Below the pieces are notes generated by a model. The model worked only from the letters and a program-made list of their open reading frames with translations. It was not told where the DNA came from and did not search any database. The translations under genes were made by a program, and so were the position numbers. Of a DNA stretch of 64,000 nucleotides, positions 1 through 64,000 are shown piece by piece. Position 1 is the first letter of the stretch, and every line of letters begins with the position of its first letter. Origin of the DNA: Nannocystales bacterium (GTDB lineage: Bacteria; Myxococcota_A; Polyangia; Nannocystales; Nannocystaceae); contig JBOEGF010000022.1 in NCBI GenBank assembly GCA_050633305.1, forward strand, positions 32,001 to 96,000. Direction: 5' to 3'.

Positions 1-979
1 CGCTGTCGGTGGCCAGGCCAGAGGGGGGACCCTCGGCAACCGTGACCTCGTCGAGAGCGCGAGAGAAGACGAAGCCTCGAAGTTTGTTGTCCTCATCGAG
101 GTCCAGTGCGAGTCCGACCGATTCGCGGGCCACGGGGATCCGGTTCGTTTCTCGGTCCCGAAGAATGAACTGGTGGTGAACAGGGTCGCTGGGGTCTTGC
201 TGCGAGCCCATCACGATGAGGGAAGGGTAGGTCGTTTGCTCAACGTCGACACACGGAGCCTCGACCATCTCCAGAATCTCGTCGTTGCAGCGACGGAAGA
301 ACTCCAGTTGCGTCTGCTCGGTGATGCCGAGGTCGGCCCTGAGCCGGCCGGCGTAGACGTACATCGTGGCGTTGGGCGAGAAGGGAGGGGTGCTCAGCAG
401 GAAAGCTTGGCCCTCTACGAACGCGAGGTCTCGGTGCCAGTCGGTGACGTCGCAGGTGGTGAACTGTGGCTCCTCGAACGGGTCGGTTTCCCCGTCGGTG
501 CAGAGCTGAGCAAGGCTGCCGGGGAACCAGCTCAGGTTGGGGGACACGGCACGCAGAGGGTTGACGCCCACGCCCACGGCCTCGAATTGCCAGAGCCGGT
601 ACGAGCCCGGCCCGGACTCGACGAGCCATGCTGACCCCGCCGCGGGCCCGGGTCGGAGTTCGACGTCTACGGTGTTCGGCAAGAAGTCGGTGAGGTCCAC
701 GCGGTGGTCCACCGCCCCATCGCGGACATGCATCATCGCGAACTGTGCCGCCGCGTCGTCGACTTCGACCAACGCCCAGAAGTCGAGCCGGCCGGGCTCA
801 TCGAGCGCCACGCCGATGACGCGGGACCAGGGTTGCTCCGGACGATCGAGGTTGGGGACCAGCACCTCCGCGGAGGCCCGGGCGCAGTTCGGGGAGGTGT
901 CGAGGACGACGGGGCTGAACCGCTCGCCGTCGTCGCAGGAGACCAGCGCAAGCCAAGCCAGCGAGAGGAGCCGTTTCAT
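1..979 (-). CDS. Putative lipoprotein, runs off the left edge of the window
   Basis: Not in the ORF track because no stop lies in the window. Read by hand from ATG 979, which overlaps the bioA stop (ATGA): MKRLLSLAWLALVSC-DDGERF..., lipobox-like, open to position 1. Confidence 0.75.
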   Translation of the reverse strand, partial: MKRLLSLAWLALVSCDDGERFSPVVLDTSPNCARASAEVLVPNLDRPEQPWSRVIGVALDEPGRLDFWALVEVDDAAAQFAMMHVRDGAVDHRVDLTDFLPNTVDVELRPGPAAGSAWLVESGPGSYRLWQFEAVGVGVNPLRAVSPNLSWFPGSLAQLCTDGETDPFEEPQFTTCDVTDWHRDLAFVEGQAFLLSTPPFSPNATMYVYAGRLRADLGITEQTQLEFFRRCNDEILEMVEAPCVDVEQTTYPSLIVMGSQQDPSDPVHHQFILRDRETNRIPVARESVGLALDLDEDNKLRGFVFSRALDEVTVAEGPPSGLATDS

Positions 980-2304
980 CCGAGCACGGCCTCGAGCGCC
1001 TGGACGGTCGCTGCGGCGAGAGCCTCGAGCTCGGCGTCGGTGATCGACAACGGCGGCATCCAGTACAGGGTATCGTGCAGGGGTCGCAGGAGCGCGCCCG
1101 CTTCGATGCCCGCCTCTCGGATCGCAAGGCTGAGGCGCCCGCCGACGGGCATTTTGTCCCCGGGGTCCAGGTCAAACGCGACGATCATTCCCGCCTGCCG
1201 ATGCGCTCGGATCACGCCCGCGCAGTGAGCGGCGACCGATGCCTGGGCGCGGGTCATCGCCTCGACCCGTCCCGCGAGGGTTGGGAGTCGTTCGTCGTGC
1301 ATCAGACGCAGGCTCGCCACTCCGGCCGCGCACGCGATCGGATTCCCGGTGAACGTGTGGCTGTGGAGGAAGGAGCGCTCGAGGCCGCCTTTGAACCCGT
1401 CATCGAACCCGCGTGTCACCAGAACGCAGGACAAAGGCAGGACCCCTCCGGACAGCCCCTTGCTGAGGCACAGGAGGTCGGGGGACACGCCCGCCCACGT
1501 GCTGGCGAACAGCTCTCCGGTGCGTCCGAAGGCAACCGCGATCTCGTCGGCGATGACGTGGATGCCAAGGGCTTGGGCTTCGCGGACGAGGCGGGCGTAG
1601 AACCCTGCGCCCGGCATCGCCATCTTGCCGGCTCCTTGAACGAGCGGCTCCATGACGAGCGCAGTCAGCTCGTGGGCGTGCTCCTGCAACAGGGCGACGG
1701 CCTCGTTGGCCTCGGGGCTGTCGGCGCCCACTTCGGTGCCCAGGTCGCTGTGGCGGTGGGACGGATGGGCGGGGGTGGGCAGGTACAGGACATCGGGAAG
1801 CAACGGGGCGAACAGCTCCCGGTACGCGTCGGTCCCGCTCACCCCCAGGGCGCCCAACGTCTCGCCGTGATAGCTGTTGCGTAGCGCCGCAAAGCGTTGC
1901 CGGTTCGGCTCGCCGTTTTGGCGCCGCCGTTGAAACGACATCTTCATCGCGACTTCGATCGCTGCCGAGCCACAGTCTGCGAAGAACACCCGTCCGTAGT
2001 CTCCCGGAGCGACTTCGAGGAGGGACTCGGCGAGCTGGACGGCTGGCTCATGGGTGAAGCCTGCGAGCATGACGTGGTCGAGCCGCTGTGCCTGCTGCGT
2101 GATCGCGTCCACGATGGCGGGGTGCCCATGTCCGTGCAGACAGGTCCACCACGAGGAGATGCCGTCGAGCAGCTGCCGACCATCCCCGGTCTGAAGCATC
2201 ACCCCCTGAGCGCCTGTGATCGGGACCGGCGGCAGCCGCTGGTGATCCGCGAAATGGCTGGCGGGATGCCATACGGCGGCGAGGTCACGCTCGACGAGGC
2301 TCAT
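976..2304 (-). CDS. bioA: Adenosylmethionine-8-amino-7-oxononanoate aminotransferase (class III PLP)
   Basis: VWHP, DGISSWWTCLHGH, CGSAAIEVAMKM, SYHGET, IADEIAVAFGRTG, SKGLSGG (PLP lysine) and HSHTFTGNP motifs. Confidence 0.92.
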   Translation of the reverse strand: MSLVERDLAAVWHPASHFADHQRLPPVPITGAQGVMLQTGDGRQLLDGISSWWTCLHGHGHPAIVDAITQQAQRLDHVMLAGFTHEPAVQLAESLLEVAPGDYGRVFFADCGSAAIEVAMKMSFQRRRQNGEPNRQRFAALRNSYHGETLGALGVSGTDAYRELFAPLLPDVLYLPTPAHPSHRHSDLGTEVGADSPEANEAVALLQEHAHELTALVMEPLVQGAGKMAMPGAGFYARLVREAQALGIHVIADEIAVAFGRTGELFASTWAGVSPDLLCLSKGLSGGVLPLSCVLVTRGFDDGFKGGLERSFLHSHTFTGNPIACAAGVASLRLMHDERLPTLAGRVEAMTRAQASVAAHCAGVIRAHRQAGMIVAFDLDPGDKMPVGGRLSLAIREAGIEAGALLRPLHDTLYWMPPLSITDAELEALAAATVQALEAVLG

Positions 2305-2376
2305 CGACGCGGAGGCTAGCAGTCCGCCGGGCGAACTTGCTACGCCACAGCCGGGAGCGGTGGCCGTGGGCGGCGG

Positions 2377-4629
2377 CTAGGGGTCGCCCGGTGGGCTCGG
2401 AGCGGCCATCTCCGCGGCGCGTGGACCGGCCGGGGCCCCATCGAGGGTCCGCCGCAGGGTCGCAACGACGGGCAGATCGGCGTCCGCGTCCCGCCAACGC
2501 TGTGCGGCCGCCACGCGATACGCGTTCGCGGAGGGAGCATCGCCGGAGCGCTGTGAGACGTCGGCCGCCAAGATGCTCACCCAGGGGTCGTCGGGGGTGG
2601 CGGAGAGCAGGCGGCTGACATGCTCGCGGGCGTGCCCGAGCGCTTCTGACTCTCCGGCGTCGGCTCGGCAGAGGGCGCCGCGCAACATGGCCTCGGTGGG
2701 GGTCGTCTCGAACCCCCAGGGCGCAACGGTGAGGACGGTCGCGGGCGTTTCGAGGTCGGGGCAGGGGTCTGTCGCGATGCGAGCGAGCCCAGTCGGGCTG
2801 TCGCTCCACAACGCGCGTGCAAAGCCGGGGGGGAGGTCGGTGCAGGCCGCGGGCGGCTGCGCGACGCCGAACTTCCAGGCCAGGCCGCACCAGAGGTCCC
2901 GTAGACCGGCGGCGTGCGGGTGGCTCTCGCCCAGGGCTTCGATTCTCGTCCACGCGGATCGCATGCGGCCCGCGTCCATCTCCAAGGCCAGGCTCGCGGT
3001 CGGGTCGAGCGCCTGAACCCGTCGTGCGAGGACGAGGGCTCGGTCGTGCTGCCCGCGCCGGGACGCCAACCACGCGAGGTGCCGGGCGTACAGAGGCACG
3101 TGCGGCTGAGCATCGACCCGGGCGGCGAGATGCTGCTGTGCTTCGTCAAGCCGCCCCAGACTGAGGGCCAGATCGACACGGGCGCGCTGCCTCCGATGCT
3201 GGAGGCGGCCGGGCGTGTCGTCGTTCTCGTCAGGCTCGAGCAGCGCGAGGGCTTCGAGCGCTCGCTCCCGGCTCGACGCGTTCGCTTCGTACAGCGTCGG
3301 GACGAGGGTGTTGTCGGCCCATAGGGGAAGAAACTCTCCCGCGTCCTTGGGCCCCTGAATGTCGAGCTCGAAGCGTTCGGCGCATGCAAGCTCGGCGCGG
3401 CGACGCCAGGTCCGGTTGCCGTCGAGGTGCCCCTCGATGCCGCACGCTGCCGCACGACCCGGAGCGTCTCCGAGGGCATGAAGGACCGTCGCTCTCCAGA
3501 ACACCAGCGCTGCGCTGCGGGGGGCTCGCGTCGCGAGCCGGTCCATCACACGGAGCGCGGCGGCGTCGTCCCCCGCATCGAACATGCGAACCGCAGCGTC
3601 GAGGTCCATGCGCGTCTGAGGGTCCGGAAGTCCGCGGCTGCGTTCGGCCCAGGGGGTCCGCCACAACGCTGCTGCACCCGCCAAGCCGATCGCACCGGCA
3701 CCGATCAGCGCGAGCCGTCGTCGTCTCGTGCTTCGCAACGGGCTGAGCAGATCGATCGCCGCGGCGGCGGAGGGCGGCCGCTCTGCGGGCGAATGGCTCA
3801 AGCACCGCATGCACAGGCGAAGCAGCGGCCATGGGGTATCTCGGCGCAGGGCCCGGATCGGGGGAGGGCGGGTCGAGGCGAGTGCTTGCAGGTAGCCGGC
3901 GGGGGTCTTGGCAGACCACGGCAAGCGGCCCGTGACCATCTGGTAGAGCATCACGCCGAACGCGAACAGGTCGGAGCGTACGGACGCGCCCTGGCCCTCC
4001 CACAGCTCGGGGGCCATGTACGCTGGAGACCCGAAAATGGTGCCGGCCTCGGTGCGCACCAGCGCGTGCACGGAACTTGCGCTCGGGTCGCCTTGCGGGG
4101 CCTCTTCGATCCCCGCGACCCCGAAGTCCATGACGATCGCACCGCGGTGGGTGAGCATGACGTTGCCCGGTTTGAGGTCGCGGTGAATCACCCCGACTTG
4201 GTGCGCCGACTCGAGACCATCGAGGACCGCCAAGGCGGTCCGTCGCAGGGCTTTGAAGTCCAGGGGTCCTTCATCGCCGTCGAGGCGTTCTTGAAGGGTT
4301 TGTCCCTGGATGTACTCCATCGTGAAGAACGGGAGGCCCCCCTCTTCGCCGGTGTCGTAGATCCGGACGACGTGCGGGTGCGTCACGGCGTGCGCCAGGG
4401 CGACCTCGCGGAGGAAACGGCGCACGGTGTCGCGGTTCTTGGCGAGCTGCGGGTCGAGGGCTTTGAGGGCGACGGACTTGTTCAGCAGCTGGTCTCGGGC
4501 AAGCCAGACATGACCATTGGCCCCGCGTCCGAGCAAGCGCTCCAAGACGTACCGCCGACCCATGAGCGTGCCGGCCTCCCACACGATGGAGGCGCCCGGC
4601 GCTTCCTGCTCGTGCGGCGTCTCGTCCAT
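2377..4629 (-). CDS. Membrane Ser/Thr protein kinase with extracytoplasmic TPR-like region
   Basis: GRGANG, VALK, HRDLKPGN, DFG and GSPAYMAPE, then a TM segment (LALIGAGAIGLAGAAALW) and helical repeats. Start placed at ATG 4629; the ORF extends to 4674. Confidence 0.9.
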   Translation of the reverse strand: MDETPHEQEAPGASIVWEAGTLMGRRYVLERLLGRGANGHVWLARDQLLNKSVALKALDPQLAKNRDTVRRFLREVALAHAVTHPHVVRIYDTGEEGGLPFFTMEYIQGQTLQERLDGDEGPLDFKALRRTALAVLDGLESAHQVGVIHRDLKPGNVMLTHRGAIVMDFGVAGIEEAPQGDPSASSVHALVRTEAGTIFGSPAYMAPELWEGQGASVRSDLFAFGVMLYQMVTGRLPWSAKTPAGYLQALASTRPPPIRALRRDTPWPLLRLCMRCLSHSPAERPPSAAAAIDLLSPLRSTRRRRLALIGAGAIGLAGAAALWRTPWAERSRGLPDPQTRMDLDAAVRMFDAGDDAAALRVMDRLATRAPRSAALVFWRATVLHALGDAPGRAAACGIEGHLDGNRTWRRRAELACAERFELDIQGPKDAGEFLPLWADNTLVPTLYEANASSRERALEALALLEPDENDDTPGRLQHRRQRARVDLALSLGRLDEAQQHLAARVDAQPHVPLYARHLAWLASRRGQHDRALVLARRVQALDPTASLALEMDAGRMRSAWTRIEALGESHPHAAGLRDLWCGLAWKFGVAQPPAACTDLPPGFARALWSDSPTGLARIATDPCPDLETPATVLTVAPWGFETTPTEAMLRGALCRADAGESEALGHAREHVSRLLSATPDDPWVSILAADVSQRSGDAPSANAYRVAAAQRWRDADADLPVVATLRRTLDGAPAGPRAAEMAAPSPPGDP

Positions 4630-4642
4630 CGAGCGAAGGATA

Positions 4643-6334
4643 TCAGAGCCGGCGGACGGCTCGAATGGCCTCAAAGAGGACGCCCAGGCCCAGCAGTAGC
4701 AAGCCTCCGCCCATCCCGATCAGCAGCGGGTCGGTCATGTGCGAGAGGTTGATCGCCATCGCGATCAGGGTGCTCGCCATCATGCCGACCGCGGGGATCG
4801 CAGCAGGCCACGAAGGCCAGCCCTTCTTGCGCAAGTAGATGGTGACCACGATCAAGGTGAGGCTCGCGAGGAGCTGGTTGGTGGTGCCGAACAGCTGCCA
4901 CAGCGCGAGGCCTGCGGGCCTCGCCACCATCACGCCGCCGACCTCCACCTGAACCTCGTAGAACGCGAACAGGGCGATGACCCCGCAGGCGATGGCCGAG
5001 GCGACGTAGCGGTTTTGCGTGCCGGGGATCTTGAACGTTGCGCCAATCTCCTCGACGTTGAACCGCAGCAGCCGGGTCGCCGAATCGAGGGTGGTCAGCG
5101 CGAACGAAACCACAACCATTGCGATGAGAGCAGCTGCGAGATCGGGGCTGAGTCCCAGGCTGGTGAGGAAGGCGGTTGTCCCCTGAATGAACGTATCGAT
5201 CTTGCTCGGCAGCGCTTGGACCGACGCCCAGTCGTGATAGATGCCGTGCCAGGCCTCGGACGAGGAAATGCCCGCAGTACAAGCGAGGGTGGCGAGCAGC
5301 CCGAGGAGGCTCTCTCCGATCATCGCGCCGTACCCGATCGACTTCGCGTGCGTCTCCTTGTCGAGTTGCTTGGCGGTGGTACCGGAACTGACCAGCCCGT
5401 GAAACCCGCTCGCAGCCCCGCATGCGACAACGATGAACACGAACGGGATCACCGAGGGCGCACCTTCGGGATCGAGTCGAACCGCCGGCGCGGCGAACTC
5501 ATGGCCGCCGACCATCAGTCCGACGTACGCGAGGCCCAACCCGAGGTAGAGCAGCAGGCCGTTGAGAAAATCGCGGGACTGAAGGAGCGCCCACACCGGC
5601 ATGACGGATGCCGCGAACGCGTAGGCGAGCAGGACCCACGTCCATGTCGCGGGCAGCGGCCATGCCGACTCGGCCAGACCCATTGTCGGAAACTCCATCC
5701 CCAGACCGATGCCGCCCAGCTCGAGTGTGAAGCCGACGATGGCGACAGGCAGGAGGCGGACGCCCTTCTTGTGCATGAGAACGCCCGCGACCAGGGCGAT
5801 GATCATCAGGAGTAGCGACGGAAGAACGGCCTGCGGGTATCCCGGTGCGCCGGGAGCCAGCTCTAGCGCGAACAGGCGGGAGATGACGTAGACGAACACG
5901 CCCATGGCGAGCGCGACGCCGAAGAAGATGATGAAGTGAAGCAGGGTGCGGGCGCGTGGCCCGATGACGTCGCGGGAGACTTCACCGATCGACTTGCCCT
6001 CGTGCCGAACCGACACGACCAGCGCGGAGAAGTCGTGCACACAGCCGACAAACAGGGCGCCGAGCACGACCCAGCAGACCGCTGGCAGCCAGCCCCAGAT
6101 CACGGCAACCGCGGGACCGAGCATGGGCGCCAGGCCGGTGATGGATGCGAAGTGGTGGCCGAAGAGGATCGCCGGCCGGGTCGGCACGTAGTCGATGTCG
6201 TCGCGCAACGCATGGCTTGGCGTTGTGGCAGACGCGTCGAGGTGGAACACGCGCGTGGCCAAGAAGCGCGCGTAGACCCGGTAGCCCACGACGTAGGCGG
6301 CGAAGGCGCAGAGAACGACAACAACGGGAGACAC
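4643..6334 (-). CDS. cstA: Carbon starvation protein A family transporter
   Basis: DDIDYVPT, LFGHHFASITGLAPMLGP, GCVHDF, ACGAASGFHGLVSSGTT, FALTTLDSATRL and WQLFGTTNQLLA. Confidence 0.92.
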   Translation of the reverse strand: MSPVVVVLCAFAAYVVGYRVYARFLATRVFHLDASATTPSHALRDDIDYVPTRPAILFGHHFASITGLAPMLGPAVAVIWGWLPAVCWVVLGALFVGCVHDFSALVVSVRHEGKSIGEVSRDVIGPRARTLLHFIIFFGVALAMGVFVYVISRLFALELAPGAPGYPQAVLPSLLLMIIALVAGVLMHKKGVRLLPVAIVGFTLELGGIGLGMEFPTMGLAESAWPLPATWTWVLLAYAFAASVMPVWALLQSRDFLNGLLLYLGLGLAYVGLMVGGHEFAAPAVRLDPEGAPSVIPFVFIVVACGAASGFHGLVSSGTTAKQLDKETHAKSIGYGAMIGESLLGLLATLACTAGISSSEAWHGIYHDWASVQALPSKIDTFIQGTTAFLTSLGLSPDLAAALIAMVVVSFALTTLDSATRLLRFNVEEIGATFKIPGTQNRYVASAIACGVIALFAFYEVQVEVGGVMVARPAGLALWQLFGTTNQLLASLTLIVVTIYLRKKGWPSWPAAIPAVGMMASTLIAMAINLSHMTDPLLIGMGGGLLLLGLGVLFEAIRAVRRL

Positions 6335-6409
6335 GGTTGCTCGGCTTCTTACACCGAGTGGTGCCGCAGGTCACCGTGCGGCGGATGTCCCACCGACTAC
6401 ACTCTGTGC

Positions 6410-7117
6410 GTGCGTAGGTGGCTGTTGGCGGGGTTCTTCGGGCTGGCGGGCTGTTTCGTACAGGTTGAGCCGCCACCCCGTACGGCCGGCGAGGACACCG
6501 ACGACAACGACGCGTGTGCTTCGGTTGCGTGTTCCGTGGACGGCTACTGCGACGAGGGGGAGTGTTTCTGCAACCCCTACTTCGGAGGCAACGCCTACGC
6601 GTTGCATGGATGCCAGCCAAGCCAAGCGTCAGCCGATGCCTGCGAAACCACGTGTGGACTCAACGCCTACTGTGACGACGGCGCCGGGTGTGTCTGCGCG
6701 GACGGCTTCGTGGCGGTGTGCGGAACCGGGGACTGCATGCCGATCGAGTTGGTATGCGACGGTGTCGAAGACTGCATCAACGAGCGCGATGAAGACCCGG
6801 AGGTGTGCGAGGTCGCTGAAGTTCAGCAGTGGACGCTGATCGACGGGTGTGACGACGGTGTCGACGTGTCGTGGAGGTTGTGGGCACGCGATCGTGGGTG
6901 GGTGTGGCCCTCGCTCGAGGAGGTGTTCTCGAGTGAGGGGCTCGATGTGGTCTCGCGCACTACGATCGAGTGTGTCCGTGGTGAAACGATCTGTCTGGGC
7001 GCTCAGGCCGGTGATGTGGAGTGGGGTATCGGCGCGTTCGGCAACGGAACGTGTGAGGACTGTTGCAAGCCGTGCCTGCCGGGCGTGATCGAGTTCGGAA
7101 CCGTCGCTTGTCCCTGA
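6410..7117 (+). CDS. Cys-rich lipoprotein with EGF-like repeats and an LDL-receptor class A-like module
   Basis: GTG 6410 MRRWLLAGFFGLAGC lipobox; two EGF-like Cys arrays; CGTGDCMPIELVCDGVEDCINERDE resembles the LDLa core. Confidence 0.75.
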   Translation: MRRWLLAGFFGLAGCFVQVEPPPRTAGEDTDDNDACASVACSVDGYCDEGECFCNPYFGGNAYALHGCQPSQASADACETTCGLNAYCDDGAGCVCADGFVAVCGTGDCMPIELVCDGVEDCINERDEDPEVCEVAEVQQWTLIDGCDDGVDVSWRLWARDRGWVWPSLEEVFSSEGLDVVSRTTIECVRGETICLGAQAGDVEWGIGAFGNGTCEDCCKPCLPGVIEFGTVACP

Positions 7118-7333
7118 CAGCGCCTCCCATGTCCCCACCTGAAACACCCTCGATTCCGACCAAGGGGATTCCCAGAGCTGCGCGCGCCCACAAACTCCTT
7201 CATCGTCCCGGCGTGTGGTCACTCGCGATCGGGACCTCGTTTCGCGTCCGCCATTTGGTGCCCGGCGGTGGACGGGGTGGGGGCCCGGTGGCATAGTCCC
7301 GCGGCGCCGCCAACCGGTGGCCTGTGTGTCGAA

Positions 7334-7819
7334 ATGACCGAGATCGCTCAGCTGTTCGAGTCCGCACTGCGGGAGAACCGGGCCAGCCTCCTGCGCAAGG
7401 CTGCCAAGAGCACGATTGCGCGCATGCCCCCCTCAACGACGCTCTCGTCGCTTCTCGAGAGTGACGCGGGCGAAGCGGTTCGGGCGCTCACGCTGACCGA
7501 GCTGACCGAGGCGCTGGAGGAAGCCGGCCTCACGCCCGCGGCCTCGGCTCCGCTCGCAGCCCGTCGGCGCCGAGTCGTCGAGGACGATGCCAGCGGGAGC
7601 GACAGCGCAGACTGGGGTGGCGAGGCTGCCGAAGCTCAACTCTTCCGCCGGATCATCGACGCGATGTCGGACGAGCCGCTCACGATTGGCCAGCTCTCCA
7701 AAGAGGTCGGCATCGCGGTGGACGAGCTTCGGGGCTATCTCGCGTGGATGAAGAAAGCGGGCAAGGTCACCAGCGCGGGCCGGGCGCGCGCGACCCGGTA
7801 CCAAGCCGTCCAAGAGTAG
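7334..7819 (+). CDS. Putative DNA-binding protein with C-terminal winged HTH
   Basis: C-terminus IIDAMSDEPLTIGQLSKEVGIAVDELRGYLAWMKKAGKVTSAGRARATRY has a wHTH pattern. Start placed at ATG 7334. Confidence 0.65.
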   Translation: MTEIAQLFESALRENRASLLRKAAKSTIARMPPSTTLSSLLESDAGEAVRALTLTELTEALEEAGLTPAASAPLAARRRRVVEDDASGSDSADWGGEAAEAQLFRRIIDAMSDEPLTIGQLSKEVGIAVDELRGYLAWMKKAGKVTSAGRARATRYQAVQE

Positions 7820-7828
7820 GCTCGCCGG

Positions 7829-7860
7829 TGTCTCACGGTTGTCTCGCGGCTGTCTCGCGG
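7829..7860 (+). repeat. Three direct repeats TGTCTC(A/G)CGG at 11-bp period, probable transcription-factor site
   Basis: TGTCTCACGG (7829), TGTCTCGCGG (7840) and TGTCTCGCGG (7851), ending 10 bp before the ATG at 7871. Confidence 0.7.
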
Positions 7861-7870
7861 AGTTCGAACG

Positions 7871-8278
7871 ATGGACGACGACCAGCAGACCGGGCTTGAG
7901 CTTCGCGAGCTCGTCGCCGACCTCAAACACGACCTCGCGAAGTACGTCGCGTGGCGTAGCGCGAACTACGGGGACGATGCCTGGGAGGGTCCGCTCACCG
8001 ACGAGTTCGCGGCCGCGCTGCAGGACGACGTCCTGCGGACGAAGGGCAACCTGAGCGCATGGCAGGTGTGGGATGCGGCGCGCCCGGGTCTTGGCGACCC
8101 GTTACCGTACCCTCACCTGAGAGAAATCGATGAGGCGGTGGAGTTGCTGAGGTCTCACGAAACGGCCCTACGCGCCGGAGGAGAGCCGTTGGCGGCCATT
8201 CGGGGGACGGTTCGAGAGGCTCAGCAGAGCATTCGTTCGCAGCTCCGCGAGCTGCACCGTACACTCGCCGCAGGGTAG
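7871..8278 (+). CDS. Small helical protein with H-box-like motif (possible stand-alone DHp/phosphotransfer protein)
   Basis: LVADLKHDLAKY resembles a HisKA H-box; first gene of a tight operon with two-component genes. Confidence 0.55.
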   Translation: MDDDQQTGLELRELVADLKHDLAKYVAWRSANYGDDAWEGPLTDEFAAALQDDVLRTKGNLSAWQVWDAARPGLGDPLPYPHLREIDEAVELLRSHETALRAGGEPLAAIRGTVREAQQSIRSQLRELHRTLAAG

Positions 8279-8281
8279 TCG

Positions 8282-9991
8282 GTGTCGCAGATCCTCATCA
8301 TCGACGACGAAGACAAGTACTTCGAGCTGTGCCAACGGTTCATCGAAGGGCACGACTTCCTGCCGCCCGCTCGCAACTTCCGCGAGGCCGAAGCGACCCT
8401 CGAGGCGCATCGCGGCAAGGTCGACTTGGTGCTGCTCGACGTGCACTTCGACATCCCGGACGAGGACCTGCTCCCGTACGACAAGACGGAGCTGCTCGCT
8501 GGCAAGGACCGCAAGCGAGCGATCGAGCGGCTGCGCCGAGGGCAGGGGCTACACATTCTCGACCAGCTGCGGCGCGTGGTCCCGGACCTGCCGGTCATCG
8601 TGATGACCGCGCGGGACGACCTCCCGATCGAGGCGGACTCGGAGCGCCTCCAAGCCGAGGATTACACGTACCTTCTCGATGACGAGTATCTCGACGCTCG
8701 CTCGCTGCGGCTGCAGATCGAGAACATCCTCGCCCAGCGATCCGGTCCCTCAGGGGACGAGGAGGATGAGCCCTTCTACTGGGGCGAGACTTCCCGGATG
8801 CAGGGGCTGCGTCGGCGATTGTCGATTCTCGCCCGCGGTCAGTTGCCGATCATCCTGCTGGGGTCCACCGGGACAGGCAAGAGCCTCGTCGCGCGGGAGT
8901 TCATTCATGCCCGCTCGCATCGAGAGGGACCGTTCGTCGCGGTCGACCTCTCGACCGTGCCGCACGACCTGATGGGCGCGCATCTGTTTGGCGTGGTCAA
9001 GGGCGCGTACACGGGGGCGACAGCGTCTCGTGAAGGCGTGCTCCAACACGCGCACGGCGGGACCCTGTTTCTCGACGAGATCGGCAACCTGAGCTTGGAG
9101 CTGCAGAAGGCGCTGCTCCAGGTCCTGCAAGAGGGCCGCTATCGCCCGGTCGGCTCGGTGGACGAGCGGGTCGCGGACGTGAAGTTGGTGGTGGCGACCA
9201 ACGAAAACCTGGTCGAAATGGTTCGCCAGGGGAAGTTTCGCGAGGACCTCTACATGCGGCTCAACCCGGCGACCGCGATGCGCCTGCCGAGCCTGACCGA
9301 GCGCAAGGATGACTTCTCGGTCCTGCTGGAGGTGTTCGTCGCTCGAGTTGCGCAGGAGGCTTACAACGCGGACTTGTTGCGGCAGTACGCCGCTCAGCGG
9401 GGGATGGCTGTGCCCGAGACCGAAGCCGTGCCCGTGTCGGTGAGCCGGAAGGTCCCGTCCAAAGCGGACAGTCGTCGGATTCATTTCGTGTTCCACCCCA
9501 GCAGCTACAAGCAGCTGCGGGACTTCGCGTGGCCGGGGAACTTCCGGCAGTTTGAGATGTTCCTCTCCAACCTCATCACGCTGTCGTTGGTCGAGCTTGT
9601 CGACCAAGTGGATGTGGTCGAGCCCAGCAACCCGGCCGAGGCAAGCCGGCCCGACGTCATCCCGATTCTGCCTCGCATCGTGCGTGAGCTGATGCGGCCG
9701 ATGGACATCTCTCGGGTCGAGCCCGAGAACGATGCCGCACCGGTGCGCGTCCTGGACGATGGAGGACATCGGCTGGGCGTGACGCTGCAGGCGGGGGACT
9801 CGCTCAACGCCGTCTCGTGCGCCGTGGAGCGGCAGTATCTGGAGCTGTTGTTCGAGAAATACGAGGGGGACCTCGCGCGTATGGCAGGGGTGCTGCTCTC
9901 GGACCCCACGTCCGGACGCAAGGTCCAACTGCGTATGAACCAACTCGGCATCAAGCTTCGGTCGCTCAAACAGCGGCGGCGCAGCCGATGA
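8282..9991 (+). CDS. Sigma54-dependent response regulator (REC-AAA+-HTH, NtrC-like, atypical receiver)
   Basis: ILIIDDE and LVLLDV; Walker A GSTGTGKS; GAYTGA loop; GTLFLDEIG; FREDLYMRL; WPGNFRQ; degenerate Fis-like C-terminus. Confidence 0.92.
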   Translation: MSQILIIDDEDKYFELCQRFIEGHDFLPPARNFREAEATLEAHRGKVDLVLLDVHFDIPDEDLLPYDKTELLAGKDRKRAIERLRRGQGLHILDQLRRVVPDLPVIVMTARDDLPIEADSERLQAEDYTYLLDDEYLDARSLRLQIENILAQRSGPSGDEEDEPFYWGETSRMQGLRRRLSILARGQLPIILLGSTGTGKSLVAREFIHARSHREGPFVAVDLSTVPHDLMGAHLFGVVKGAYTGATASREGVLQHAHGGTLFLDEIGNLSLELQKALLQVLQEGRYRPVGSVDERVADVKLVVATNENLVEMVRQGKFREDLYMRLNPATAMRLPSLTERKDDFSVLLEVFVARVAQEAYNADLLRQYAAQRGMAVPETEAVPVSVSRKVPSKADSRRIHFVFHPSSYKQLRDFAWPGNFRQFEMFLSNLITLSLVELVDQVDVVEPSNPAEASRPDVIPILPRIVRELMRPMDISRVEPENDAAPVRVLDDGGHRLGVTLQAGDSLNAVSCAVERQYLELLFEKYEGDLARMAGVLLSDPTSGRKVQLRMNQLGIKLRSLKQRRRSR

Positions 9992-12960
9992 AACGCCGGT
10001 GGCTGCTGGCGCTGGGCCTTGGATGGTTCGTGTGGGCGCCCCGAGCGGATGCGGCTCCGCCCCCGGGCCCGGATTCGGCCGTGCTTCCGTCGCTCGACGG
10101 CGATCTTCCGCCGCCTCCAACCGACGAGCCTGGGGCGGAGACGGGCCTCGACGAACCCCCCGAACCCACGGAGGAAGAAAAACTCGCCGCCCGCATGAAG
10201 GAGTTTGACGACCATGTCGGCCGAGGGCAGAGCGCCGTGGCCAAGGAGCGATACGACGAGGCGATCCGGGAGTACAGCGCGGCACTTCGGATCCTCCCGG
10301 GCGACGCGTCCGCGCTGCTGGGCAAGGCGAAAGCGCATCGTGGTCGAACGGCTGAGGGCCGATGTCCCAGGCTCGCGATCCGCAACATCCTCGATATCGA
10401 ACGCAACGACCCCAAGGGCATCTGGCTCGAACAGCGCTCGGTGTTGATCGACTGGATGAGCGATTGCGGGGCCCGATACGCAACGCGGCAGCTTCGGCTC
10501 GCGCGCCAACTCGCAGGAGAGGAACCCGGTGCGAGTGGGCGTGATGACGACATCCGGCTCACGTTGGCCAAGCTCGAGTTCGCGTACGGCTCCGATCGAG
10601 GGACGCCAGAGGAACTCTCCGAGCGACGCAAAGCTGGGTTGGCAGTTCTGAGTCTGTACGTGACGGAGTGCGAAGAACAGGAGCGCAAGCCGACGGCCGA
10701 GGCGGTGTGCTTGATGGCGCAGTGGTACCGCGAAGAGGATGACCTGACGCGCTCCGCGGAGCTGTATGCGGAGCTCGATCGCCGCTACTCGGGGGCCGAA
10801 TGTGCGAAGGACGCCGGGAAAATCCTGGAAGAGATCGAATTTGAGTCCGAGCTCCGCAAGCTCGACGAGACGCAAGGATTCAGGCCATCGGCGGCCGCGG
10901 AAGCCTCCTACAACGCCGGCGTGCTCGCCTTGCGAAAGGGCAACTACGAGACCGCAGAGCACCGGCTTAGTGAGGCCATCGAGGAGAGCCCGTGGTTCCC
11001 CAGTGCCTACTACTCCCGCGGGGTGGCGCGGGCCCGGTTGGACAAGCTCATGCCGGCGGTCGATGACATCAACCGCTCGATCCGGATGGACCGGTCCGAC
11101 TACCACGCCCACATGACGTTGGGGCTGATCTACAAGAAGGAGTTCGCGGGTGCCGAGGACGACGAGGCGATCAAGCACCTCTCTTCTGCGTTGCGCTTGC
11201 GGCCCGACCTCACCCGTCTGCATCTGTTGCTGGGCGAACTCTACGCTCGCACCGACCGCGAGAAGGCGCGGGAGCACTACCAGCGCTTCATTCAGCTGAC
11301 CGAACTCGAGGATCCGGAGGCTCGCAAGGCTCGCAAGGCTCTGGAGGACCTCGAGCGGGAGATTCGCAAAGAAGACCCGCTTCCTATGCCACCCCCGGCC
11401 GAGGAGAGTCTTCGCTTTCTCGATCCTGGTGTGCAGCGGGTCATCAACGAAGCGTATCTGCGCGGCACCGAGCATCAAGACTGGCAGATGGCGGAGAAGA
11501 TCCTCGCGCAGGCGCGCGAGAGCTTTCCAAATCAGCCGGTCATCCTCAACGAGTTGGCGCGGGTGGTCTATCACCAGGAACGCTATGGGGACGCGCGTGC
11601 CTACTGGGAGCAGAGCCTGCAGGAACTCGAGAACCAGGTCGAGGTTCACGAGCGCCTCGGTCTGCTGCTGCGCGAGGACTTGGCCGACGAGGCCATCCCG
11701 CATCTTCGGCGGGCTGCCGACCTCGGCTCCCTGACGGCTCGCTTCGCACTGGCGGAGCTGCTCTGGGAGCAGACCAAGCCCCTCGAGGCGCGCGAGCAGA
11801 TCGAGCGCTACCTGGCGGAAGGGAGCGACTACGACCTCTACTGGGATCGAGCCCAGGACCTCCACAACGAAATCGAGAGCCGGTTCTTCCAGGCCTACCT
11901 GGGGTTGGCCTTGTTGCTGACGCTGATGATCGCCTTCCCGGCCTGGCGGGTGTATCGGCACTACCGCGGGGCGTCCTTGGAGCAGCTTCTCGACCGGGCG
12001 CCGAAGAGCTATCCCGAGGTCGCGCGGGTGCTGTCGTTGATCCGGCACGAGATTCTCAAGCACAACACCGCGTTCCTCGCGGATGTCGCGAGGGCGCTGG
12101 AGTACTCGTCTCCCGATGCCGATGTGCGGGCCGAAGTCCTGGGCCGTCGTCTGTTTGGTGAGGCGCTGGCGCGACGGGGTCGCTCCAAGCGCGGACGCCC
12201 CCTCGAGGGCATCTACGGTCGGTTTCACGGGTACCTGGATGAGTTGGACCAGGTGGGCCGCGCTCACCAGGTCACGCTCAACCTCCATCGCAAGGACCCA
12301 ACGTTTCGCCCGATGATCGCCGCGTTTGACGACCTGGCACATTGGGGGACCGCGCTGAGCCGCACGCCGATGCTCTCCGCGGCGAAGCGGGCCGAGCTCG
12401 CCAAGACGCTCGGCCGCTGCGGACATGTCCTGGGCCGCAAGGCGTTCGAACGCCTCAGTGGGCTCATCCAGCAGCTGTGTGTCACCACCGTCGACCCTTC
12501 GTTGGTCGAGACCTGCTACGCGCAGGTCAAGGGCGAGAAGCAGTTCGCCGGGCTCGAGTTGGGACCGGTCCTCGTGGAGGGCGAGGCAGCACCGGTTCGC
12601 ATCTTCCGGACCGACCTCGACGATATCCTCGCCAACGTGATGCGCAACTCGTTGCGCTCGAGCGTGCAGTACGCCGAGCCCCCCGTCGGCCTCGGTGTGA
12701 CGCTGCAGATCGAGATCGATGAGATCACCGGGTTGGGGTCGCTGGCGATCCGCATCAAGGACCGCAGTCCCGAGCCGCTCACCAATGAGATGCTTCGGGG
12801 GAGGTACGTGGAGCGCGGAATGGGGATCACGGTCGACCTGCTCTCGCGTTATGATGGCGCCATCGGAGTCGAGACCGAACCGGGGTGGAGCAAGGCCGTC
12901 GTGCTGCGGTTCTTCACCGTCGAGCAGGATGCGATTCCGTTGCCTGAGGCCGCTCAATGA
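9988..12960 (+). CDS. Signal peptide + TPR array + TM + divergent histidine-kinase (DHp/HATPase-like) protein
   Basis: MKRRWLLALGLGWFVWAPRADA; many TPRs; TM LGLALLLTLMIAFPAW; IRHEILKHN (H-box), LANVMRNS (N-box), IKDRSPE (degenerate G1) and RGMGITVDLL...YDGAIGVE (G2-like). Confidence 0.8.
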   Translation: MKRRWLLALGLGWFVWAPRADAAPPPGPDSAVLPSLDGDLPPPPTDEPGAETGLDEPPEPTEEEKLAARMKEFDDHVGRGQSAVAKERYDEAIREYSAALRILPGDASALLGKAKAHRGRTAEGRCPRLAIRNILDIERNDPKGIWLEQRSVLIDWMSDCGARYATRQLRLARQLAGEEPGASGRDDDIRLTLAKLEFAYGSDRGTPEELSERRKAGLAVLSLYVTECEEQERKPTAEAVCLMAQWYREEDDLTRSAELYAELDRRYSGAECAKDAGKILEEIEFESELRKLDETQGFRPSAAAEASYNAGVLALRKGNYETAEHRLSEAIEESPWFPSAYYSRGVARARLDKLMPAVDDINRSIRMDRSDYHAHMTLGLIYKKEFAGAEDDEAIKHLSSALRLRPDLTRLHLLLGELYARTDREKAREHYQRFIQLTELEDPEARKARKALEDLEREIRKEDPLPMPPPAEESLRFLDPGVQRVINEAYLRGTEHQDWQMAEKILAQARESFPNQPVILNELARVVYHQERYGDARAYWEQSLQELENQVEVHERLGLLLREDLADEAIPHLRRAADLGSLTARFALAELLWEQTKPLEAREQIERYLAEGSDYDLYWDRAQDLHNEIESRFFQAYLGLALLLTLMIAFPAWRVYRHYRGASLEQLLDRAPKSYPEVARVLSLIRHEILKHNTAFLADVARALEYSSPDADVRAEVLGRRLFGEALARRGRSKRGRPLEGIYGRFHGYLDELDQVGRAHQVTLNLHRKDPTFRPMIAAFDDLAHWGTALSRTPMLSAAKRAELAKTLGRCGHVLGRKAFERLSGLIQQLCVTTVDPSLVETCYAQVKGEKQFAGLELGPVLVEGEAAPVRIFRTDLDDILANVMRNSLRSSVQYAEPPVGLGVTLQIEIDEITGLGSLAIRIKDRSPEPLTNEMLRGRYVERGMGITVDLLSRYDGAIGVETEPGWSKAVVLRFFTVEQDAIPLPEAAQ

Positions 12961-13424
12961 ACGCTCCGCCTGTGGACATCGTCGTCGTGGAGGACGGCGA
13001 CGAGTACATCACCAACCTCACCACGTTCGTGGCGCAGGGCATGCAGTACCGCCAGGCGAAGAGCGGTATGCAGGCATGCCACCTGATCGCGCAGCGTGCT
13101 CCGGCCCTCGTCTATCTCGACATGCGATTCGACCGCATTCCCGAGGAGGAACTGCTTGGCGACATCGCGCAGTTGACCGCTCGTTTCAACGGGGACGTTT
13201 CACGGGCACGCCGGTTCCAACAGGACAACCAGGGGTTGTTCGTGCTGCGCGCGATTCGTGACGCTGGCTTCGTCGGTGCAGTCATTCTCAGCTACGACTT
13301 CTCGGCCGAAGAGCGTCGATTCGCCGCGCTCAAGGCCCGCGATCCGGGGCTTCACTACTGTCCCGACTACGCCGATGCCAACACCATCCGCGCCACCATC
13401 CTCGAAGCCGTGGGCCGGGCCTGA
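12957..13424 (+). CDS. Stand-alone atypical receiver-domain protein
   Basis: IVVVEDG, LVYLDM and VILSYD; ATGA overlap with the kinase; lacks the conserved beta5 Lys. Confidence 0.75.
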   Translation: MNAPPVDIVVVEDGDEYITNLTTFVAQGMQYRQAKSGMQACHLIAQRAPALVYLDMRFDRIPEEELLGDIAQLTARFNGDVSRARRFQQDNQGLFVLRAIRDAGFVGAVILSYDFSAEERRFAALKARDPGLHYCPDYADANTIRATILEAVGRA

Positions 13425-13436
13425 TACGGTTCGCCC

Positions 13437-13832
13437 GTGTCCGAAGTCTCCGAAGCGCCCTCCGCGTGGCTCGTGGCGATTCGCCAGATGGCGATGCCTG
13501 CGGACACCAACGCCCATGGCACGATCTTTGGGGGCTTGATCCTCAGCCTCATCGACCAGGCGGGGGCGATCGCCGCGCAGAGCTCGGGTGCGAGCAAGGT
13601 CGTCACCGTGGCGATGGACAAGATCGTGTTCCACGAGCCTGTGCACGTCGGCGACCTCATCACGTGTCATGCTCGGGTCATCAAGCGCGGGCGGACCTCC
13701 ATGACGGTATGCGTGAAGGTCGAGTCGGAAGCACCGAGCGCCCTCGCGAAGCAGATCGAGCCTCGTCAGGTGACGCAGGCGGAGGTCGTCTACGTGCAGG
13801 TCGACGATCACGGTCGGCCCTTGCCGATCTAG
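13437..13832 (+). CDS. Acyl-CoA thioesterase (hotdog fold, YciA-like)
   Basis: AMPADTNAHGTIFGG, IDQAG, VVTVAMD, FHEPVHVGD and GRTSM. Confidence 0.92.
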   Translation: MSEVSEAPSAWLVAIRQMAMPADTNAHGTIFGGLILSLIDQAGAIAAQSSGASKVVTVAMDKIVFHEPVHVGDLITCHARVIKRGRTSMTVCVKVESEAPSALAKQIEPRQVTQAEVVYVQVDDHGRPLPI

Positions 13833-14019
13833 TGTGTCTCCGTAGAGGGGACTTCGCAGTCCCAAAACTTCGGGCGCGGAGCCCCCGAAGCTTTGCCGCC
13901 CAGGCGGTCGCCCTGTCGGGCTTGCTGGGTCTGGCATGGAGGGGAACTCGGGGGGTCCGCGGGGCTTTCGCGCAAGATCGGCGGGCGGAGGGGTGGGGGA
14001 GGCTGCTAGCCTTCCGCGC

Positions 14020-14220
14020 ATGACGATGCTTCGTTCGACTCTGCTTGCGACGCTTGCGTTTGCTGTCGCGTCCCCGACCCTCGTTGCTTGCGCTGAGAAG
14101 CCCGGCGCGAAGAAGAAGGAAGACGACAAGGACAAGAAGGACGACAAGAAGAAGGAAGGCGATAAGAAAGACGACAAGAAGAAAGACGACAAGAAGAAAG
14201 ACGACAAGAAGCCGTCCTAA
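14020..14220 (+). CDS. Small Lys/Asp-rich lipoprotein
   Basis: MTMLRSTLLATLAFAVASPTLVAC lipobox followed by KKDDK repeats; three exact AAAGACGACAAGAAG units at 14167-14211. Confidence 0.75.
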   Translation: MTMLRSTLLATLAFAVASPTLVACAEKPGAKKKEDDKDKKDDKKKEGDKKDDKKKDDKKKDDKKPS

Positions 14221-14238
14221 GGTCGGGGGGTCGAGCAG

Positions 14239-15174
14239 ATGCGGCTTCCCCTTCGGCACGCGCCTCCTGGCGTCGACACTCCGCTGCGACGCTGCGCGCA
14301 CCTTGAAGCGCTCGTCGAGGGTGCGATGGGGCTTCCGCTGGGCCCGGCGGCCCGAGCGTTGTCATCGAGGCGCTCTCGCGGTCGCCACGGGAACGCCCTC
14401 CAGTGGCACCTCGGGCTCGATGCTCACGACGGGGACGCCCAGCTCGACTGGGAAGATCGTATCGAGATCAAGCTGGTGTCGGTTTGGCGCCGGGGCCGGG
14501 GTGCGGACGCTCGGGTCGGCTGTGACAAGCTCAAGGTGTGCGACGTTGGCGTGGACCCGTGGCACAAGCTCGGCAACGTCATGTGGGTGTTCGCGGACCG
14601 TGTGACCCGAACTGTTGTGGGCGCTCTGCAGACCACGCTCAGTGGGGAGCTGAGAACGCGGCTTTCGACCGCCTGGGAGCAGGACCCGCACTTCGAGCAC
14701 CCGATGCTGTTCGTCGAAGCCCGCGAACACGCCGGCAAATCGGCGCCGGCCTACTACCTTGCGGCCCGATGGTTTGAGACGGAGCGGCTGCTTCCCGATC
14801 CGATCCCGGCGATCCAACCGTTCGACTCCACCTGGTGGAGTGCCGCCCGCAACCGTCATGGCCGCGATCCCTGGCTCACTGTGGTCGATGGGTCGTGCGA
14901 CACCGTGCAGTGCCCGCGCTGTGGAGGTCCGATCTCGTTCGACTCCGAGACCCTGCGCAGAGATGGATTCGCCCCGGCCCGCCACGGAATGCCGGCGGAC
15001 GGCCCCTGTTTGGCACGGGCACACGCGGTCGTGGACGTTCACACTGTGGCCCCCTCGGAGACGTTCGATGCCCAGACGGTCTGCGCGGGCATCGAGTCCC
15101 GGCTCCCGGAGGAACAGTTGGACCGGCTCACAAACAGGGTCGCCGAACCGGCCGACCATCTCCACGGCGCGTGA
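14239..15174 (+). CDS. MutH/Sau3AI-like PD-(D/E)xK endonuclease with C-terminal Cys/His zinc-binding extension
   Basis: RGRHGNALQWHLG...LDWEDRIEIKL...HKLGNVMW...RLSTAWEQ parallels E. coli MutH, recalled from memory as KGWIGVLLEIWLG...QDFAALGVELKT...HKLKRVLW...QLREDWEE. The C-terminus has CPRC...C...H. Confidence 0.65.
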   Translation: MRLPLRHAPPGVDTPLRRCAHLEALVEGAMGLPLGPAARALSSRRSRGRHGNALQWHLGLDAHDGDAQLDWEDRIEIKLVSVWRRGRGADARVGCDKLKVCDVGVDPWHKLGNVMWVFADRVTRTVVGALQTTLSGELRTRLSTAWEQDPHFEHPMLFVEAREHAGKSAPAYYLAARWFETERLLPDPIPAIQPFDSTWWSAARNRHGRDPWLTVVDGSCDTVQCPRCGGPISFDSETLRRDGFAPARHGMPADGPCLARAHAVVDVHTVAPSETFDAQTVCAGIESRLPEEQLDRLTNRVAEPADHLHGA

Positions 15175-15235
15175 GCGTCTGAAGTCGCGGGCCGTTCGCA
15201 CTCGCGGGCCGGCGAGGCCTCACGCGGTCAACACG

Positions 15236-15274
15236 AAAAACCCGAAGTCACGGACCAGGTGACCTCGGGCTTTT
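15236..15274 (-). terminator. Intrinsic terminator, best on the minus strand, possibly bidirectional
   Basis: Minus-strand RNA CCCGAGGUCAC-CUGGUCC-GUGACUUCGGG-UUUUU: 11-bp stem with one G.U pair (an A.C mismatch on plus). The plus strand has CTTTT after the stem. Confidence 0.8.
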
Positions 15275-15758
15275 CCTGACGTGGCGCCCCGTCGGAGCAG
15301 GCCACAGCATCCAAAGCTGTATGTTCATCGCGGCAACCGCGCTGGATTGCCCACGCGGTCTGGCCCCCCAGCACCGCGCTCAAGTGCGTCCGATAGAACG
15401 GGACGACCGCTCCAGATCAGACTCAAGCTACGCGAAGAAAGCTAGACACCGTGGAAGGCTCGCGTATCGCCTTCCGTCAAATCAAGGCCCGGACTAAGGG
15501 GAAACTCGGGAAAACCCGGGAAATCTAACGAAAACCCAAACGAAGACAAGGACAAGAGAAGCTAGGGCAAGAACAGGTTCAAGTCAGGAAGAAGGGACCA
15601 AGCTAGAGATCGTTCGCAAAACTCGCAAAAAAAGCCATCGAGCAAATCAAGCGGTCAGTCCAGTCGAAGCCAAGGCTAGAACAAGGAGGAAGCTAAGAAG
15701 AAAGGGCGAAGCCAGAGGTGAAAGCCAAGAAGAGTAAGTCAGGCTCAAGCTTCACCTC
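15236..15758 (-). ncRNA. Candidate ~520-nt sigma54-dependent non-coding RNA with pyrimidine-rich repetitive body and structured 3' part
   Basis: No ORF of 60 aa or more spans it; bounded by a -24/-12 promoter and a terminator; about 50% GC with extreme strand skew (51 A vs 9 T in 15481-15600); several hairpins. Confidence 0.55.
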
Positions 15759-15765
15759 CCCCATG

Positions 15766-15782
15766 TGCACGGGCTGGGCCAA
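15766..15782 (-). promoter_or_regulatory. Sigma54 (-24/-12) promoter
   Basis: Minus strand TTGGCCCAGCCCGTGCA has exact GG-N10-GC spacing; predicted +1 near 15755. Confidence 0.6.
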
Positions 15783-15787
15783 AATGG

Positions 15788-15821
15788 CAATGTGTTGAAA
15801 TCACTTGCTTTGCATATTTTT
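15788..15821 (-). promoter_or_regulatory. IHF-like site with upstream A-tract
   Basis: Minus strand TTTCAACACATTG (15800-15788) matches WATCAANNNNTTR with one mismatch, preceded by AAAAATATGCAAAG. Confidence 0.45.
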
Positions 15822-16058
15822 CGTGTAGGGGAATTGCTGAGTTCGGACCCGCAGGTATGACAAAAAAGTCCGGGTCGGGCGGGCAACCGCCGTTGTCGCC
15901 ATGACATCGATGTCGTGCGTGACCCCGGATGACGAATCGGCACGGAGATCAGCCCGAGCCGACAGAGCGTCCTGAACGACTGGTTTCGATGCGCGGCGAT
16001 GGATCGGGCTCCACCGGACGGGCCGGGTTCGTGCTAATCCGTCGGCGCGTTCCGGTCG

Positions 16059-16895
16059 ATGAACGACGACGAACCTCCGAATCCGAAGCCTCCTCGTGCT
16101 GTCCTCAAATTTGGCGGGGAGGTTGTTGCAGATACCGCGGCGCTGGTCCGCGTCCTCGATGAAGTACGTGCGCTCATCGCCGACGGATGGAGCTTCGTCC
16201 TCGTCCACGGCGGCGGCCCACAATCCAACGACCACGCCGCCGCGCTCGGCCTCGAGGTTCAGAAGGTCGCAGGGCGACGCGTGACTGACGGTGCGACGCT
16301 CGAAGTGGCCAAACAGATTCTCGCAGGCGCCGTGAACGTAGACGTTGTCGCGACCGCAAGAGCCCGTGGTGTTCGTGCCGTGGGTCTCGCCGGAGTCAGC
16401 CTCCTCACAGCGACCCGACGTGCCGCGGAGGTGGTCGAGGGAGAACCGGTCGACTGGGGGTTCGTCGGTGAAGTGGCGGGGGTCGACACGGCACTTGTTG
16501 AACTGTTGTGGGCTGATGGACGTACCCCCGTGCTCGCTCCGCTCGCTGCGGATTCCAATGGACAGGCCTACAACATCAACGCTGACACGGTCGCATCCGC
16601 GATCGCGGCGGCTGTCCACGCGGACCACCTCTTTCTCATGACTGCAGCAGGCGGCGTGCTCGGGGACATCACAGACCCCGACACTCGAATCCCCACCCTC
16701 ACGCCCACCGAAGCTCGGGACGCGATCGCCACGGGCGTCATCGCGGGCGGGATGATTCCAAAGGTTGCCGATGCGCTCGACCAGCTCGAGCGCGGCATCG
16801 GCGTCGTGCACATCCTGGGCGCCTGTTCGTTGCGCGCGGCCGCGAATGACCCCGGGTGTGTCGGGACGGCGATCGCGTCAAAGGAACTGCGATGA
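16059..16895 (+). CDS. argB: Acetylglutamate kinase
   Basis: VLKFGG, VLVHGGGPQ, GRRVTD, GFVGEV, YNINAD and GGMIPKV. Confidence 0.92.
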   Translation: MNDDEPPNPKPPRAVLKFGGEVVADTAALVRVLDEVRALIADGWSFVLVHGGGPQSNDHAAALGLEVQKVAGRRVTDGATLEVAKQILAGAVNVDVVATARARGVRAVGLAGVSLLTATRRAAEVVEGEPVDWGFVGEVAGVDTALVELLWADGRTPVLAPLAADSNGQAYNINADTVASAIAAAVHADHLFLMTAAGGVLGDITDPDTRIPTLTPTEARDAIATGVIAGGMIPKVADALDQLERGIGVVHILGACSLRAAANDPGCVGTAIASKELR

Positions 16896-18175
16896 GCGAA
16901 GCCGACATCCTCGCCTTGCTGACGATCGTGCTTTGCCTGGGCGGCAGCATGTTCTTCTCGGGTTCCGAGACCGCGGTGACTTCGCTGGGAGAGCACCAGG
17001 CGGCCAAGATTCTCGAAGACGGGGGCCGTGACGCGCGCACCGTGTCGAGCTGGGTGAAATCGCCGGTGAAGGTTCTCTCTACGATCCTCGTGGGGAACAA
17101 CATCACCAACACGCTGATGGGCGCGATGGCGACGGCCCTGGCCATCGAGCATCTCGAAGGTGGCGCCTGGGGAGACTGGGCGGTCCCGGTTGCGGTGTTT
17201 GTCACCACGGTCTTGTTGCTGGTCTTCGGGGAGATTTTCCCAAAAGCGGTCGGCCGGGCGTACTCGCACAAGCTCGCGCTTCCTCTGCTTTCCGTGCTCA
17301 ACGTTCTGGGCCGGGTGCTCTCTCCGGTGGTGTGGACGCTGACGAAGCTGACCAACTGGATGCTCGCTCGGACGGTGTCCGGAGAGCACGGGCACAGCAA
17401 GGTCACCTCCGACGACCTCGACTTCTTGGTCAAGGTTGGTCAGCGAGAGGGCACCATCGCGGCCGACCAAGCCGAGCTGCTGCGCGGCATCTTTCGCTTC
17501 GATGACAAGATCGTGCGCGACATCATGGTGCCGCAGCGCGACGTGACCGCGATCGACTTCGACTGGGACGTCGAGCGGGTGGTCGAAGTGGCTCGTCACT
17601 CGGGCCACTCACGCATGCCCGTGTTCGAAGGCGATCTCGACTCGATCAAGGGCGTGCTCCACATCAAGTCCCTCATCGGGCAACACGATGCCGGTCGCGA
17701 AAAGGTGGAGCAGGCGATGCGCTCGCCGTTGTTCGTCGCCGAGAGCCTGCTGATCTCCGACCTGCTCCAGCGGTTCAAAGAGGAGCGCAAGCACCTCGCG
17801 ATCGTGGTGGACGACGGGGGCCACACGGTCGGGGTGGTCACGCTCGAGGACGTGCTGGAGCAGATCGTGGGCAAGATCTTTGACGAGAGCGACCAGGCAC
17901 CCTCGGCTGCGCTCGACCACCTCGGGGTCTGTTATCTCGACGGGACCGCCAGTCTCCGCAATGTGGAGGAGACCTTCGACATGGAGTTCGAAGAACTCGA
18001 CGGTGTCGACTCGGTGGGCGACCTGCTCACGCAACTCGCCGGACAGATTCCCATCGCGGGTTCGGTCGTGGTGTTCGAGAACCTTCGGTTCAAGATCCTG
18101 GCCGCCAACGACCGTCGCGTCATTCGAGTCAGCGTCGAGGCGGTCGAACTCGACGAGCACTCCAGCGACTCGTAG
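16892..18175 (+). CDS. Hemolysin/CNNM (DUF21)-CBS-CorC transporter family protein
   Basis: FFSGSETA, TILVGNN, FGEIFPK, HSRMPV, AIVVDDGG..GVVTLEDVLEQIVG and a CorC-like tail. Start at ATG 16892. Confidence 0.9.
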   Translation: MSEADILALLTIVLCLGGSMFFSGSETAVTSLGEHQAAKILEDGGRDARTVSSWVKSPVKVLSTILVGNNITNTLMGAMATALAIEHLEGGAWGDWAVPVAVFVTTVLLLVFGEIFPKAVGRAYSHKLALPLLSVLNVLGRVLSPVVWTLTKLTNWMLARTVSGEHGHSKVTSDDLDFLVKVGQREGTIAADQAELLRGIFRFDDKIVRDIMVPQRDVTAIDFDWDVERVVEVARHSGHSRMPVFEGDLDSIKGVLHIKSLIGQHDAGREKVEQAMRSPLFVAESLLISDLLQRFKEERKHLAIVVDDGGHTVGVVTLEDVLEQIVGKIFDESDQAPSAALDHLGVCYLDGTASLRNVEETFDMEFEELDGVDSVGDLLTQLAGQIPIAGSVVVFENLRFKILAANDRRVIRVSVEAVELDEHSSDS

Positions 18176-18212
18176 GGCGGACCACCGCCGGCCCGGGGGG
18201 CGACGGGAGAGC

Positions 18213-20288
18213 TCAGCCGGCGTGCCCGAGCGCGCGTGCGAGCGCCCAGGTCGGAAAAACCTGCCGGTACAGCTCGTAGTCCAACACCGAGGTGTTGAAG
18301 AAGACGCCGGAGGGGGTCTCCGGCGGCCACAGGCCGTCGTCGCGCTGTCGGTCCCGAAGGAAGGCAAGCCCCGTTTCGATCGCCTCGGTCTCGTGGGGCG
18401 CGATTTCCTGCAGCGTCAGCACGGCCCAGGCGGTCTGGGTGACTGTGCTGGCTTCGTTGGGCTCGAGGTCGTGGGGCGCGTCGTTGAGCAGCCCCAGGTA
18501 GCTCTCGCCCCAGCCGCCGTCGGGTCGTTGATGCTCCACGAGCCACCGGCTGGCCCGTGCAAAAGCGGGGTGTGAGGGGGGGAGCCCCGCTGCGAGCAGG
18601 CCCGAGCAGGCGAAAAACGTCCCGTAGGTGACGTTGACGCCCCAGAAACCGAGCCAGCCGCCGTCTTCGTGCTGCTGTTCGAGCAAGAAGGCGCGGCCAT
18701 CCGTCACGGCCTTGCGTACGCTGGAGCGGAGCTCGCTGGGCATGGATTCGCCCAGCTCGCGCTCTGCATACGCGAGACCGCGAACGCAGCTGCCCGTGCA
18801 CTCGGTGTACGAGTACTCCAGCATGCAGTTGCCGTAGATCTCCGCCGGGTTGTAGTGCTTGAGCACCATCGGCCCACGGCGAGGCTCGTAGGAGCCGAAC
18901 CCACCATCGTCGTTTTGGCGTTGGAGGATGAACTCGACCGCGCACAGCTTGCGGCCCAGCTGCAGCCGCCCAACCTCGTCGCTCAGCCCGGCATCTTCGA
19001 TACGCATCAGCGCTTCGAGGGCCTCGGCGGTGCAGTCGCTGACGGGCCACGGATGGTTCTCGTTCGCGAATCCCCAGCCGCCGTACGCGGGCTCGCGGAA
19101 GTGTCGGGAACCACCGCGGACGTCGGCCTGCATCTGCGCCGTCGGCAGCCAACGCGACGCGGCGTGGGCGATCGAGCGCGCCTGGTCGCTTTGGGGACCT
19201 TCGCTCAACGCTTGAAGCATGAACGAGGTGTCCCAGATGTCGGATCGGGCACCTGCGAATCGCGTCCCGAGGGTCTCGTCCTCCCAGACCCAGTACTCCA
19301 TCGCGGCCATGCCCTTGGCGAGCTCGGGGTGCTGGGGGTCCTCTGCGTGCAGCGCCAGGCAGAAGAGGAACCCGTTGACGGGGCTGAGGCACACGTAGTC
19401 CGTCGAACGAAACTCGAACAGGATGTGCTCCATCGCCTTGCTGAGGGCTCGCTTGCGAACCACGCCGGGGACGACACGGTCGACCCGTCGAAGGCCGGCG
19501 AAGATCTTCTTGAGCGCGGGCGCCGGCTCCTCGTAAAGGTCCGTCGCCGCGATCGACTCGGTGTGTTGCTCGAAGTCTTCGGCTCGGTAGCCACGCGGGT
19601 ACAGCTCCGAGCGAATGGCATCGAGCAACGGTCCACTGGGCGCCACCACCTTGGCGCCGTACAGGTACGACAAGCCGAGGTAGATCAAGCGCATGTGGCA
19701 GTACAGCCGCCGCGGGTGCATCGGCGCCGACTCGGGAAGCAGCCACAGCTCGGGCATGATCGGCTGCGCTCCGGTCCACGGGTACAGGCCCAACAAGGCG
19801 AGCCAGATCCGGCCCCACGTAGGGATCGTGTAGACGCCCCCGGCCTCCGAAATGAAGCTCCGCGCTCGGACACACATCGGGTCGTCGGCGGGGGCCCCGA
19901 GCAATCGCAGCGCGACGTACCCGAGCGTCGTGTGGAACAACCACGCCTTTCCGCGAAAGGCGCGGGGCTCATTCGGGTCGCCGGTGTGAACGACCGGGAG
20001 CATCCCCCAGCCGCCGCCGGGGAACTCTTGGACCTCGAGGCTACGGCGGATCAGTGCCCGGCGAGCCTGAGGGATCTCGTGTCCGGTGATGTGGCAGACG
20101 AAGACGTACTGACACACCAGCATCGGGTTCCAAACGACCTCGCCCGCGAAGGCGCCGTTGTCTTGCTGTCGACCGGCGAGCCCGTCCAAAGCCTTGGCGT
20201 AGGCTTGGGCGTTCGGGTCCGTGGAAAGCTCGGGGGGCGGCGTCGTTGTTGCCCCGGAGACGTTCGCGTGGCTGTGGTTTTGGCTCAT
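18213..20288 (-). CDS. 2,3-oxidosqualene cyclase-like triterpene cyclase
   Basis: PVSDCTAE active-site motif (not the SHC-type DxDD), HPRRLYCHMR, YTECT, WGVNVTYGT and several QxxDGGW repeats. Start placed at MSQNHSH, ATG 20288. Confidence 0.88.
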   Translation of the reverse strand: MSQNHSHANVSGATTTPPPELSTDPNAQAYAKALDGLAGRQQDNGAFAGEVVWNPMLVCQYVFVCHITGHEIPQARRALIRRSLEVQEFPGGGWGMLPVVHTGDPNEPRAFRGKAWLFHTTLGYVALRLLGAPADDPMCVRARSFISEAGGVYTIPTWGRIWLALLGLYPWTGAQPIMPELWLLPESAPMHPRRLYCHMRLIYLGLSYLYGAKVVAPSGPLLDAIRSELYPRGYRAEDFEQHTESIAATDLYEEPAPALKKIFAGLRRVDRVVPGVVRKRALSKAMEHILFEFRSTDYVCLSPVNGFLFCLALHAEDPQHPELAKGMAAMEYWVWEDETLGTRFAGARSDIWDTSFMLQALSEGPQSDQARSIAHAASRWLPTAQMQADVRGGSRHFREPAYGGWGFANENHPWPVSDCTAEALEALMRIEDAGLSDEVGRLQLGRKLCAVEFILQRQNDDGGFGSYEPRRGPMVLKHYNPAEIYGNCMLEYSYTECTGSCVRGLAYAERELGESMPSELRSSVRKAVTDGRAFLLEQQHEDGGWLGFWGVNVTYGTFFACSGLLAAGLPPSHPAFARASRWLVEHQRPDGGWGESYLGLLNDAPHDLEPNEASTVTQTAWAVLTLQEIAPHETEAIETGLAFLRDRQRDDGLWPPETPSGVFFNTSVLDYELYRQVFPTWALARALGHAG

Positions 20289-20377
20289 GGTCGGGTTGGC
20301 CTCAGTCCCGTCTGCGACCCGGAGCGCCCGCGGAGCAACCCCGGGGACCCCCCGGAGACCGCCCGGGGACCACCCGG

Positions 20378-21052
20378 TCAATCGCTCGGACGTAGCACGA
20401 GGAACCACTGGTGGGGAAGGAAGGTTTCCTCCGACTCGACCACGAACCCGGCTTGCGCGAGCTCCCCTTTCGCGGTTTCGACGTCGATCCGGTGCTGCGG
20501 AGCAGGCGCAATCCCCTCTGGGGGGGTCGCATCGGGGCGGAAGTCGAGAAGCACCAGCCGCCCCTCGTCCTTGAGGGCTGCGCGAACCCGTGTGAAGTAG
20601 GGCACACGGCTCCGAATGTACGCGTACGTGTTGGCCGAGAAGACCAGGTCGAGCCCATCCTGCGGCAGCATCGGGTCGTCGTAGTGGGCCAGGTGGGGCT
20701 CGATGTTGGGCGTGCCCCACTGCTCGCGCTGCTCGAGCAGGTAGTCCTCGAACTCACCGTCGACATCGACCGCGTAGACCCGCCCCTCGGGCACCAAGAG
20801 CGCGAGGCGGCGTGTGAAGTAGCCCGAGCCCGCACCAATGTCGGCGACCGTGGATGCTTTGGCGGGGGCGGGCAGGGCGTCCACCACCCGATCGGGTTGT
20901 TGCCATGCGTCGCGCTGCGGGTCCTCGAAGACCTCGATCATCGCGCGCGGGTCGTCGTAGTGCTGCGGAGGCCCGCTGTTCTTCCCCGGGCACCCCGCTG
21001 CGAAGGCGACGAGGAGCAACGGTGCCGCGATCCGGGGCAGCTTACAGGCCAT
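20378..21052 (-). CDS. Class I SAM-dependent methyltransferase, lipoprotein
   Basis: LLLVAFAAGC lipobox; RDAWQQPD, VADIGAGSGYFT, VYAVDV and FLPHQWF. Confidence 0.82.
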   Translation of the reverse strand: MACKLPRIAAPLLLVAFAAGCPGKNSGPPQHYDDPRAMIEVFEDPQRDAWQQPDRVVDALPAPAKASTVADIGAGSGYFTRRLALLVPEGRVYAVDVDGEFEDYLLEQREQWGTPNIEPHLAHYDDPMLPQDGLDLVFSANTYAYIRSRVPYFTRVRAALKDEGRLVLLDFRPDATPPEGIAPAPQHRIDVETAKGELAQAGFVVESEETFLPHQWFLVLRPSD

Positions 21053-21150
21053 AGGACAAGGGTATGCCGCCACTTGCATCGCCGTAAAGGGTGGACGCAC
21101 GCCCATGCGACTCCGATCTCTGGCGGGGTGTTGGTAAGCTCCCGCGGCCC

Positions 21151-21918
21151 ATGTCGGCCCCTGCCGCCGCACCCTCGAGTGCACCGCCCCCTTTTGATCC
21201 GGACTCGATGCAGAGCCGGGTCCCGACCGAACTCCGCGCGGAGGGGACGTGGCTTCGGCGCTGCGCTCGCACACTGTTGGGCGTAGTGGTGTCGCCACAG
21301 CGCGTGTTCTTGCGCTGCCCCGAACCCATCGATCACGGCACCGCGCTTCGATTCCTCGCGACGCTACGCTTGCTGCCGTGGCTTGGCCTCGTCGCCTGGC
21401 TCGGCGCGGCGTTTGTGGTGTCGCCCGAGCGCGAGCTCGTGACGAGCCGGTCGATCCACGTCCTGTTGGATCCGGCGATGCTCGAGGCGCTCTCGGTCTG
21501 GCTTCTGGTGATGGTTCCCGTGGGTATGCCGCTGCTCTACTTCGTGTGCGGACTCGTCTCGCACGTCGCGGTCGGTCTCACGGGGGGGGCCTCTCGATCG
21601 GTCGGTGCCAGTATGCGTGCGGTCGGCTACGCGATGGGCCCGGCGCTGCTTGGGATCGCGGTGCTCGACGTCCTGCTCTTCACGGTGGGCGTCGACGGAA
21701 ACCTGTTCCTCGGCATCGCGTTGGGGTTGGTGGTCGTCTTTCTGTGGTCCGCCTCGGTTGGCTTGGCGCGCACCCACCAGATTCATCTGCTACGGGCGCT
21801 CTTGGTCGCGTTGCTTCCCACGGTGATCTTGTTCGCGGCGTTCGCCGGCCGGGCCGCATTGCAACTCGAAGAGCTGCCGTTCGTGCCCGAGCCTGCCTCC
21901 CCGTACGTTGTTCCCTAG
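21151..21918 (+). CDS. Membrane protein, Yip1-like
   Basis: About five hydrophobic helices; VSPQRVF and ASMRAVGYA patterns. Confidence 0.55.
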   Translation: MSAPAAAPSSAPPPFDPDSMQSRVPTELRAEGTWLRRCARTLLGVVVSPQRVFLRCPEPIDHGTALRFLATLRLLPWLGLVAWLGAAFVVSPERELVTSRSIHVLLDPAMLEALSVWLLVMVPVGMPLLYFVCGLVSHVAVGLTGGASRSVGASMRAVGYAMGPALLGIAVLDVLLFTVGVDGNLFLGIALGLVVVFLWSASVGLARTHQIHLLRALLVALLPTVILFAAFAGRAALQLEELPFVPEPASPYVVP

Positions 21919-21924
21919 CGGGGC

Positions 21925-23157
21925 CTACAACTCCTCGATCACCGAGCCCCCGTCGACGGCCGAAATCGGCCGTCCGCCGCTGGAGAGTCGAACATCCTCG
22001 GGGTCGAGGCCGAGCTTGGTGTGCACTGTCCGGTGCAAGTCCGCGACGGAAACCGGTCGCTCGGTCACCGCGACGCCGTCTGCGTCGGTCGCCCCCACGA
22101 CCTGACCTCCGGAGACCCCGCCGCCGGCGAGGACAGCGGATGCGACGTGCGGGTAGTGGTCGCGACCTCCGCGAGCATTGATTCTTGGCGTCCGCCCAAA
22201 GTCTCCCATCCACAGCACCAACGTCTCGTCGAGTCGTCCGCTGGATTTGAGGTCGTCCAGCAGCGCGGACATGGCCGTGTCGAGCTCAGCGCTGAGCGCT
22301 GCGACGCGCTCAAAGTTGTTCTCGTGGGTGTCCCACCCGCCCATCTGGACCTCGACGAACGGGACCCCCCGCTCGACGAGGCGTCTTGCCATCAGGCAGC
22401 CTTGGCCAAACTTTCCAGGGCCGTATCGCTCGCTCACGGTCCGAGGCTCCTGGTCCAGATCGAAGGCCTCGAGCTCGGCCGCCCGCATCATGCGAACAGC
22501 CTGGTCCACGACGGCCTCGTGCCCTTGCACGGCGCTCGGGGAGCGTCCGGCGGCGAAGTCGCCCTGCAATGCCGACCACATGTCCAACCGCGCATCGAGC
22601 CGACCCTTCGACATCTCGCTCTCGACGTTCCGGACCGGACGGGTGGGGTTGCTGACCACGAAGGGGTCGTGCGCGGGACCCAGCAGTCCTGCCTTGTGCC
22701 CGGGTCCCCCGACCGCGATGTTTCCCGGCAGTGGCGCTCCGGGGGCTTGGGCCGCGTGGACAAAGGAGCCCAGGCCAGGGTGGCGAGCCCCGCCGGCCGG
22801 AACGAAGCCGGTGTGCATCAGGTAGCGGGCACGGGCGTGGTTGCCCTCGCGGTACGACAGCGACCGGACGATCGCGAGGTCATCGGCGCGGCGCGCCAAG
22901 CCGGGAAGGTGCTCGCTGACGTGCACGCCTGGGATGGTGGTGCGGATGGAACTAAACTCGCCTCCTGTGGGCCGCCCCGGCTTGGGGTCCCAGGTGTCGA
23001 TCTGACTCGCCCCTCCCACCATGTACAGGAGGATGCAGGCCTTGGCCGTTCCCTGCGCCAAGGTGGCCGGTCCGGTGGCATGGGCGGCAGTGGTGACCCC
23101 GGCAGCCAGCGCTCCCAGGCCCAGTCTCATGGCGTTGCGTCGCGTCATCATGGGCAT
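21925..23157 (-). CDS. DUF1501 family protein, Tat-exported
   Basis: MTRRNAM Tat motif; CILLYMVGGASQIDTWDPKP, CLMARRLVERGV, GWDTH, GDFGRTP and GRDHY. Confidence 0.9.
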   Translation of the reverse strand: MPMMTRRNAMRLGLGALAAGVTTAAHATGPATLAQGTAKACILLYMVGGASQIDTWDPKPGRPTGGEFSSIRTTIPGVHVSEHLPGLARRADDLAIVRSLSYREGNHARARYLMHTGFVPAGGARHPGLGSFVHAAQAPGAPLPGNIAVGGPGHKAGLLGPAHDPFVVSNPTRPVRNVESEMSKGRLDARLDMWSALQGDFAAGRSPSAVQGHEAVVDQAVRMMRAAELEAFDLDQEPRTVSERYGPGKFGQGCLMARRLVERGVPFVEVQMGGWDTHENNFERVAALSAELDTAMSALLDDLKSSGRLDETLVLWMGDFGRTPRINARGGRDHYPHVASAVLAGGGVSGGQVVGATDADGVAVTERPVSVADLHRTVHTKLGLDPEDVRLSSGGRPISAVDGGSVIEEL

Positions 23158-23177
23158 GTCGTCTCCTTCGGTCGAGC

Positions 23178-24812
23178 TTAGTGGATGGTGAGGAACTCGC
23201 TGCTCAGCAGCATGGCGTGCATGAGGTCTTCGTAGGCCGAGCTGCCATGCTCGCGCTCTTCGAGGGTCGCGAGGACTCGTGTCTGTTGAGCCTGCGTTGG
23301 ACGTCGGCCGTAGACCCTCAGGTACAGGGCGTCAACGCGGGCCTGTGGGGACTCGTAGCGGCTCAGCACGTCGTACACGGCGGTGCCTTGAACGTCGGAG
23401 GTTCCCGAGCGGATAAGGTCTCCGTTGAGCAACAACAGGGCCTGCGGGACGCTGCCCGAGAACGAGTCGGTGCTGTGCATCTCATCGTCCGAGAACACGA
23501 ACCGGTACTCCTTGAGCGCCCGGTCGCGCCGCTTCTCGAAGTTCTTGCGGAAGCGCGGGCCGCCGCGACCGTCGGCCGAAGTCGCGATCATCAGACTTCG
23601 GAACAGCTGCTCGGCGTTCATCGAGCGCACTGGGTGCTGGGCGAAGACCGCCTCGGCGGCTCGAGTCTGGGCGGGGTCTCGGTCGGGTGCGGCGGAGCTG
23701 CGCTGGTAGGCGTCGCTCAATACGAGGGTGCGCAGCAGATCGTGCAGGTCGTAGCCGTTGCGGACGAATTGCGAGGCGAGGTGTTCGAGGATTGGAGGAT
23801 GGCTTTCGTCATGCTCACCGCCGAGGTCATCCCAGCGGGGGACCAGGCCGACGCCAAACAGCTGCTGCCATGTCCGGGCCACCACGGTCTTGGCGAACAG
23901 GTCGGAGCCTGTGATGTCTTGCGCGAGCGCGGCACGACGGCCAGCGGGGTGCTCACTGGCGCCCTTGGAGAGAAAACCGGGTGCGATCTGGGCGCCCGAG
24001 CGGTCGCCTGGGCCATCCTGCGGGGTGGGCAGGTGCATCTGGCCTCGCTTGCGGTCCGTGAGGGTGGGGACACGCGCGCCGCCTGCTTTCTGAAATCGAA
24101 ACCGCGAGCGCCCGAAGTACGCCGCGAGGGCGTAGAAATCCTCCTGCGAGTAGCGGGGGTCCGAGGGGTGGTCGTGGCACTGCGCACACTCGAGCGTGAT
24201 GCCGAGAAACACCTTCGCGGTCTTGCCGGTCAGCGCCTCGACGTTGTTCTTCTCGCCGTGGCTGATCAGGAATCCGTACGGCCCGACGCCCTCAAACCGC
24301 CCTGTTGCCGTGAGCAACTCGGTTGCGATCGCGTCGTAGCCCATGTTGTCCGCGAAGGCGCCTTCGAGCCACGCCCTCGTATCCTCGGTCACGCGGTTGC
24401 GTTCCCGGGTGCGGCCGGCCAACAACAGGTCCGTATAGAGTTCGGACCAGTGCTCGGCGAACGCTTGCGAACTCAACAGCGTTTCGACCCACGCGACGCG
24501 TTTGTCCTCCCGGGGGTCGGCTTCGTAGGCCGCGAGATCGGTGGCGGTCGGGATTCGTCCCGTGAGGTCGAGGGAGACCCGTCGTACGTAGGTCGCATCG
24601 TCGACGTAGGCGGCGGGTTCGAGTCCCGCAGCGGTCCACCCCGCGCGGAGCAGCCGGTCGAGTTCGGCGTCCTGGCTCGCGCCCGGTCGATCGTGTGTCC
24701 CTTCGTCGCCGCCGAGTTGGGCTCGGGGGGGGACGACACCATCGCGCCGAGCGCACGAGGGAAGCGTGAGCGCGGCGGCGAGAAGTGCAGATGCAAGTGC
24801 GCGAGGGACCAC
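23178..24812 (-). CDS. DUF1549/DUF1553 domain lipoprotein
   Basis: LTLPSC lipobox; RRVSLDLTGRIPT, FLGITLECAQCHDHP, DFYALAAYF, WQQLFGVGLV and QALLLLNG. Start estimated at GTG 24812. Confidence 0.88.
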   Translation of the reverse strand: MVPRALASALLAAALTLPSCARRDGVVPPRAQLGGDEGTHDRPGASQDAELDRLLRAGWTAAGLEPAAYVDDATYVRRVSLDLTGRIPTATDLAAYEADPREDKRVAWVETLLSSQAFAEHWSELYTDLLLAGRTRERNRVTEDTRAWLEGAFADNMGYDAIATELLTATGRFEGVGPYGFLISHGEKNNVEALTGKTAKVFLGITLECAQCHDHPSDPRYSQEDFYALAAYFGRSRFRFQKAGGARVPTLTDRKRGQMHLPTPQDGPGDRSGAQIAPGFLSKGASEHPAGRRAALAQDITGSDLFAKTVVARTWQQLFGVGLVPRWDDLGGEHDESHPPILEHLASQFVRNGYDLHDLLRTLVLSDAYQRSSAAPDRDPAQTRAAEAVFAQHPVRSMNAEQLFRSLMIATSADGRGGPRFRKNFEKRRDRALKEYRFVFSDDEMHSTDSFSGSVPQALLLLNGDLIRSGTSDVQGTAVYDVLSRYESPQARVDALYLRVYGRRPTQAQQTRVLATLEEREHGSSAYEDLMHAMLLSSEFLTIH

Positions 24813-25016
24813 AGGATCACCATGCCGGCTCGACGGGTTGGACGCCGGTGGGTTTTCTGGCGCTTTACCCCCGAGGAAGATGGGGCGAACTGGGACTTCA
24901 GGCGTTTGAGACGTGGGAGACGTCGTGAAACACCTGCAACACGGGCCCGCGACGCTGAAGATTCGCGGGACGGCTAGGCGTTTGAAATGATTGTGTTTTC
25001 TCTGTTCTTGGCCGGC

Positions 25017-25032
25017 CGGCCTCCGGCGTGCA
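25017..25032 (+). promoter_or_regulatory. Possible sigma54 promoter of the left sulfur operon
   Basis: CGG-CCTCCGGCGT-GCA (GG-N10-GC) after an AT-rich tract at 24981-25010. Weak, since this spacing can arise by chance in GC-rich DNA. Confidence 0.3.
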
Positions 25033-25044
25033 CCGTCGTCGAGC

Positions 25045-26448
25045 ATGCGTCGTCACCCTCCGAGCTGCCTCGCGCTGGCGGTCCTGCTTTCGGGATGTCC
25101 CCAGACGCCGTCGCAGCCCATCGCGAGCGATTCCGTCGACCCGGGTCCGGGGTTGTGTGTTCGCGGGGCGGTCACGGTGGTCTCTCCGGGAGGCACGCCG
25201 GAGGCCTCGGTCGAGGCGCTCGCGGAGCGTGACTGCGACGTGCGCATCGTAGATGTGCGGACGCGTGGAGAGCTCGACAGCACCGGGGTGATCCCCGGGA
25301 GCGAGCATGTCCCCCTGGAGCATGTCGCGCTGCAGGCCACCGGTTGGGACCGCAACGCGCCTGTCGTCTTGGTGTGCCGTTCGGGGCGTCGCTCCGGGGC
25401 TGCCGCCGAGGAACTCACCGAGATGGGGTTCGCTCATGCCGCATCGCTCACCGGCGGTCTGCTGGCGTGGGAGCAAAGCGGCCGCGCGCTTGCGCCCTTC
25501 GTGCGTGCTTCGGAAGCGCGGGCGCGAGCTCCCGAGGTTCGCGAACTCTTCGTCGCCGATATCCAAGGAGACCTCTCCGACCGTGACCGGGTGCGCCGAA
25601 CCAAGGCGGCGAACCTGCTCTTGCATGGCACCCAAGCGTGTGTGGACGGTCGTGACGCGCACGCCATCGTTGGCACACCTGGGGGCGATGCGGGGGAGTT
25701 GATCTTGGCCCTCGCGACCGCGGAAGCGCTGGGCGGCTTCCAGTTCTCCGTCGAGGCCGTTGAGCGGGTCTTTACGAGCTACCTCGACGCGTTCGGCCAC
25801 TTCTACTTGCACACCGATGTTCACGCTGCGCGACGTTGGCTGCTGTCGGCCGAGGTGCCGCTGGTCGAAGATACAGACCTCGCAGAGGTTCTCCACAGCC
25901 CGCCTGTGGCCCGCCGAGACGCGCTGCTGGCAAGCGTGACCAAGCCCGAGCATGTGGGGTGCGGGCATCTGCGGTTGAGCCTTCAACACGCGGATGCCTA
26001 CGGTGTTCGCCCTGCGCTGGTCGAGGCAGTGCTCGGCGCCTACTTCCAACGGCTGTGGGCCGCTGAGGGCCGGCTCGAGTTCGTCGTGTTGCAAGGAGAC
26101 CACGCGGAGTCGGCCATCGTGGAAGTCGACATGGGTGGTCCGGTCCACGCGTTCTCCACCATCCCGCTCGTCTCGCCCCGGGTGGGGGAGACGGAGGTCT
26201 TCGTCGTTCACCCCCAAGTCTCGGCGTTCATTCGACGTGAGAACGCCGCGTTCCTTCTGGAGGCGGTTCCGTCGTTGATGGCCTCAGGGGTGGACGAGCA
26301 GGCCTTCCTCGCGAGCCAGCACGCGCTGGCGCACCAACAGCTCACCGAGACGATCCGCCGCCTCGCGCCGAGGCTCCCGAGCTTCGTCGCAAAGGTCCGC
26401 GACGGCGGGTTCGACGTTCACGCACGAAAGAAGCAAGCACATGACTGA
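25045..26448 (+). CDS. Lipoprotein: rhodanese domain fused to a beta/zeta-carbonic-anhydrase-like domain
   Basis: LAVLLSGC lipobox; IVDVRT...IPGS...VCRSGRRS...LTGGLLAW (rhodanese); then CVDGR, GTPGGD, LHTD and HVGCGH. Confidence 0.75.
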
Positions 26449-26860
26449 GTTCACACCCATAGCCTCGAGCATCGGGGGCCTGTTGATCGGCCTTTCCGCC
26501 GCGATGATGCTCGTTCTCAAGGGGCGCATCGCCGGGATCAGCGGGATCATCGGAGGACTGGCGTCGGCTCCGGCCGGGGAACGCCCCTGGCGCCTTGCGT
26601 TCATGGGGGGGCTTCTCGCCGGCGGCGTCGTGATGGTTGCTCTGGTGCCTGGGCAGTTCGGGTCGCAGCCCACGGCAGGCACAGGAGCACTCGTCGTGGC
26701 GGGTTTGCTGGTCGGCGTCGGTACGCGGATCGGTGGCGGTTGCACCAGCGGTCACGGGGTTTGCGGCCTGTCCCGCTTTTCCCCCCGGTCGATGGTCGCC
26801 ACGGCGCTCTTCATGAGCTTCGCTGCCATCACGGTCTTTTTCACCCGACACATCTTCTAG
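26441..26860 (+). CDS. YeeE/YedE family sulfur-compound transporter subunit
   Basis: [15 protein letters not shown] and [20 protein letters not shown]. Confidence 0.9.
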
Positions 26861-26868
26861 GAGCCGTC

Positions 26869-27294
26869 ATGCCCGTTGTCCTCGCAGCCTTTCTTTCCGG
26901 TCTCGTGTTCGCCGTGGGTCTCGCCGTCGGTGGCATGACCGACCCCATGAAGGTCGTGTCGTTTCTCGATGTGACCGGAGCCTGGGACCCATCGCTCGCC
27001 TTCGTCATGGGCGGGGCAATCCTCTTGTACGCCCCCGTCTTCCACTTCGTCACCAAGCGGACTCGCCCTCTACTGCATCACTCCTTCCATCTTCCCACCC
27101 GAAAAGACATCGACGTCCGGCTTGTCGCGGGTGGCATCTTGTTCGGGATGGGGTGGGGGCTGGGCGGGTTCTGTCCCGGTCCCGCCATCGTCAGTGCCGC
27201 GAGCCTTCGCGGCGATGTGCTCACCTTCGTCGCCTCGATGTTTGTCGGGATGGCGGGGGTGTTCCTCTACGACCGATCACGCACCAACGCCTAA
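26869..27294 (+). CDS. YeeE/YedE family partner subunit
   Basis: GLAVGGMTDPMKVVSFLD, WDPSLAFVMGGA and FGMGWGLGGFCPGP. Confidence 0.9.
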   Translation: MPVVLAAFLSGLVFAVGLAVGGMTDPMKVVSFLDVTGAWDPSLAFVMGGAILLYAPVFHFVTKRTRPLLHHSFHLPTRKDIDVRLVAGGILFGMGWGLGGFCPGPAIVSAASLRGDVLTFVASMFVGMAGVFLYDRSRTNA

Positions 27295-27318
27295 CCCAAA
27301 CCCCGAGGAGATTCAGCC

Positions 27319-29043
27319 ATGTCCTTGCTTCGCCGTCTTGTTCCCGCTGCCACGTGGCTCCGCTCCTACGAGCGTGCCGACCTTCAGTCGGACCTGTCCG
27401 CTGGCCTTACCACCGCGGTCATGCTCATCCCCCAGGGGATGGCGTACGCGATGTTGGCCGGGTTGCCTCCGATCATCGGGCTGTATGCCTCCACCATTCC
27501 GATCGTCCTCTACGCGCTCTTTGGCAGCTCTCGCCAACTCGCCGTGGGCCCGGTCGCGATGGTGTCCCTCCTGGTCGCGACTGCGCTCACGCCGTTGGCA
27601 GAGGCGGGCAGTACCGAGTACGTCGGGTACGCGGTGGCCCTTGCCTTGCTGGTCGGCCTGATTCAGGCGGTCATGGGTTTGCTGAGAGCGGGGTTCCTCG
27701 TCAACTTCCTGTCCCACCCCGTGGTCAGTGGCTTCACCTCGGCGGCGGCACTCATCATCGGGCTCAGCCAGCTGGGCCATCTGCTGGGTGTCAACATCCC
27801 GCGCAGTCACCACATTCACACCATCATCCTTGGCGCGATCGACCGGGTCGCCGAAGTCCAGCCGAGTACGGTGCTGATCGGGGCTGTCAGTATTGCGGTC
27901 CTGGTCGCGCTCAAGCGACGGGCGCCGAAGCTGCCGCGTGCGCTCATCGTCGTGGTCGGGGGCACGCTCGTGGTGTGGGGCTTCGACCTCGCTTCCTCGG
28001 GGGTGGCGATCGTCGGAGAGGTGCCTGCGGGTCTGCCCGCGCCGACGCTGCCCGTGTTCGGAGGCGACACGCTCGCGTCATTGCTCCCGACTGCGGTCAT
28101 CATCTCGTTGGTCGGTTTCATGGAGTCGGTGTCGGTGGCCAAGGCGTTCGCATCCCGGAACCGCTACGAGATCGAGCCGAACCAGGAACTCGTGGGACTG
28201 GGGCTCGCCAACCTGGGTGCGGCCGTCTTCGGGGGCTACCCGGTGACCGGCGGGTTCTCCCGTACGGCTGTGAACGCGCAGGCCGGTGCTCGGACGCCCC
28301 TCGCCGGTTTGGTGACGGCGCTGGTGGTCATGGGGACGCTGTTGTTCCTGACCCCGTTGTTCTACTTCCTGCCCAAGGCCGTGTTGGCCGCGGTGATCAT
28401 GACGGCGGTCTTCGGTCTCATCGATGTCGCGGAGGTTCGCCACTTGTGGGCCGTGGACCGTGCCGACCTGGCGCTGCTGGTCCTGACGTTTGTTGGCACG
28501 CTCGCGTTGGGAATCGAGGCCGGAATCGGCCTGGGCGTGGCCGCGTCGCTGCTCTGGTTCGTCGTTCAAACCAGCCGTCCCCACGCGGCGGTGTTGGGTC
28601 GGATCCCGGGCACGACGTCGTATCGCAACGTATTGCGGAACCCGGCCGCGCAGCAGGTGCGCGGCGTGTTGATCCTGCGGATGGACGCCAGCTTCTACTT
28701 CGGGAACGTCACGTTTCTCAAAGAGATGATTCGCGACTCGGTTGCGGTCGCGGAAGAGCGTCCTTCAACCGTCATCCTCGATGCGAGCAGCATCAACCGA
28801 CTCGACTCCTCCGCCAACGCGGCGATGTCGGACATTGTCCGCTCGCTTGCGGATCAAGGCATCCGATTCGTCCTCGCGGGCCTCAAGGGGCCTGTCCTCG
28901 ACGCGCTACGCCGAAGTGGCCTCGACACCGAGGTGGTCGGAGCGTCGCCGCACTTGTCCGTGCACGATGCGGTCGTAGCATTGGAGTCCGATCCCCCTCA
29001 GACTGAACCTGCCGTCCAAGCGGGCATGCGCACCGCAAGCTGA
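27319..29043 (+). CDS. sulP: SulP/SLC26 anion transporter with STAS domain
   Basis: DLSAGLT, IPQGMAYA, FGSSRQLAVGP, NQELVGLG, TGGFSRTAVN and a C-terminal STAS domain. Confidence 0.93.
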   Translation: MSLLRRLVPAATWLRSYERADLQSDLSAGLTTAVMLIPQGMAYAMLAGLPPIIGLYASTIPIVLYALFGSSRQLAVGPVAMVSLLVATALTPLAEAGSTEYVGYAVALALLVGLIQAVMGLLRAGFLVNFLSHPVVSGFTSAAALIIGLSQLGHLLGVNIPRSHHIHTIILGAIDRVAEVQPSTVLIGAVSIAVLVALKRRAPKLPRALIVVVGGTLVVWGFDLASSGVAIVGEVPAGLPAPTLPVFGGDTLASLLPTAVIISLVGFMESVSVAKAFASRNRYEIEPNQELVGLGLANLGAAVFGGYPVTGGFSRTAVNAQAGARTPLAGLVTALVVMGTLLFLTPLFYFLPKAVLAAVIMTAVFGLIDVAEVRHLWAVDRADLALLVLTFVGTLALGIEAGIGLGVAASLLWFVVQTSRPHAAVLGRIPGTTSYRNVLRNPAAQQVRGVLILRMDASFYFGNVTFLKEMIRDSVAVAEERPSTVILDASSINRLDSSANAAMSDIVRSLADQGIRFVLAGLKGPVLDALRRSGLDTEVVGASPHLSVHDAVVALESDPPQTEPAVQAGMRTAS

Positions 29044-29072
29044 ACCCAACCCACCGCGTCCGAAGGAAGACC

Positions 29073-30128
29073 ATGCTGTTTCGACAACTCTTTGACCGGG
29101 ACACCGCCACGTACACCTATCTGCTCGCCGACGAACAGACGCGAGAGGCTGTCCTCATCGATCCGGTGCGGGAGCAACTCCTGCGAGACACTGAACTGCT
29201 CGAGGAACTCTCCTTGAAGCTCGTGTGGGTGCTCGAAACCCACGTACATGCCGACCACATCACGTCGGCGGGCACCCTTCGACAACGCTTTGGTGCTCGC
29301 ACGGTGATGTCCAAACACGCCGGGGTCGACTGTGCGGACCTGGCTGCGGAGGATGGAGAGACCGTCCAGTTCGGTGCGCACGAGATCGAGGTCCGGCTGA
29401 CCCCCGGGCACACCTCCGGGGACGCGACGTTTGTGGTGCACGCGGAGGGCAAGGCGTTTACGGGCGACACGCTGCTGATTCGCGGCTGCGGCAGGACCGA
29501 CTTCCAGCAGGGAGATGCACGCACACTGTTCGCGTCGGTACACGAGAAGATTTTCTCGCTCCCCGAGCCCACCCAGCTCTACCCCGCGCATGACTACAAG
29601 GGAAGGACCTCCACCACGGTGCGCGAAGAGGTGTTGCACAACCCACGGTTGGGGGCGGGTCGCACCGTCGAACAGTTCGTCGAGATCATGGACGCGCTCA
29701 ATCTCCCGTACCCCACGCGCATCGACGAGGCACTGCCCGCCAACAGCAACTGCGGGGTCGCCCCGTGGGCTCCGATCGAAAATACCCACGGGGGCGTACC
29801 CGAGGTGACCATTCGTTGGGTCAAGGATGAGTCCAAGGCCGCGCAAGCTCGGGTCATCGACGTTCGGGAGCTCGCGGAGTGGGAGAACCCGATGGGACGG
29901 GTTCCGGGGTCACTCCATGCTCCGACGGCTGGGGTGCTAGAGACCGTGAGTGGGTGGGACCGAAACACTCGGATCGTGCTCGTATGCCGTTCGGGTGGGC
30001 GCTCTGGGCAGGTGGCCCTGGCGCTGCTCAGGGAGGGGTTTGCGTCCGCTGTGTCGATGCGCGGAGGCATGCTCGCGTGGGCGGATGCTGGGTACGACGT
30101 CGAACGGAGCCCGCAGGGTGCTTCGTGA
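29073..30128 (+). CDS. Persulfide dioxygenase (ETHE1-like MBL) fused to rhodanese
   Basis: LFRQLFD..T.TYTYLL, ETHVHADHIT, TPGHT, FTGDTLLIRGCGRTDFQQG and PAHDY; C-terminal VCRSGGRS. Confidence 0.9.
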   Translation: MLFRQLFDRDTATYTYLLADEQTREAVLIDPVREQLLRDTELLEELSLKLVWVLETHVHADHITSAGTLRQRFGARTVMSKHAGVDCADLAAEDGETVQFGAHEIEVRLTPGHTSGDATFVVHAEGKAFTGDTLLIRGCGRTDFQQGDARTLFASVHEKIFSLPEPTQLYPAHDYKGRTSTTVREEVLHNPRLGAGRTVEQFVEIMDALNLPYPTRIDEALPANSNCGVAPWAPIENTHGGVPEVTIRWVKDESKAAQARVIDVRELAEWENPMGRVPGSLHAPTAGVLETVSGWDRNTRIVLVCRSGGRSGQVALALLREGFASAVSMRGGMLAWADAGYDVERSPQGAS

Positions 30129-30169
30129 GCCCCAACCGGACGCCCGGTTGGTAGAAAGCGGGTCTGTCC

Positions 30170-31480
30170 GTGAGCATCTCGACAAGTCTAGTGTCGGTGG
30201 GGTGGAGCCTCGTCGCTGTGGCACCCGCCCCGGTGCAGCCAGCCGACCGCGGAATCGACCCATCTGCGCCCACCGCCGTGACGGGGGCCGAGGTTGCCGA
30301 TACTTCGCCTCGGGTTGCGGGAGGACTGTCCGCCGCGGACGGGCCTCGAGCGCCCGAGCCCGGCTCGTTGGGGAAAAACGCCGAGCCCGAAACCGAACCG
30401 GAAACCAACCCTGAGCCCGAGACACCGTCTCGGTGGCGCGGATTCAGGATCGTCTCCAAGGACGAGGAACACAGCTTGGCGTTTGGGTTTCTGGGCCAGC
30501 TCCGGACGACGGTGCGGGACACCACGGACGCTCGACTCCAGGGAGGCGTCGCCGTCCGCCTGGCCAGACCGGTTCTGATCGCCAACCTCTGGGGGGGCAC
30601 CGTTGCGATGCGTCTCATGCCCGAGTTCGCCGGACCGGCGCCCTCGATGCTCGATGGCACGGTCACCATCCGAGCCGCTGATGCGTTTGCTGTGCAGCTC
30701 GGCCAGTTTCGCCCTTGGATCAACCGTGGATTCCGCACCGGGCTTCCAGTCCTTGGGTTGCCCGGGCGCGGCGCGATCGTCGACCGCTTTCGTGTCGATC
30801 GAGACGTCGGCGCGACGGTTCACGGCCAGCCCTTCGGGGGCAAGTTCGAATACTACGTGGGCGTGATGAATGGGTCTGGTCGAGACATGACGACCTTGGC
30901 TCCCTCGCCGTTGTTGACCGCCCGCATCGTCGTCGCTCCATTGGGCGCGGTGCCGTATGTGCAAACGCCGTATGTGCGTGAGGTCGGACCTCGTTCCGCA
31001 GGGCGTCGTGACGAACCGACGAATCCACTCGCGGTCGCGGTGGGTGCGGGCGGATACACGGTGGCGGGACGAGAGTCGATCGTGCAGCCGGATGGCACCG
31101 TCGTGCGGACCGAGCCGCGACGGCGGTGGGGTGCGTCGGGAGACCTGGTGGTGTCGCGGCGGCGGGTCTTCGCTCTGGCGGAGGGGTTCTATGAGCGCCG
31201 GGCGGCCGCCGCTGAACTGGGCGTCCCGGCCGAAAACTCGTGGGGGGCCTACGCGCAGGCGGGAGTCCTGACGTGGAACCCCTTCGTCGACCTCACGATG
31301 CGGGCGGGGTTCATTGACGATGGACGCCCTCTGGCGCCGCTTGAGCCCGGGATCAATGCGTACATCTTCGGCAACAGCGGGAAGCTTCAGCTCTCGTACC
31401 GCTGCGATGTGAACGCAGGGCAGGGCGAGAGTGGATGCTTCGCCCACACCGGCACGCTGCAGGCTCAGCTTCAGTTCTGA
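30170..31480 (+). CDS. Outer-membrane porin, OprO/OprP anion-porin-like
   Basis: Amphipathic beta pattern; VQLGQFR, DRDVGA and YYVGVMNGSG; terminal aromatic residue (AQLQF). Confidence 0.7.
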   Translation: MSISTSLVSVGWSLVAVAPAPVQPADRGIDPSAPTAVTGAEVADTSPRVAGGLSAADGPRAPEPGSLGKNAEPETEPETNPEPETPSRWRGFRIVSKDEEHSLAFGFLGQLRTTVRDTTDARLQGGVAVRLARPVLIANLWGGTVAMRLMPEFAGPAPSMLDGTVTIRAADAFAVQLGQFRPWINRGFRTGLPVLGLPGRGAIVDRFRVDRDVGATVHGQPFGGKFEYYVGVMNGSGRDMTTLAPSPLLTARIVVAPLGAVPYVQTPYVREVGPRSAGRRDEPTNPLAVAVGAGGYTVAGRESIVQPDGTVVRTEPRRRWGASGDLVVSRRRVFALAEGFYERRAAAAELGVPAENSWGAYAQAGVLTWNPFVDLTMRAGFIDDGRPLAPLEPGINAYIFGNSGKLQLSYRCDVNAGQGESGCFAHTGTLQAQLQF

Positions 31481-33258
31481 GCCGTACTCGCAGGTGCCGT
31501 GTCGTGCTCGGACCCGGCCCCACCGGTGGGGTCTTCGGGCTTTGCCGTCGCCAGGAACGCTGCGAAGGCGTGCTCGCCCGTCGGGCACAACTCCGCGGCT
31601 CGCTCAAGCCCCGCCCCCAGGGCTCGGAACCATTGGCTGCGGGTTTGAAACACGTTGCTCGGACCGAGGCGTTGCAGGGCCCCCGAGCGCTGGAGCACCT
31701 CGTACGCCCGGGCGGTGACGCCAGCCAACACGATGTGGTGCCCTGCAGCGCGGGAGAGTTCGGCCAACTCGCCGAGCATCCCGGCGGTTGTGGCGTCCAG
31801 GCCCGAGGCTCGCTTGAGGCGGACGACCAGAACCTGCGTGCTCGGCTCGGCGAGGACCCGACTCAGCGCTTCGCGAAGCTCCCCCGCGGCGCCAAAGAAC
31901 AGGGATCCTTCGACGTGCAGGAGTCGGATCGGGTTTGGTGGAGCAGCTCCGTCTTCGGGCACCTCGGCCAGCCGGGGGCCCTCCGGGGCCAGTTCGGTGA
32001 CACGGACGAGCCGGGCGCGGCGCAAGAATAGGACCAGGCTAATGCCGACGCCGAGGTAGATCGCGACGTCCAACGAGAACGCCCAGGTCCCGAACATGGT
32101 CGCGAAAAAGGCGGCCGCATCTTCGTGCGAGCTTCGGACCGCGGCGCGGATCCGCCGGACGTCGATGAGGTCGTAGGCGACCACGAACATCAGACCGGCC
32201 AGGCTCGCGACGGGTGTGTGGTTGAGCAGCGGACCCAATGTGGCAAGCGCCCCCAGCATCATGAGGCCGCCGAAAACTCCCGACATGCGGGTACGCGCGC
32301 CGGCGCGCTCGTTCAGCGAGGACCGGGCCAAGCTTCCGCTGATCGGATACCCGCCGAAGAACGCGGCCGCGAGGTTGGCCAAGCCCTGGCCGAAGAACTC
32401 GGTGGACGCATCGAGGCGGGACCCTGTTCGGGAGGCGGCCGAGCGCGCGACGCTGCTGGACTCGACGAGCGAGAGCACAGCGCACGCGACCGCCAACGGG
32501 ATCAAACTTGGCGCCAAGCTGAGGTCGGGGACGGTCAGCGATGGGAATCCTGAAGGGATGGGTGCGAGGTCGGAGACGACCGCCAACCCGTGGCGCTCGA
32601 GACCGAACACGAGGTTGGCCACCAGTCCCAGCCCCATGGCCACGATCGCGCCAGGGATCCGCTTGCCGCCTCGCTTCTCGGCCCATCGGGCCGCGATGAC
32701 CAGCACTACGGTGGCGAGCGTGACGCCCACCGCCATCCCGCTCGCTTCGCCGAGCTGGTCCAGCCAACCACGGGTCGTGACCCAGATCCGGCCCCCGGGG
32801 CCGGAGGTTCCTGTGGCGTTGTGCAACTGTCCGAACCCGATGAGCACGCCCGCCCCGGTGATGTATCCGAGCACGACGGCGGTCGAGATGAAGTCCACGA
32901 GCGCGCCGAGACGGAGCAGACCGGAGGCGGCCTGAAACACGCCCACCAGCAGCGCGAGGGTCAGCGCCGTCGCGACCGGGTCGACTCCCATCTTGTCTGC
33001 CATGCCTGCGCCGACAAGGAGGCTCAGCGCGTTGGTAGGCCCGGCGATGACCAAGGGGGAGCTGCGAAACAGCGAGCCCACGATCGCGGGGATGGTCGCG
33101 GCGTAGAGGCCCACGACAGGCGGAAGCCCTGCGATCGTCGCGTAGGCCAGACCCTGCGGGACGCCGAGGAACAGCACGGTGAACGCCGCCAGCATGTCCG
33201 GCCCCAAGGCGTCCTTGGGGTATCGACGCAGTGGGGGGAGGGGAAGCCAGCGAGGCAT
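31471..33258 (-). CDS. sulP: Second SulP/SLC26 anion transporter with STAS domain
   Basis: VPQGLAYA, GPTNA, EFFGQGLAN, SGSLARS and GSLFFGAA. Confidence 0.92.
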   Translation of the reverse strand: MPRWLPLPPLRRYPKDALGPDMLAAFTVLFLGVPQGLAYATIAGLPPVVGLYAATIPAIVGSLFRSSPLVIAGPTNALSLLVGAGMADKMGVDPVATALTLALLVGVFQAASGLLRLGALVDFISTAVVLGYITGAGVLIGFGQLHNATGTSGPGGRIWVTTRGWLDQLGEASGMAVGVTLATVVLVIAARWAEKRGGKRIPGAIVAMGLGLVANLVFGLERHGLAVVSDLAPIPSGFPSLTVPDLSLAPSLIPLAVACAVLSLVESSSVARSAASRTGSRLDASTEFFGQGLANLAAAFFGGYPISGSLARSSLNERAGARTRMSGVFGGLMMLGALATLGPLLNHTPVASLAGLMFVVAYDLIDVRRIRAAVRSSHEDAAAFFATMFGTWAFSLDVAIYLGVGISLVLFLRRARLVRVTELAPEGPRLAEVPEDGAAPPNPIRLLHVEGSLFFGAAGELREALSRVLAEPSTQVLVVRLKRASGLDATTAGMLGELAELSRAAGHHIVLAGVTARAYEVLQRSGALQRLGPSNVFQTRSQWFRALGAGLERAAELCPTGEHAFAAFLATAKPEDPTGGAGSEHDTAPASTAQN

Positions 33259-33270
33259 GAGGAGCGAGGC

Positions 33271-33292
33271 CGCGTTTCAACGTTGCAACGCG
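33271..33292. promoter_or_regulatory. Near-perfect 22-bp palindrome, candidate operator/enhancer in a divergent promoter region
   Basis: CGCGTTTCAACGTTGCAACGCG with one mismatched pair, between sulP-2 and the molybdoenzyme operon. Confidence 0.55.
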
Positions 33293-33362
33293 ATTGGAAC
33301 AGACCATGCGACGTGCCTGCCCGAGAAGGTTCGAGGGACGCCGCTGCGCCTATTCTACGCGT

Positions 33363-33379
33363 CCGGCCCATTCCTTGCA
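33363..33379 (+). promoter_or_regulatory. Possible sigma54 promoter of the molybdoenzyme operon
   Basis: CCGGCCCATTCCTTGCA: GG-N10-GC with canonical TTGCA; +1 near 33390, start codon at 33396. Confidence 0.45.
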
Positions 33380-33395
33380 CAATCTGAGCCCACGC

Positions 33396-35042
33396 GTGAA
33401 CTACGGCTTCGTCATCGACAACCGCAAGTGCATCGGATGCCACGCGTGTTCCACCGCTTGCAAGAGCGAGAACGAGGTCCCGCTCGGCGTGAGCCGGACG
33501 TGGGTGAAGTATGTCGAGCAGGGCGCCTATCCCGACGTTCGCCGCAGCTTTCAGGTCAACCGTTGCAACCACTGCGAAAACCCGCCGTGTGTCCGAATCT
33601 GCCCGGTCACGGCCATGGTCCAGCGCGACGACGGCATCGTGGAGTTCGACCCGGGAACGTGCATCGGGTGCAAGGCCTGTATGCAGGCGTGCCCGTACGA
33701 TGCGATCTACGTGGACCCGGACCGCGGCACGGTCGCAAAGTGTCACTACTGTGCACATCGAGTCGACGTGGGACTCGAGCCCGCATGTGCGGTCGTCTGC
33801 CCCACGCATGCGATCATCGCGGGCGACCTCGACGATCCGACCTCCGAGATCGCCAAGCTTGCGGCCGGGAATGCAACGACCGTGCGCAAGCCCGAACAGG
33901 GCACCCGGCCGAAGGTGCTCTACATCGAGGGCGACGACCTTGCGATGCACCCCACCGCTGTCGGGACGCCCGAGCACATGATGTGGTCCGATGTTGTGGG
34001 CGAGCACCGCAGCGCACCCGCGAAGCGTCTTCCGGTCCTCGGGCAGGAGGTGCGCCGGGGCAGCGAGGGTCAGGCGCCGATGCGAGCCCCCCAGCCGCAG
34101 GGGCAACCGGCGGGCGGACCCATCCGCGGAGCCGGCACGCTGGCCGAGCACATGGTCCAGGTGGCCTACAACGCGCAGCACAAGATCCCGTGGCACTGGC
34201 CGGTGCCCGCCTACCTGGTGACCAAAGGCATCGCGACGGGCATCTTCTTGTTGCTGACCCTGGGCTTCGGGTTGGGCCTCTTCCCGGTCAGCACAGAAGC
34301 CGTGGCGGTCGGCGGCTTGGTCAGCGTGCTGATGACGCTGCTGACCACTGCGTTGTTGGTCTATGACTTGGAGCGGCCGGAGCGATTCTTGTCCATCCTG
34401 CTACGACCGCAGTGGAAGAGCTGGCTGACGCGGGGGGCCTTCCTGCTCGTCGCGTTTTCCACGGTCTCGGGGTTGTGGGTCGCGGGGGCGATCTTGGAGA
34501 CGCTCGACGTATGGACGATTCCGGCCGGAGTCACGGTGATGCTCACCTGGGTGACGTTGCCGCTGGCATTGGGCGCGGCCATCTACACCGCGTTTCTGTT
34601 TGCGCAGGCAGAGGGACGTGACCTGTGGCAGAGCCCCTTGCTGCCGATCCATCTGCTGGTTCAGGCGCTGATGATGGGGGCGGGCACCATGCTGGTCCTT
34701 GGGCTTGCCATCGAGCTTCCACCACGGTTGGTCGAAGTGAGCGGCGCGACGTTCACCGTGTGTGTCGTCCTCGATCTGATGATGCTGATGCTCGGCGAGT
34801 TCGGCATCCCGCACGCCAGCGAAATCGCTGCGCGTGCAGCCCACGAAATCTCGCGGGGCCGATACAAAAATCGCTTCTGGTGGGGTGCCATCGCGCTCGG
34901 CCACGGTGTCCCGTTGGCGGTGATGGTGCTCGGACCCCCTGGGCTCGCCCTCGCAGCGTTGAGTCTCGGCTGCGCGGGCATGGGCCTGTACCTCTACGAG
35001 CACGCCTTCGTCATGGCGCCGCAGGAGATTCCAAACTCATGA
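33396..35042 (+). CDS. Four-cluster Fe-S subunit fused to NrfD/PsrC membrane anchor
   Basis: CIGCHAC..AC, CNHCENPPC..IC, CIGCKAC..ACPY, KCHYC and PACAVVCP; then W..PVPAYL and DLERPERF with about 8 TM helices. Start at GTG 33396. Confidence 0.9.
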   Translation: MNYGFVIDNRKCIGCHACSTACKSENEVPLGVSRTWVKYVEQGAYPDVRRSFQVNRCNHCENPPCVRICPVTAMVQRDDGIVEFDPGTCIGCKACMQACPYDAIYVDPDRGTVAKCHYCAHRVDVGLEPACAVVCPTHAIIAGDLDDPTSEIAKLAAGNATTVRKPEQGTRPKVLYIEGDDLAMHPTAVGTPEHMMWSDVVGEHRSAPAKRLPVLGQEVRRGSEGQAPMRAPQPQGQPAGGPIRGAGTLAEHMVQVAYNAQHKIPWHWPVPAYLVTKGIATGIFLLLTLGFGLGLFPVSTEAVAVGGLVSVLMTLLTTALLVYDLERPERFLSILLRPQWKSWLTRGAFLLVAFSTVSGLWVAGAILETLDVWTIPAGVTVMLTWVTLPLALGAAIYTAFLFAQAEGRDLWQSPLLPIHLLVQALMMGAGTMLVLGLAIELPPRLVEVSGATFTVCVVLDLMMLMLGEFGIPHASEIAARAAHEISRGRYKNRFWWGAIALGHGVPLAVMVLGPPGLALAALSLGCAGMGLYLYEHAFVMAPQEIPNS

Positions 35043-37960
35043 CCGACCTCGCGACCTCGGTGGCCAACTTCCTGGGCGCGCTCTTCGGCCGCGCTCCTGA
35101 GACCAACGACGACTCACAGGAGCCGAGCAACGTTGCGGGGGAGGCATTGCCCGGGTTCTCGACCACGTCGGTCGAGCCGACCGAGCTCACACATGTCCAG
35201 CACCCCGACGGCCGCATGAGCACGTATCCCCCGGCCCACGCCTGGGACGATTGGGTGGAGTGGGACTCCAAAGCCTGGCCGCAACGCAAGGCTCGCCACT
35301 ACGCGTTGGTGCCCACGATCTGCTTCAACTGCGAGTCCGGCTGCGGGCTGATGGCGTACGTCGACAAGAAGACGTTCGAGATCCGCAAGTTCGAAGGCAA
35401 CCCGGTGCACCCCGGGAGTCGGGGCCGCAACTGCGCGAAGGGGCCTGCCACCCACAACCAAATCTACGATCCCGAGCGCATCTTGTATCCGCTCAAGCGG
35501 GTCGGAAAACGCGGCGAGGGCAAGTGGGAGCGGGTGAGCTGGGATGACGCGCTGGAAGACATCGGCGCCCGAATGCGGGAGAGCCGAAAGAAGCGACGCG
35601 ACGGCATCATGTACCACGTGGGGCGTCCGGGCGAGGACCACTACACCAACCGGTGCATCACCGCGTGGGGGGTCGACGGACACAACAGCCACACCAACAT
35701 CTGCTCGGCGGGTGCACGTGCCGGGTACGCGTTTTGGACGGGCATGGACCGGCCCAGCCCCGACCACGCCAACGCTCGGGTCATCCTGCTGATCTCCAGC
35801 CATCTCGAGACGGGGCACTACTTCAACCCGCACGCCCAGCGGATCATGGAGGCCAAGCTGGGCGGCGCGAAGATCATCACGATGGATCCGCGCCTGTCGA
35901 ACACAGCCTCGCGCTCGGATGTTTGGTTGCCGACGTGGCCGGGATCCGAGGCGACCGTGCTGTTGTCGATCGCTAGCTTCTTGATCCGGCGCCGGACCTA
36001 CAACCGCGAATTCATGAAGCGGTGGGTGAACTGGGATGAGTTCCTGGCATCGGCCCCGAGCGCACCGGGGATGCCGCAACTCCCCGCACCCGAGCCCGGC
36101 GAAGAGGGCACGTTTGCGTACTTCGAGCGCTGCCTCGAGGTCTGCTACGCAGGCTTCACGTTTGAGCGTGCTGCCGAGGAAGCACAGGTTCCGATCGAGC
36201 GCATCGAGGAGACGGCGCGGCTGATCGAGGCGGCGGGGGACAAGCTCGCGGCCCATACGTGGCGGGCGGCGTCGATTGGAAACCTCGGCGGGTGGCAGGT
36301 ATCGCGGTGCTTGTTCTTCCTCAACGTGCTGACCGGATCCGTCGGGACGCCGGGCGGAACATCGATGAACGCGTGGAACAAGTTCGTGCCCAAGCCGTTC
36401 AAGCAGCCGCCTGCGTTCAACGCCTGGAACGAACTCCATCTGCCGCAGGAGTGGCCGATGTCCTTCTTCGAGATGAGCTTCTTGCTCCCGCACTTCCTCG
36501 AGGAAGACCGCGGGGACATCGATGTGTACTTCACCCGGGTCTACAACCCGATGTGGATCAACCCCGATGGATTCATGTGGCTGCGGGCGTTGCAGGACAC
36601 CGAGAAAATGAAGTTCCACGTTGCGCTCACGCCCACCTGGAATGAGTCGGCGTGGTTTGCGGACTACGTGCTGCCGATGGGGCACTCCGGCGAACGCCAC
36701 GACATCATGAGTCAAGAAACCCATGCCGGAAAGTGGATCGGGTTTCGGCAACCCGTTCGCCGGGTCGCGATGGAGCGGGCGGGCAAGAAGGTCCGGTTCA
36801 CGCACGAAGCGAACCCGGGCGAGGTTTGGGAGGAGGCCGAGTTCTGGGTGGAGGTTTCGGGGCGTATGGACCCCGATGGATCGCTGGGGATTCGGGAGTG
36901 GTTCGAGAGCCCTGAGCGTCCGGGCGAGTTGGTCAGCCAAGACGAGTACTGGAAGTGGATCTTCGATCACTCGGTGCCCGGGCTCCCGAAGGCCGCCGAG
37001 GCACAGGGGCTGGACACGCTGCAGTACATGCGGAAGTACGGGTGCTTCGAGGTCACCAGCTCGAACTACGTGCCGTACGAGCGTGAGGTCTCCGAAGGGG
37101 GCGTGGAGATCGACGGCGTCCTGCGGGAGGGCTTCAAGACGCCAAGCAAGAAGCTCGAGCTGTACAGCCCCACGCTTCGGGACTGGGGGTGGCCCGAGGT
37201 GGAGCACGTGCTGCCGTGGACCCTGCAGAGCCACGTCGCCCCCGAGAACATCGACCGCGATGGCGGGGAAATGCTGTTGCTCCCCACATTCCGGCTGCCC
37301 ACGCTGATCCACACCCGCTCGGCCAATGCGAAGTGGCTGTACGAGATCAGCCACGCCAACCCGGTGTGGATGCACGTGTCCGATGCCGCGCGGCTTGGCG
37401 TTGTGACCGGGGACCTGCTGCGGGTCGAAACCGAGATCGGGTACTTCATCGACAAGGTCTGGGTGACCGAGGGCATCAAGCCTGGCGTGATCGCGATGAG
37501 CCACCACCTGGGCCGCTGGAGGCTCAAGGACGACATGGGCGGGAGCCCGGGGATGACTGCGCTTGCCGAACTCGAAGACCGAGGTGGCGGGGAACAGGCG
37601 CTCCATATCGTCAAGCAGGGAAGCGCTTGGGAGACCTTCGACCCAGACACGTCGAGGATCTGGTGGAAGGATGTGGGCGTGCATCAGAACCTCACCCATG
37701 GTGTGCACCCAGACCCGATCTCGGGCGCGCACTGTTGGCTGCAGCGGGCGCTCAACGTGCGCAAGGCTCGAGAAGGGGAGCGCCACGGAGACGTCGTGGT
37801 GGACACCCGCAAGTCGATGGAGGTTTATCGTTCGTGGCGGAACCTTGCCCGCTGCGCTCGGGAGCACAGCCCCGATGGCACCCGTCGGCCAATGTGGCTC
37901 AAGCGTCCACTCAAGCCCGTGCCCGAGGCGTATCTGCTTCCGGAGCGTGAGGAGAGCTGA
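35039..37960 (+). CDS. Molybdopterin (bis-PGD, DMSO-reductase family) oxidoreductase catalytic subunit, Psr/Ttr-like
   Basis: CFNCESGC...NCAKG (FS0), ERILYPLKR, SHTNICS, ESAWFADYVLP and TPSKKLE. Start at ATG 35039; no twin-arginine leader. Confidence 0.88.
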   Translation: MTDLATSVANFLGALFGRAPETNDDSQEPSNVAGEALPGFSTTSVEPTELTHVQHPDGRMSTYPPAHAWDDWVEWDSKAWPQRKARHYALVPTICFNCESGCGLMAYVDKKTFEIRKFEGNPVHPGSRGRNCAKGPATHNQIYDPERILYPLKRVGKRGEGKWERVSWDDALEDIGARMRESRKKRRDGIMYHVGRPGEDHYTNRCITAWGVDGHNSHTNICSAGARAGYAFWTGMDRPSPDHANARVILLISSHLETGHYFNPHAQRIMEAKLGGAKIITMDPRLSNTASRSDVWLPTWPGSEATVLLSIASFLIRRRTYNREFMKRWVNWDEFLASAPSAPGMPQLPAPEPGEEGTFAYFERCLEVCYAGFTFERAAEEAQVPIERIEETARLIEAAGDKLAAHTWRAASIGNLGGWQVSRCLFFLNVLTGSVGTPGGTSMNAWNKFVPKPFKQPPAFNAWNELHLPQEWPMSFFEMSFLLPHFLEEDRGDIDVYFTRVYNPMWINPDGFMWLRALQDTEKMKFHVALTPTWNESAWFADYVLPMGHSGERHDIMSQETHAGKWIGFRQPVRRVAMERAGKKVRFTHEANPGEVWEEAEFWVEVSGRMDPDGSLGIREWFESPERPGELVSQDEYWKWIFDHSVPGLPKAAEAQGLDTLQYMRKYGCFEVTSSNYVPYEREVSEGGVEIDGVLREGFKTPSKKLELYSPTLRDWGWPEVEHVLPWTLQSHVAPENIDRDGGEMLLLPTFRLPTLIHTRSANAKWLYEISHANPVWMHVSDAARLGVVTGDLLRVETEIGYFIDKVWVTEGIKPGVIAMSHHLGRWRLKDDMGGSPGMTALAELEDRGGGEQALHIVKQGSAWETFDPDTSRIWWKDVGVHQNLTHGVHPDPISGAHCWLQRALNVRKAREGERHGDVVVDTRKSMEVYRSWRNLARCAREHSPDGTRRPMWLKRPLKPVPEAYLLPEREES

Positions 37961-37962
37961 GC

Positions 37963-38832
37963 GTGGTCACGACGGATGCCCAGCGGGTTCGCGGGTACCG
38001 AGTCCTCGCCCGGCTGCTTGAGGATGGGGCCGCGGGCGTCCCGGCCGAGATCGCGGCCGTGTTCGACGCATCCGCCGACCCTGGCGAGCTCCGCAGTCAG
38101 TACGTGGCCGCGTTCGATCTGGGCGTGCCCCCGTACGCGAGCGTGTTCCTGGAGTCGGACCGGTGTGTTGGTGGGCAGGTGACCGCCGCCTTGGCCGACC
38201 GCATGGAGACGGGCGCGGCGACAGGACCGGCCGCATGTCACCTTGCCGTGCAGCTCGAACACGTTGCGAGGCGGCTCGAGGCTGGGGACGGGGAGGAGGC
38301 GGTCGCGTTCCTTCGCGAAGCCTTGTTGGCGTGGCTGCCAGCCTTGGCTGTGGTCCTCGAAGACCAGCCGGTTCCCTTCTGGCGGACGGTGGTCTCCCAG
38401 GCCCTTGACCTCGCGGCTGACCATTCGAGGAAACCGGAGGCTTCGGCGGCGGGGATGAGGCCCGCGGTTGTGCCGCCTCCGCTTGGGGATGCGTCGGGCC
38501 TCTCGGACATCGCCGCATGGCTCGCCACCCCATCGGCGGTCGGCACGTTCATCTCCGACGCCGATGTCGTGGCAATCGGCCGAATCCTCCGCGTCCCACG
38601 GGGATTTGGGACTCGTGCCCAGCGTATCGAAACGCTGTTGCGTTCGGCAGCGGACTACGGCTGCGTGGCGAGCACGGCGGACGCTCTGGCCGACTTGCTG
38701 TCGCGACGGCGTCAGTCGTTGCTTGTGGTGGCCCAGACCCACGCTTTGGCGGAGTTGGTCGCCCCGTGGGTGGAGCGGCTGGGTGGAGGGCTCGGCGTAC
38801 TCCAGGCGCTTCGTGACGGATCGACTGACTGA
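37963..38832 (+). CDS. TorD/DmsD-like molybdoenzyme maturation chaperone
   Basis: PPYASVF, CHLAVQLE and FL.E.LL.W motifs, directly after the Mo subunit. Confidence 0.72.
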   Translation: MVTTDAQRVRGYRVLARLLEDGAAGVPAEIAAVFDASADPGELRSQYVAAFDLGVPPYASVFLESDRCVGGQVTAALADRMETGAATGPAACHLAVQLEHVARRLEAGDGEEAVAFLREALLAWLPALAVVLEDQPVPFWRTVVSQALDLAADHSRKPEASAAGMRPAVVPPPLGDASGLSDIAAWLATPSAVGTFISDADVVAIGRILRVPRGFGTRAQRIETLLRSAADYGCVASTADALADLLSRRRQSLLVVAQTHALAELVAPWVERLGGGLGVLQALRDGSTD

Positions 38833-38873
38833 CCAGGCCTGCGTCCGCCTGGACCTGGTGGTCGCCGCTGGGT

Positions 38874-39515
38874 TCAGGTCCAGTGGATCGCAAAGTCGAC
38901 CGAGGTCATCTCGAACCCCGCGCTGTCCGGCTCGCGCTTCGCCTCGCGGATCTCGGTGCGGACGTCTTTGGCTCCGTTGACGGTCATCACGTGTTGGACA
39001 AACGCGCTGGTGACGATTCGAAACCAAGGGACCATCAGGACTGGGATGCCGTGCATTCGGGTCGCGGTTCGGCCTGGGCTCCGCTGCACTGTATCGAGCG
39101 TGAGGAAGTCGAAGTACGAAATCGCGACGCCGGGCAGTCGTGATGCGACACGGTCCGGGTTGGCGAGCTGGACCAAGAGCCGCCGAACGAATCGAAGGTC
39201 TTTGTCGACTTGGTCCTTGGCCCGAGTCCGAACGAACTCCTCGAAGCCAACCCCCGCGACGTTTGCACAAGCGTGCCCCATCGCGATGAGGGGAAACACG
39301 TCATACCAGCCGCCCGCCAGGAACAAGGTCGAGAAGAAGGGGTGTCCTCGCAATGAGCGGAGCGCGTCGCCTTGGGCCTGGAGCCCGCCGGGGAGTCGCT
39401 CCCGGACGTATTGCTGGTGAAAGACGTAGCTGGTGCCGCGCACACGAAAGGGTGATTCGCCCGGGGCGGCCGAAACTCGTTCGTAGAAAGCCTCTGCATC
39501 TGAGGTTGCCGGCAT
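38874..39515 (-). CDS. Myxobacterial DUF2378/TIGR02265-like protein
   Basis: RVRG, FLAGGWYDVFP, LPGVAISYFDF and terminal FAIHW are typical of this family (family recalled from memory). Confidence 0.55.
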   Translation of the reverse strand: MPATSDAEAFYERVSAAPGESPFRVRGTSYVFHQQYVRERLPGGLQAQGDALRSLRGHPFFSTLFLAGGWYDVFPLIAMGHACANVAGVGFEEFVRTRAKDQVDKDLRFVRRLLVQLANPDRVASRLPGVAISYFDFLTLDTVQRSPGRTATRMHGIPVLMVPWFRIVTSAFVQHVMTVNGAKDVRTEIREAKREPDSAGFEMTSVDFAIHWT

Positions 39516-39584
39516 CGAGTCTCCCAACAGTAGCGAGAAGTCCCCGATGAGGAAAACCGAAGGGAAGCCGATGAGCGGGTCGTT

Positions 39585-40409
39585 TTAGTCCACGCACTGA
39601 AGAGGGGCGCGTGACGGAAGGACGACCGGCGGCTGCATCGACGCCCCCGGTTCGATTCGGGACTTGCACCCGAAGCTCATGATGCTCCCGCTGCATCGCC
39701 CCACAGCGCGGCCGAGCTCGGGCTGAACGAAACAGCTTCCGCCTGGATCGCACGTTCGAAGTCCGGGGCGGACGACCTCGAACCGTTCGAACATGCAGCT
39801 GCCCTGGCAATCGTTTCCGTCTGCGCAAAGGTTGCCGGCGTCGTTGGTGGAACAGTTGCAGCCCTCGACACTGGCCAGCCCTCGCACGTCCCACACCCCG
39901 TTGCAGGCCGTACACGCTCGAAGCGCCGCGTCTCGGGCGGTGTTGTCGATACGGAACTCGACCGGGTCTGTGTAGACGAGCCGCTCGCCCTCGCGCAGCG
40001 TCACGACCACGCTGCGAATGCCCGCTCGAAAGATCGGGGAGTCCTTCGTCCACAACGCGCCGGGGATCAACGTCGACTCCGCCGGCGTGAAGATCGTCGC
40101 GCCCTCGCCCTCGTGAACCCGCATTTCGACGAACTCCACGGATGAGGCCGTGCAGTTGCGAACGCTGAACGTCCCGGTCCCCGAGCAGTTTCGGTGTTCG
40201 TCCTCGCACCGCAAGTCGATCGGAGGGGCTGCCACAACCACTGCGTTCAACCCGTCGCAAGGATCGGGAGGTTCGCGCGGAGGTGCAGGGACTCGCTCGT
40301 CGAGCTGGCGTGCGGTGACCGGGGGCGGGGGGTCCTGGAGAGCCTCCATCTGCGGCGCGGATGGCCGGTGGCATCCAGCCACCGCCACGAACGCAAGGAA
40401 CCTACGCAT
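39585..40409 (-). CDS. Cys-rich lipoprotein, hypothetical
   Basis: MRRFLAFVAVAGC lipobox; Pro-rich linker; C-terminal CNGVW...CNC.T.DAG..C.D..DC.G.C module. Confidence 0.7.
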   Translation of the reverse strand: MRRFLAFVAVAGCHRPSAPQMEALQDPPPPVTARQLDERVPAPPREPPDPCDGLNAVVVAAPPIDLRCEDEHRNCSGTGTFSVRNCTASSVEFVEMRVHEGEGATIFTPAESTLIPGALWTKDSPIFRAGIRSVVVTLREGERLVYTDPVEFRIDNTARDAALRACTACNGVWDVRGLASVEGCNCSTNDAGNLCADGNDCQGSCMFERFEVVRPGLRTCDPGGSCFVQPELGRAVGRCSGSIMSFGCKSRIEPGASMQPPVVLPSRAPLQCVD

Positions 40410-40457
40410 ACCTGGGCTGACAACCCCGGTCCGCGTAGGTTCCACGGTCGGGCGAAC

Positions 40458-41153
40458 TCACGCGCCGAGAACCGCTTCGATCGCTTTTCCAAGCTCGGCG
40501 AAGTCCGCCGGCTCCACCGCGGAGTACTGCACCTTGTTGCGGCTGTCGGAGAACATCACGGTGCGGCTCTTGGTGATGTTGTAGTAGTCCTCCCAGGTGT
40601 CGTTGGCACCGCCGTCCTCGGGTGCGGGGACGACGATGGGGAAGTCGACACCGAGCTCGGCCTTGAGGGCTTTGGCCTTGGCCTTGGCGGCCTCGGGGTC
40701 CTTCGGCGTGATGGCCTTGCCGTCTTCGATGTCGGTGATCACTGCGAACGCCTTGACCTTGTCCGCGCCGTACTTTTTGACGATCGCGTCGAGGTCTTTG
40801 AGGTCCTTGCGGAACGCCTCGTCGTCGGCCGTGCCCACTGCCATGAGCTTGGGGTTGCTGCCGTAGCGGCAGACTTGGCAATACTCCTCGCCGTCGTCGC
40901 AGTTGAGGATCTGGAACGCGCTGAGCTTGCCGCCCACCCCCAACCCGCTGTCGGCGAGCACCCGGTTGTCGACGGCTTTGTTGGATGCCTGTTTTGCGGA
41001 CGCTTCGTCCGGTGTGCCCTTGGCGGCCGTTTCCTTCGCGCCTTCGCCACCCTTGGCCTTGGCTTGGGTGTCATCCTTCTTCGCGTCTGCGTCGTTGCCG
41101 TCGCAGGCCGGCAGAAGAAGGGCAGCGGCCAACATCACAGAGATCCTGCTCAT
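40458..41153 (-). CDS. Lipoprotein with thioredoxin-like fold (CQVC)
   Basis: ALLLPAC lipobox; K/A-rich linker; YCQVCRYG, AFAV, FPIVV and YNIT..RTV. Confidence 0.65.
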   Translation of the reverse strand: MSRISVMLAAALLLPACDGNDADAKKDDTQAKAKGGEGAKETAAKGTPDEASAKQASNKAVDNRVLADSGLGVGGKLSAFQILNCDDGEEYCQVCRYGSNPKLMAVGTADDEAFRKDLKDLDAIVKKYGADKVKAFAVITDIEDGKAITPKDPEAAKAKAKALKAELGVDFPIVVPAPEDGGANDTWEDYYNITKSRTVMFSDSRNKVQYSAVEPADFAELGKAIEAVLGA

Positions 41154-41214
41154 GGACGCCAGGATGACCCGGGCAGCCCCCACAGACCAGGCTCGGTGCT
41201 GTATCGTCCCGCCC

Positions 41215-42852
41215 ATGTCGTCCTTTCGGCGTGATTTCCTGACGCTCTCGGGATTGGCGACCGCATCCCTGCTGCTGCCTGGGCGGGCGTGGGCCATGCC
41301 CACCGGGGCTCGGAAGCCGGCGCCGGGGTCGCCTCCTCCCACTGCGGGTGGTGCCAACGGTGCGTTGACGCGCAGCCGGGTGCCTGCCGACCTGCCGATC
41401 GCCAAGAAGGCCATCGACGCAGCGATCGCCGCAGGGGCCAGCTACGCCGATGCTCGCCTGGTGCTCTATCGGACCGAGTCCATCGGGGTCCGTGATGACC
41501 ACGTGCAGGCGGTCTCGCACCATGAGGACTACGGCATCGGCGTACGTGTCATCGCAAACGGTGGGTGGGGCTTTGCGGCCGCGCCCCGGGTGGACGAGAA
41601 GACGGTGGTTGGACTCGCGAAGACGGCCGTCGATGCTGCCAAGCGCAGCGGGGCCCTGCTCAAGAGCCTGGGCCAAGCACCGGTCGAATGGGCGGCGGCT
41701 CCGGTCGCCACAGGTACGTGGGTATCGCCCTTCGAGGTCGACCCGTTCGAGGTCTCGCTCGCCGACAAGGCGGCGCTCCTGGTGGACGCGGCCAAGGCCG
41801 TGCTGAACAAGCCCGGGGTCGCCCATGCCTCGGCCGGGGTTTCGATCGTCGGAGAGGATCGTGGCTTCGTGAGCAGCGAGGGGGCCCAGGTCCACCAGAT
41901 CGCGTACCGACTTGCCCCGCGGCTCTCCGCCTCTGCGGTCAACCGCCGCTTGGGTCGCTTCGCCAGTCGCGACCTCGAAGTCGCGGGCATGCAGGCGGGG
42001 TGGGAGTACGTGCAGGGGCTCAATTTGGAAGGGCAGGCGGCCGACATCGGCCAAGACGCGCTGCGTAAGCTGCACGCGGCACCCGTCGAGCCCGGCACAC
42101 GAAACGTCATCCTGGCACCGAGCAACCTGTGGCTCACGATCCACGAGAGCATCGGACACCCGACCGAGCTCGATCGTGCGATGGGCCTCGAGGCCGACAT
42201 GGCAGGCACGAGCTTCTTGCGGCCCGAAGACGCGGGATCTCGGAAGATCGCGGCCAAGGGGGTCAACCTCGTCGCGGACCGAACCCAACCAGGCGGGCTC
42301 GCGACCACGGGCTGGGACGATGACGGGGTGCAGCCTGGACGGTGGGACATCGTCCGCGACGGCACGTTCGTCGGCTGGCAGACCACCCGCGATCAAGCGG
42401 GCTGGGCGGGGGAGACCAGCAGCCGCGGGTGCAGCTATGGCCAGCGCTACTCGGGGGTCGCGTTCCAGCGCATGCCCAACGTGAGCCTGCAGCCGGGTGC
42501 CGAGGGTTACACCACCGAAGACCTGATCGGCGCCACCGAAGACGGTGTACTCATCTCCGGACGCGGCAGCTGGTCCATCGATCAGCAGCGCTACAACTTC
42601 CAGTTCTCGGGACAGATGTTCTGGGAGGTCAAGCGCGGTCGCATCACCAGGCCGTTGCGCGATGTCGCGTACCAGGCCAACACCGTCGACTTCTGGAAGT
42701 CCTGCGACATGGTGGGCGGGGAGGGGACCTACCGCCTCGGCGGTACGTTCGGTGACGGAAAAGGGCAGCCCATGCAGTCCAACGCCGTCAGCCACGGCTG
42801 CCCGCCCGCGCGCTTCGAGGCCAACATTGTGAACACCGGAGGTGGCAAATGA
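41215..42852 (+). CDS. tldD: TldD metalloprotease with Tat signal
   Basis: MSSFRRDFL...AWA; ASYADAR, GIGVRV...WGFAA, IHESIGHPTELDR, RMPNVSL and KGQPMQ. Confidence 0.9.
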   Translation: MSSFRRDFLTLSGLATASLLLPGRAWAMPTGARKPAPGSPPPTAGGANGALTRSRVPADLPIAKKAIDAAIAAGASYADARLVLYRTESIGVRDDHVQAVSHHEDYGIGVRVIANGGWGFAAAPRVDEKTVVGLAKTAVDAAKRSGALLKSLGQAPVEWAAAPVATGTWVSPFEVDPFEVSLADKAALLVDAAKAVLNKPGVAHASAGVSIVGEDRGFVSSEGAQVHQIAYRLAPRLSASAVNRRLGRFASRDLEVAGMQAGWEYVQGLNLEGQAADIGQDALRKLHAAPVEPGTRNVILAPSNLWLTIHESIGHPTELDRAMGLEADMAGTSFLRPEDAGSRKIAAKGVNLVADRTQPGGLATTGWDDDGVQPGRWDIVRDGTFVGWQTTRDQAGWAGETSSRGCSYGQRYSGVAFQRMPNVSLQPGAEGYTTEDLIGATEDGVLISGRGSWSIDQQRYNFQFSGQMFWEVKRGRITRPLRDVAYQANTVDFWKSCDMVGGEGTYRLGGTFGDGKGQPMQSNAVSHGCPPARFEANIVNTGGGK

Positions 42853-44180
42853 GCCTTCGCGAGAATCAAGCCAAGACGATCATCAATCAGGCTCTGGGCC
42901 AGGCTTCGCTTGGAGACGTGCGCGTTTCGGTCCGTGCGGACAAAGGAGGCAACGCTCGCTGGGGTGCGTCGATGCCGACGACCAGCGGAGACATCGAGAC
43001 GTTGAACGTGTCGGTCACCGCTGTGACTCGTGAGCACCGCAAGGCCACCGCCAGTGGCAACGACACGTCGAAGGCTGGGCTGGCCAAGCTCGTGCAGCAA
43101 GCCGAAACGATGGCTGCGCTTGCGCCCGTCGACCCCGAGTTCATGCCCGCGCGGGGAAAGACGAGCTATCTGTCGTCTTCCGCGTTCGACCGCAAGGTGT
43201 CGACGATGAAGGCATCGGGCCGAAGCCCGATCGTCAAGGCGATCATCGGAGCGGGAAAGGGCCAGGGCTTGGAGATGTCCGGCATCCTCTCGCACCGCGA
43301 TCGGGCCATCGCGGCCGGCGACCGGGCTGGCTTGTTCGGGTATGCCCGCACGACACGGATGCTGGCCAGCACGACCGCACGCACCGCCGATGGGACGGGG
43401 AGCGCCAAGGCTGCGCGGGTCGGTTTTGCGGCGGACACCGTGGATGGCGCCGCACTGGCGTCCGAAGCCGCACTGTGGTCTCTGCGAAGCAAGGAACCCA
43501 CGGGGCTCGATCCCGGAGACTACACGGTCGTTCTCGCTCCACAGGCGGTCTCCGATCTTCTCGGCTTCCTGATCGGCGAGATGTCGCACCGCAAGGCGTT
43601 CGAGGGACGCAGCTTCTTCTCGGCCGGTGAGGGGGACACGAAGATCGGTCAGGCGTTGTTTGGTTCGGCGATCACGCTGAGCTCGGATCCGACCGACGCG
43701 AAGAATCCCGCTTCGATCATGACGGGGAGCGGCGACCCGCAGCCCAAGGTCACGTGGATCGAGGCCGGTGTGCTTCGAGCGCTGCGCTCGGGTCGCTATT
43801 GGTCGAGCAAGACCGGGGTCGCGGTTCGTCCCATGCCCTCCTCCCTTCACCTCGCCGGGGGTTCCGGGTCTTTGGATGACCTCATCGCGAAGGTCGACAA
43901 GGGCGTGTTGGTGAGTCGCTTTTGGTACAACCGGATGCTCCAGCCTCGCTCGATCCTGGCGACGGGGCTGACGCGGGACGGAACGTTTTGGATCGAAGAC
44001 GGCAAGATCGTCCGCCCGATCAAGAACATGCGCTACAACGACAGCCCGCTCACCCTGCTGACCAAGGCGTCGGCGATGGGTGCTTCGGTTCGCGCCGGTG
44101 GGACGTTTGATCGCACCGATGTGGTGCCGCCGATGATCGTGGACGGCTTCCACTTCGACAGCAGCTCCGACGCGGTGTAG
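42849..44180 (+). CDS. TldE/PmbA family partner
   Basis: PGDYTVVL.PQAV, TGLTRDGTFWIEDG and NMRYNDS; ATGA-coupled to tldD; no HExxGH. Confidence 0.88.
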   Translation: MSLRENQAKTIINQALGQASLGDVRVSVRADKGGNARWGASMPTTSGDIETLNVSVTAVTREHRKATASGNDTSKAGLAKLVQQAETMAALAPVDPEFMPARGKTSYLSSSAFDRKVSTMKASGRSPIVKAIIGAGKGQGLEMSGILSHRDRAIAAGDRAGLFGYARTTRMLASTTARTADGTGSAKAARVGFAADTVDGAALASEAALWSLRSKEPTGLDPGDYTVVLAPQAVSDLLGFLIGEMSHRKAFEGRSFFSAGEGDTKIGQALFGSAITLSSDPTDAKNPASIMTGSGDPQPKVTWIEAGVLRALRSGRYWSSKTGVAVRPMPSSLHLAGGSGSLDDLIAKVDKGVLVSRFWYNRMLQPRSILATGLTRDGTFWIEDGKIVRPIKNMRYNDSPLTLLTKASAMGASVRAGGTFDRTDVVPPMIVDGFHFDSSSDAV

Positions 44181-44198
44181 GACACCCTCCGACCGACT

Positions 44199-44522
44199 TT
44201 GGCCTTTTTGGTCCAAAGCACTCAAGACGTGGCCCACGCGGACGATGGCCCGGATGTGTCTCTCCCCGCCGCACTGCTCGAGTTCCCGGTCGTCGTCTCT
44301 GTCGATCAGCCTGCCGCCAACGATCGGCCAATGGTCGGGACTCCGATCGAGCGGCCGAACACGCTGTCGGTCTGGGACCTGTTCGAGGCGCTGCAAGACG
44401 CCGTCGACGAGTCCGGCGCAACGCCCTCGGAGACGGATGCGCTGGTGATGGCCGCCTACTTCGAGGTTCAGCAGTCGGTCGTTTCGGGGTCCGCCGAGGA
44501 CCGCGGCGACTGGCTGAGCTGA
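44199..44522 (+). CDS. Small acidic hypothetical protein
   Basis: 107-aa ORF filling the gap after the TldE gene with plausible composition; overlaps the end of the opposite-strand gene. Confidence 0.4.
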   Translation: MAFLVQSTQDVAHADDGPDVSLPAALLEFPVVVSVDQPAANDRPMVGTPIERPNTLSVWDLFEALQDAVDESGATPSETDALVMAAYFEVQQSVVSGSAEDRGDWLS

Positions 44523-45847
44523 GCGTAGGTGAGCGAGCCGATCTCCGCCTCCCGTGAGGCGTCGAGTTTTGCCCAGACCTCCCCAAGCCGATCGCTGCGG
44601 GGGTTTCGGGCGTGGTCGCGGTCGAACAACTCGATCACCTCAACGACGGTGATCTGGTCCAGCGGACGTCCGGGGACCCACAGCCGTCCGTCACCATCGG
44701 CTTCGAGGAGCAGCCCCGCCCGTTCGAGCCGCGTCAGCGACTCTTGAACGACATCGAGGCCGAGGCCGAAGCGCTCCGCGAGCACGTCTTCGCGCAGGCC
44801 GGCGTCGCGCCTGGAGAAGTGGTCGGCGATCGCGAGCATCAACCGCGCCGCGGTGCGTCCGGAGGGCTGCTGGATCGCCAGTCGATCCAGGACGTACCGG
44901 TTGAGATAGCCCATCAGTGCAATCGAGCGCTGGTGCTGCTTGACGTAGGCGATCTGGGCACCGAGCAGCACCACCATCCACGACAGGTACGACCAGACCA
45001 GCAGAATGGGGAGGATCGCGAGCGGGCCGTAGAGGCCTTCATAGGTGACCAGCGCAAACCGGGTCGCGTAGATGCCAAAGCCGAGTTTGGCGATCTCGAG
45101 CAGCGCGGCCGAGACGACCCCGCCTATGATCGCGCCGCCCCACTGCACCGCTGTATTGGGGAGAAAGCGGTTGAGCGCGATGAGCCCGAGCGTGCTGGTC
45201 AGCCAAGGAACACCCAGCGCAGAGTCGAGGCCGGGGACCAGCGGGTGGGCCACGCTGTAGAGGATCAGCAGCGGGCCCAACGTCGCCAGCGTGTAAAACA
45301 TCGTGAACTTGATCAGGACCGAACGACGTCGGTTGACCCGCCAGATGCGGTTGAACGTGCGCTCGAGCGTTTGAAACAGGACAAACGCGATGACCAGGGT
45401 GACGAGAAAACCCCACGCGCCGAGGTTGCCGATGGTGACGTTCTCGGCGAGGGCGAGGGCGCCTTCGGCCATCTCGTTGGCGCGGGCTCCCTCGGGGACC
45501 AGAGAACGGAAGAGATCGCTGAGCAGGCGTCGCCCCGATGTCTCGTCCATCAACCCGACGACGAGCAGCGCGGTGCCGATGATCGGGACCGCCGAGAGCA
45601 GCGTGTGCAAGGTGAGGATCGCTGCCATGCCGGCGCAGCGGTCTTCGACGAAGAACCTCCGCGAAACGTAGGCACCCAGCAGGTACAGGCGTCGCGATTC
45701 GCGGACCTCGAATTCAGGGGCGCGTGGGACGACCTGACCGCGCAAGGATTGGAAAGCGGCGACACTCACCCGCCACCACCGAGGTCCCGATGGTGGGGGG
45801 TCCTCCTGCGACACGGGCTGGGAGGCGGGCGTCGCCGGCTCGCTCAC
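44468..45847 (-). CDS. YihY/BrkB family membrane protein with C-terminal wHTH
   Basis: AAILT..TLLSAVP, ERTFNRIW, YEGLYG.LA..PI.LVW.YLSW.VVLLGA and an Rrf2-like C-terminal HTH. Confidence 0.88.
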   Translation of the reverse strand: MSEPATPASQPVSQEDPPPSGPRWWRVSVAAFQSLRGQVVPRAPEFEVRESRRLYLLGAYVSRRFFVEDRCAGMAAILTLHTLLSAVPIIGTALLVVGLMDETSGRRLLSDLFRSLVPEGARANEMAEGALALAENVTIGNLGAWGFLVTLVIAFVLFQTLERTFNRIWRVNRRRSVLIKFTMFYTLATLGPLLILYSVAHPLVPGLDSALGVPWLTSTLGLIALNRFLPNTAVQWGGAIIGGVVSAALLEIAKLGFGIYATRFALVTYEGLYGPLAILPILLVWSYLSWMVVLLGAQIAYVKQHQRSIALMGYLNRYVLDRLAIQQPSGRTAARLMLAIADHFSRRDAGLREDVLAERFGLGLDVVQESLTRLERAGLLLEADGDGRLWVPGRPLDQITVVEVIELFDRDHARNPRSDRLGEVWAKLDASREAEIGSLTYAQLSQSPRSSADPETTDC

Positions 45848-46605
45848 GCCTCTCCGCTGGCTCGCTGCGGGGGCTTCTTGGCGGCCTTGGGGCGGTTGGC
45901 TTTTTTCTGCGCCGCGATCGCGTCGCGAAGCGGCTCGGCAAGGGTCTCGAGCGCCTCGCGCAGATGCCCCAACGCCTTCTCGACGGGGACGACCTTGTCG
46001 TCGTCGAGGCCTTCGATCTCGGGAAGAATGTCGGCGAGCTTGCGTGCTGCGCCGAGGGCCTTTTGGATCGAGTCGAGCTCTTCGGCACCTTGTGGCTTGG
46101 GTCGAAGGATCGGGTCGAAGCGACGTCGCAACTCCGCAACGGACTGGCCTTCGTCAAAGACGGCGGTGCGTAGATCTTTGAGGACCTCGCGGGGGGCTGG
46201 CGGAGCCTCACCGGTGCTGGGCATGCGCTGCTCGGCCGGCTTGTTGGCGGCGTTGACCGCTTTGCCGAAGTAGTCGACAGCCTGCAGGCTCGGTACTTCT
46301 TTCTCCACGCCGTCCCAGCGAAGCACCGAAGGCGCGAGTCGCTTGAGGGTGGAGAACGACATCACCAACTTGTCGACGGTCCCCCGCCGGAGGTGAAGTT
46401 CTTGAGTGCAGTACGCATAGAACTCGTCGAACCCCCACGCTTCGTAGGACCCGCCGTCGCGGATCTGAACGAGGGTTTGGGCGAGTTCGACCCAGGAACG
46501 TTTGAAGGCCTGGGTGATGCGCAAGGCATCGAGTCTCAGGGGCTCTGCACCGCTCTGCTCGAGTCGTTCCAGCAGAGCCGCGATCTTCTCACTAGCTTGC
46601 GCCAC
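45844..46605 (-). CDS. Hypothetical helical protein
   Basis: FKRSWVELAQ.L..IR....YEAWGF..FYAYC..ELHLRR.TV.KL; coupled to the YihY gene; start estimated at GTG 46605. Confidence 0.7.
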   Translation of the reverse strand: MAQASEKIAALLERLEQSGAEPLRLDALRITQAFKRSWVELAQTLVQIRDGGSYEAWGFDEFYAYCTQELHLRRGTVDKLVMSFSTLKRLAPSVLRWDGVEKEVPSLQAVDYFGKAVNAANKPAEQRMPSTGEAPPAPREVLKDLRTAVFDEGQSVAELRRRFDPILRPKPQGAEELDSIQKALGAARKLADILPEIEGLDDDKVVPVEKALGHLREALETLAEPLRDAIAAQKKANRPKAAKKPPQRASGEA

Positions 46606-46799
46606 GGCCGCGTCATATAGCACCGGCTCGCCCGCGGTGGTACCTTGGCGTTGTGTCCGTGCCCGAAGGGCGGTCGAAGACTGCGTTGCGCGGCGCCGAC
46701 GTCTCTGCGCGGGCGGTTGCGCCCACCCTCCTCCCAGAGGGGCTCCCCGATGGGCTTCGACGCGGGCTTCCGGCTTCTGCGTCGGTTGGGCTCGCGCAC

Positions 46800-48404
46800 A
46801 TGCCCACGGTGCCCCCGGATTCCGCCGACGGTGCACAGGGGCCCAATACGGTCCGGCCCGGCCATGGGAAGACGCGGCAGTTCCGGCTCGGGGCAACGTT
46901 CTTGCCCGATCCAGAACCGGAAGCCGCGCCCGACACCCTGCTTGGGGCCGAGGACCGGTACCGGGTCGTTCGGTTTTTGGGGCAGGGCGGGATGGGCCGG
47001 GTCTACGAGGCGCGCCGAGAACGCGACGGACGTCTCGCGGCGGTCAAGGTGCTTCGAAACGACCGTGCGACCGGCAACCCTGCCGAGCTGATCGCGAGGT
47101 TCAGACAAGAGGCGTCGGCGGCATCGCGCGTCGGCCACCGGGGGATCGTCGAGATGTTGGGTTTCGAGCAAACGCCCGACGGCCAGGTGATCGTCGCGAT
47201 GGAGCTCCTCCAAGGCGAGCCGCTTGAGGATTGGATGGCGCGCGAGGGGACGCTCGGCAAGGGCCTGGAGTTACTCGCGGCGTTGTGCGATGCACTCCAC
47301 GCTGCGCACGAGGCCGGCATCGTTCATCGCGACATCAAGCCGGCGAACCTCTTTCTTCATCGTGAGCAAGACGGAAGCTTGCGGCCGACGGTGCTCGACT
47401 TCGGCTTGGCCAAGGTCGAGCTTCCCGATCACACGCAGATCGAGACCGCGGCAGGCACGGTGTTGGGAACCCCGTACTACCTCGCGCCGGAGCGAGCCCT
47501 GGGCAAGCCCCTGGATCGCCGCGCCGATCTCTACAGTGTGGGTGTCGTCCTGTACGAGCTCATCACGGGTTCACTTCCCTTTGAGGCCAACTCATTCATG
47601 GCTGTGCTCGAGGGTCATGTGCGGCGGGTGCCCCTGGACCCACGGCAGGCGGCTCCCGAGCGTCCGATCCCCCCGGCAGTCTCCGAGTTGGCGATGGGGC
47701 TGCTCGCCAAGGACCCCGATGTTCGGCCGCAGACCGCCGCGGAGGTCGCCACGGCGCTGCGAGCGTTGCTGGCGGAACACCCCGGCGAACTTCAACGCTG
47801 CCCGACGGGACCGCGAGTGCGGGTGGATGCGGGTGCCGACACGATCTCCGTCCTCGCGCTGGCTGCCGGTCACACCGCGGCACCCGTCGCGGCGACCACA
47901 GCCTCCGCGGATGCGATCACCGTTGCGCCCGGTGTCGGGGGCGCTGCAGCTTCGGCTGAGCATCCTCGGCAGGTCGGCTCGTCGTCCTCAGCTCGTCCAG
48001 GCCTCAAGTTACTTGTTCTCGCTGCGGTTGTGCTCGTGGGTCTCGGGTTCGCTGTGGTTGTCCGGTGGGATCCCGCGGGGCCCCGCCCCGCCCGGACGCC
48101 GTCCTCCGCCCCGTCGCCGAGCAGCCTCGCCGAACCAGCCGCTACCGCGGCGGCAGAGTCGCCCAAACCGCCTGCGGAGCCGCCTGTGGCTTCGGTCGAA
48201 CCTCTCGAGTCGGTGGTCGCGGTCCCCAAGCCGCGACCTGCCAAAGTCGCCGCGCCGCAGGCCACCGCCAAGCCGGCAGGGGGTGGTACAAACGCGTCGG
48301 CGAAGAAGCCCCGGCGGCGTAAACCTGTGGTCGTCCCACAGCCGCCGGCCGCACCACCCAAGTCTTCGCTACCCGCCTTCAAAGACCAAGTCTATGAAGA
48401 TTGA
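46800..48404 (+). CDS. Membrane Ser/Thr protein kinase
   Basis: GQGGMGRV, AVK, HRDIKPAN, DFG and GTPYYLAPE; TM segment and Pro/Ala-rich tail. Confidence 0.92.
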   Translation: MPTVPPDSADGAQGPNTVRPGHGKTRQFRLGATFLPDPEPEAAPDTLLGAEDRYRVVRFLGQGGMGRVYEARRERDGRLAAVKVLRNDRATGNPAELIARFRQEASAASRVGHRGIVEMLGFEQTPDGQVIVAMELLQGEPLEDWMAREGTLGKGLELLAALCDALHAAHEAGIVHRDIKPANLFLHREQDGSLRPTVLDFGLAKVELPDHTQIETAAGTVLGTPYYLAPERALGKPLDRRADLYSVGVVLYELITGSLPFEANSFMAVLEGHVRRVPLDPRQAAPERPIPPAVSELAMGLLAKDPDVRPQTAAEVATALRALLAEHPGELQRCPTGPRVRVDAGADTISVLALAAGHTAAPVAATTASADAITVAPGVGGAAASAEHPRQVGSSSSARPGLKLLVLAAVVLVGLGFAVVVRWDPAGPRPARTPSSAPSPSSLAEPAATAAAESPKPPAEPPVASVEPLESVVAVPKPRPAKVAAPQATAKPAGGGTNASAKKPRRRKPVVVPQPPAAPPKSSLPAFKDQVYED

Positions 48405-49083
48405 CCGCTTCGCCCCGCGCCCCCGTCTTGCCGCTTCTCTGCGTTTGGCTGCGTGCCTCACGGTCATCCCCGCGTTGACCATGCTGGGACCGATCCACGC
48501 GGCCACGGCGGCACCGCTTCCGATGGTCGTGACGCCCCCTGCGGCGGCGGAGCCTGGAGACCTCAGCGCCCAGGCCGACGCGGCCGTTGCGGCCCGAGAG
48601 GCCGACCCGACCCCTGCCGCGTGGCGTGCGGAGGCCCAGGCGAAAGAAGCGATGGGCGACCTTCGAGGCGCCGAGGCTGCCTACGCGGGCGAGCGCGACG
48701 CGTTGCCCGAGGACGACATCGATGCGCGGCGCAAAGCCGAGGTGGATTGGGAGCGCATGCGGGAACAGTCTCGGGGGGCGGTGGAGGACGAGCCTCGCTC
48801 GACCCACCGTGCGGAGCTCGACGGACAGTGGGTGGCCCCCGCCTCGCCGGAGGAGTTGCGGCCGGTTTCCCGACCCAAAGCAGACCCGACGCTCGACAAC
48901 ACGCCGAGGTCGGAGCGCATCGTGACCAAGTGGTACTTCTGGGTCACCGTCGCCGCGATCGCTGCGAGCGCCGGAGCCGTCGCCGGAATCGCGATCAAGG
49001 CAGCTCGAGATGAGCGGAGCGATTCCCTCGACGCATCCGCGCTGCAGCCGATGCCGATGTCTCCGGGCGGGTTTCGCTTCTAG
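48394..49083 (+). CDS. Exported helical (TPR-like) protein with C-terminal membrane anchor
   Basis: Signal-like N-terminus and KWYFWVTVAAIAASAGAVAGIAI; overlaps the kinase stop codon. Confidence 0.65.
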   Translation: MKIDRFAPRPRLAASLRLAACLTVIPALTMLGPIHAATAAPLPMVVTPPAAAEPGDLSAQADAAVAAREADPTPAAWRAEAQAKEAMGDLRGAEAAYAGERDALPEDDIDARRKAEVDWERMREQSRGAVEDEPRSTHRAELDGQWVAPASPEELRPVSRPKADPTLDNTPRSERIVTKWYFWVTVAAIAASAGAVAGIAIKAARDERSDSLDASALQPMPMSPGGFRF

Positions 49084-49088
49084 GCTCG

Positions 49089-50276
49089 ATGAAGCGGTCG
49101 CTGTGGGCACTGGTGGTTGGCACGCTGCTGGCGTGTGGCGAGCCGGTGCCACCGCGTGCTGTGCTCGAAGTCGACGCGCGCCAACGCAGCGAAGGTCGTG
49201 CGGACCGCTGGGTCTTTCACGACGGGGCAGTCGTGTCCGGTCTCGTTGTCCCGACCTCGCCGGTCTCGCCGGGCGAGTCGGTATCCGTGGCTTTCCACGT
49301 TTCGAAGCCGGGACAGTTCGAGGTCTCAGTGGTACCGCCTCGTGCCGCTGCTCGGGAGGTTGCGCTCGGGGGACCGGACGCGCCGCCACCCACCGTTCCT
49401 CCGGATTTCCGCACTCGGAGTGTCCGTGTACAGGGAAAGGGGCATCTACAGGTCGAGATCCCCGTTGCTGCGCCGTGGCATCCACAGACCGCGATTGTCA
49501 CGCTGCGCCGTCTCCGGGGAAGCCGGACTTCTCCGGTGCTCGAAGGCCCGAGGCGGCGCGACGGAGTTGGGGTGCTCGCGGTGCTCGATGTTGTCCGCGC
49601 ACCGACCCGCGTCGCGGCAACCCGTGGGACGCCGAGCGTCGACGGAACGCTCGGAGAGACCTTGTGGGCGTCGGCGGCTCACACCGCGTTGGTCGACTCG
49701 CTCGTGGGGGAGCCATCGCGCCTGGGGGCGACCCGCGAAGATGCGCCGGACTGGGGTCCTACGGAGGTCGCGTTCGCATGGGACCAGGCCCATCTCTACG
49801 TCGGCGCTTGGCTTCCCGATCGGGACCTGCGTGGGACGTACACCGAGCGCGATGATCCGATCTGGAAGCAGGAGGTGTTCGAGTTGTTCGTGTTTGGCGA
49901 CGACCGACGCGCGGACTATCTGGAGCTTCAGGTCTCGCCGCGCGGCGTGCAGTTCGACGCGCGCTTCGAGCGGTACCGGAAGGGCGACGAGGCGTGGAAC
50001 GGCAACTTCGCGGCGCCGGTTTCGGTGCGCGGGACCGTGGAGGTGCCCGAAGATCGCGATGAGGGGTGGACGACCGAGTTCGCGGTTCCGTGGTCGGACA
50101 TCTGCCGTCACACCGAGGTGGAGTGCCCCGTCGCTGCGGGGATGAGCCTGCGGGTCAACGCGTTCCGCTTGGAGCGACCCCGCAAGGGCCCGACTGTGGG
50201 GTTGGCGCTGTCTCCGACGCGTGTGCCGGATTTCCATGCGCCGGAGAACTCGGCGGTATTGGAACTGTTACCCTGA
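49089..50276 (+). CDS. Lipoprotein with CBM9/DOMON-like carbohydrate-binding domain
   Basis: TLLAC lipobox; PSVDGTLGE..W, WDQAHLYVG, RDDPIW...VFELF, YLELQVSPRG, WTTEFAVPW and DFHAP. Confidence 0.8.
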   Translation: MKRSLWALVVGTLLACGEPVPPRAVLEVDARQRSEGRADRWVFHDGAVVSGLVVPTSPVSPGESVSVAFHVSKPGQFEVSVVPPRAAAREVALGGPDAPPPTVPPDFRTRSVRVQGKGHLQVEIPVAAPWHPQTAIVTLRRLRGSRTSPVLEGPRRRDGVGVLAVLDVVRAPTRVAATRGTPSVDGTLGETLWASAAHTALVDSLVGEPSRLGATREDAPDWGPTEVAFAWDQAHLYVGAWLPDRDLRGTYTERDDPIWKQEVFELFVFGDDRRADYLELQVSPRGVQFDARFERYRKGDEAWNGNFAAPVSVRGTVEVPEDRDEGWTTEFAVPWSDICRHTEVECPVAAGMSLRVNAFRLERPRKGPTVGLALSPTRVPDFHAPENSAVLELLP

Positions 50277-51966
50277 GGCTCTGCTCTCCGGGAACTCAGG
50301 TCTGCGCCCAGGACTGCTGGCATTGGCACTCGCATGTGCGTCGGTGGTTCCATCCGGTTGTGACGCACCACGAACGGCGACACAAAGTGGAAGCCGTAGC
50401 CCACGGCGAGTCCAGCGAGGTGTCTTCGATGGGATCACGCTGACGCCGTTCGAGGTGGAGTTCAACGGGCCGCCGGCCGAGGCCTACGGCGAGCCGGTGC
50501 GCCACACGCTTTCGCCCACCGAGACGATGATCGCGGCGGCGTTGACCGAGCGTGGCATGCAATCCGACCCCGCGTTGGACCGTGCTGCCCGCGAGCTCGC
50601 GCGAACGGCTCCCAACGGCGCCAACGTTCCAACCCGGTTGATCGAAGCGGTGCTCGCGTGGGCTGGCATTGTGAATCCGCCCCCGCGACTGGTGATCGTC
50701 GAGTTGCCTGAGGATCCACAGGCTTGCTACCGCAGCTACGCAGAGTCCTGCCAAGGCGCCGTCGCTTCGTTGGTCGGCAAGGTGGAGTCTTCGCCGACCC
50801 GAATCCCTGAGAGGGTCGGGGTGGGGGTGGCCCGCGGAACCGACGGCCGCACACGGATGGTCACGGCCGTTGTCCCCCCGACGGTGGCGATGGCTTCGGT
50901 GCCGACGAGCGTCGCGGCGGGAGAGCGAATCGACATCCGAGGGCGTCTGGTCGGTGCCCGATCGGCCCCCAGCATCGAAGTCGTCGAGCCCTCAGGGCGG
51001 GTGTACACCGCGCCCGCTTCGGTGTCCTTGGACGGATCCTTCTCTGCGCAACTCGAGTGCGCGTCCCGGGGCGTCTACCAGATCGAGGTGATGGCGGAGG
51101 GCGCTCACGGGCCCGGGGAAGTCGTGGCGAACTTCCCGGTGTCCTGCGCCGAGCCTCCGCCGCAGCGGGTTCGCATCGAACTCGAGCGGATCTCCGCTGG
51201 AGTCGAGGCAGAAGCCCTCGCGCGCGCCAATTTCGCGCACCTCAACCACGAGCGCAAACAACGAGGGTTGGCCCCGTTGTCTTGGGATGACCGAGCCGCG
51301 GGGGTCGCAGAGGCGCACAGCCGGGACATGATGCGCGGTGGTTATGTCGGGCACGTGTCCCCCAAGACAGGAGACGTGGGCGGGCGCTTCAAGCGGGCGC
51401 GCATCGTCGGTGGCGTCATTCGGGAGAACGTGGCGTTGGGCTACGGTCCCAAGGGCGTGCACGACAGCTTGATGTCGTCTCCGGGGCATCGCGGCAACCT
51501 GCTCGCCGAGGATGTGACGCACGTGGGGGTTGGGGTTGTGCTGGGGCCCGAGGATCCGGAGGCTCCCGAGGCGCCGCCGGGGCTGTACGTCACCCAGAAC
51601 TTCTTCAAGAAGCCCGGGGCGGGGGCTCCCCGGGATGGGCAGCTTGCGCCGACGATCCGGGCTCGTGTCGATGGAGCCCGCACCGAGCGAGGTCTGCCAG
51701 CCGCGCGGTGGGACGACGGCCTGGATGTGGTTGCGAATACGCTCGCGGCTCGGGTTGCTGCGGGACGGCGGCTTCCCAGCGGATGGGAAGAGGAGGTGTT
51801 CGACCTCGGCTACGAGAGCGTGGACACCCATCAAGTCACCGCTCCCGACTTCGACGCCCTCCCGGCGGTCGATCTGTTCCTTGGCTCGCAGCTCGCGGCC
51901 GGGGTGGGGGTCGCCCGGCAGCCCAAGGACCGTGGATTCGTCATGATCGTGCTTGTCGTCGACTGA
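50221..51966 (+). CDS. CAP (SCP/Tpx-1/Ag5/PR-1) domain exported protein
   Basis: NHERKQRGLAPL, AEAHSRDM, ENVALG, LMSSPGHRGNLL and THVGVGV. True start uncertain, probably near 50280-50310. Confidence 0.8.
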   Translation: MCRISMRRRTRRYWNCYPEALLSGNSGLRPGLLALALACASVVPSGCDAPRTATQSGSRSPRRVQRGVFDGITLTPFEVEFNGPPAEAYGEPVRHTLSPTETMIAAALTERGMQSDPALDRAARELARTAPNGANVPTRLIEAVLAWAGIVNPPPRLVIVELPEDPQACYRSYAESCQGAVASLVGKVESSPTRIPERVGVGVARGTDGRTRMVTAVVPPTVAMASVPTSVAAGERIDIRGRLVGARSAPSIEVVEPSGRVYTAPASVSLDGSFSAQLECASRGVYQIEVMAEGAHGPGEVVANFPVSCAEPPPQRVRIELERISAGVEAEALARANFAHLNHERKQRGLAPLSWDDRAAGVAEAHSRDMMRGGYVGHVSPKTGDVGGRFKRARIVGGVIRENVALGYGPKGVHDSLMSSPGHRGNLLAEDVTHVGVGVVLGPEDPEAPEAPPGLYVTQNFFKKPGAGAPRDGQLAPTIRARVDGARTERGLPAARWDDGLDVVANTLAARVAAGRRLPSGWEEEVFDLGYESVDTHQVTAPDFDALPAVDLFLGSQLAAGVGVARQPKDRGFVMIVLVVD

Positions 51967-52024
51967 GCGCGCTCGTGGGGGTTTCTCATGGCCCTGCAGC
52001 GGTCGGGTTCGTATGCTCCGCCCG

Positions 52025-52927
52025 ATGAGCACGCACCCAGGATCCCTTGCCGCCCGTGATGCAGTGGTTCTCGGGGTGATCGGCGGCTCGGGCCTCTATG
52101 CCATGGACGCCCTTCAAGGCGCCGAGTCGGTCACCCTCACCACCCCGTTTGGCGATCCCAGCGGGCCGTACACCGTCGGGACGCTCGAGCGTCCGGGCAA
52201 GGCTCCGCTGCGCTCGGTGTTCTTGCCGCGGCACGGATCGGGGCACCGGGTGCTTCCCTCGGAGATCAACTACCGCGCCAACATTCACGGCCTCAAGCAG
52301 CTCGGTGTGACCCACCTGATGAGCGTCTCGGCGGTGGGGTCGCTGCAAGAAGAGGTGGTCCCCGGACACATCGTGTTCCCCGACCAGTTCATCGATCGTA
52401 CGAAGCATCGGGCGACGTCGTTCTTCGGCGACGGCGTCGTTGGACACGTTCAGTTCGGGCACCCCACGACGAAGGGCTTGCGGGAACTGGCTCAGGAGGC
52501 GGCGTCCTCGACCGGAGCGACCGTGCACAACGGCGGGTCGTGTGTCGTCATCGATGGACCGGCGTTCTCGACCCGGGCGGAGTCCGAGCTGTATCGCAGC
52601 TGGGGCGCGCGAATCATCGGCATGACCGCGTTGCCCGAGGCCAAGCTGGCCCGGGAGGCGGAGCTGGCCTACTGCCTGCTTGCGATGTCCACCGACTACG
52701 ACTGTTGGCACGACGAAGAGGTCAGTGTCGATGCTGTGGTCGCTGTGATGCAGGCGAACGTCGACGTTGCGCGCAAGACCATCGTACGCCTCGCGGAACT
52801 GCTTCCCGAGCGCAACGAGGAACTCCCCTATCCCCGTGCTTGCGAGAACGCGGTCATGACGACTCCCGAGACCATGACCGACGAGGCACGAAAACGACTC
52901 GACTTGATCATCGGACAGTATCTGTAA
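52025..52927 (+). CDS. mtnP: S-methyl-5'-thioadenosine phosphorylase
   Basis: GVIGGSGLY, TPFGDPS, RHG..H, INYRANI, PDQFIDRT, GPAFSTRAES and TDYDCWH. Confidence 0.93.
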   Translation: MSTHPGSLAARDAVVLGVIGGSGLYAMDALQGAESVTLTTPFGDPSGPYTVGTLERPGKAPLRSVFLPRHGSGHRVLPSEINYRANIHGLKQLGVTHLMSVSAVGSLQEEVVPGHIVFPDQFIDRTKHRATSFFGDGVVGHVQFGHPTTKGLRELAQEAASSTGATVHNGGSCVVIDGPAFSTRAESELYRSWGARIIGMTALPEAKLAREAELAYCLLAMSTDYDCWHDEEVSVDAVVAVMQANVDVARKTIVRLAELLPERNEELPYPRACENAVMTTPETMTDEARKRLDLIIGQYL

Positions 52928-53081
52928 CGTTCGCGGGAACCATCCGAGGTTCCCTGCTCAAGACGACAGCGAAGCCTGGCTTCGTTCGCCTTCCAACGAT
53001 CGCCCTGTCGGAGTTGGAGGCTTTCGCACCCACACGGTCGTGTTCTTGGAACGCGGCCCCTCAACTCTCAGAAGAACACAC

Positions 53082-54017
53082 ATGAGCGATAACAAACCCT
53101 CCGTGCTCGTCGTTGGCAGCGTGGCCGTCGACTGGGTCATCACCCCCCGTGCAGAGCGCGAAGAATCGATCGGCGGCGCCGCGACGTTCTTCTCGATGGC
53201 CGCCTCCTACCTCTCCGACGTTCGGCTTGTCGGCGTCGTCGGGGATGACTTCCCCCAGCAAGGCCTCGCCGACCTGAAGTCGCGTGGCGTGGACCTCGAT
53301 GGCCTCGAGGTCAACTCCGAGGGCAAGACCTTCCGCTGGAAGGGCAAGTACCACGACAACATGAACGGCCGAGACACGCTGGACACCCAACTCGGCGTGT
53401 TCGAAGCGTTCGACCCGAAGCTTCCGGAGCACTACCAGGAGACCGACTACCTGTTCCTCGCGAACATCGTGCCGGCGCTGCAACTCAAGGTGTTGGAGCA
53501 GATGCGGACGCGGCCAAAACTGGTCGGTCTCGACTCGATGGATCTGTGGATCAACATCGCCCGAGAGGACCTCGTCAAAGTCATCGGCAAGGTCGACGTC
53601 CTGACGATCAACGAAGAAGAGGCCATGCTCCTGACCGGAGAACACAACCTGGTCAAAGCAGCCAAGGCGATCCGCGGCATGGGTCCGCACAGCCTGGTGA
53701 TCAAGCGCGGTGAATACGGCGCACTGCTGTTCCACGACGAAGAGATCTTCTCCGCGCCGGCGCTTCCGCTCGAAGACGTGGTCGATCCGACCGGCGCAGG
53801 CGACTCGTTCGCTGGCGGATTCATGGGGTACCTCGCCCGCGGCGTGGAGCCCACGGGGCAGAACCTCCGCACCGCGATGATCTACGGGTCGGTGCTGGCC
53901 AGCTTCAACGTCGAAGGCTTCTCGTATGACTCGATGAAGGACCTGAGTATCGAGAAGATCCAGGCGCGCTTCGACCAGTTCTCCCGGCTGACCGACTTCA
54001 GCCGGGCCGAACTCTAG
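53082..54017 (+). CDS. PfkB/ribokinase family kinase
   Basis: VVGSVAVD, IGGAA, GVVGDDF, IKRGEYG and DPTGAGDSFAGG. Confidence 0.92.
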   Translation: MSDNKPSVLVVGSVAVDWVITPRAEREESIGGAATFFSMAASYLSDVRLVGVVGDDFPQQGLADLKSRGVDLDGLEVNSEGKTFRWKGKYHDNMNGRDTLDTQLGVFEAFDPKLPEHYQETDYLFLANIVPALQLKVLEQMRTRPKLVGLDSMDLWINIAREDLVKVIGKVDVLTINEEEAMLLTGEHNLVKAAKAIRGMGPHSLVIKRGEYGALLFHDEEIFSAPALPLEDVVDPTGAGDSFAGGFMGYLARGVEPTGQNLRTAMIYGSVLASFNVEGFSYDSMKDLSIEKIQARFDQFSRLTDFSRAEL

Positions 54018-54199
54018 TCCATCCCTGGACCCCCTGAGCATCGCCTGATGCTGTCGCGGGGGACCCCGACACGACACGTCTGAGCGGGGCGAGACTCATT
54101 CCCTGCGGGCCCACGGTTGGGCTTGCGGGGAGCGAGATTGGCCGGGCGCCTTGGGCTGGTGGATTCGGGGGCCCGAGGGGGGCATAGTGTTGCGCAAGG

Positions 54200-54829
54200 A
54201 TGAGCGCGCCCACCGATTTCGAGCTGCTCGAGGCCTGGCGGGGCGACGACGAGTCCGCGGGGCGAGAGTTGTTCGCCCGGTACTTCGATTCGGTCTTCCG
54301 GTTCTTTCGGAACAAGGTCGACGACGCAGCCGAAGACCTGACCCAGCAGACCTTCATGGGGTTGGTGCAGAGCAAGGATCGCTTTCGTGGCGACGCCAGC
54401 TTTCGCACCTACGTGTTCATGATCGCTCGCAAGCGGTTGTACTCGCACCTTCGCAAGCGTGACCGTCGAGGAGACGCGGTGGAGTTCGGCTCCATGTCCG
54501 TCGCCGACCTTGGCGTGGTGTCGCCCTCGCGGGCGGTGGCGGTTCGTCAAGAACAGCAGCTGTTGCTCAGCGCGTTGCGTCGGTTGCCGATCGACATGCA
54601 GCTGGCGCTCGAGCTGTTCTACTGGGAGGAACTCACGGTCACCGAAATCTCGGCCGTCCTCGAGACGCCGGTCGGTACGGTGAAGAGCCGTCTGCAGCGC
54701 GCCCGCACTCGGCTCGACGGCGTGATCGCGGAACTCAGCGAGTCCGAAGACCTGCTGCGAAGCACGATGGACAACTTCGAGATGTGGGCCAAAGACCTGC
54801 AGGCGCGGCTGATCCCGCCCAAGCGCTAG
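54200..54829 (+). CDS. ECF sigma factor
   Basis: AEDLTQQTF, FRTYVFMIAR and EISAVLETPVGTVKSRLQRAR. Confidence 0.92.
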   Translation: MSAPTDFELLEAWRGDDESAGRELFARYFDSVFRFFRNKVDDAAEDLTQQTFMGLVQSKDRFRGDASFRTYVFMIARKRLYSHLRKRDRRGDAVEFGSMSVADLGVVSPSRAVAVRQEQQLLLSALRRLPIDMQLALELFYWEELTVTEISAVLETPVGTVKSRLQRARTRLDGVIAELSESEDLLRSTMDNFEMWAKDLQARLIPPKR

Positions 54830-55046
54830 AGCCTTCGCCCAGCGCGGTTGCGTTCGGCACCGACTGGAGACGACGCATCGCGTGTCGTCATGAGATGAGA
54901 CGAGCACAGAGGCTCCGGTCACCGTGATGCGCCCACCAACCAACTGAGAGACCGACCGCGCCGAGCGTGGGAGGGGTCCGGAGCCGCAAGGCGAAATCTC
55001 CAGACCCCGCTGACACCTGCCTGCAGCCCCGGTGTTGTTCCCTCCC

Positions 55047-56432
55047 ATGAGAACAGCACCTTGGCTTGAACACGCTGCGGCACTGACGCTACTCGTTGTC
55101 GCCGCCTGCGACACGGCGACAACGGACCCCGTCCCGGTCACGGACCTCGAGCAGCTCGAGGGCATTTGGGAGCGGCGCGGCTACGCGCAGATGCTCGAGA
55201 TCCACGACGGTCAAGTAACGGATATCCACGTCACGGCCGCCAGCTGTGTACGCACAGAGAGTTCCGACTACGCCGACGTCTTCGACGCCCATGACTCGAT
55301 CGTCTCCGAGGGGACGCGGTTGTCGTGGCACGAACTTGGGCACTTCACACGGGCCGACTTCGATCGGGTTCCGTCACTCCCGTCGTCATGCATGGAGGCC
55401 GGGGCACTCACCGATCCCGTCACCAACTTCGAGGCGCTGTGGCGACTGTTCGCAGAGAACTACGCATACTTCGAGGTTCGAGGGGTGGACTGGGACCAGA
55501 TGCACTTGGCCCATGTATCGCAAGTGGATGCCGACACCTCCGGCGAGGCGCTTTTCGGGGTCTTCCAGGAGATGCTGAGCCCACTGAGCGATGGGCATGT
55601 CTGGGTCTACGATGGCGAGGCGATGGGCTTCCTCAGCGGGTCTTTCGGTGCGATGTGGGAGCGATGGGCGGCGCAGTACGACGGAGAGCCGGTCACGAAC
55701 CCCATCGATCCTCGACGCGACTTCATCGTGGACATGCAACACCTTGTTCTCGAAGACGTGCTGGGAGGCGAAGGGAGCAGCGGCCTCCACGGCACGCTGC
55801 ACTGGGGCTGGCTCAACGACGAGGTCGCCTACCTCGATGTCCACGAGATGGCATTCTCGGACGGGGCCGAGCTGACGATCCCGCAGATGCAGGACGAGGT
55901 CGACACGACCATGGCCCTGGTCATGGAGGACCTCGGTGGGGCGGAGGCGTTCGTCATCGACGCGCGTTTCAACCAAGGCGGCCGGGACACGATGGGCTTC
56001 GCGATCGCGGGCTGGTTCACCGATGAAGAGGTGATCGTCGCACGCAAGCGCGCTGTCGACCAAGGCGGCTGGACCGAGGACCAAGACGTCTTCGTAGCTC
56101 CGCGGACCGACGCACCCTTCCTTGGGCCGATACGCTTGTTGACGAGCGGCAACACGGTGAGCGCGGCCGAGACGTTCACCATGGCCATGAGTGCGCTCCC
56201 CAACACCGTCCGCGTCGGCACAGCGACCTACGGCGCGTTCTCCGATGTGCTCGTGCGGCAGCTGCCCAACGGGTGGCTGGTCGGGCTGTCGAACGAGGTC
56301 TACGAGGCTCCCGACGGCTCCGTCTACGAGGCTATCGGGTTCCCGCCGGACCTCGAAGTCGCGTACGACGATGCGCTGAGCTTCGAAGGGAACCTCCAAC
56401 TCACGCTCGATGCCGCGGTGGCCGGACTCTGA
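55047..56432 (+). CDS. S41 family peptidase lipoprotein
   Basis: LVVAAC lipobox; NFEALW..F..NYAYF..RGVDW, LSDGHV, IDARFNQGG, TVSAAETF and LPNGW. Confidence 0.88.
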   Translation: MRTAPWLEHAAALTLLVVAACDTATTDPVPVTDLEQLEGIWERRGYAQMLEIHDGQVTDIHVTAASCVRTESSDYADVFDAHDSIVSEGTRLSWHELGHFTRADFDRVPSLPSSCMEAGALTDPVTNFEALWRLFAENYAYFEVRGVDWDQMHLAHVSQVDADTSGEALFGVFQEMLSPLSDGHVWVYDGEAMGFLSGSFGAMWERWAAQYDGEPVTNPIDPRRDFIVDMQHLVLEDVLGGEGSSGLHGTLHWGWLNDEVAYLDVHEMAFSDGAELTIPQMQDEVDTTMALVMEDLGGAEAFVIDARFNQGGRDTMGFAIAGWFTDEEVIVARKRAVDQGGWTEDQDVFVAPRTDAPFLGPIRLLTSGNTVSAAETFTMAMSALPNTVRVGTATYGAFSDVLVRQLPNGWLVGLSNEVYEAPDGSVYEAIGFPPDLEVAYDDALSFEGNLQLTLDAAVAGL

Positions 56433-56575
56433 GGGCTGCTGGTCCCCGTGCGACCCGGCGTTGCGGGGGCCTTGTCCCTCACGGAACGGTCACCGAGGTG
56501 TTGGAGACCTGCGGCGACAGCTCTCGGACGTGGTCGTACCCGCCGTCGTCCTTCTCCGCGAGCGGAGCTCGCCGT

Positions 56576-57181
56576 TCAGCGTTGCTTCCAGTGCGCGTGG
56601 AACAGCGTCTGCTCGTTCGACGGACGTTCGACCTCGACGGTCGCTCCCATGGCGCCGCTGAGGTCGAGGACGACTCGGAACCCTGCGGCGGTCGCGAGGC
56701 TCACCTCGGGATCCCACAGGTCGGGCCCGTGGTTGAGGTCGAGTCGAACGGCGTTGTCGGTTCGAGCACCCAGGCTCAGCTCGGTGCCGCGATGAAGCGA
56801 ACTCCACCGCAGTGCGATTGCCCCGAAGAGCATCCCGGGGGTCGCGAGGGCGAACATCACCCGGTACATCGCCGTTTGAAACAGCTCCCGCTGCCGCAAG
56901 TGGCAGAAGCGGACGAAGTCCTCCCGGTCGGTGCACACCGAGTCGCGAAGCACGAGGAGAAGTGCGTGGGTATGCACCTGCGAGACCCAGTGGGTCACAG
57001 GCGGAGGCGCGTCCAGGAGGGCTGAAAGGGCCTGTGGAAGGGCCTCCCGCGTCTGCCGCGGGATGGGGCGGAAGTTGGCGACCGACCGCAGGAGCGAAGC
57101 TTTGGCTTGGGCTTCGGGGTAGCTGTCGAGTCCTTGAGGCAGGCGATCGATATACGCCTCAAGGTGCGGGAGCCGGGCCAC
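56576..57181 (-). CDS. Myxobacterial DUF2378/TIGR02265-like protein
   Basis: LPQGLDSYP, PPPVTHWV, RWSSLHRGT and terminal FHAHW (family recalled from memory). Confidence 0.55.
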   Translation of the reverse strand: MARLPHLEAYIDRLPQGLDSYPEAQAKASLLRSVANFRPIPRQTREALPQALSALLDAPPPVTHWVSQVHTHALLLVLRDSVCTDREDFVRFCHLRQRELFQTAMYRVMFALATPGMLFGAIALRWSSLHRGTELSLGARTDNAVRLDLNHGPDLWDPEVSLATAAGFRVVLDLSGAMGATVEVERPSNEQTLFHAHWKQR

Positions 57182-57241
57182 CGCGGGAGTCTACATTGCG
57201 AGAGACGGTCGGGGTTGGTCCGGCGGATGGGGCGCGGGAGA

Positions 57242-60010
57242 TCACCGGGACACACAGCTCGCGTCGGAGGCCTGGACGGAGGCGGCCAGGGTCGCGAGAT
57301 GGGTGAACGCCCGATACGAGTGGTAGTCCTGCATGAAGTCGTTGCGCCAGAACAGCTGGCGGTGAATCCAGAGAATGCCTGGCGACTCCGTACTCAGGGG
57401 GTCCTCATCCCACTGCCAGGACCAGTCGTGCCAGTCGTCGGGGATTGCCCGCAAAGAGGCGTCTGAGATGGCTCCGGTGTCGTCGGCGTCGGTGTGGTGG
57501 CAGTTGAGCCCAAGCACTCGGACCGCACGTTCGTAGTAGATGGATCCGGGTCCTTCGAGCGAGGCGAGGTAGGCCAAGGGGGCAAGGTGGTAGTAGACGG
57601 ACCCCGCGCTCCCGCTGGTGGTCAGCCCCATGGGATCGTTGTCCGCGGCGAGCGCGTTCGCAGCGATGCTCAGCGCTTCGAGCGCTCGGGGATCGCCAGT
57701 GCGCTCGTGTTCGTACATCAGCCCGGGCAACACGCGGACGAACACGTTGAAGTTGTCGCCCACATCGCCGAGCCCATCGAACTCCCCCCGGATGTACGCG
57801 GTGTCGTTCGTGTTGAGCCAGAGCAGCAGCTGCTCGTTGCGATCGGTGTAGCGGCTGTGGAGTTGTGGGTCGTCGTAGAACACGGCAGCAGCTCGCGAAA
57901 GCACGTCGATACCGTTGGCACCGCCGGTCCACTGGGGGTTGTCGGGGCCGTACCTCGTGATGAACTCGGCCGCCTCGTACAGCGCGTCGCGGGCCCGAGC
58001 GTCGCCCGAGAGGTAGTACCAAGTCTCCACGCCGGCGATGTGGCTGTACTCGGGCAAGCCGGCATAGCCGGAGAATGCTTGCCGTCCATGTCGGTGCTGG
58101 CTTCCGACGGTGAACTCCCGGTTGCGGCCGTTCCACGGCGTGTCGTCGATGCTCGATGCGTCCCCGTAGTGGACCATGCTCTGGTCTTGGGTGTGGCGTG
58201 CGAGGGCCTCCGCGTCGAGCAGGACGTCGGCGGAGGGAGCCCGAAGGTATTGCGCCCAGAGCTGGTTGCTCGGCTCCCCAGAGTTGCCCGACCACCCGTA
58301 GCGCCCCAGCTCGCTCCACGTGAAGGATGCGTTCCCACCGTCGAAGCGGCCCCGGATATCGCCGTAGTCCTCGATGCCAAACCACGCGAACTCGCGTCGT
58401 TGGTTGACGCGCATGAAGTCGGCGGTCACGCGAAGGGCTGCGTCCGCTCGCTGATGCGCTTGCGCGCCCGCGTCCAACGGAATGTGAAAACTTCCCAATC
58501 CCATGACTCGTGCTTCGGAGACCCAGCCTGCCGGAGGGGTGAGGGGCAAGGGTCCGGCGTCGAGGCCTTGGGCGGCGGTCCGCAGTGCGTCGTGGTCGGC
58601 GGTGCCCTCGAACGGAGTCCACATCCAGGTGTCGGTCACGCTCAATCCCTGCGCACCACGATCCGCCTCCCCACCCGTCTCGCCGTTGGCGGTGTCGAGG
58701 GTGTTGCTGTAACGAGCCAAGCTCCACGGCTCAGCGATGCGCGGATAGAGCTGAATCTCGATTCCATCGGGTTCGAGGGAGAGCGCTTTGGGGAATCGCT
58801 CCGCCATGTCGCGGAGGATCACGGCCTGACCGATCGAACCATCGGACCGCGATGCGATGCCGTGGGCGGGACCAGGCCGCGGTTGTCCATCGATGGTGTG
58901 CTCGTTCCATGCGAGTTGGGCGAGCTGCCCCGCTCCGGGCTCTCCTTCCACGGCGTCCTCGTTCCCGGACGCGGGGAGCCTGAACCCATAGGCCTGCACG
59001 CCATCACCTTGGGCTCCCGTGTAGACGAAGGTCTGCTCGAAACGCAGCTGCGGTTGGCCCCGCGTGGCATGGACACGCACGATGAACGTGCCCGCGCTTT
59101 GCCCGGTGTCCGAGAGGTGGGTGCCGGACACCCGTACGACCGCGTGCACCGGGCCTTGTTCCTCGACGACGACTTCGAGGGCGAACGGGTCATAACGATT
59201 GGCCGCGCGGTCGAGGTTCTCTGAGCCCCAGTTTCGGTACGCCTCGATCGCGTCGCCGCTGGCCGGGACCGTGCTGGGCTGCAGACGGGCGCCGAGGTAT
59301 TCGGTGTCTCCGACGGCCACGAACGGACCACGATCCGTGCCGCTGGGGAGGTCGAGGACGAGGACGTCGTCCAGCCACGCGCGGCGCAGGACCGACCCAC
59401 TGAGCCTGTCGATCTCGACCCGCAAAGGACCGGTATCGAGGAGCACGGCGTCTTCGGTCTGGAGGACGGACAGGGGCGACGACACCTCTGCGGGCTCATC
59501 GGGGACACGCAACACGAGCTCCTTGGTCTCGTCGGCGTCGAGGTCCGCGGTGGTGTCGAGTAGAACCCAACGCCTGGACCCGTCCGGCCACTGCGCCAAG
59601 TCGCGCGCTTGGGTCGGCCAGACGCTTCCGTCCGCGTCGACCAAGCGTAGCGGCTCCTCGGCGTCGACGAGGCCTTGCGGAAGCGGAACGCCCCAACGGA
59701 CGTGCGCCCCATCCCGGCGGGTCCCGGCTGGCTCGTGCAGGGAGAGCGCGACGACGTCTCGACCCTCTGGGTTCGGGTCGTCGGTGTCGGCCGTCCCGGT
59801 TTCTCCGGCCGTCTCGGTGTCCTCGGACTCTGAACTTTCGCCGCCTTCGCTGGCTGACGGGGTGTCGGCGCTGGTTTCTGTGCCCCCCGATGTGCTCTCG
59901 GTTCCCGAACTCGCTCCGTCGCTCGCTCCGTTGTCGTCGGTACACGCGCTCATCAGGAGTCCGGCGAAGGCTGCAGCGAGGGTCCGAATGCGGGGTCCGT
60001 GGGGGCGCAC
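57242..60010 (-). CDS. Large lipoprotein resembling exo-rhamnogalacturonan lyase (YetA/PcRGLX, PL26-like)
   Basis: LLMSAC lipobox; S/T/E linker; WGVPLPQG, Q...LA.WPDGS.RW, VEEQGPV, WFGIEDYGD and GSQHRHG. Confidence 0.7.
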   Translation of the reverse strand: MRPHGPRIRTLAAAFAGLLMSACTDDNGASDGASSGTESTSGGTETSADTPSASEGGESSESEDTETAGETGTADTDDPNPEGRDVVALSLHEPAGTRRDGAHVRWGVPLPQGLVDAEEPLRLVDADGSVWPTQARDLAQWPDGSRRWVLLDTTADLDADETKELVLRVPDEPAEVSSPLSVLQTEDAVLLDTGPLRVEIDRLSGSVLRRAWLDDVLVLDLPSGTDRGPFVAVGDTEYLGARLQPSTVPASGDAIEAYRNWGSENLDRAANRYDPFALEVVVEEQGPVHAVVRVSGTHLSDTGQSAGTFIVRVHATRGQPQLRFEQTFVYTGAQGDGVQAYGFRLPASGNEDAVEGEPGAGQLAQLAWNEHTIDGQPRPGPAHGIASRSDGSIGQAVILRDMAERFPKALSLEPDGIEIQLYPRIAEPWSLARYSNTLDTANGETGGEADRGAQGLSVTDTWMWTPFEGTADHDALRTAAQGLDAGPLPLTPPAGWVSEARVMGLGSFHIPLDAGAQAHQRADAALRVTADFMRVNQRREFAWFGIEDYGDIRGRFDGGNASFTWSELGRYGWSGNSGEPSNQLWAQYLRAPSADVLLDAEALARHTQDQSMVHYGDASSIDDTPWNGRNREFTVGSQHRHGRQAFSGYAGLPEYSHIAGVETWYYLSGDARARDALYEAAEFITRYGPDNPQWTGGANGIDVLSRAAAVFYDDPQLHSRYTDRNEQLLLWLNTNDTAYIRGEFDGLGDVGDNFNVFVRVLPGLMYEHERTGDPRALEALSIAANALAADNDPMGLTTSGSAGSVYYHLAPLAYLASLEGPGSIYYERAVRVLGLNCHHTDADDTGAISDASLRAIPDDWHDWSWQWDEDPLSTESPGILWIHRQLFWRNDFMQDYHSYRAFTHLATLAASVQASDASCVSR

Positions 60011-60061
60011 GTCTCAGGGACGCCCCCGGAGCTCGCGATGGCTCAAAAAACGTCCCGGCCC

Positions 60062-61141
60062 TCAGCCCCGGAGCTGAATGCCGATCCACCCATCGAGCAG
60101 AGGGTGTCCCGCGCGGGCGACCGAGGCCGCCCCGGTGCGGATATCGAGACCGGGCAGGGCCCACGAAGCCCCCGCTCGCGCGACGACGGCGAGTCGAGCA
60201 CGGAGCCGAACGCTCCCGCCGAGGGTGGCACTGAGCAGCCCGACGATCGTCTGCGCCTTCGCCTGCTCCGCCCAGGCCACTGCGGCGCCGCCTCCGAGTC
60301 CCGCCGATGCCGAGACGCGTCGCTGGGCCCAGCCCCACCACATGGCATGGGTTCGCAGGAGCATCCAACCCACGCGGTCGGCGGGGTCTGCAACATCGCT
60401 GCGGACTGCGGTGACCATCGTGTTGGCTTCGAGTCCCAGCTGTTGGCGCTGGCCCCAGCCGTATCCGGCGCCCAGGGACGGACCGGCCATGACTCGGAGG
60501 CCGCCCGGGGACCCGCTGGGACCGAACCCGAGGGAGACCCGCCAACGCGGCGCAGTGGGTTGGTGCTGTGATGCTGCGGGAGGCGCGGGCGGGAGGGGAG
60601 CGGGTTGCGGAGGCGCGGGGTCGGACGGCTGCGCGTCGGGCACGGGTTGCATCGACGCGGCCACGGCCAGTTCGGCGGCTTGCACCGCGAGCATCTCCGC
60701 GCTCTCGCCGTTGCGAACGGGGACCTCGAGTGTGCGTCCCACCGCGGTTCCGGAGGCGTTTCTGTCCCACCACACCAGCGCCGCACCGCCGGTGGTGTCC
60801 TCGAGAAACACCGCCACACCCAGGACGTCCGGGTCGTCGAGCGCCGTTCGTACCCACGGTGGCATCGCCGTCGCTGCCGAGGGGTCGGGTGCGAACTCCG
60901 GAGGGGGCGGATGGTCTCGGGTCTCGAATCCCTCGGTCCGCAGTTCGGCCCGTACCCTGCGCAGTGCGGGCGTCCAGGCATCGGATGCGGAGGCGAGAAC
61001 GATGAGCACGACCCTGGCCCGGGAGGTTTGCTCCGTCGGCGCCGCTGCCCGGGCGACCGAGATGGAGCCGGGTCCAACCAGGGACGCCATCAACAGCCCG
61101 ACCGACGCCGTCCGAGCATTGCTCCACCTACGGAGCGTCAC
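60062..61141 (-). CDS. Exported protein with C-terminal beta-strand-rich (OMP-like) domain
   Basis: Signal-like N-terminus, RVRAELRTEGF, Pro-rich linker and alternating beta pattern. Start estimated at GTG 61141. Confidence 0.6.
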   Translation of the reverse strand: MTLRRWSNARTASVGLLMASLVGPGSISVARAAAPTEQTSRARVVLIVLASASDAWTPALRRVRAELRTEGFETRDHPPPPEFAPDPSAATAMPPWVRTALDDPDVLGVAVFLEDTTGGAALVWWDRNASGTAVGRTLEVPVRNGESAEMLAVQAAELAVAASMQPVPDAQPSDPAPPQPAPLPPAPPAASQHQPTAPRWRVSLGFGPSGSPGGLRVMAGPSLGAGYGWGQRQQLGLEANTMVTAVRSDVADPADRVGWMLLRTHAMWWGWAQRRVSASAGLGGGAAVAWAEQAKAQTIVGLLSATLGGSVRLRARLAVVARAGASWALPGLDIRTGAASVARAGHPLLDGWIGIQLRG

Positions 61142-62282
61142 CCAGAGTCTTTCGTGCGAGGTCCACGTAGGTCCCCTGCGGATCGTCTTGGAGCACTTCG
61201 CGGGCCACAGAGCGCGCCGCGGCATGCTCTCCTCGCCGTCGCAGGACCCCGAGAAGCCGGCCCCGGGCTTCGGCGCGTAGGGAGCCCTGGGCGTTGCTTT
61301 CGAGGTACGTTCGGTACCAGGTTGCGGCGTCCTCGAGCCGGGCTTCGCGCTCCGCCTGGCGCCCCAGATAGAACGCCGCGCGTCGTGCTTCTCGGGACTT
61401 GGGAAACCTGCGCCGAAGCGTCTGCAACACCGCGATGCTGTCCTGGGGGGCGCCCCCGAGGCGCGCGACGTCGGCGAGGAGTTTGAGCTCGGCCTTCGAC
61501 AACGAGCCCGTCTTCTTCAGGGCGTTCGCCCCGGTGGCCTGCGCGAGGGCGTCGACGTATCGACCGTCCTTCGCGAGGCGTTTCCAGGCCTGGTCTCGGC
61601 GTCCGTCCACTCCCCTGGGTGCCTTGCTTGGTCCCTCGTCCGATGTTTCGTCGGCGCCCTTGGAGATGGTCCGCGTCGAAGTGATGACAACTTCAGAGCC
61701 GTGGACGCGAGCCTGGTACCCAGCGACGACGATGTGGGTCGCTGTTGCGACGTGCACAGACACCGATCCCTCCTCCACGCGCACATCGAGGGCGTCCGCC
61801 GTCGGCTCCCATGTGAACGTGACCCGAGCGTCCGCGTCCACATCGATCCGGTGCACGCCAGCCACGACTTCGCGAGCGGCGCTCGGGGCCAGCTCGACGG
61901 TCCCCGAGGCGAGCTGCAGGGGGCTGGAACTCACGGGCGCGTTCGCGGGATCGGAACGATCCGGATTCGAGCTTGGGGACACGATGGTCGGGCCCGCAGG
62001 CGCTCGGCGCTTCGAGGAGGCGATCGGGGTCGGCTTGGCCTGGGCGGGGGGCGCTTGCTCACCTCGGAGCCAGAGCACAGCCGCGGCGGCCACCGCCAGC
62101 GCACCGATGCCCGCCCACTTGAAGCTGGGAGCCCAGGCCGCCGTGTGACCTTGTGGCGCGGCTGCGGCTGCCGCGACCACGGCAGCACGTTGGCGAAGCC
62201 GATCGACGCCGGCATCCTGCTGCTGCGCTCGGCGCACCTCTGCGCCGAGCTTCCGCAGTCCACGGTGGTCCGAACCGGTCAT
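61128..62282 (-). CDS. FecR-like anti-sigma factor with C-terminal TPR
   Basis: Single TM; LASGTVE and VRVEEGSVSV; TPR motif LRRRFPKS..A..AAFYLG; coupled to the ECF gene. Confidence 0.75.
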   Translation of the reverse strand: MTGSDHRGLRKLGAEVRRAQQQDAGVDRLRQRAAVVAAAAAAPQGHTAAWAPSFKWAGIGALAVAAAAVLWLRGEQAPPAQAKPTPIASSKRRAPAGPTIVSPSSNPDRSDPANAPVSSSPLQLASGTVELAPSAAREVVAGVHRIDVDADARVTFTWEPTADALDVRVEEGSVSVHVATATHIVVAGYQARVHGSEVVITSTRTISKGADETSDEGPSKAPRGVDGRRDQAWKRLAKDGRYVDALAQATGANALKKTGSLSKAELKLLADVARLGGAPQDSIAVLQTLRRRFPKSREARRAAFYLGRQAEREARLEDAATWYRTYLESNAQGSLRAEARGRLLGVLRRRGEHAAARSVAREVLQDDPQGTYVDLARKTLGDAP

Positions 62283-62908
62283 GTGCCAGCCTCCCACCGG
62301 GTCCCGCGTTGGATACGGTCGAGCAACTCGGGGTCTCGCTGTGCGCGTCGAAGGAAGCGTTCGTTGGCCCGGCGGAGCCGTCGCTTGACCGTGGCCACCG
62401 AGCACCCACACACGCTGGCGATCTCGGCCAGCGGCCGTTCGTCGACGTAGCGGAACAGGAACACGATCCGGTCATCGGGCGGCAGGTCGTGTACGGTCGC
62501 GTAGAACCGTTTCAGCAACGCACGCCCTTCGAGGTCTTCGCCGGGTGCAGGGACCTCGGTGGTGTCGTCGCTGCCCGTGAGGTTGAGCCACCGCCAGCGT
62601 CTGCGTCGGCGAAGCTCGTCGCGGGTTGTGTTGGCCGCGATGGCCACGAGCCATGGGCGGAGCGCGGCGCGCTCGCGCAGCCCATCGAGTTTCTCCAGGG
62701 CGACGGAGAACACGCGCTGCACGATGTCGTCATGCTCGGGGTCTGGACCCAAGAGACTCCGCACCACCCGGTTGACGTCTGCGCCGTGCCGGTCGTACAG
62801 CACCGCGGCCAGCTCCGCGCCTTCGAGCTCGAACACGGCGGCGTCATCGGCCGACGGGGGAGGCTTGCCGGAGGCAGCCTTCGGGGTAGGGGAGAGGGAC
62901 CGGTTCAC
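62279..62908 (-). CDS. ECF sigma factor
   Basis: HDDIVQRVF, LRPWLVAIA and LAEIASVCGCSVATVKRRLRRA. Start estimated. Confidence 0.88.
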   Translation of the reverse strand: MNRSLSPTPKAASGKPPPSADDAAVFELEGAELAAVLYDRHGADVNRVVRSLLGPDPEHDDIVQRVFSVALEKLDGLRERAALRPWLVAIAANTTRDELRRRRRWRWLNLTGSDDTTEVPAPGEDLEGRALLKRFYATVHDLPPDDRIVFLFRYVDERPLAEIASVCGCSVATVKRRLRRANERFLRRAQRDPELLDRIQRGTRWEAGT

Positions 62909-62997
62909 GGAGTGTTGCCTCCATGGTGCCGGTGTCGAGCCCGTGGGGTCCAGCCCGGACGGCGCAGGCATCGGAATTGGAGATACAGTCGTGGGCG

Positions 62998-64000
62998 ATG
63001 CGGGAGGGCTGGGCCAAGCGGACGGTGGTGGGAGCGATCTTCGCGACGCTCGCCGGATGCTCGAACGCTGGGGTTCTCCAGCTCGGCGAGGGTGATGCCG
63101 GCTCGACAAGTGGGCCGGGGACGAGCTCGGGAACCGGTGGCGAGGAGACGGAGGGTGGGTCGAGCACGATGGGGTCGAGCACGACAGACCCCGCAGCGGC
63201 GGACGGGTGTTGGAGCGTCCCGGTGGACGCCCCGACGTTCATGGTTGCCGCAGACGGCGTCGATGCGACCGGCGACGGAACATCGATGTCGCCGTGGGCG
63301 ACGCTGAGCCACGCCGTCACTCAGGTTCCCGACGGTGCGGTCATCGAAGTGGGGCCCGGCGAGTACGTCGGGCCGCAGGAGCTGCTCGGAGAGTTCGACC
63401 TCGGCATCACGGTTCGTGCGGTACCGCCCTATCAGGCCCGCCTGCGCCACAGCGGTCCCGTTGTCACGCTGGCCCGGGCCCAGGGCATCACCGTGGAGGG
63501 CTTCGACATCGCCCACGTTGGCCAAGGGGCGGGGCGTTTCGTGGTGCACGTCCGTGACGACTACGATGGGCCTGGAGGCGACACGTTCACCACCCGTGTC
63601 GTGCTTCGGGACAACATCATCCACGACAGTTTCAACGACGACTTGCTGCGTATCGACAGCGGGACGGCTGGGATCACGGTCGAGGGGAACGTCTTTTACA
63701 ACCAAGGTCCGAGCAACGAGCACGTCGACGTGAACGCTGCGTCCGAGGTCGACTTGCGGGGGAACATCTTCTTCAACGACTTCGCCGCATCCGGGCGGGT
63801 CAATGCGCGCGACACTGCGAGCTTCATCGCCGTCAAAGATGCCAACGGTGCGGACGATGAAGTCTCCGGTGCATCGTCGATTCACATCGACGGCAACATC
63901 TTCATGGGCTGGCAAGGCACCGCGGCGACGAACTTCGTGCAGCTGGCCGAGAACGGGTACGCGTTCTACGAAGCGCGGGACGTTTTGGTGCAGAACAATC
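62998..64000 (+). CDS. Lipoprotein with right-handed parallel beta-helix (pectate-lyase-like), truncated at the window edge
   Basis: Read by hand, absent from the ORF track: MREGWAKRTVVGAIFATLAGC, G/S/T linker, GDGTSMSPWATLSHA..GAVIEVGPGEY, ITVEGFDI, DNIIHD, GNVFYN and GNIF repeats. Confidence 0.8.
   Translation, partial: MREGWAKRTVVGAIFATLAGCSNAGVLQLGEGDAGSTSGPGTSSGTGGEETEGGSSTMGSSTTDPAAADGCWSVPVDAPTFMVAADGVDATGDGTSMSPWATLSHAVTQVPDGAVIEVGPGEYVGPQELLGEFDLGITVRAVPPYQARLRHSGPVVTLARAQGITVEGFDIAHVGQGAGRFVVHVRDDYDGPGGDTFTTRVVLRDNIIHDSFNDDLLRIDSGTAGITVEGNVFYNQGPSNEHVDVNAASEVDLRGNIFFNDFAASGRVNARDTASFIAVKDANGADDEVSGASSIHIDGNIFMGWQGTAATNFVQLAENGYAFYEARDVLVQNN

What the first reader, a model, noticed from the sequence alone, without database searches (positions are those of the whole stretch)
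15236..15783. Candidate novel ~520-nt sigma54-driven non-coding RNA
Seen: the only large ORF-free gap in the window (15175-16058) reads on the minus strand as a full transcription unit. It has a GG-N10-GC promoter (15782-15766), a 5' hairpin GAGGUGAAGC...GCUUUCACCUC (15758-15715) and a ~300-nt U/C-rich body (50% GC; 51 A vs 9 T on plus in 15481-15600). GC-rich hairpins follow (15475-15453, 15378-15354, 15341-15329, 15305-15281), then a terminator whose stem is fully paired only on this strand, via G.U. The strand is dense in stop codons. Established: sigma54-dependent regulatory RNAs controlled by NtrC-type systems exist (CrcZ, Qrr, myxobacterial Pxr); I do not recognise this one. Inference: an undescribed regulatory or sponge RNA, possibly the output of the atypical sigma54 relay about 2 kb away.
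Basis: partly seen in the sequence, partly recalled or inferred. Interest (0 to 1): 0.82.

Follow-up and report, generated by a model that had tools for sequence, protein, structure and literature searches.

The report
Repeat-rich decoy RNA family in myxobacteria
This gene-free gap holds a conserved non-coding RNA gene, one of a small family in one group of myxobacteria, packed with copies of a short motif also found at the start of several co-regulated messenger RNAs, so it probably works as a decoy that soaks up a still unidentified repressor.

Summary
Real and, in the searches run, undescribed. The minus-strand unit (paired activator sites, IHF-like site, sigma54 promoter, U/C-rich body, terminal hairpin) recurs across the window's family (Nannocystaceae by named records): 57 of 60 genomes examined, 16 of 17 genera, 216-524 nt. 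No Rfam hit, no conserved ORF. The same upstream site precedes about a dozen other sigma54 promoters, mostly of near-leaderless lipoprotein genes, several starting AUG-GCU-U, i.e. with the motif in the same sense. In one genus the paralog RNA and these mRNA starts both switch to GUUGG/GUAGG repeats. Base-pairing tests were negative; GGA and anti-SD words are depleted. Best reading: a CrcZ/CsrB-like protein decoy with a new motif and unknown ligand (canonical CsrA and Hfq unlikely; RRM proteins a candidate). Expression, the activator link and binding are inferred, not shown.

The parts
15901..15916 (-). Upstream activator site 1, palindrome GACA-N4-TGTCA
   Evidence: Invariant columns in 24 orthologous promoters; coordinates
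15857..15872 (-). Upstream activator site 2, about 44 nt from site 1
   Evidence: Invariant GAC..GTCAT columns; paired pattern in 52 of 72 family genomes, reversed control in 1
15788..15800 (-). IHF-like site just upstream of the promoter (match to the recalled consensus WATCAANNNNTTR with one mismatch)
   Evidence: Conserved TCAA-N4-TTG block in alignment; consensus recalled, binding not tested
15766..15781 (-). sigma54 -24/-12 promoter TGGCCCAGCCCGTGCA
   Evidence: GG and TGC invariant in 24 orthologs
15232..15755 (-). Predicted non-coding RNA, about 524 nt
   Evidence: Ends inferred from promoter spacing and terminal hairpin; no conserved ORF; no expression data
15425..15742 (-). U/C-rich body holding 11 of the RNA's 12 URRCUU motifs (UGGCUU, UAGCUU, UGACUU)
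   Evidence: Positions; 12 vs 1.4 expected, 0/200 shuffles
15453..15478 (-). GC-rich hairpin, kept only in close relatives
   Evidence: Alignment of same-genus copies
15354..15379 (-). Hairpin carrying GGUGCUG and the G-run; in other genera these two words lie just before the terminal hairpin
15235..15275 (-). Terminal hairpin with conserved UGGUC loop, probable intrinsic terminator
   Evidence: 10 of 17 pairs with compensatory change, 0/500 shuffles; travels with the RNA where the unit is inverted (L041)
8282..9991 (+). sigma54 enhancer-binding protein (receiver, AAA+ with GAYTGA), candidate activator
   Evidence: Pfam; one match per genome in 42 of 42 high-quality family genomes; synteny; role inferred
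9988..13424 (+). TPR-rich membrane protein with a degenerate kinase-like C-terminus (seen by eye; Pfam gives TPRs only) and a lone receiver-like protein: rest of the relay
   Evidence: cluster kept in other Myxococcota families
14239..15174 (+). Convergent flanking gene, MutH/Sau3AI-like lead only; synteny anchor
   Evidence: No Pfam/NCBIfam hit; Atlas feature score 0.81 to MutH clusters, a lead only; in 67 of 72 genomes
16059..16895 (+). Divergent argB (acetylglutamate kinase); argC takes this place in many other genera
   Evidence: TIGR00761 above cut-off; argC recognised by eye in loci

Best explanation
A sigma54-dependent non-coding RNA that acts as a protein decoy. A signal activates an enhancer-binding protein (probably the one 6 kb away), which binds the paired GACA-N4-TGTCA sites and drives this RNA, its paralog and about a dozen other sigma54 promoters, mostly of near-leaderless lipoprotein genes. 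An RNA-binding protein that recognises short (C/U)URRCUU-type words sits on the start codons of some of these mRNAs and blocks translation; the RNA's many copies of the word titrate it away, a feed-forward loop in the manner of CbrB-CrcZ-Hfq or CsrB-CsrA. Shown here: conservation, promoter architecture, repeat enrichment, paralogy, shared upstream sites, same-sense motif at mRNA starts. Inferred: transcription, the identity of the activator, the existence and identity of the protein (single-RRM glycine-rich proteins are my first guess, about 1 in 3), and the direction of the effect.
For: URRCUU 158 vs 22.8 expected in 24 orthologs picked without regard to the motif, 21 of 24 individually above nearly all shuffles, 2-15 copies each; 5-nt spacing 122 vs 47 expected; length 216-524 nt with poorly alignable bodies but fixed ends. 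Paralog with the same promoter and repeats on G000:C18 and in other genera. In G000, 14 of 186 intergenic sigma54 sites have a strong upstream site; 4 of the 12 non-RNA ones carry URRCUU in the first 60 nt vs 4 of 172 others, p 6.5e-4. In other family genomes 16 of 21 sigma54 leaderless starts reading RUG-GCU-U have the upstream site vs 1 of 30 fetched starts reading RUG-GC(A/C/G). In genus g10 all 8 NUDIX-adjacent paralogs carry GUUGG/GUAGG repeats instead, and in a homolog search of one lipoprotein family the sigma54-driven copies have G-type starts in 8 of 9 in g10 (C-type 0 of 9) vs C-type 9 of 16 and G-type 0 of 16 elsewhere. Duplex energies to these starts are no better than controls; GGA 0.69x and CCUCC 0.31x of expectation.
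Against: No expression or binding data. The mRNA-start evidence rests on about four gene families and kin genomes, and the g10 switch is one evolutionary event; it concerns the paralog, while the g10 ortholog of this window's RNA stays C-type. Lipoprotein starts lack the motif in 6 of 6 copies from genera g2, g4 and g17 that do have the RNA; only 5 of 28 non-G000 loci found by the upstream-site pattern carry it; 8 of 12 regulon promoters in G000 lack it. No genome-wide enrichment of the motif in 3,091 predicted leaders. The control pattern matched about as often as its reversed control, so many control rows are chance hits; one of the 16 (L302, a CRP-family gene) probably has a CRP-type site instead. 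GCU is a favoured low-structure second codon in general (recalled), and promoter plus signal-peptide cassettes may share ancestry. RRM gene leaders carry no motif.
Confidence: 0.6

Rival explanations
1. A sponge for an unknown small RNA: one seed such as AAGUUAGG could pair, with G-U wobble, with every CYURRCUU variant and with the AUG-GCU-U starts; the long RNA would titrate that small RNA.
For: The motif's degeneracy (R at two places, Y at one) is exactly what one wobble-pairing seed allows; same-sense mimicry fits an RNA ligand as well as a protein.
Against: A scan of G000 for intergenic seeds followed by a terminator gave no candidate gene; the one AAGUUA(A/G)G hit with a terminator lies in what looks like 5S rRNA by eye. 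The G-type repeats would need a different seed.
Confidence: 0.13
2. A base-pairing regulator like Pxr or MXnc1: the single-stranded U/C-rich body, or a processed 3' piece with the conserved GGUCGGUGC word, G-run and UGGUC loop, pairs with purine-rich ribosome-binding regions of many mRNAs.
For: Myxobacteria have Hfq-independent sRNAs that pair near SD sequences (10.1101/2025.09.11.675593, section 10 read); the 3' words are conserved in most genera; C-type YYRRYY words can wobble-pair with G-type starts in g10.
Against: Anti-SD words are depleted (CCUCC 0.31x, CUCCU 0.60x); duplex energies to regulon starts equal controls in G000 and shuffles in g10 (z -1.0 to +2.2; a coarse test that ignores short seeds and accessibility); no single seed is conserved in the body.
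Confidence: 0.15
3. A CsrB/RsmY-like sponge for the family's CsrA with shifted specificity (UUGG instead of ANGGA).
For: CsrA is found in 62 of 72 family genomes; UGGCUU is the commonest word; G-type paralogs hold 4-10 GGA and several g10 genomes have 2-3 csrA copies.
Against: GGA is depleted in the C-type RNAs; UAGCUU and UGACUU lack GG; csrA lies in an flhG-fliA-csrA-fliW-like cluster (genes recognised by eye); CsrA was not found in G018, G016 and G054 (90-93% complete), which have the RNA.
Confidence: 0.06
4. The transcript encodes a short hydrophobic peptide, or is a non-functional by-product.
For: This copy has GGAGGUG followed by a UUG-start 33-aa hydrophobic ORF, partly shared with G002.
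Against: No ORF is shared across the 60 elements and most lack AUG near the 5' end; paired activator sites, promoter and covarying hairpin are kept over 16 genera and in paralogs.
Confidence: 0.06

Closest known systems
CrcZ/CrcY of Pseudomonas (CbrAB, sigma54, Hfq/Crc)
   Same: sigma54 promoter under an enhancer-binding protein; a few hundred nt; repeated short motifs mimic mRNA start regions and titrate a translational repressor (PMC4063720, passages read).
   Different: CrcZ is A-rich and binds Hfq; this RNA is U/C-rich (A 11-18%), has URRCUU repeats, and Hfq was not found in G000.
CsrB/CsrC, RsmX/Y/Z
   Same: Multi-copy motif RNA, paralogs under one regulator, variable length, conserved terminator (general features recalled; abstract of PMC5027483 seen in listing).
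   Different: No GGA-loop hairpins; GGA depleted; sigma54 promoter; present in genomes where CsrA was not found.
Pxr of Myxococcus and relatives (Rfam has a model)
   Same: Myxobacterial, sigma54 promoter next to an enhancer-binding protein gene, no Hfq (PMC5568312, part 1 of 6 and passages read).
   Different: Pxr is 108 nt with three stem-loops, in Cystobacterineae, downstream of nla19, and is thought to pair with mRNAs; no Rfam match here up to E 10.
FopS sRNAs and RbpB (RRM) of Bacteroides
   Same: Paralogous sRNA family in an Hfq-less bacterium linked to an RRM protein and to start regions of envelope-protein mRNAs (PMC11697453, passages read).
   Different: FopS are about 65-70 nt base-pairing repressors with one seed; here long repeat arrays in the same sense as the putative targets; RRM link untested.
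MXnc1 of Myxococcus xanthus
   Same: Intergenic myxobacterial RNA acting at start regions of several mRNAs (preprint section read).
   Different: Acts by pairing; sequence not visible (bioRxiv supplements closed), so homology could not be tested; no family member was recognised outside family f1 in the loci checked.

Membership tests
Any Rfam family (release 15) | Covariance-model match at gathering score | tested here: not met
   0 hits in the window; only chance-level eukaryotic/archaeal hits to E 10 and in 8 homologous loci to E 1
CrcZ/CrcY | sigma54 promoter with upstream activator sites | tested here: met
CrcZ/CrcY | A-rich (ARN) repeats on the transcribed strand | tested here: not met
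   A 11-18% in 24 copies
CrcZ/CrcY | Hfq present as ligand | tested here: not met
   PF17209 not found in G000, 92% complete; control genomes rang
CsrB/RsmY-type sponges | Many GGA motifs in hairpin loops | tested here: not met
   GGA 91 vs 133 expected; G-type paralogs of g10 are richer in GGA
CsrB/RsmY-type sponges | CsrA co-occurs with the RNA | tested here: inconclusive
   62 of 72 genomes have CsrA, but not found in three RNA-bearing genomes of 90-93% completeness
Pxr | About 108 nt, three stem-loops, Rfam model match | tested here: not met
   216-524 nt; no model match
Protein-sequestering sRNAs (functional class) | Multiple copies of a short motif, variable in number and order | tested here: met
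Protein-sequestering sRNAs (functional class) | Same motif, same sense, at translation starts of target mRNAs | tested here: inconclusive
   Met in genera g1, g7, g13, g15 and (G-type) g10; not in g2, g4, g17 copies
Protein-sequestering sRNAs (functional class) | Binds and titrates a protein; is expressed | not testable with these tools
   No RNA-protein assay or RNA reads available

The most novel reading that the evidence does not exclude
A new post-transcriptional switch: a family of sigma54-driven decoy RNAs titrates a translational repressor of a kind not yet known to be sponged in bacteria (for example a glycine-rich single-RRM protein) from the start codons of leaderless lipoprotein mRNAs, with the recognition word written into the first codons of signal peptides and changing together in decoy and targets in one genus.
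Probability: 0.4. Interest if true: 0.88.

Novelty: new variant of a known kind. Interest (0 to 1): 0.76.

Why it matters
Protein-sponging RNAs are known for a few ligands only (CsrA, Hfq/Crc, RapZ and some others). This family points to another ligand-motif pair in bacteria without Hfq, gives a ready bait (12 motif copies, two paralogs), a predicted activator site, a predicted regulon and a natural motif switch in one genus. It would also show translational control encoded in the first codons of leaderless mRNAs, and opens riboregulation in the little-studied Nannocystaceae, which include cultured species.

Tried and rejected
RNA reads: no RNA holder listed; no evidence either way. Rfam and tRNA/tmRNA scans: nothing. 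Phylum-wide promoter pattern missed its own positive control (gap range too short) and is uninformative. Second phylum pattern (401 genomes) matched 60 genomes at about background level; of 30 loci fetched only the 3 from family f1 had the upstream sites and repeats. Twenty loci around the enhancer-protein ortholog in other families showed no such RNA. Conserved peptide: none. 5' hairpin as a conserved element: rejected. Base-pairing with regulon starts or between C- and G-type RNAs: no signal. Complementary small RNA: no candidate; the match to a 5S rRNA-like stretch is taken as coincidence. Antisense match to Lys/Ala-rich protein mRNAs turns up in a motif-density scan but follows from codon composition and does not fit the G-type copies. 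RRM leaders: no motif. The k-mer table used 76 bodies of which 60 had been filtered for at least 4 repeats, so I rely instead; one search shares that bias. Earlier scan notes: four look-ups returned nothing.

Full report
Observation. The gap 15175-16058 lies between a convergent 311-aa gene and a divergent argB. On the minus strand a sigma54 element sits at 15781-15766 (+1 near 15755) and a 17-bp hairpin at 15275-15235. Whole-strand folding is unremarkable (z -1.74) and the terminator scan is at chance rate. Rfam and ARAGORN find nothing.

Conservation. DNA search found the gap in 6 of 6 same-genus genomes and 1 of 17 other family genomes among 40 relatives. Using the flanking gene as anchor (67 of 72 family genomes), 24 of the 30 best loci gave activator site, promoter and terminal hairpin by regex alone; three more have it on inspection (L032; L041 inverted; L027 displaced by about 1 kb), two have it elsewhere in the genome and one lies at a contig end. 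Over all loci fetched, 57 of 60 genomes examined have the main copy (55 counted, plus G014 and G008, the latter with a masked promoter), covering 16 of 17 genera; many of the later loci were chosen through the upstream-site pattern, so this share is not unbiased. G021 showed none beside the anchor gene, G066 is cut off, and for G081 only the paralog was fetched. The promoter alignment has invariant GAC..TGTC, GAC..GTCAT, GG and TGC columns and an IHF-like block (IHF consensus recalled). The paired site occurs in 52 of 72 family genomes, one to four times, with the reversed control in one genome. The terminal hairpin keeps a UGGUC loop and has compensatory changes in 10 of 17 pairs (0/500 shuffles; slid controls far lower; relatedness can inflate this). 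Lengths run from 216 to 524 nt. No ORF is shared among 60 elements and the 5' hairpin is not conserved. Named records that pass the same test are titled Nannocystis, Enhygromyxa, Nannocystaceae or are unclassified, which places the family. No member was recognised outside it in the loci checked; these searches were pattern-based and incomplete.

The repeat array. In the 24 elements picked without regard to the motif, URRCUU occurs 158 times against 22.8 in dinucleotide shuffles; this window's copy has 12 against 1.4 (positions). The extended word is CYURRCUU and copies favour a 5-nt spacing (122 vs 47, on a motif-filtered set). GGA and anti-SD words are depleted. Bodies from different genera align little better than shuffles, so number and order of words vary while the word is kept. 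The genome holds a paralog on contig C18 with the same paired sites, a sigma54 promoter, the same words and its own terminator, next to a NUDIX gene; it tops a genome-wide motif-density scan. Such NUDIX-adjacent paralogs occur in genera g1, g9, g10, g13 and g15. In all 8 from g10 the words are GUUGG/GUAGG rather than C-flanked, while the main copy in g10 stays C-type and is richer in UUGG.

Regulon and putative targets. A weight matrix of the activator site splits 186 intergenic sigma54 sites in G000 into 14 strong (score 12 or more; 18 at 10) and a background. Apart from the two RNAs, most precede genes with lipoprotein-type signal peptides whose start codon lies 27-28 nt after the -24 GG, i.e. 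a 2-3 nt leader. Four of 12 carry URRCUU over the start codon (RUG-GCU-U), against 4 of 172 other sites (p 6.5e-4; two pairs of paralogs). In other family genomes 16 of 21 such starts have the activator site, against 1 of 30 fetched (of 73 matched, none from g10) starts reading RUG-GC(A/C/G); these are about four gene families, one of the 16 is a CRP-family gene with a probable CRP site, and the control set holds many chance hits. Conversely only 5 of 28 non-G000 loci found from the activator site carry the word, and there is no genome-wide leader enrichment. The largest family is an SPM-domain (PF26745) lipoprotein (Atlas score 0.97; SPM as self-processing module from the PMC7078468 abstract in a listing). 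A homolog search for it in 25 genomes (65 loci; 25 with a recognised sigma54 promoter and start) gave G-type words in 8 of 9 g10 starts, both in codons and in untranslated leaders, and C-type in none; elsewhere C-type in 9 of 16 and G-type in none, with 0 of 6 in g2, g4 and g17. One copy changes Ala to Thr yet keeps URRCUU, and one leadered copy has the word over its SD. The co-switch is a single event and involves the paralog, so for this window's copy the target link is indirect.

Mechanism. Same-sense mimicry, variable repeat number and paralogy under one promoter are the marks of protein decoys such as CrcZ (PMC4063720, passages). Duplex energies gave no support for pairing (coarse). For the ligand: Hfq was not found in G000; CsrA is in 62 of 72 genomes but sits in a flagellar-type cluster with fliW and was not found in three RNA-bearing genomes; RRM proteins are in 70 of 72 genomes, 1-8 each, and one cold-shock protein is in G000. 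RRM is a guess from footprint and ubiquity; RRM leaders lack the word. A sponge for an unknown small RNA with a wobble-pairing seed remains open (one search found no candidate). The activator is probably the enhancer-binding protein at 8282-9991: one match per genome in 42 of 42 high-quality family genomes and within 12 kb of the anchor gene in 50 of 64 genomes, the other 14 being on separate contigs. The relay also exists in other Myxococcota families; in G236 a sigma54 promoter with GGACA-N4-TGTCC-like palindromes follows the ortholog and precedes an argC/argB-like operon. Binding is untested, and G000 has many other enhancer proteins.

Prior knowledge. Nine full-text searches found no description of this RNA; the library lacks most subscription papers, including the Mol Omics 2020 survey cited in PMC8538405 (passages). 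Pxr (PMC5568312, part 1 of 6 and passages; PMC11928866, passages) differs in size, range and mode. MXnc1 (bioRxiv 2025.09.11.675593, passages and section 10) could not be compared because its supplements are closed. FopS/RbpB (PMC11697453, passages) is a partial analogue. MyxoPortal (PMC11219305, passages) names no such RNA in the passages seen.

Verdict. A real non-coding RNA gene family (about 0.93), undescribed in the sources searched, most likely a protein decoy (0.6) with a new motif and unknown ligand: a new variant of a known kind, interest 0.76.

Noticed in passing
G000:C18:361795-362281 minus (L048): Paralogous RNA gene, about 290-330 nt, same paired activator sites and sigma54 promoter, densest repeat cluster in the genome, convergent with a NUDIX gene.
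   Followed up: yes
L084-L091 (genus g10): G-type paralogs with (GGUUG)n/(GGUAG)n arrays and 4-10 GGA; some could form G-quadruplexes; several g10 genomes have 2-3 csrA copies.
   Followed up: partly
L317, L294, L289 and homologs: Near-leaderless lipoproteins with an SPM (PF26745) domain that begins Thr-Pro in these copies where the described module cleaves Asp-Pro; self-cleavage untested.
   Followed up: partly
window 8282-13424: Enhancer protein, TPR-rich protein with degenerate kinase-like end and lone receiver form a cluster conserved in many Myxococcota families (50 of 250 other genomes sampled have the enhancer protein at E 1e-75) with no named function found.
   Followed up: partly
window 14239-15174: 311-aa protein in 67 of 72 family genomes, no Pfam/NCBIfam/PDB hit, weak MutH/Sau3AI-like lead with a Cys-rich C-terminal part.
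   Followed up: partly
G000:C66:3675-3932, C74:130-384, C17:168272: Truncated CsrA-like ORFs (N-terminal half only) on contigs rich in transposase and integrase genes.
   Followed up: no
L123 (G236) near 10669 minus: sigma54 promoter with repeated GGACA-N4-TGTCC-like sites directly after the enhancer-protein ortholog, driving an argC/argB-like operon; hints at an older link between the relay and arginine genes.
   Followed up: no
L302, L329, L331, L332: CRP-family regulator genes, near-leaderless under sigma54, with a palindromic TCACA-N4-TGTGA-like site upstream (MrpC-like autoregulation, resemblance recalled).
   Followed up: no
window 14060-14200 plus: Strongest A/T skew in the window, from a Lys/Glu-rich stretch between the thioesterase and the MutH-like gene; small ORF not characterised.
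   Followed up: no
window 18216-20510 minus: Squalene-hopene/oxidosqualene cyclase family gene.
   Followed up: no
L457 (G474) near 1500: sigma54-like promoter with a U/C-rich tract between a subtilase and an RNase E/G-like gene in another family; no activator sites, 4 motif copies; probably unrelated.
   Followed up: no
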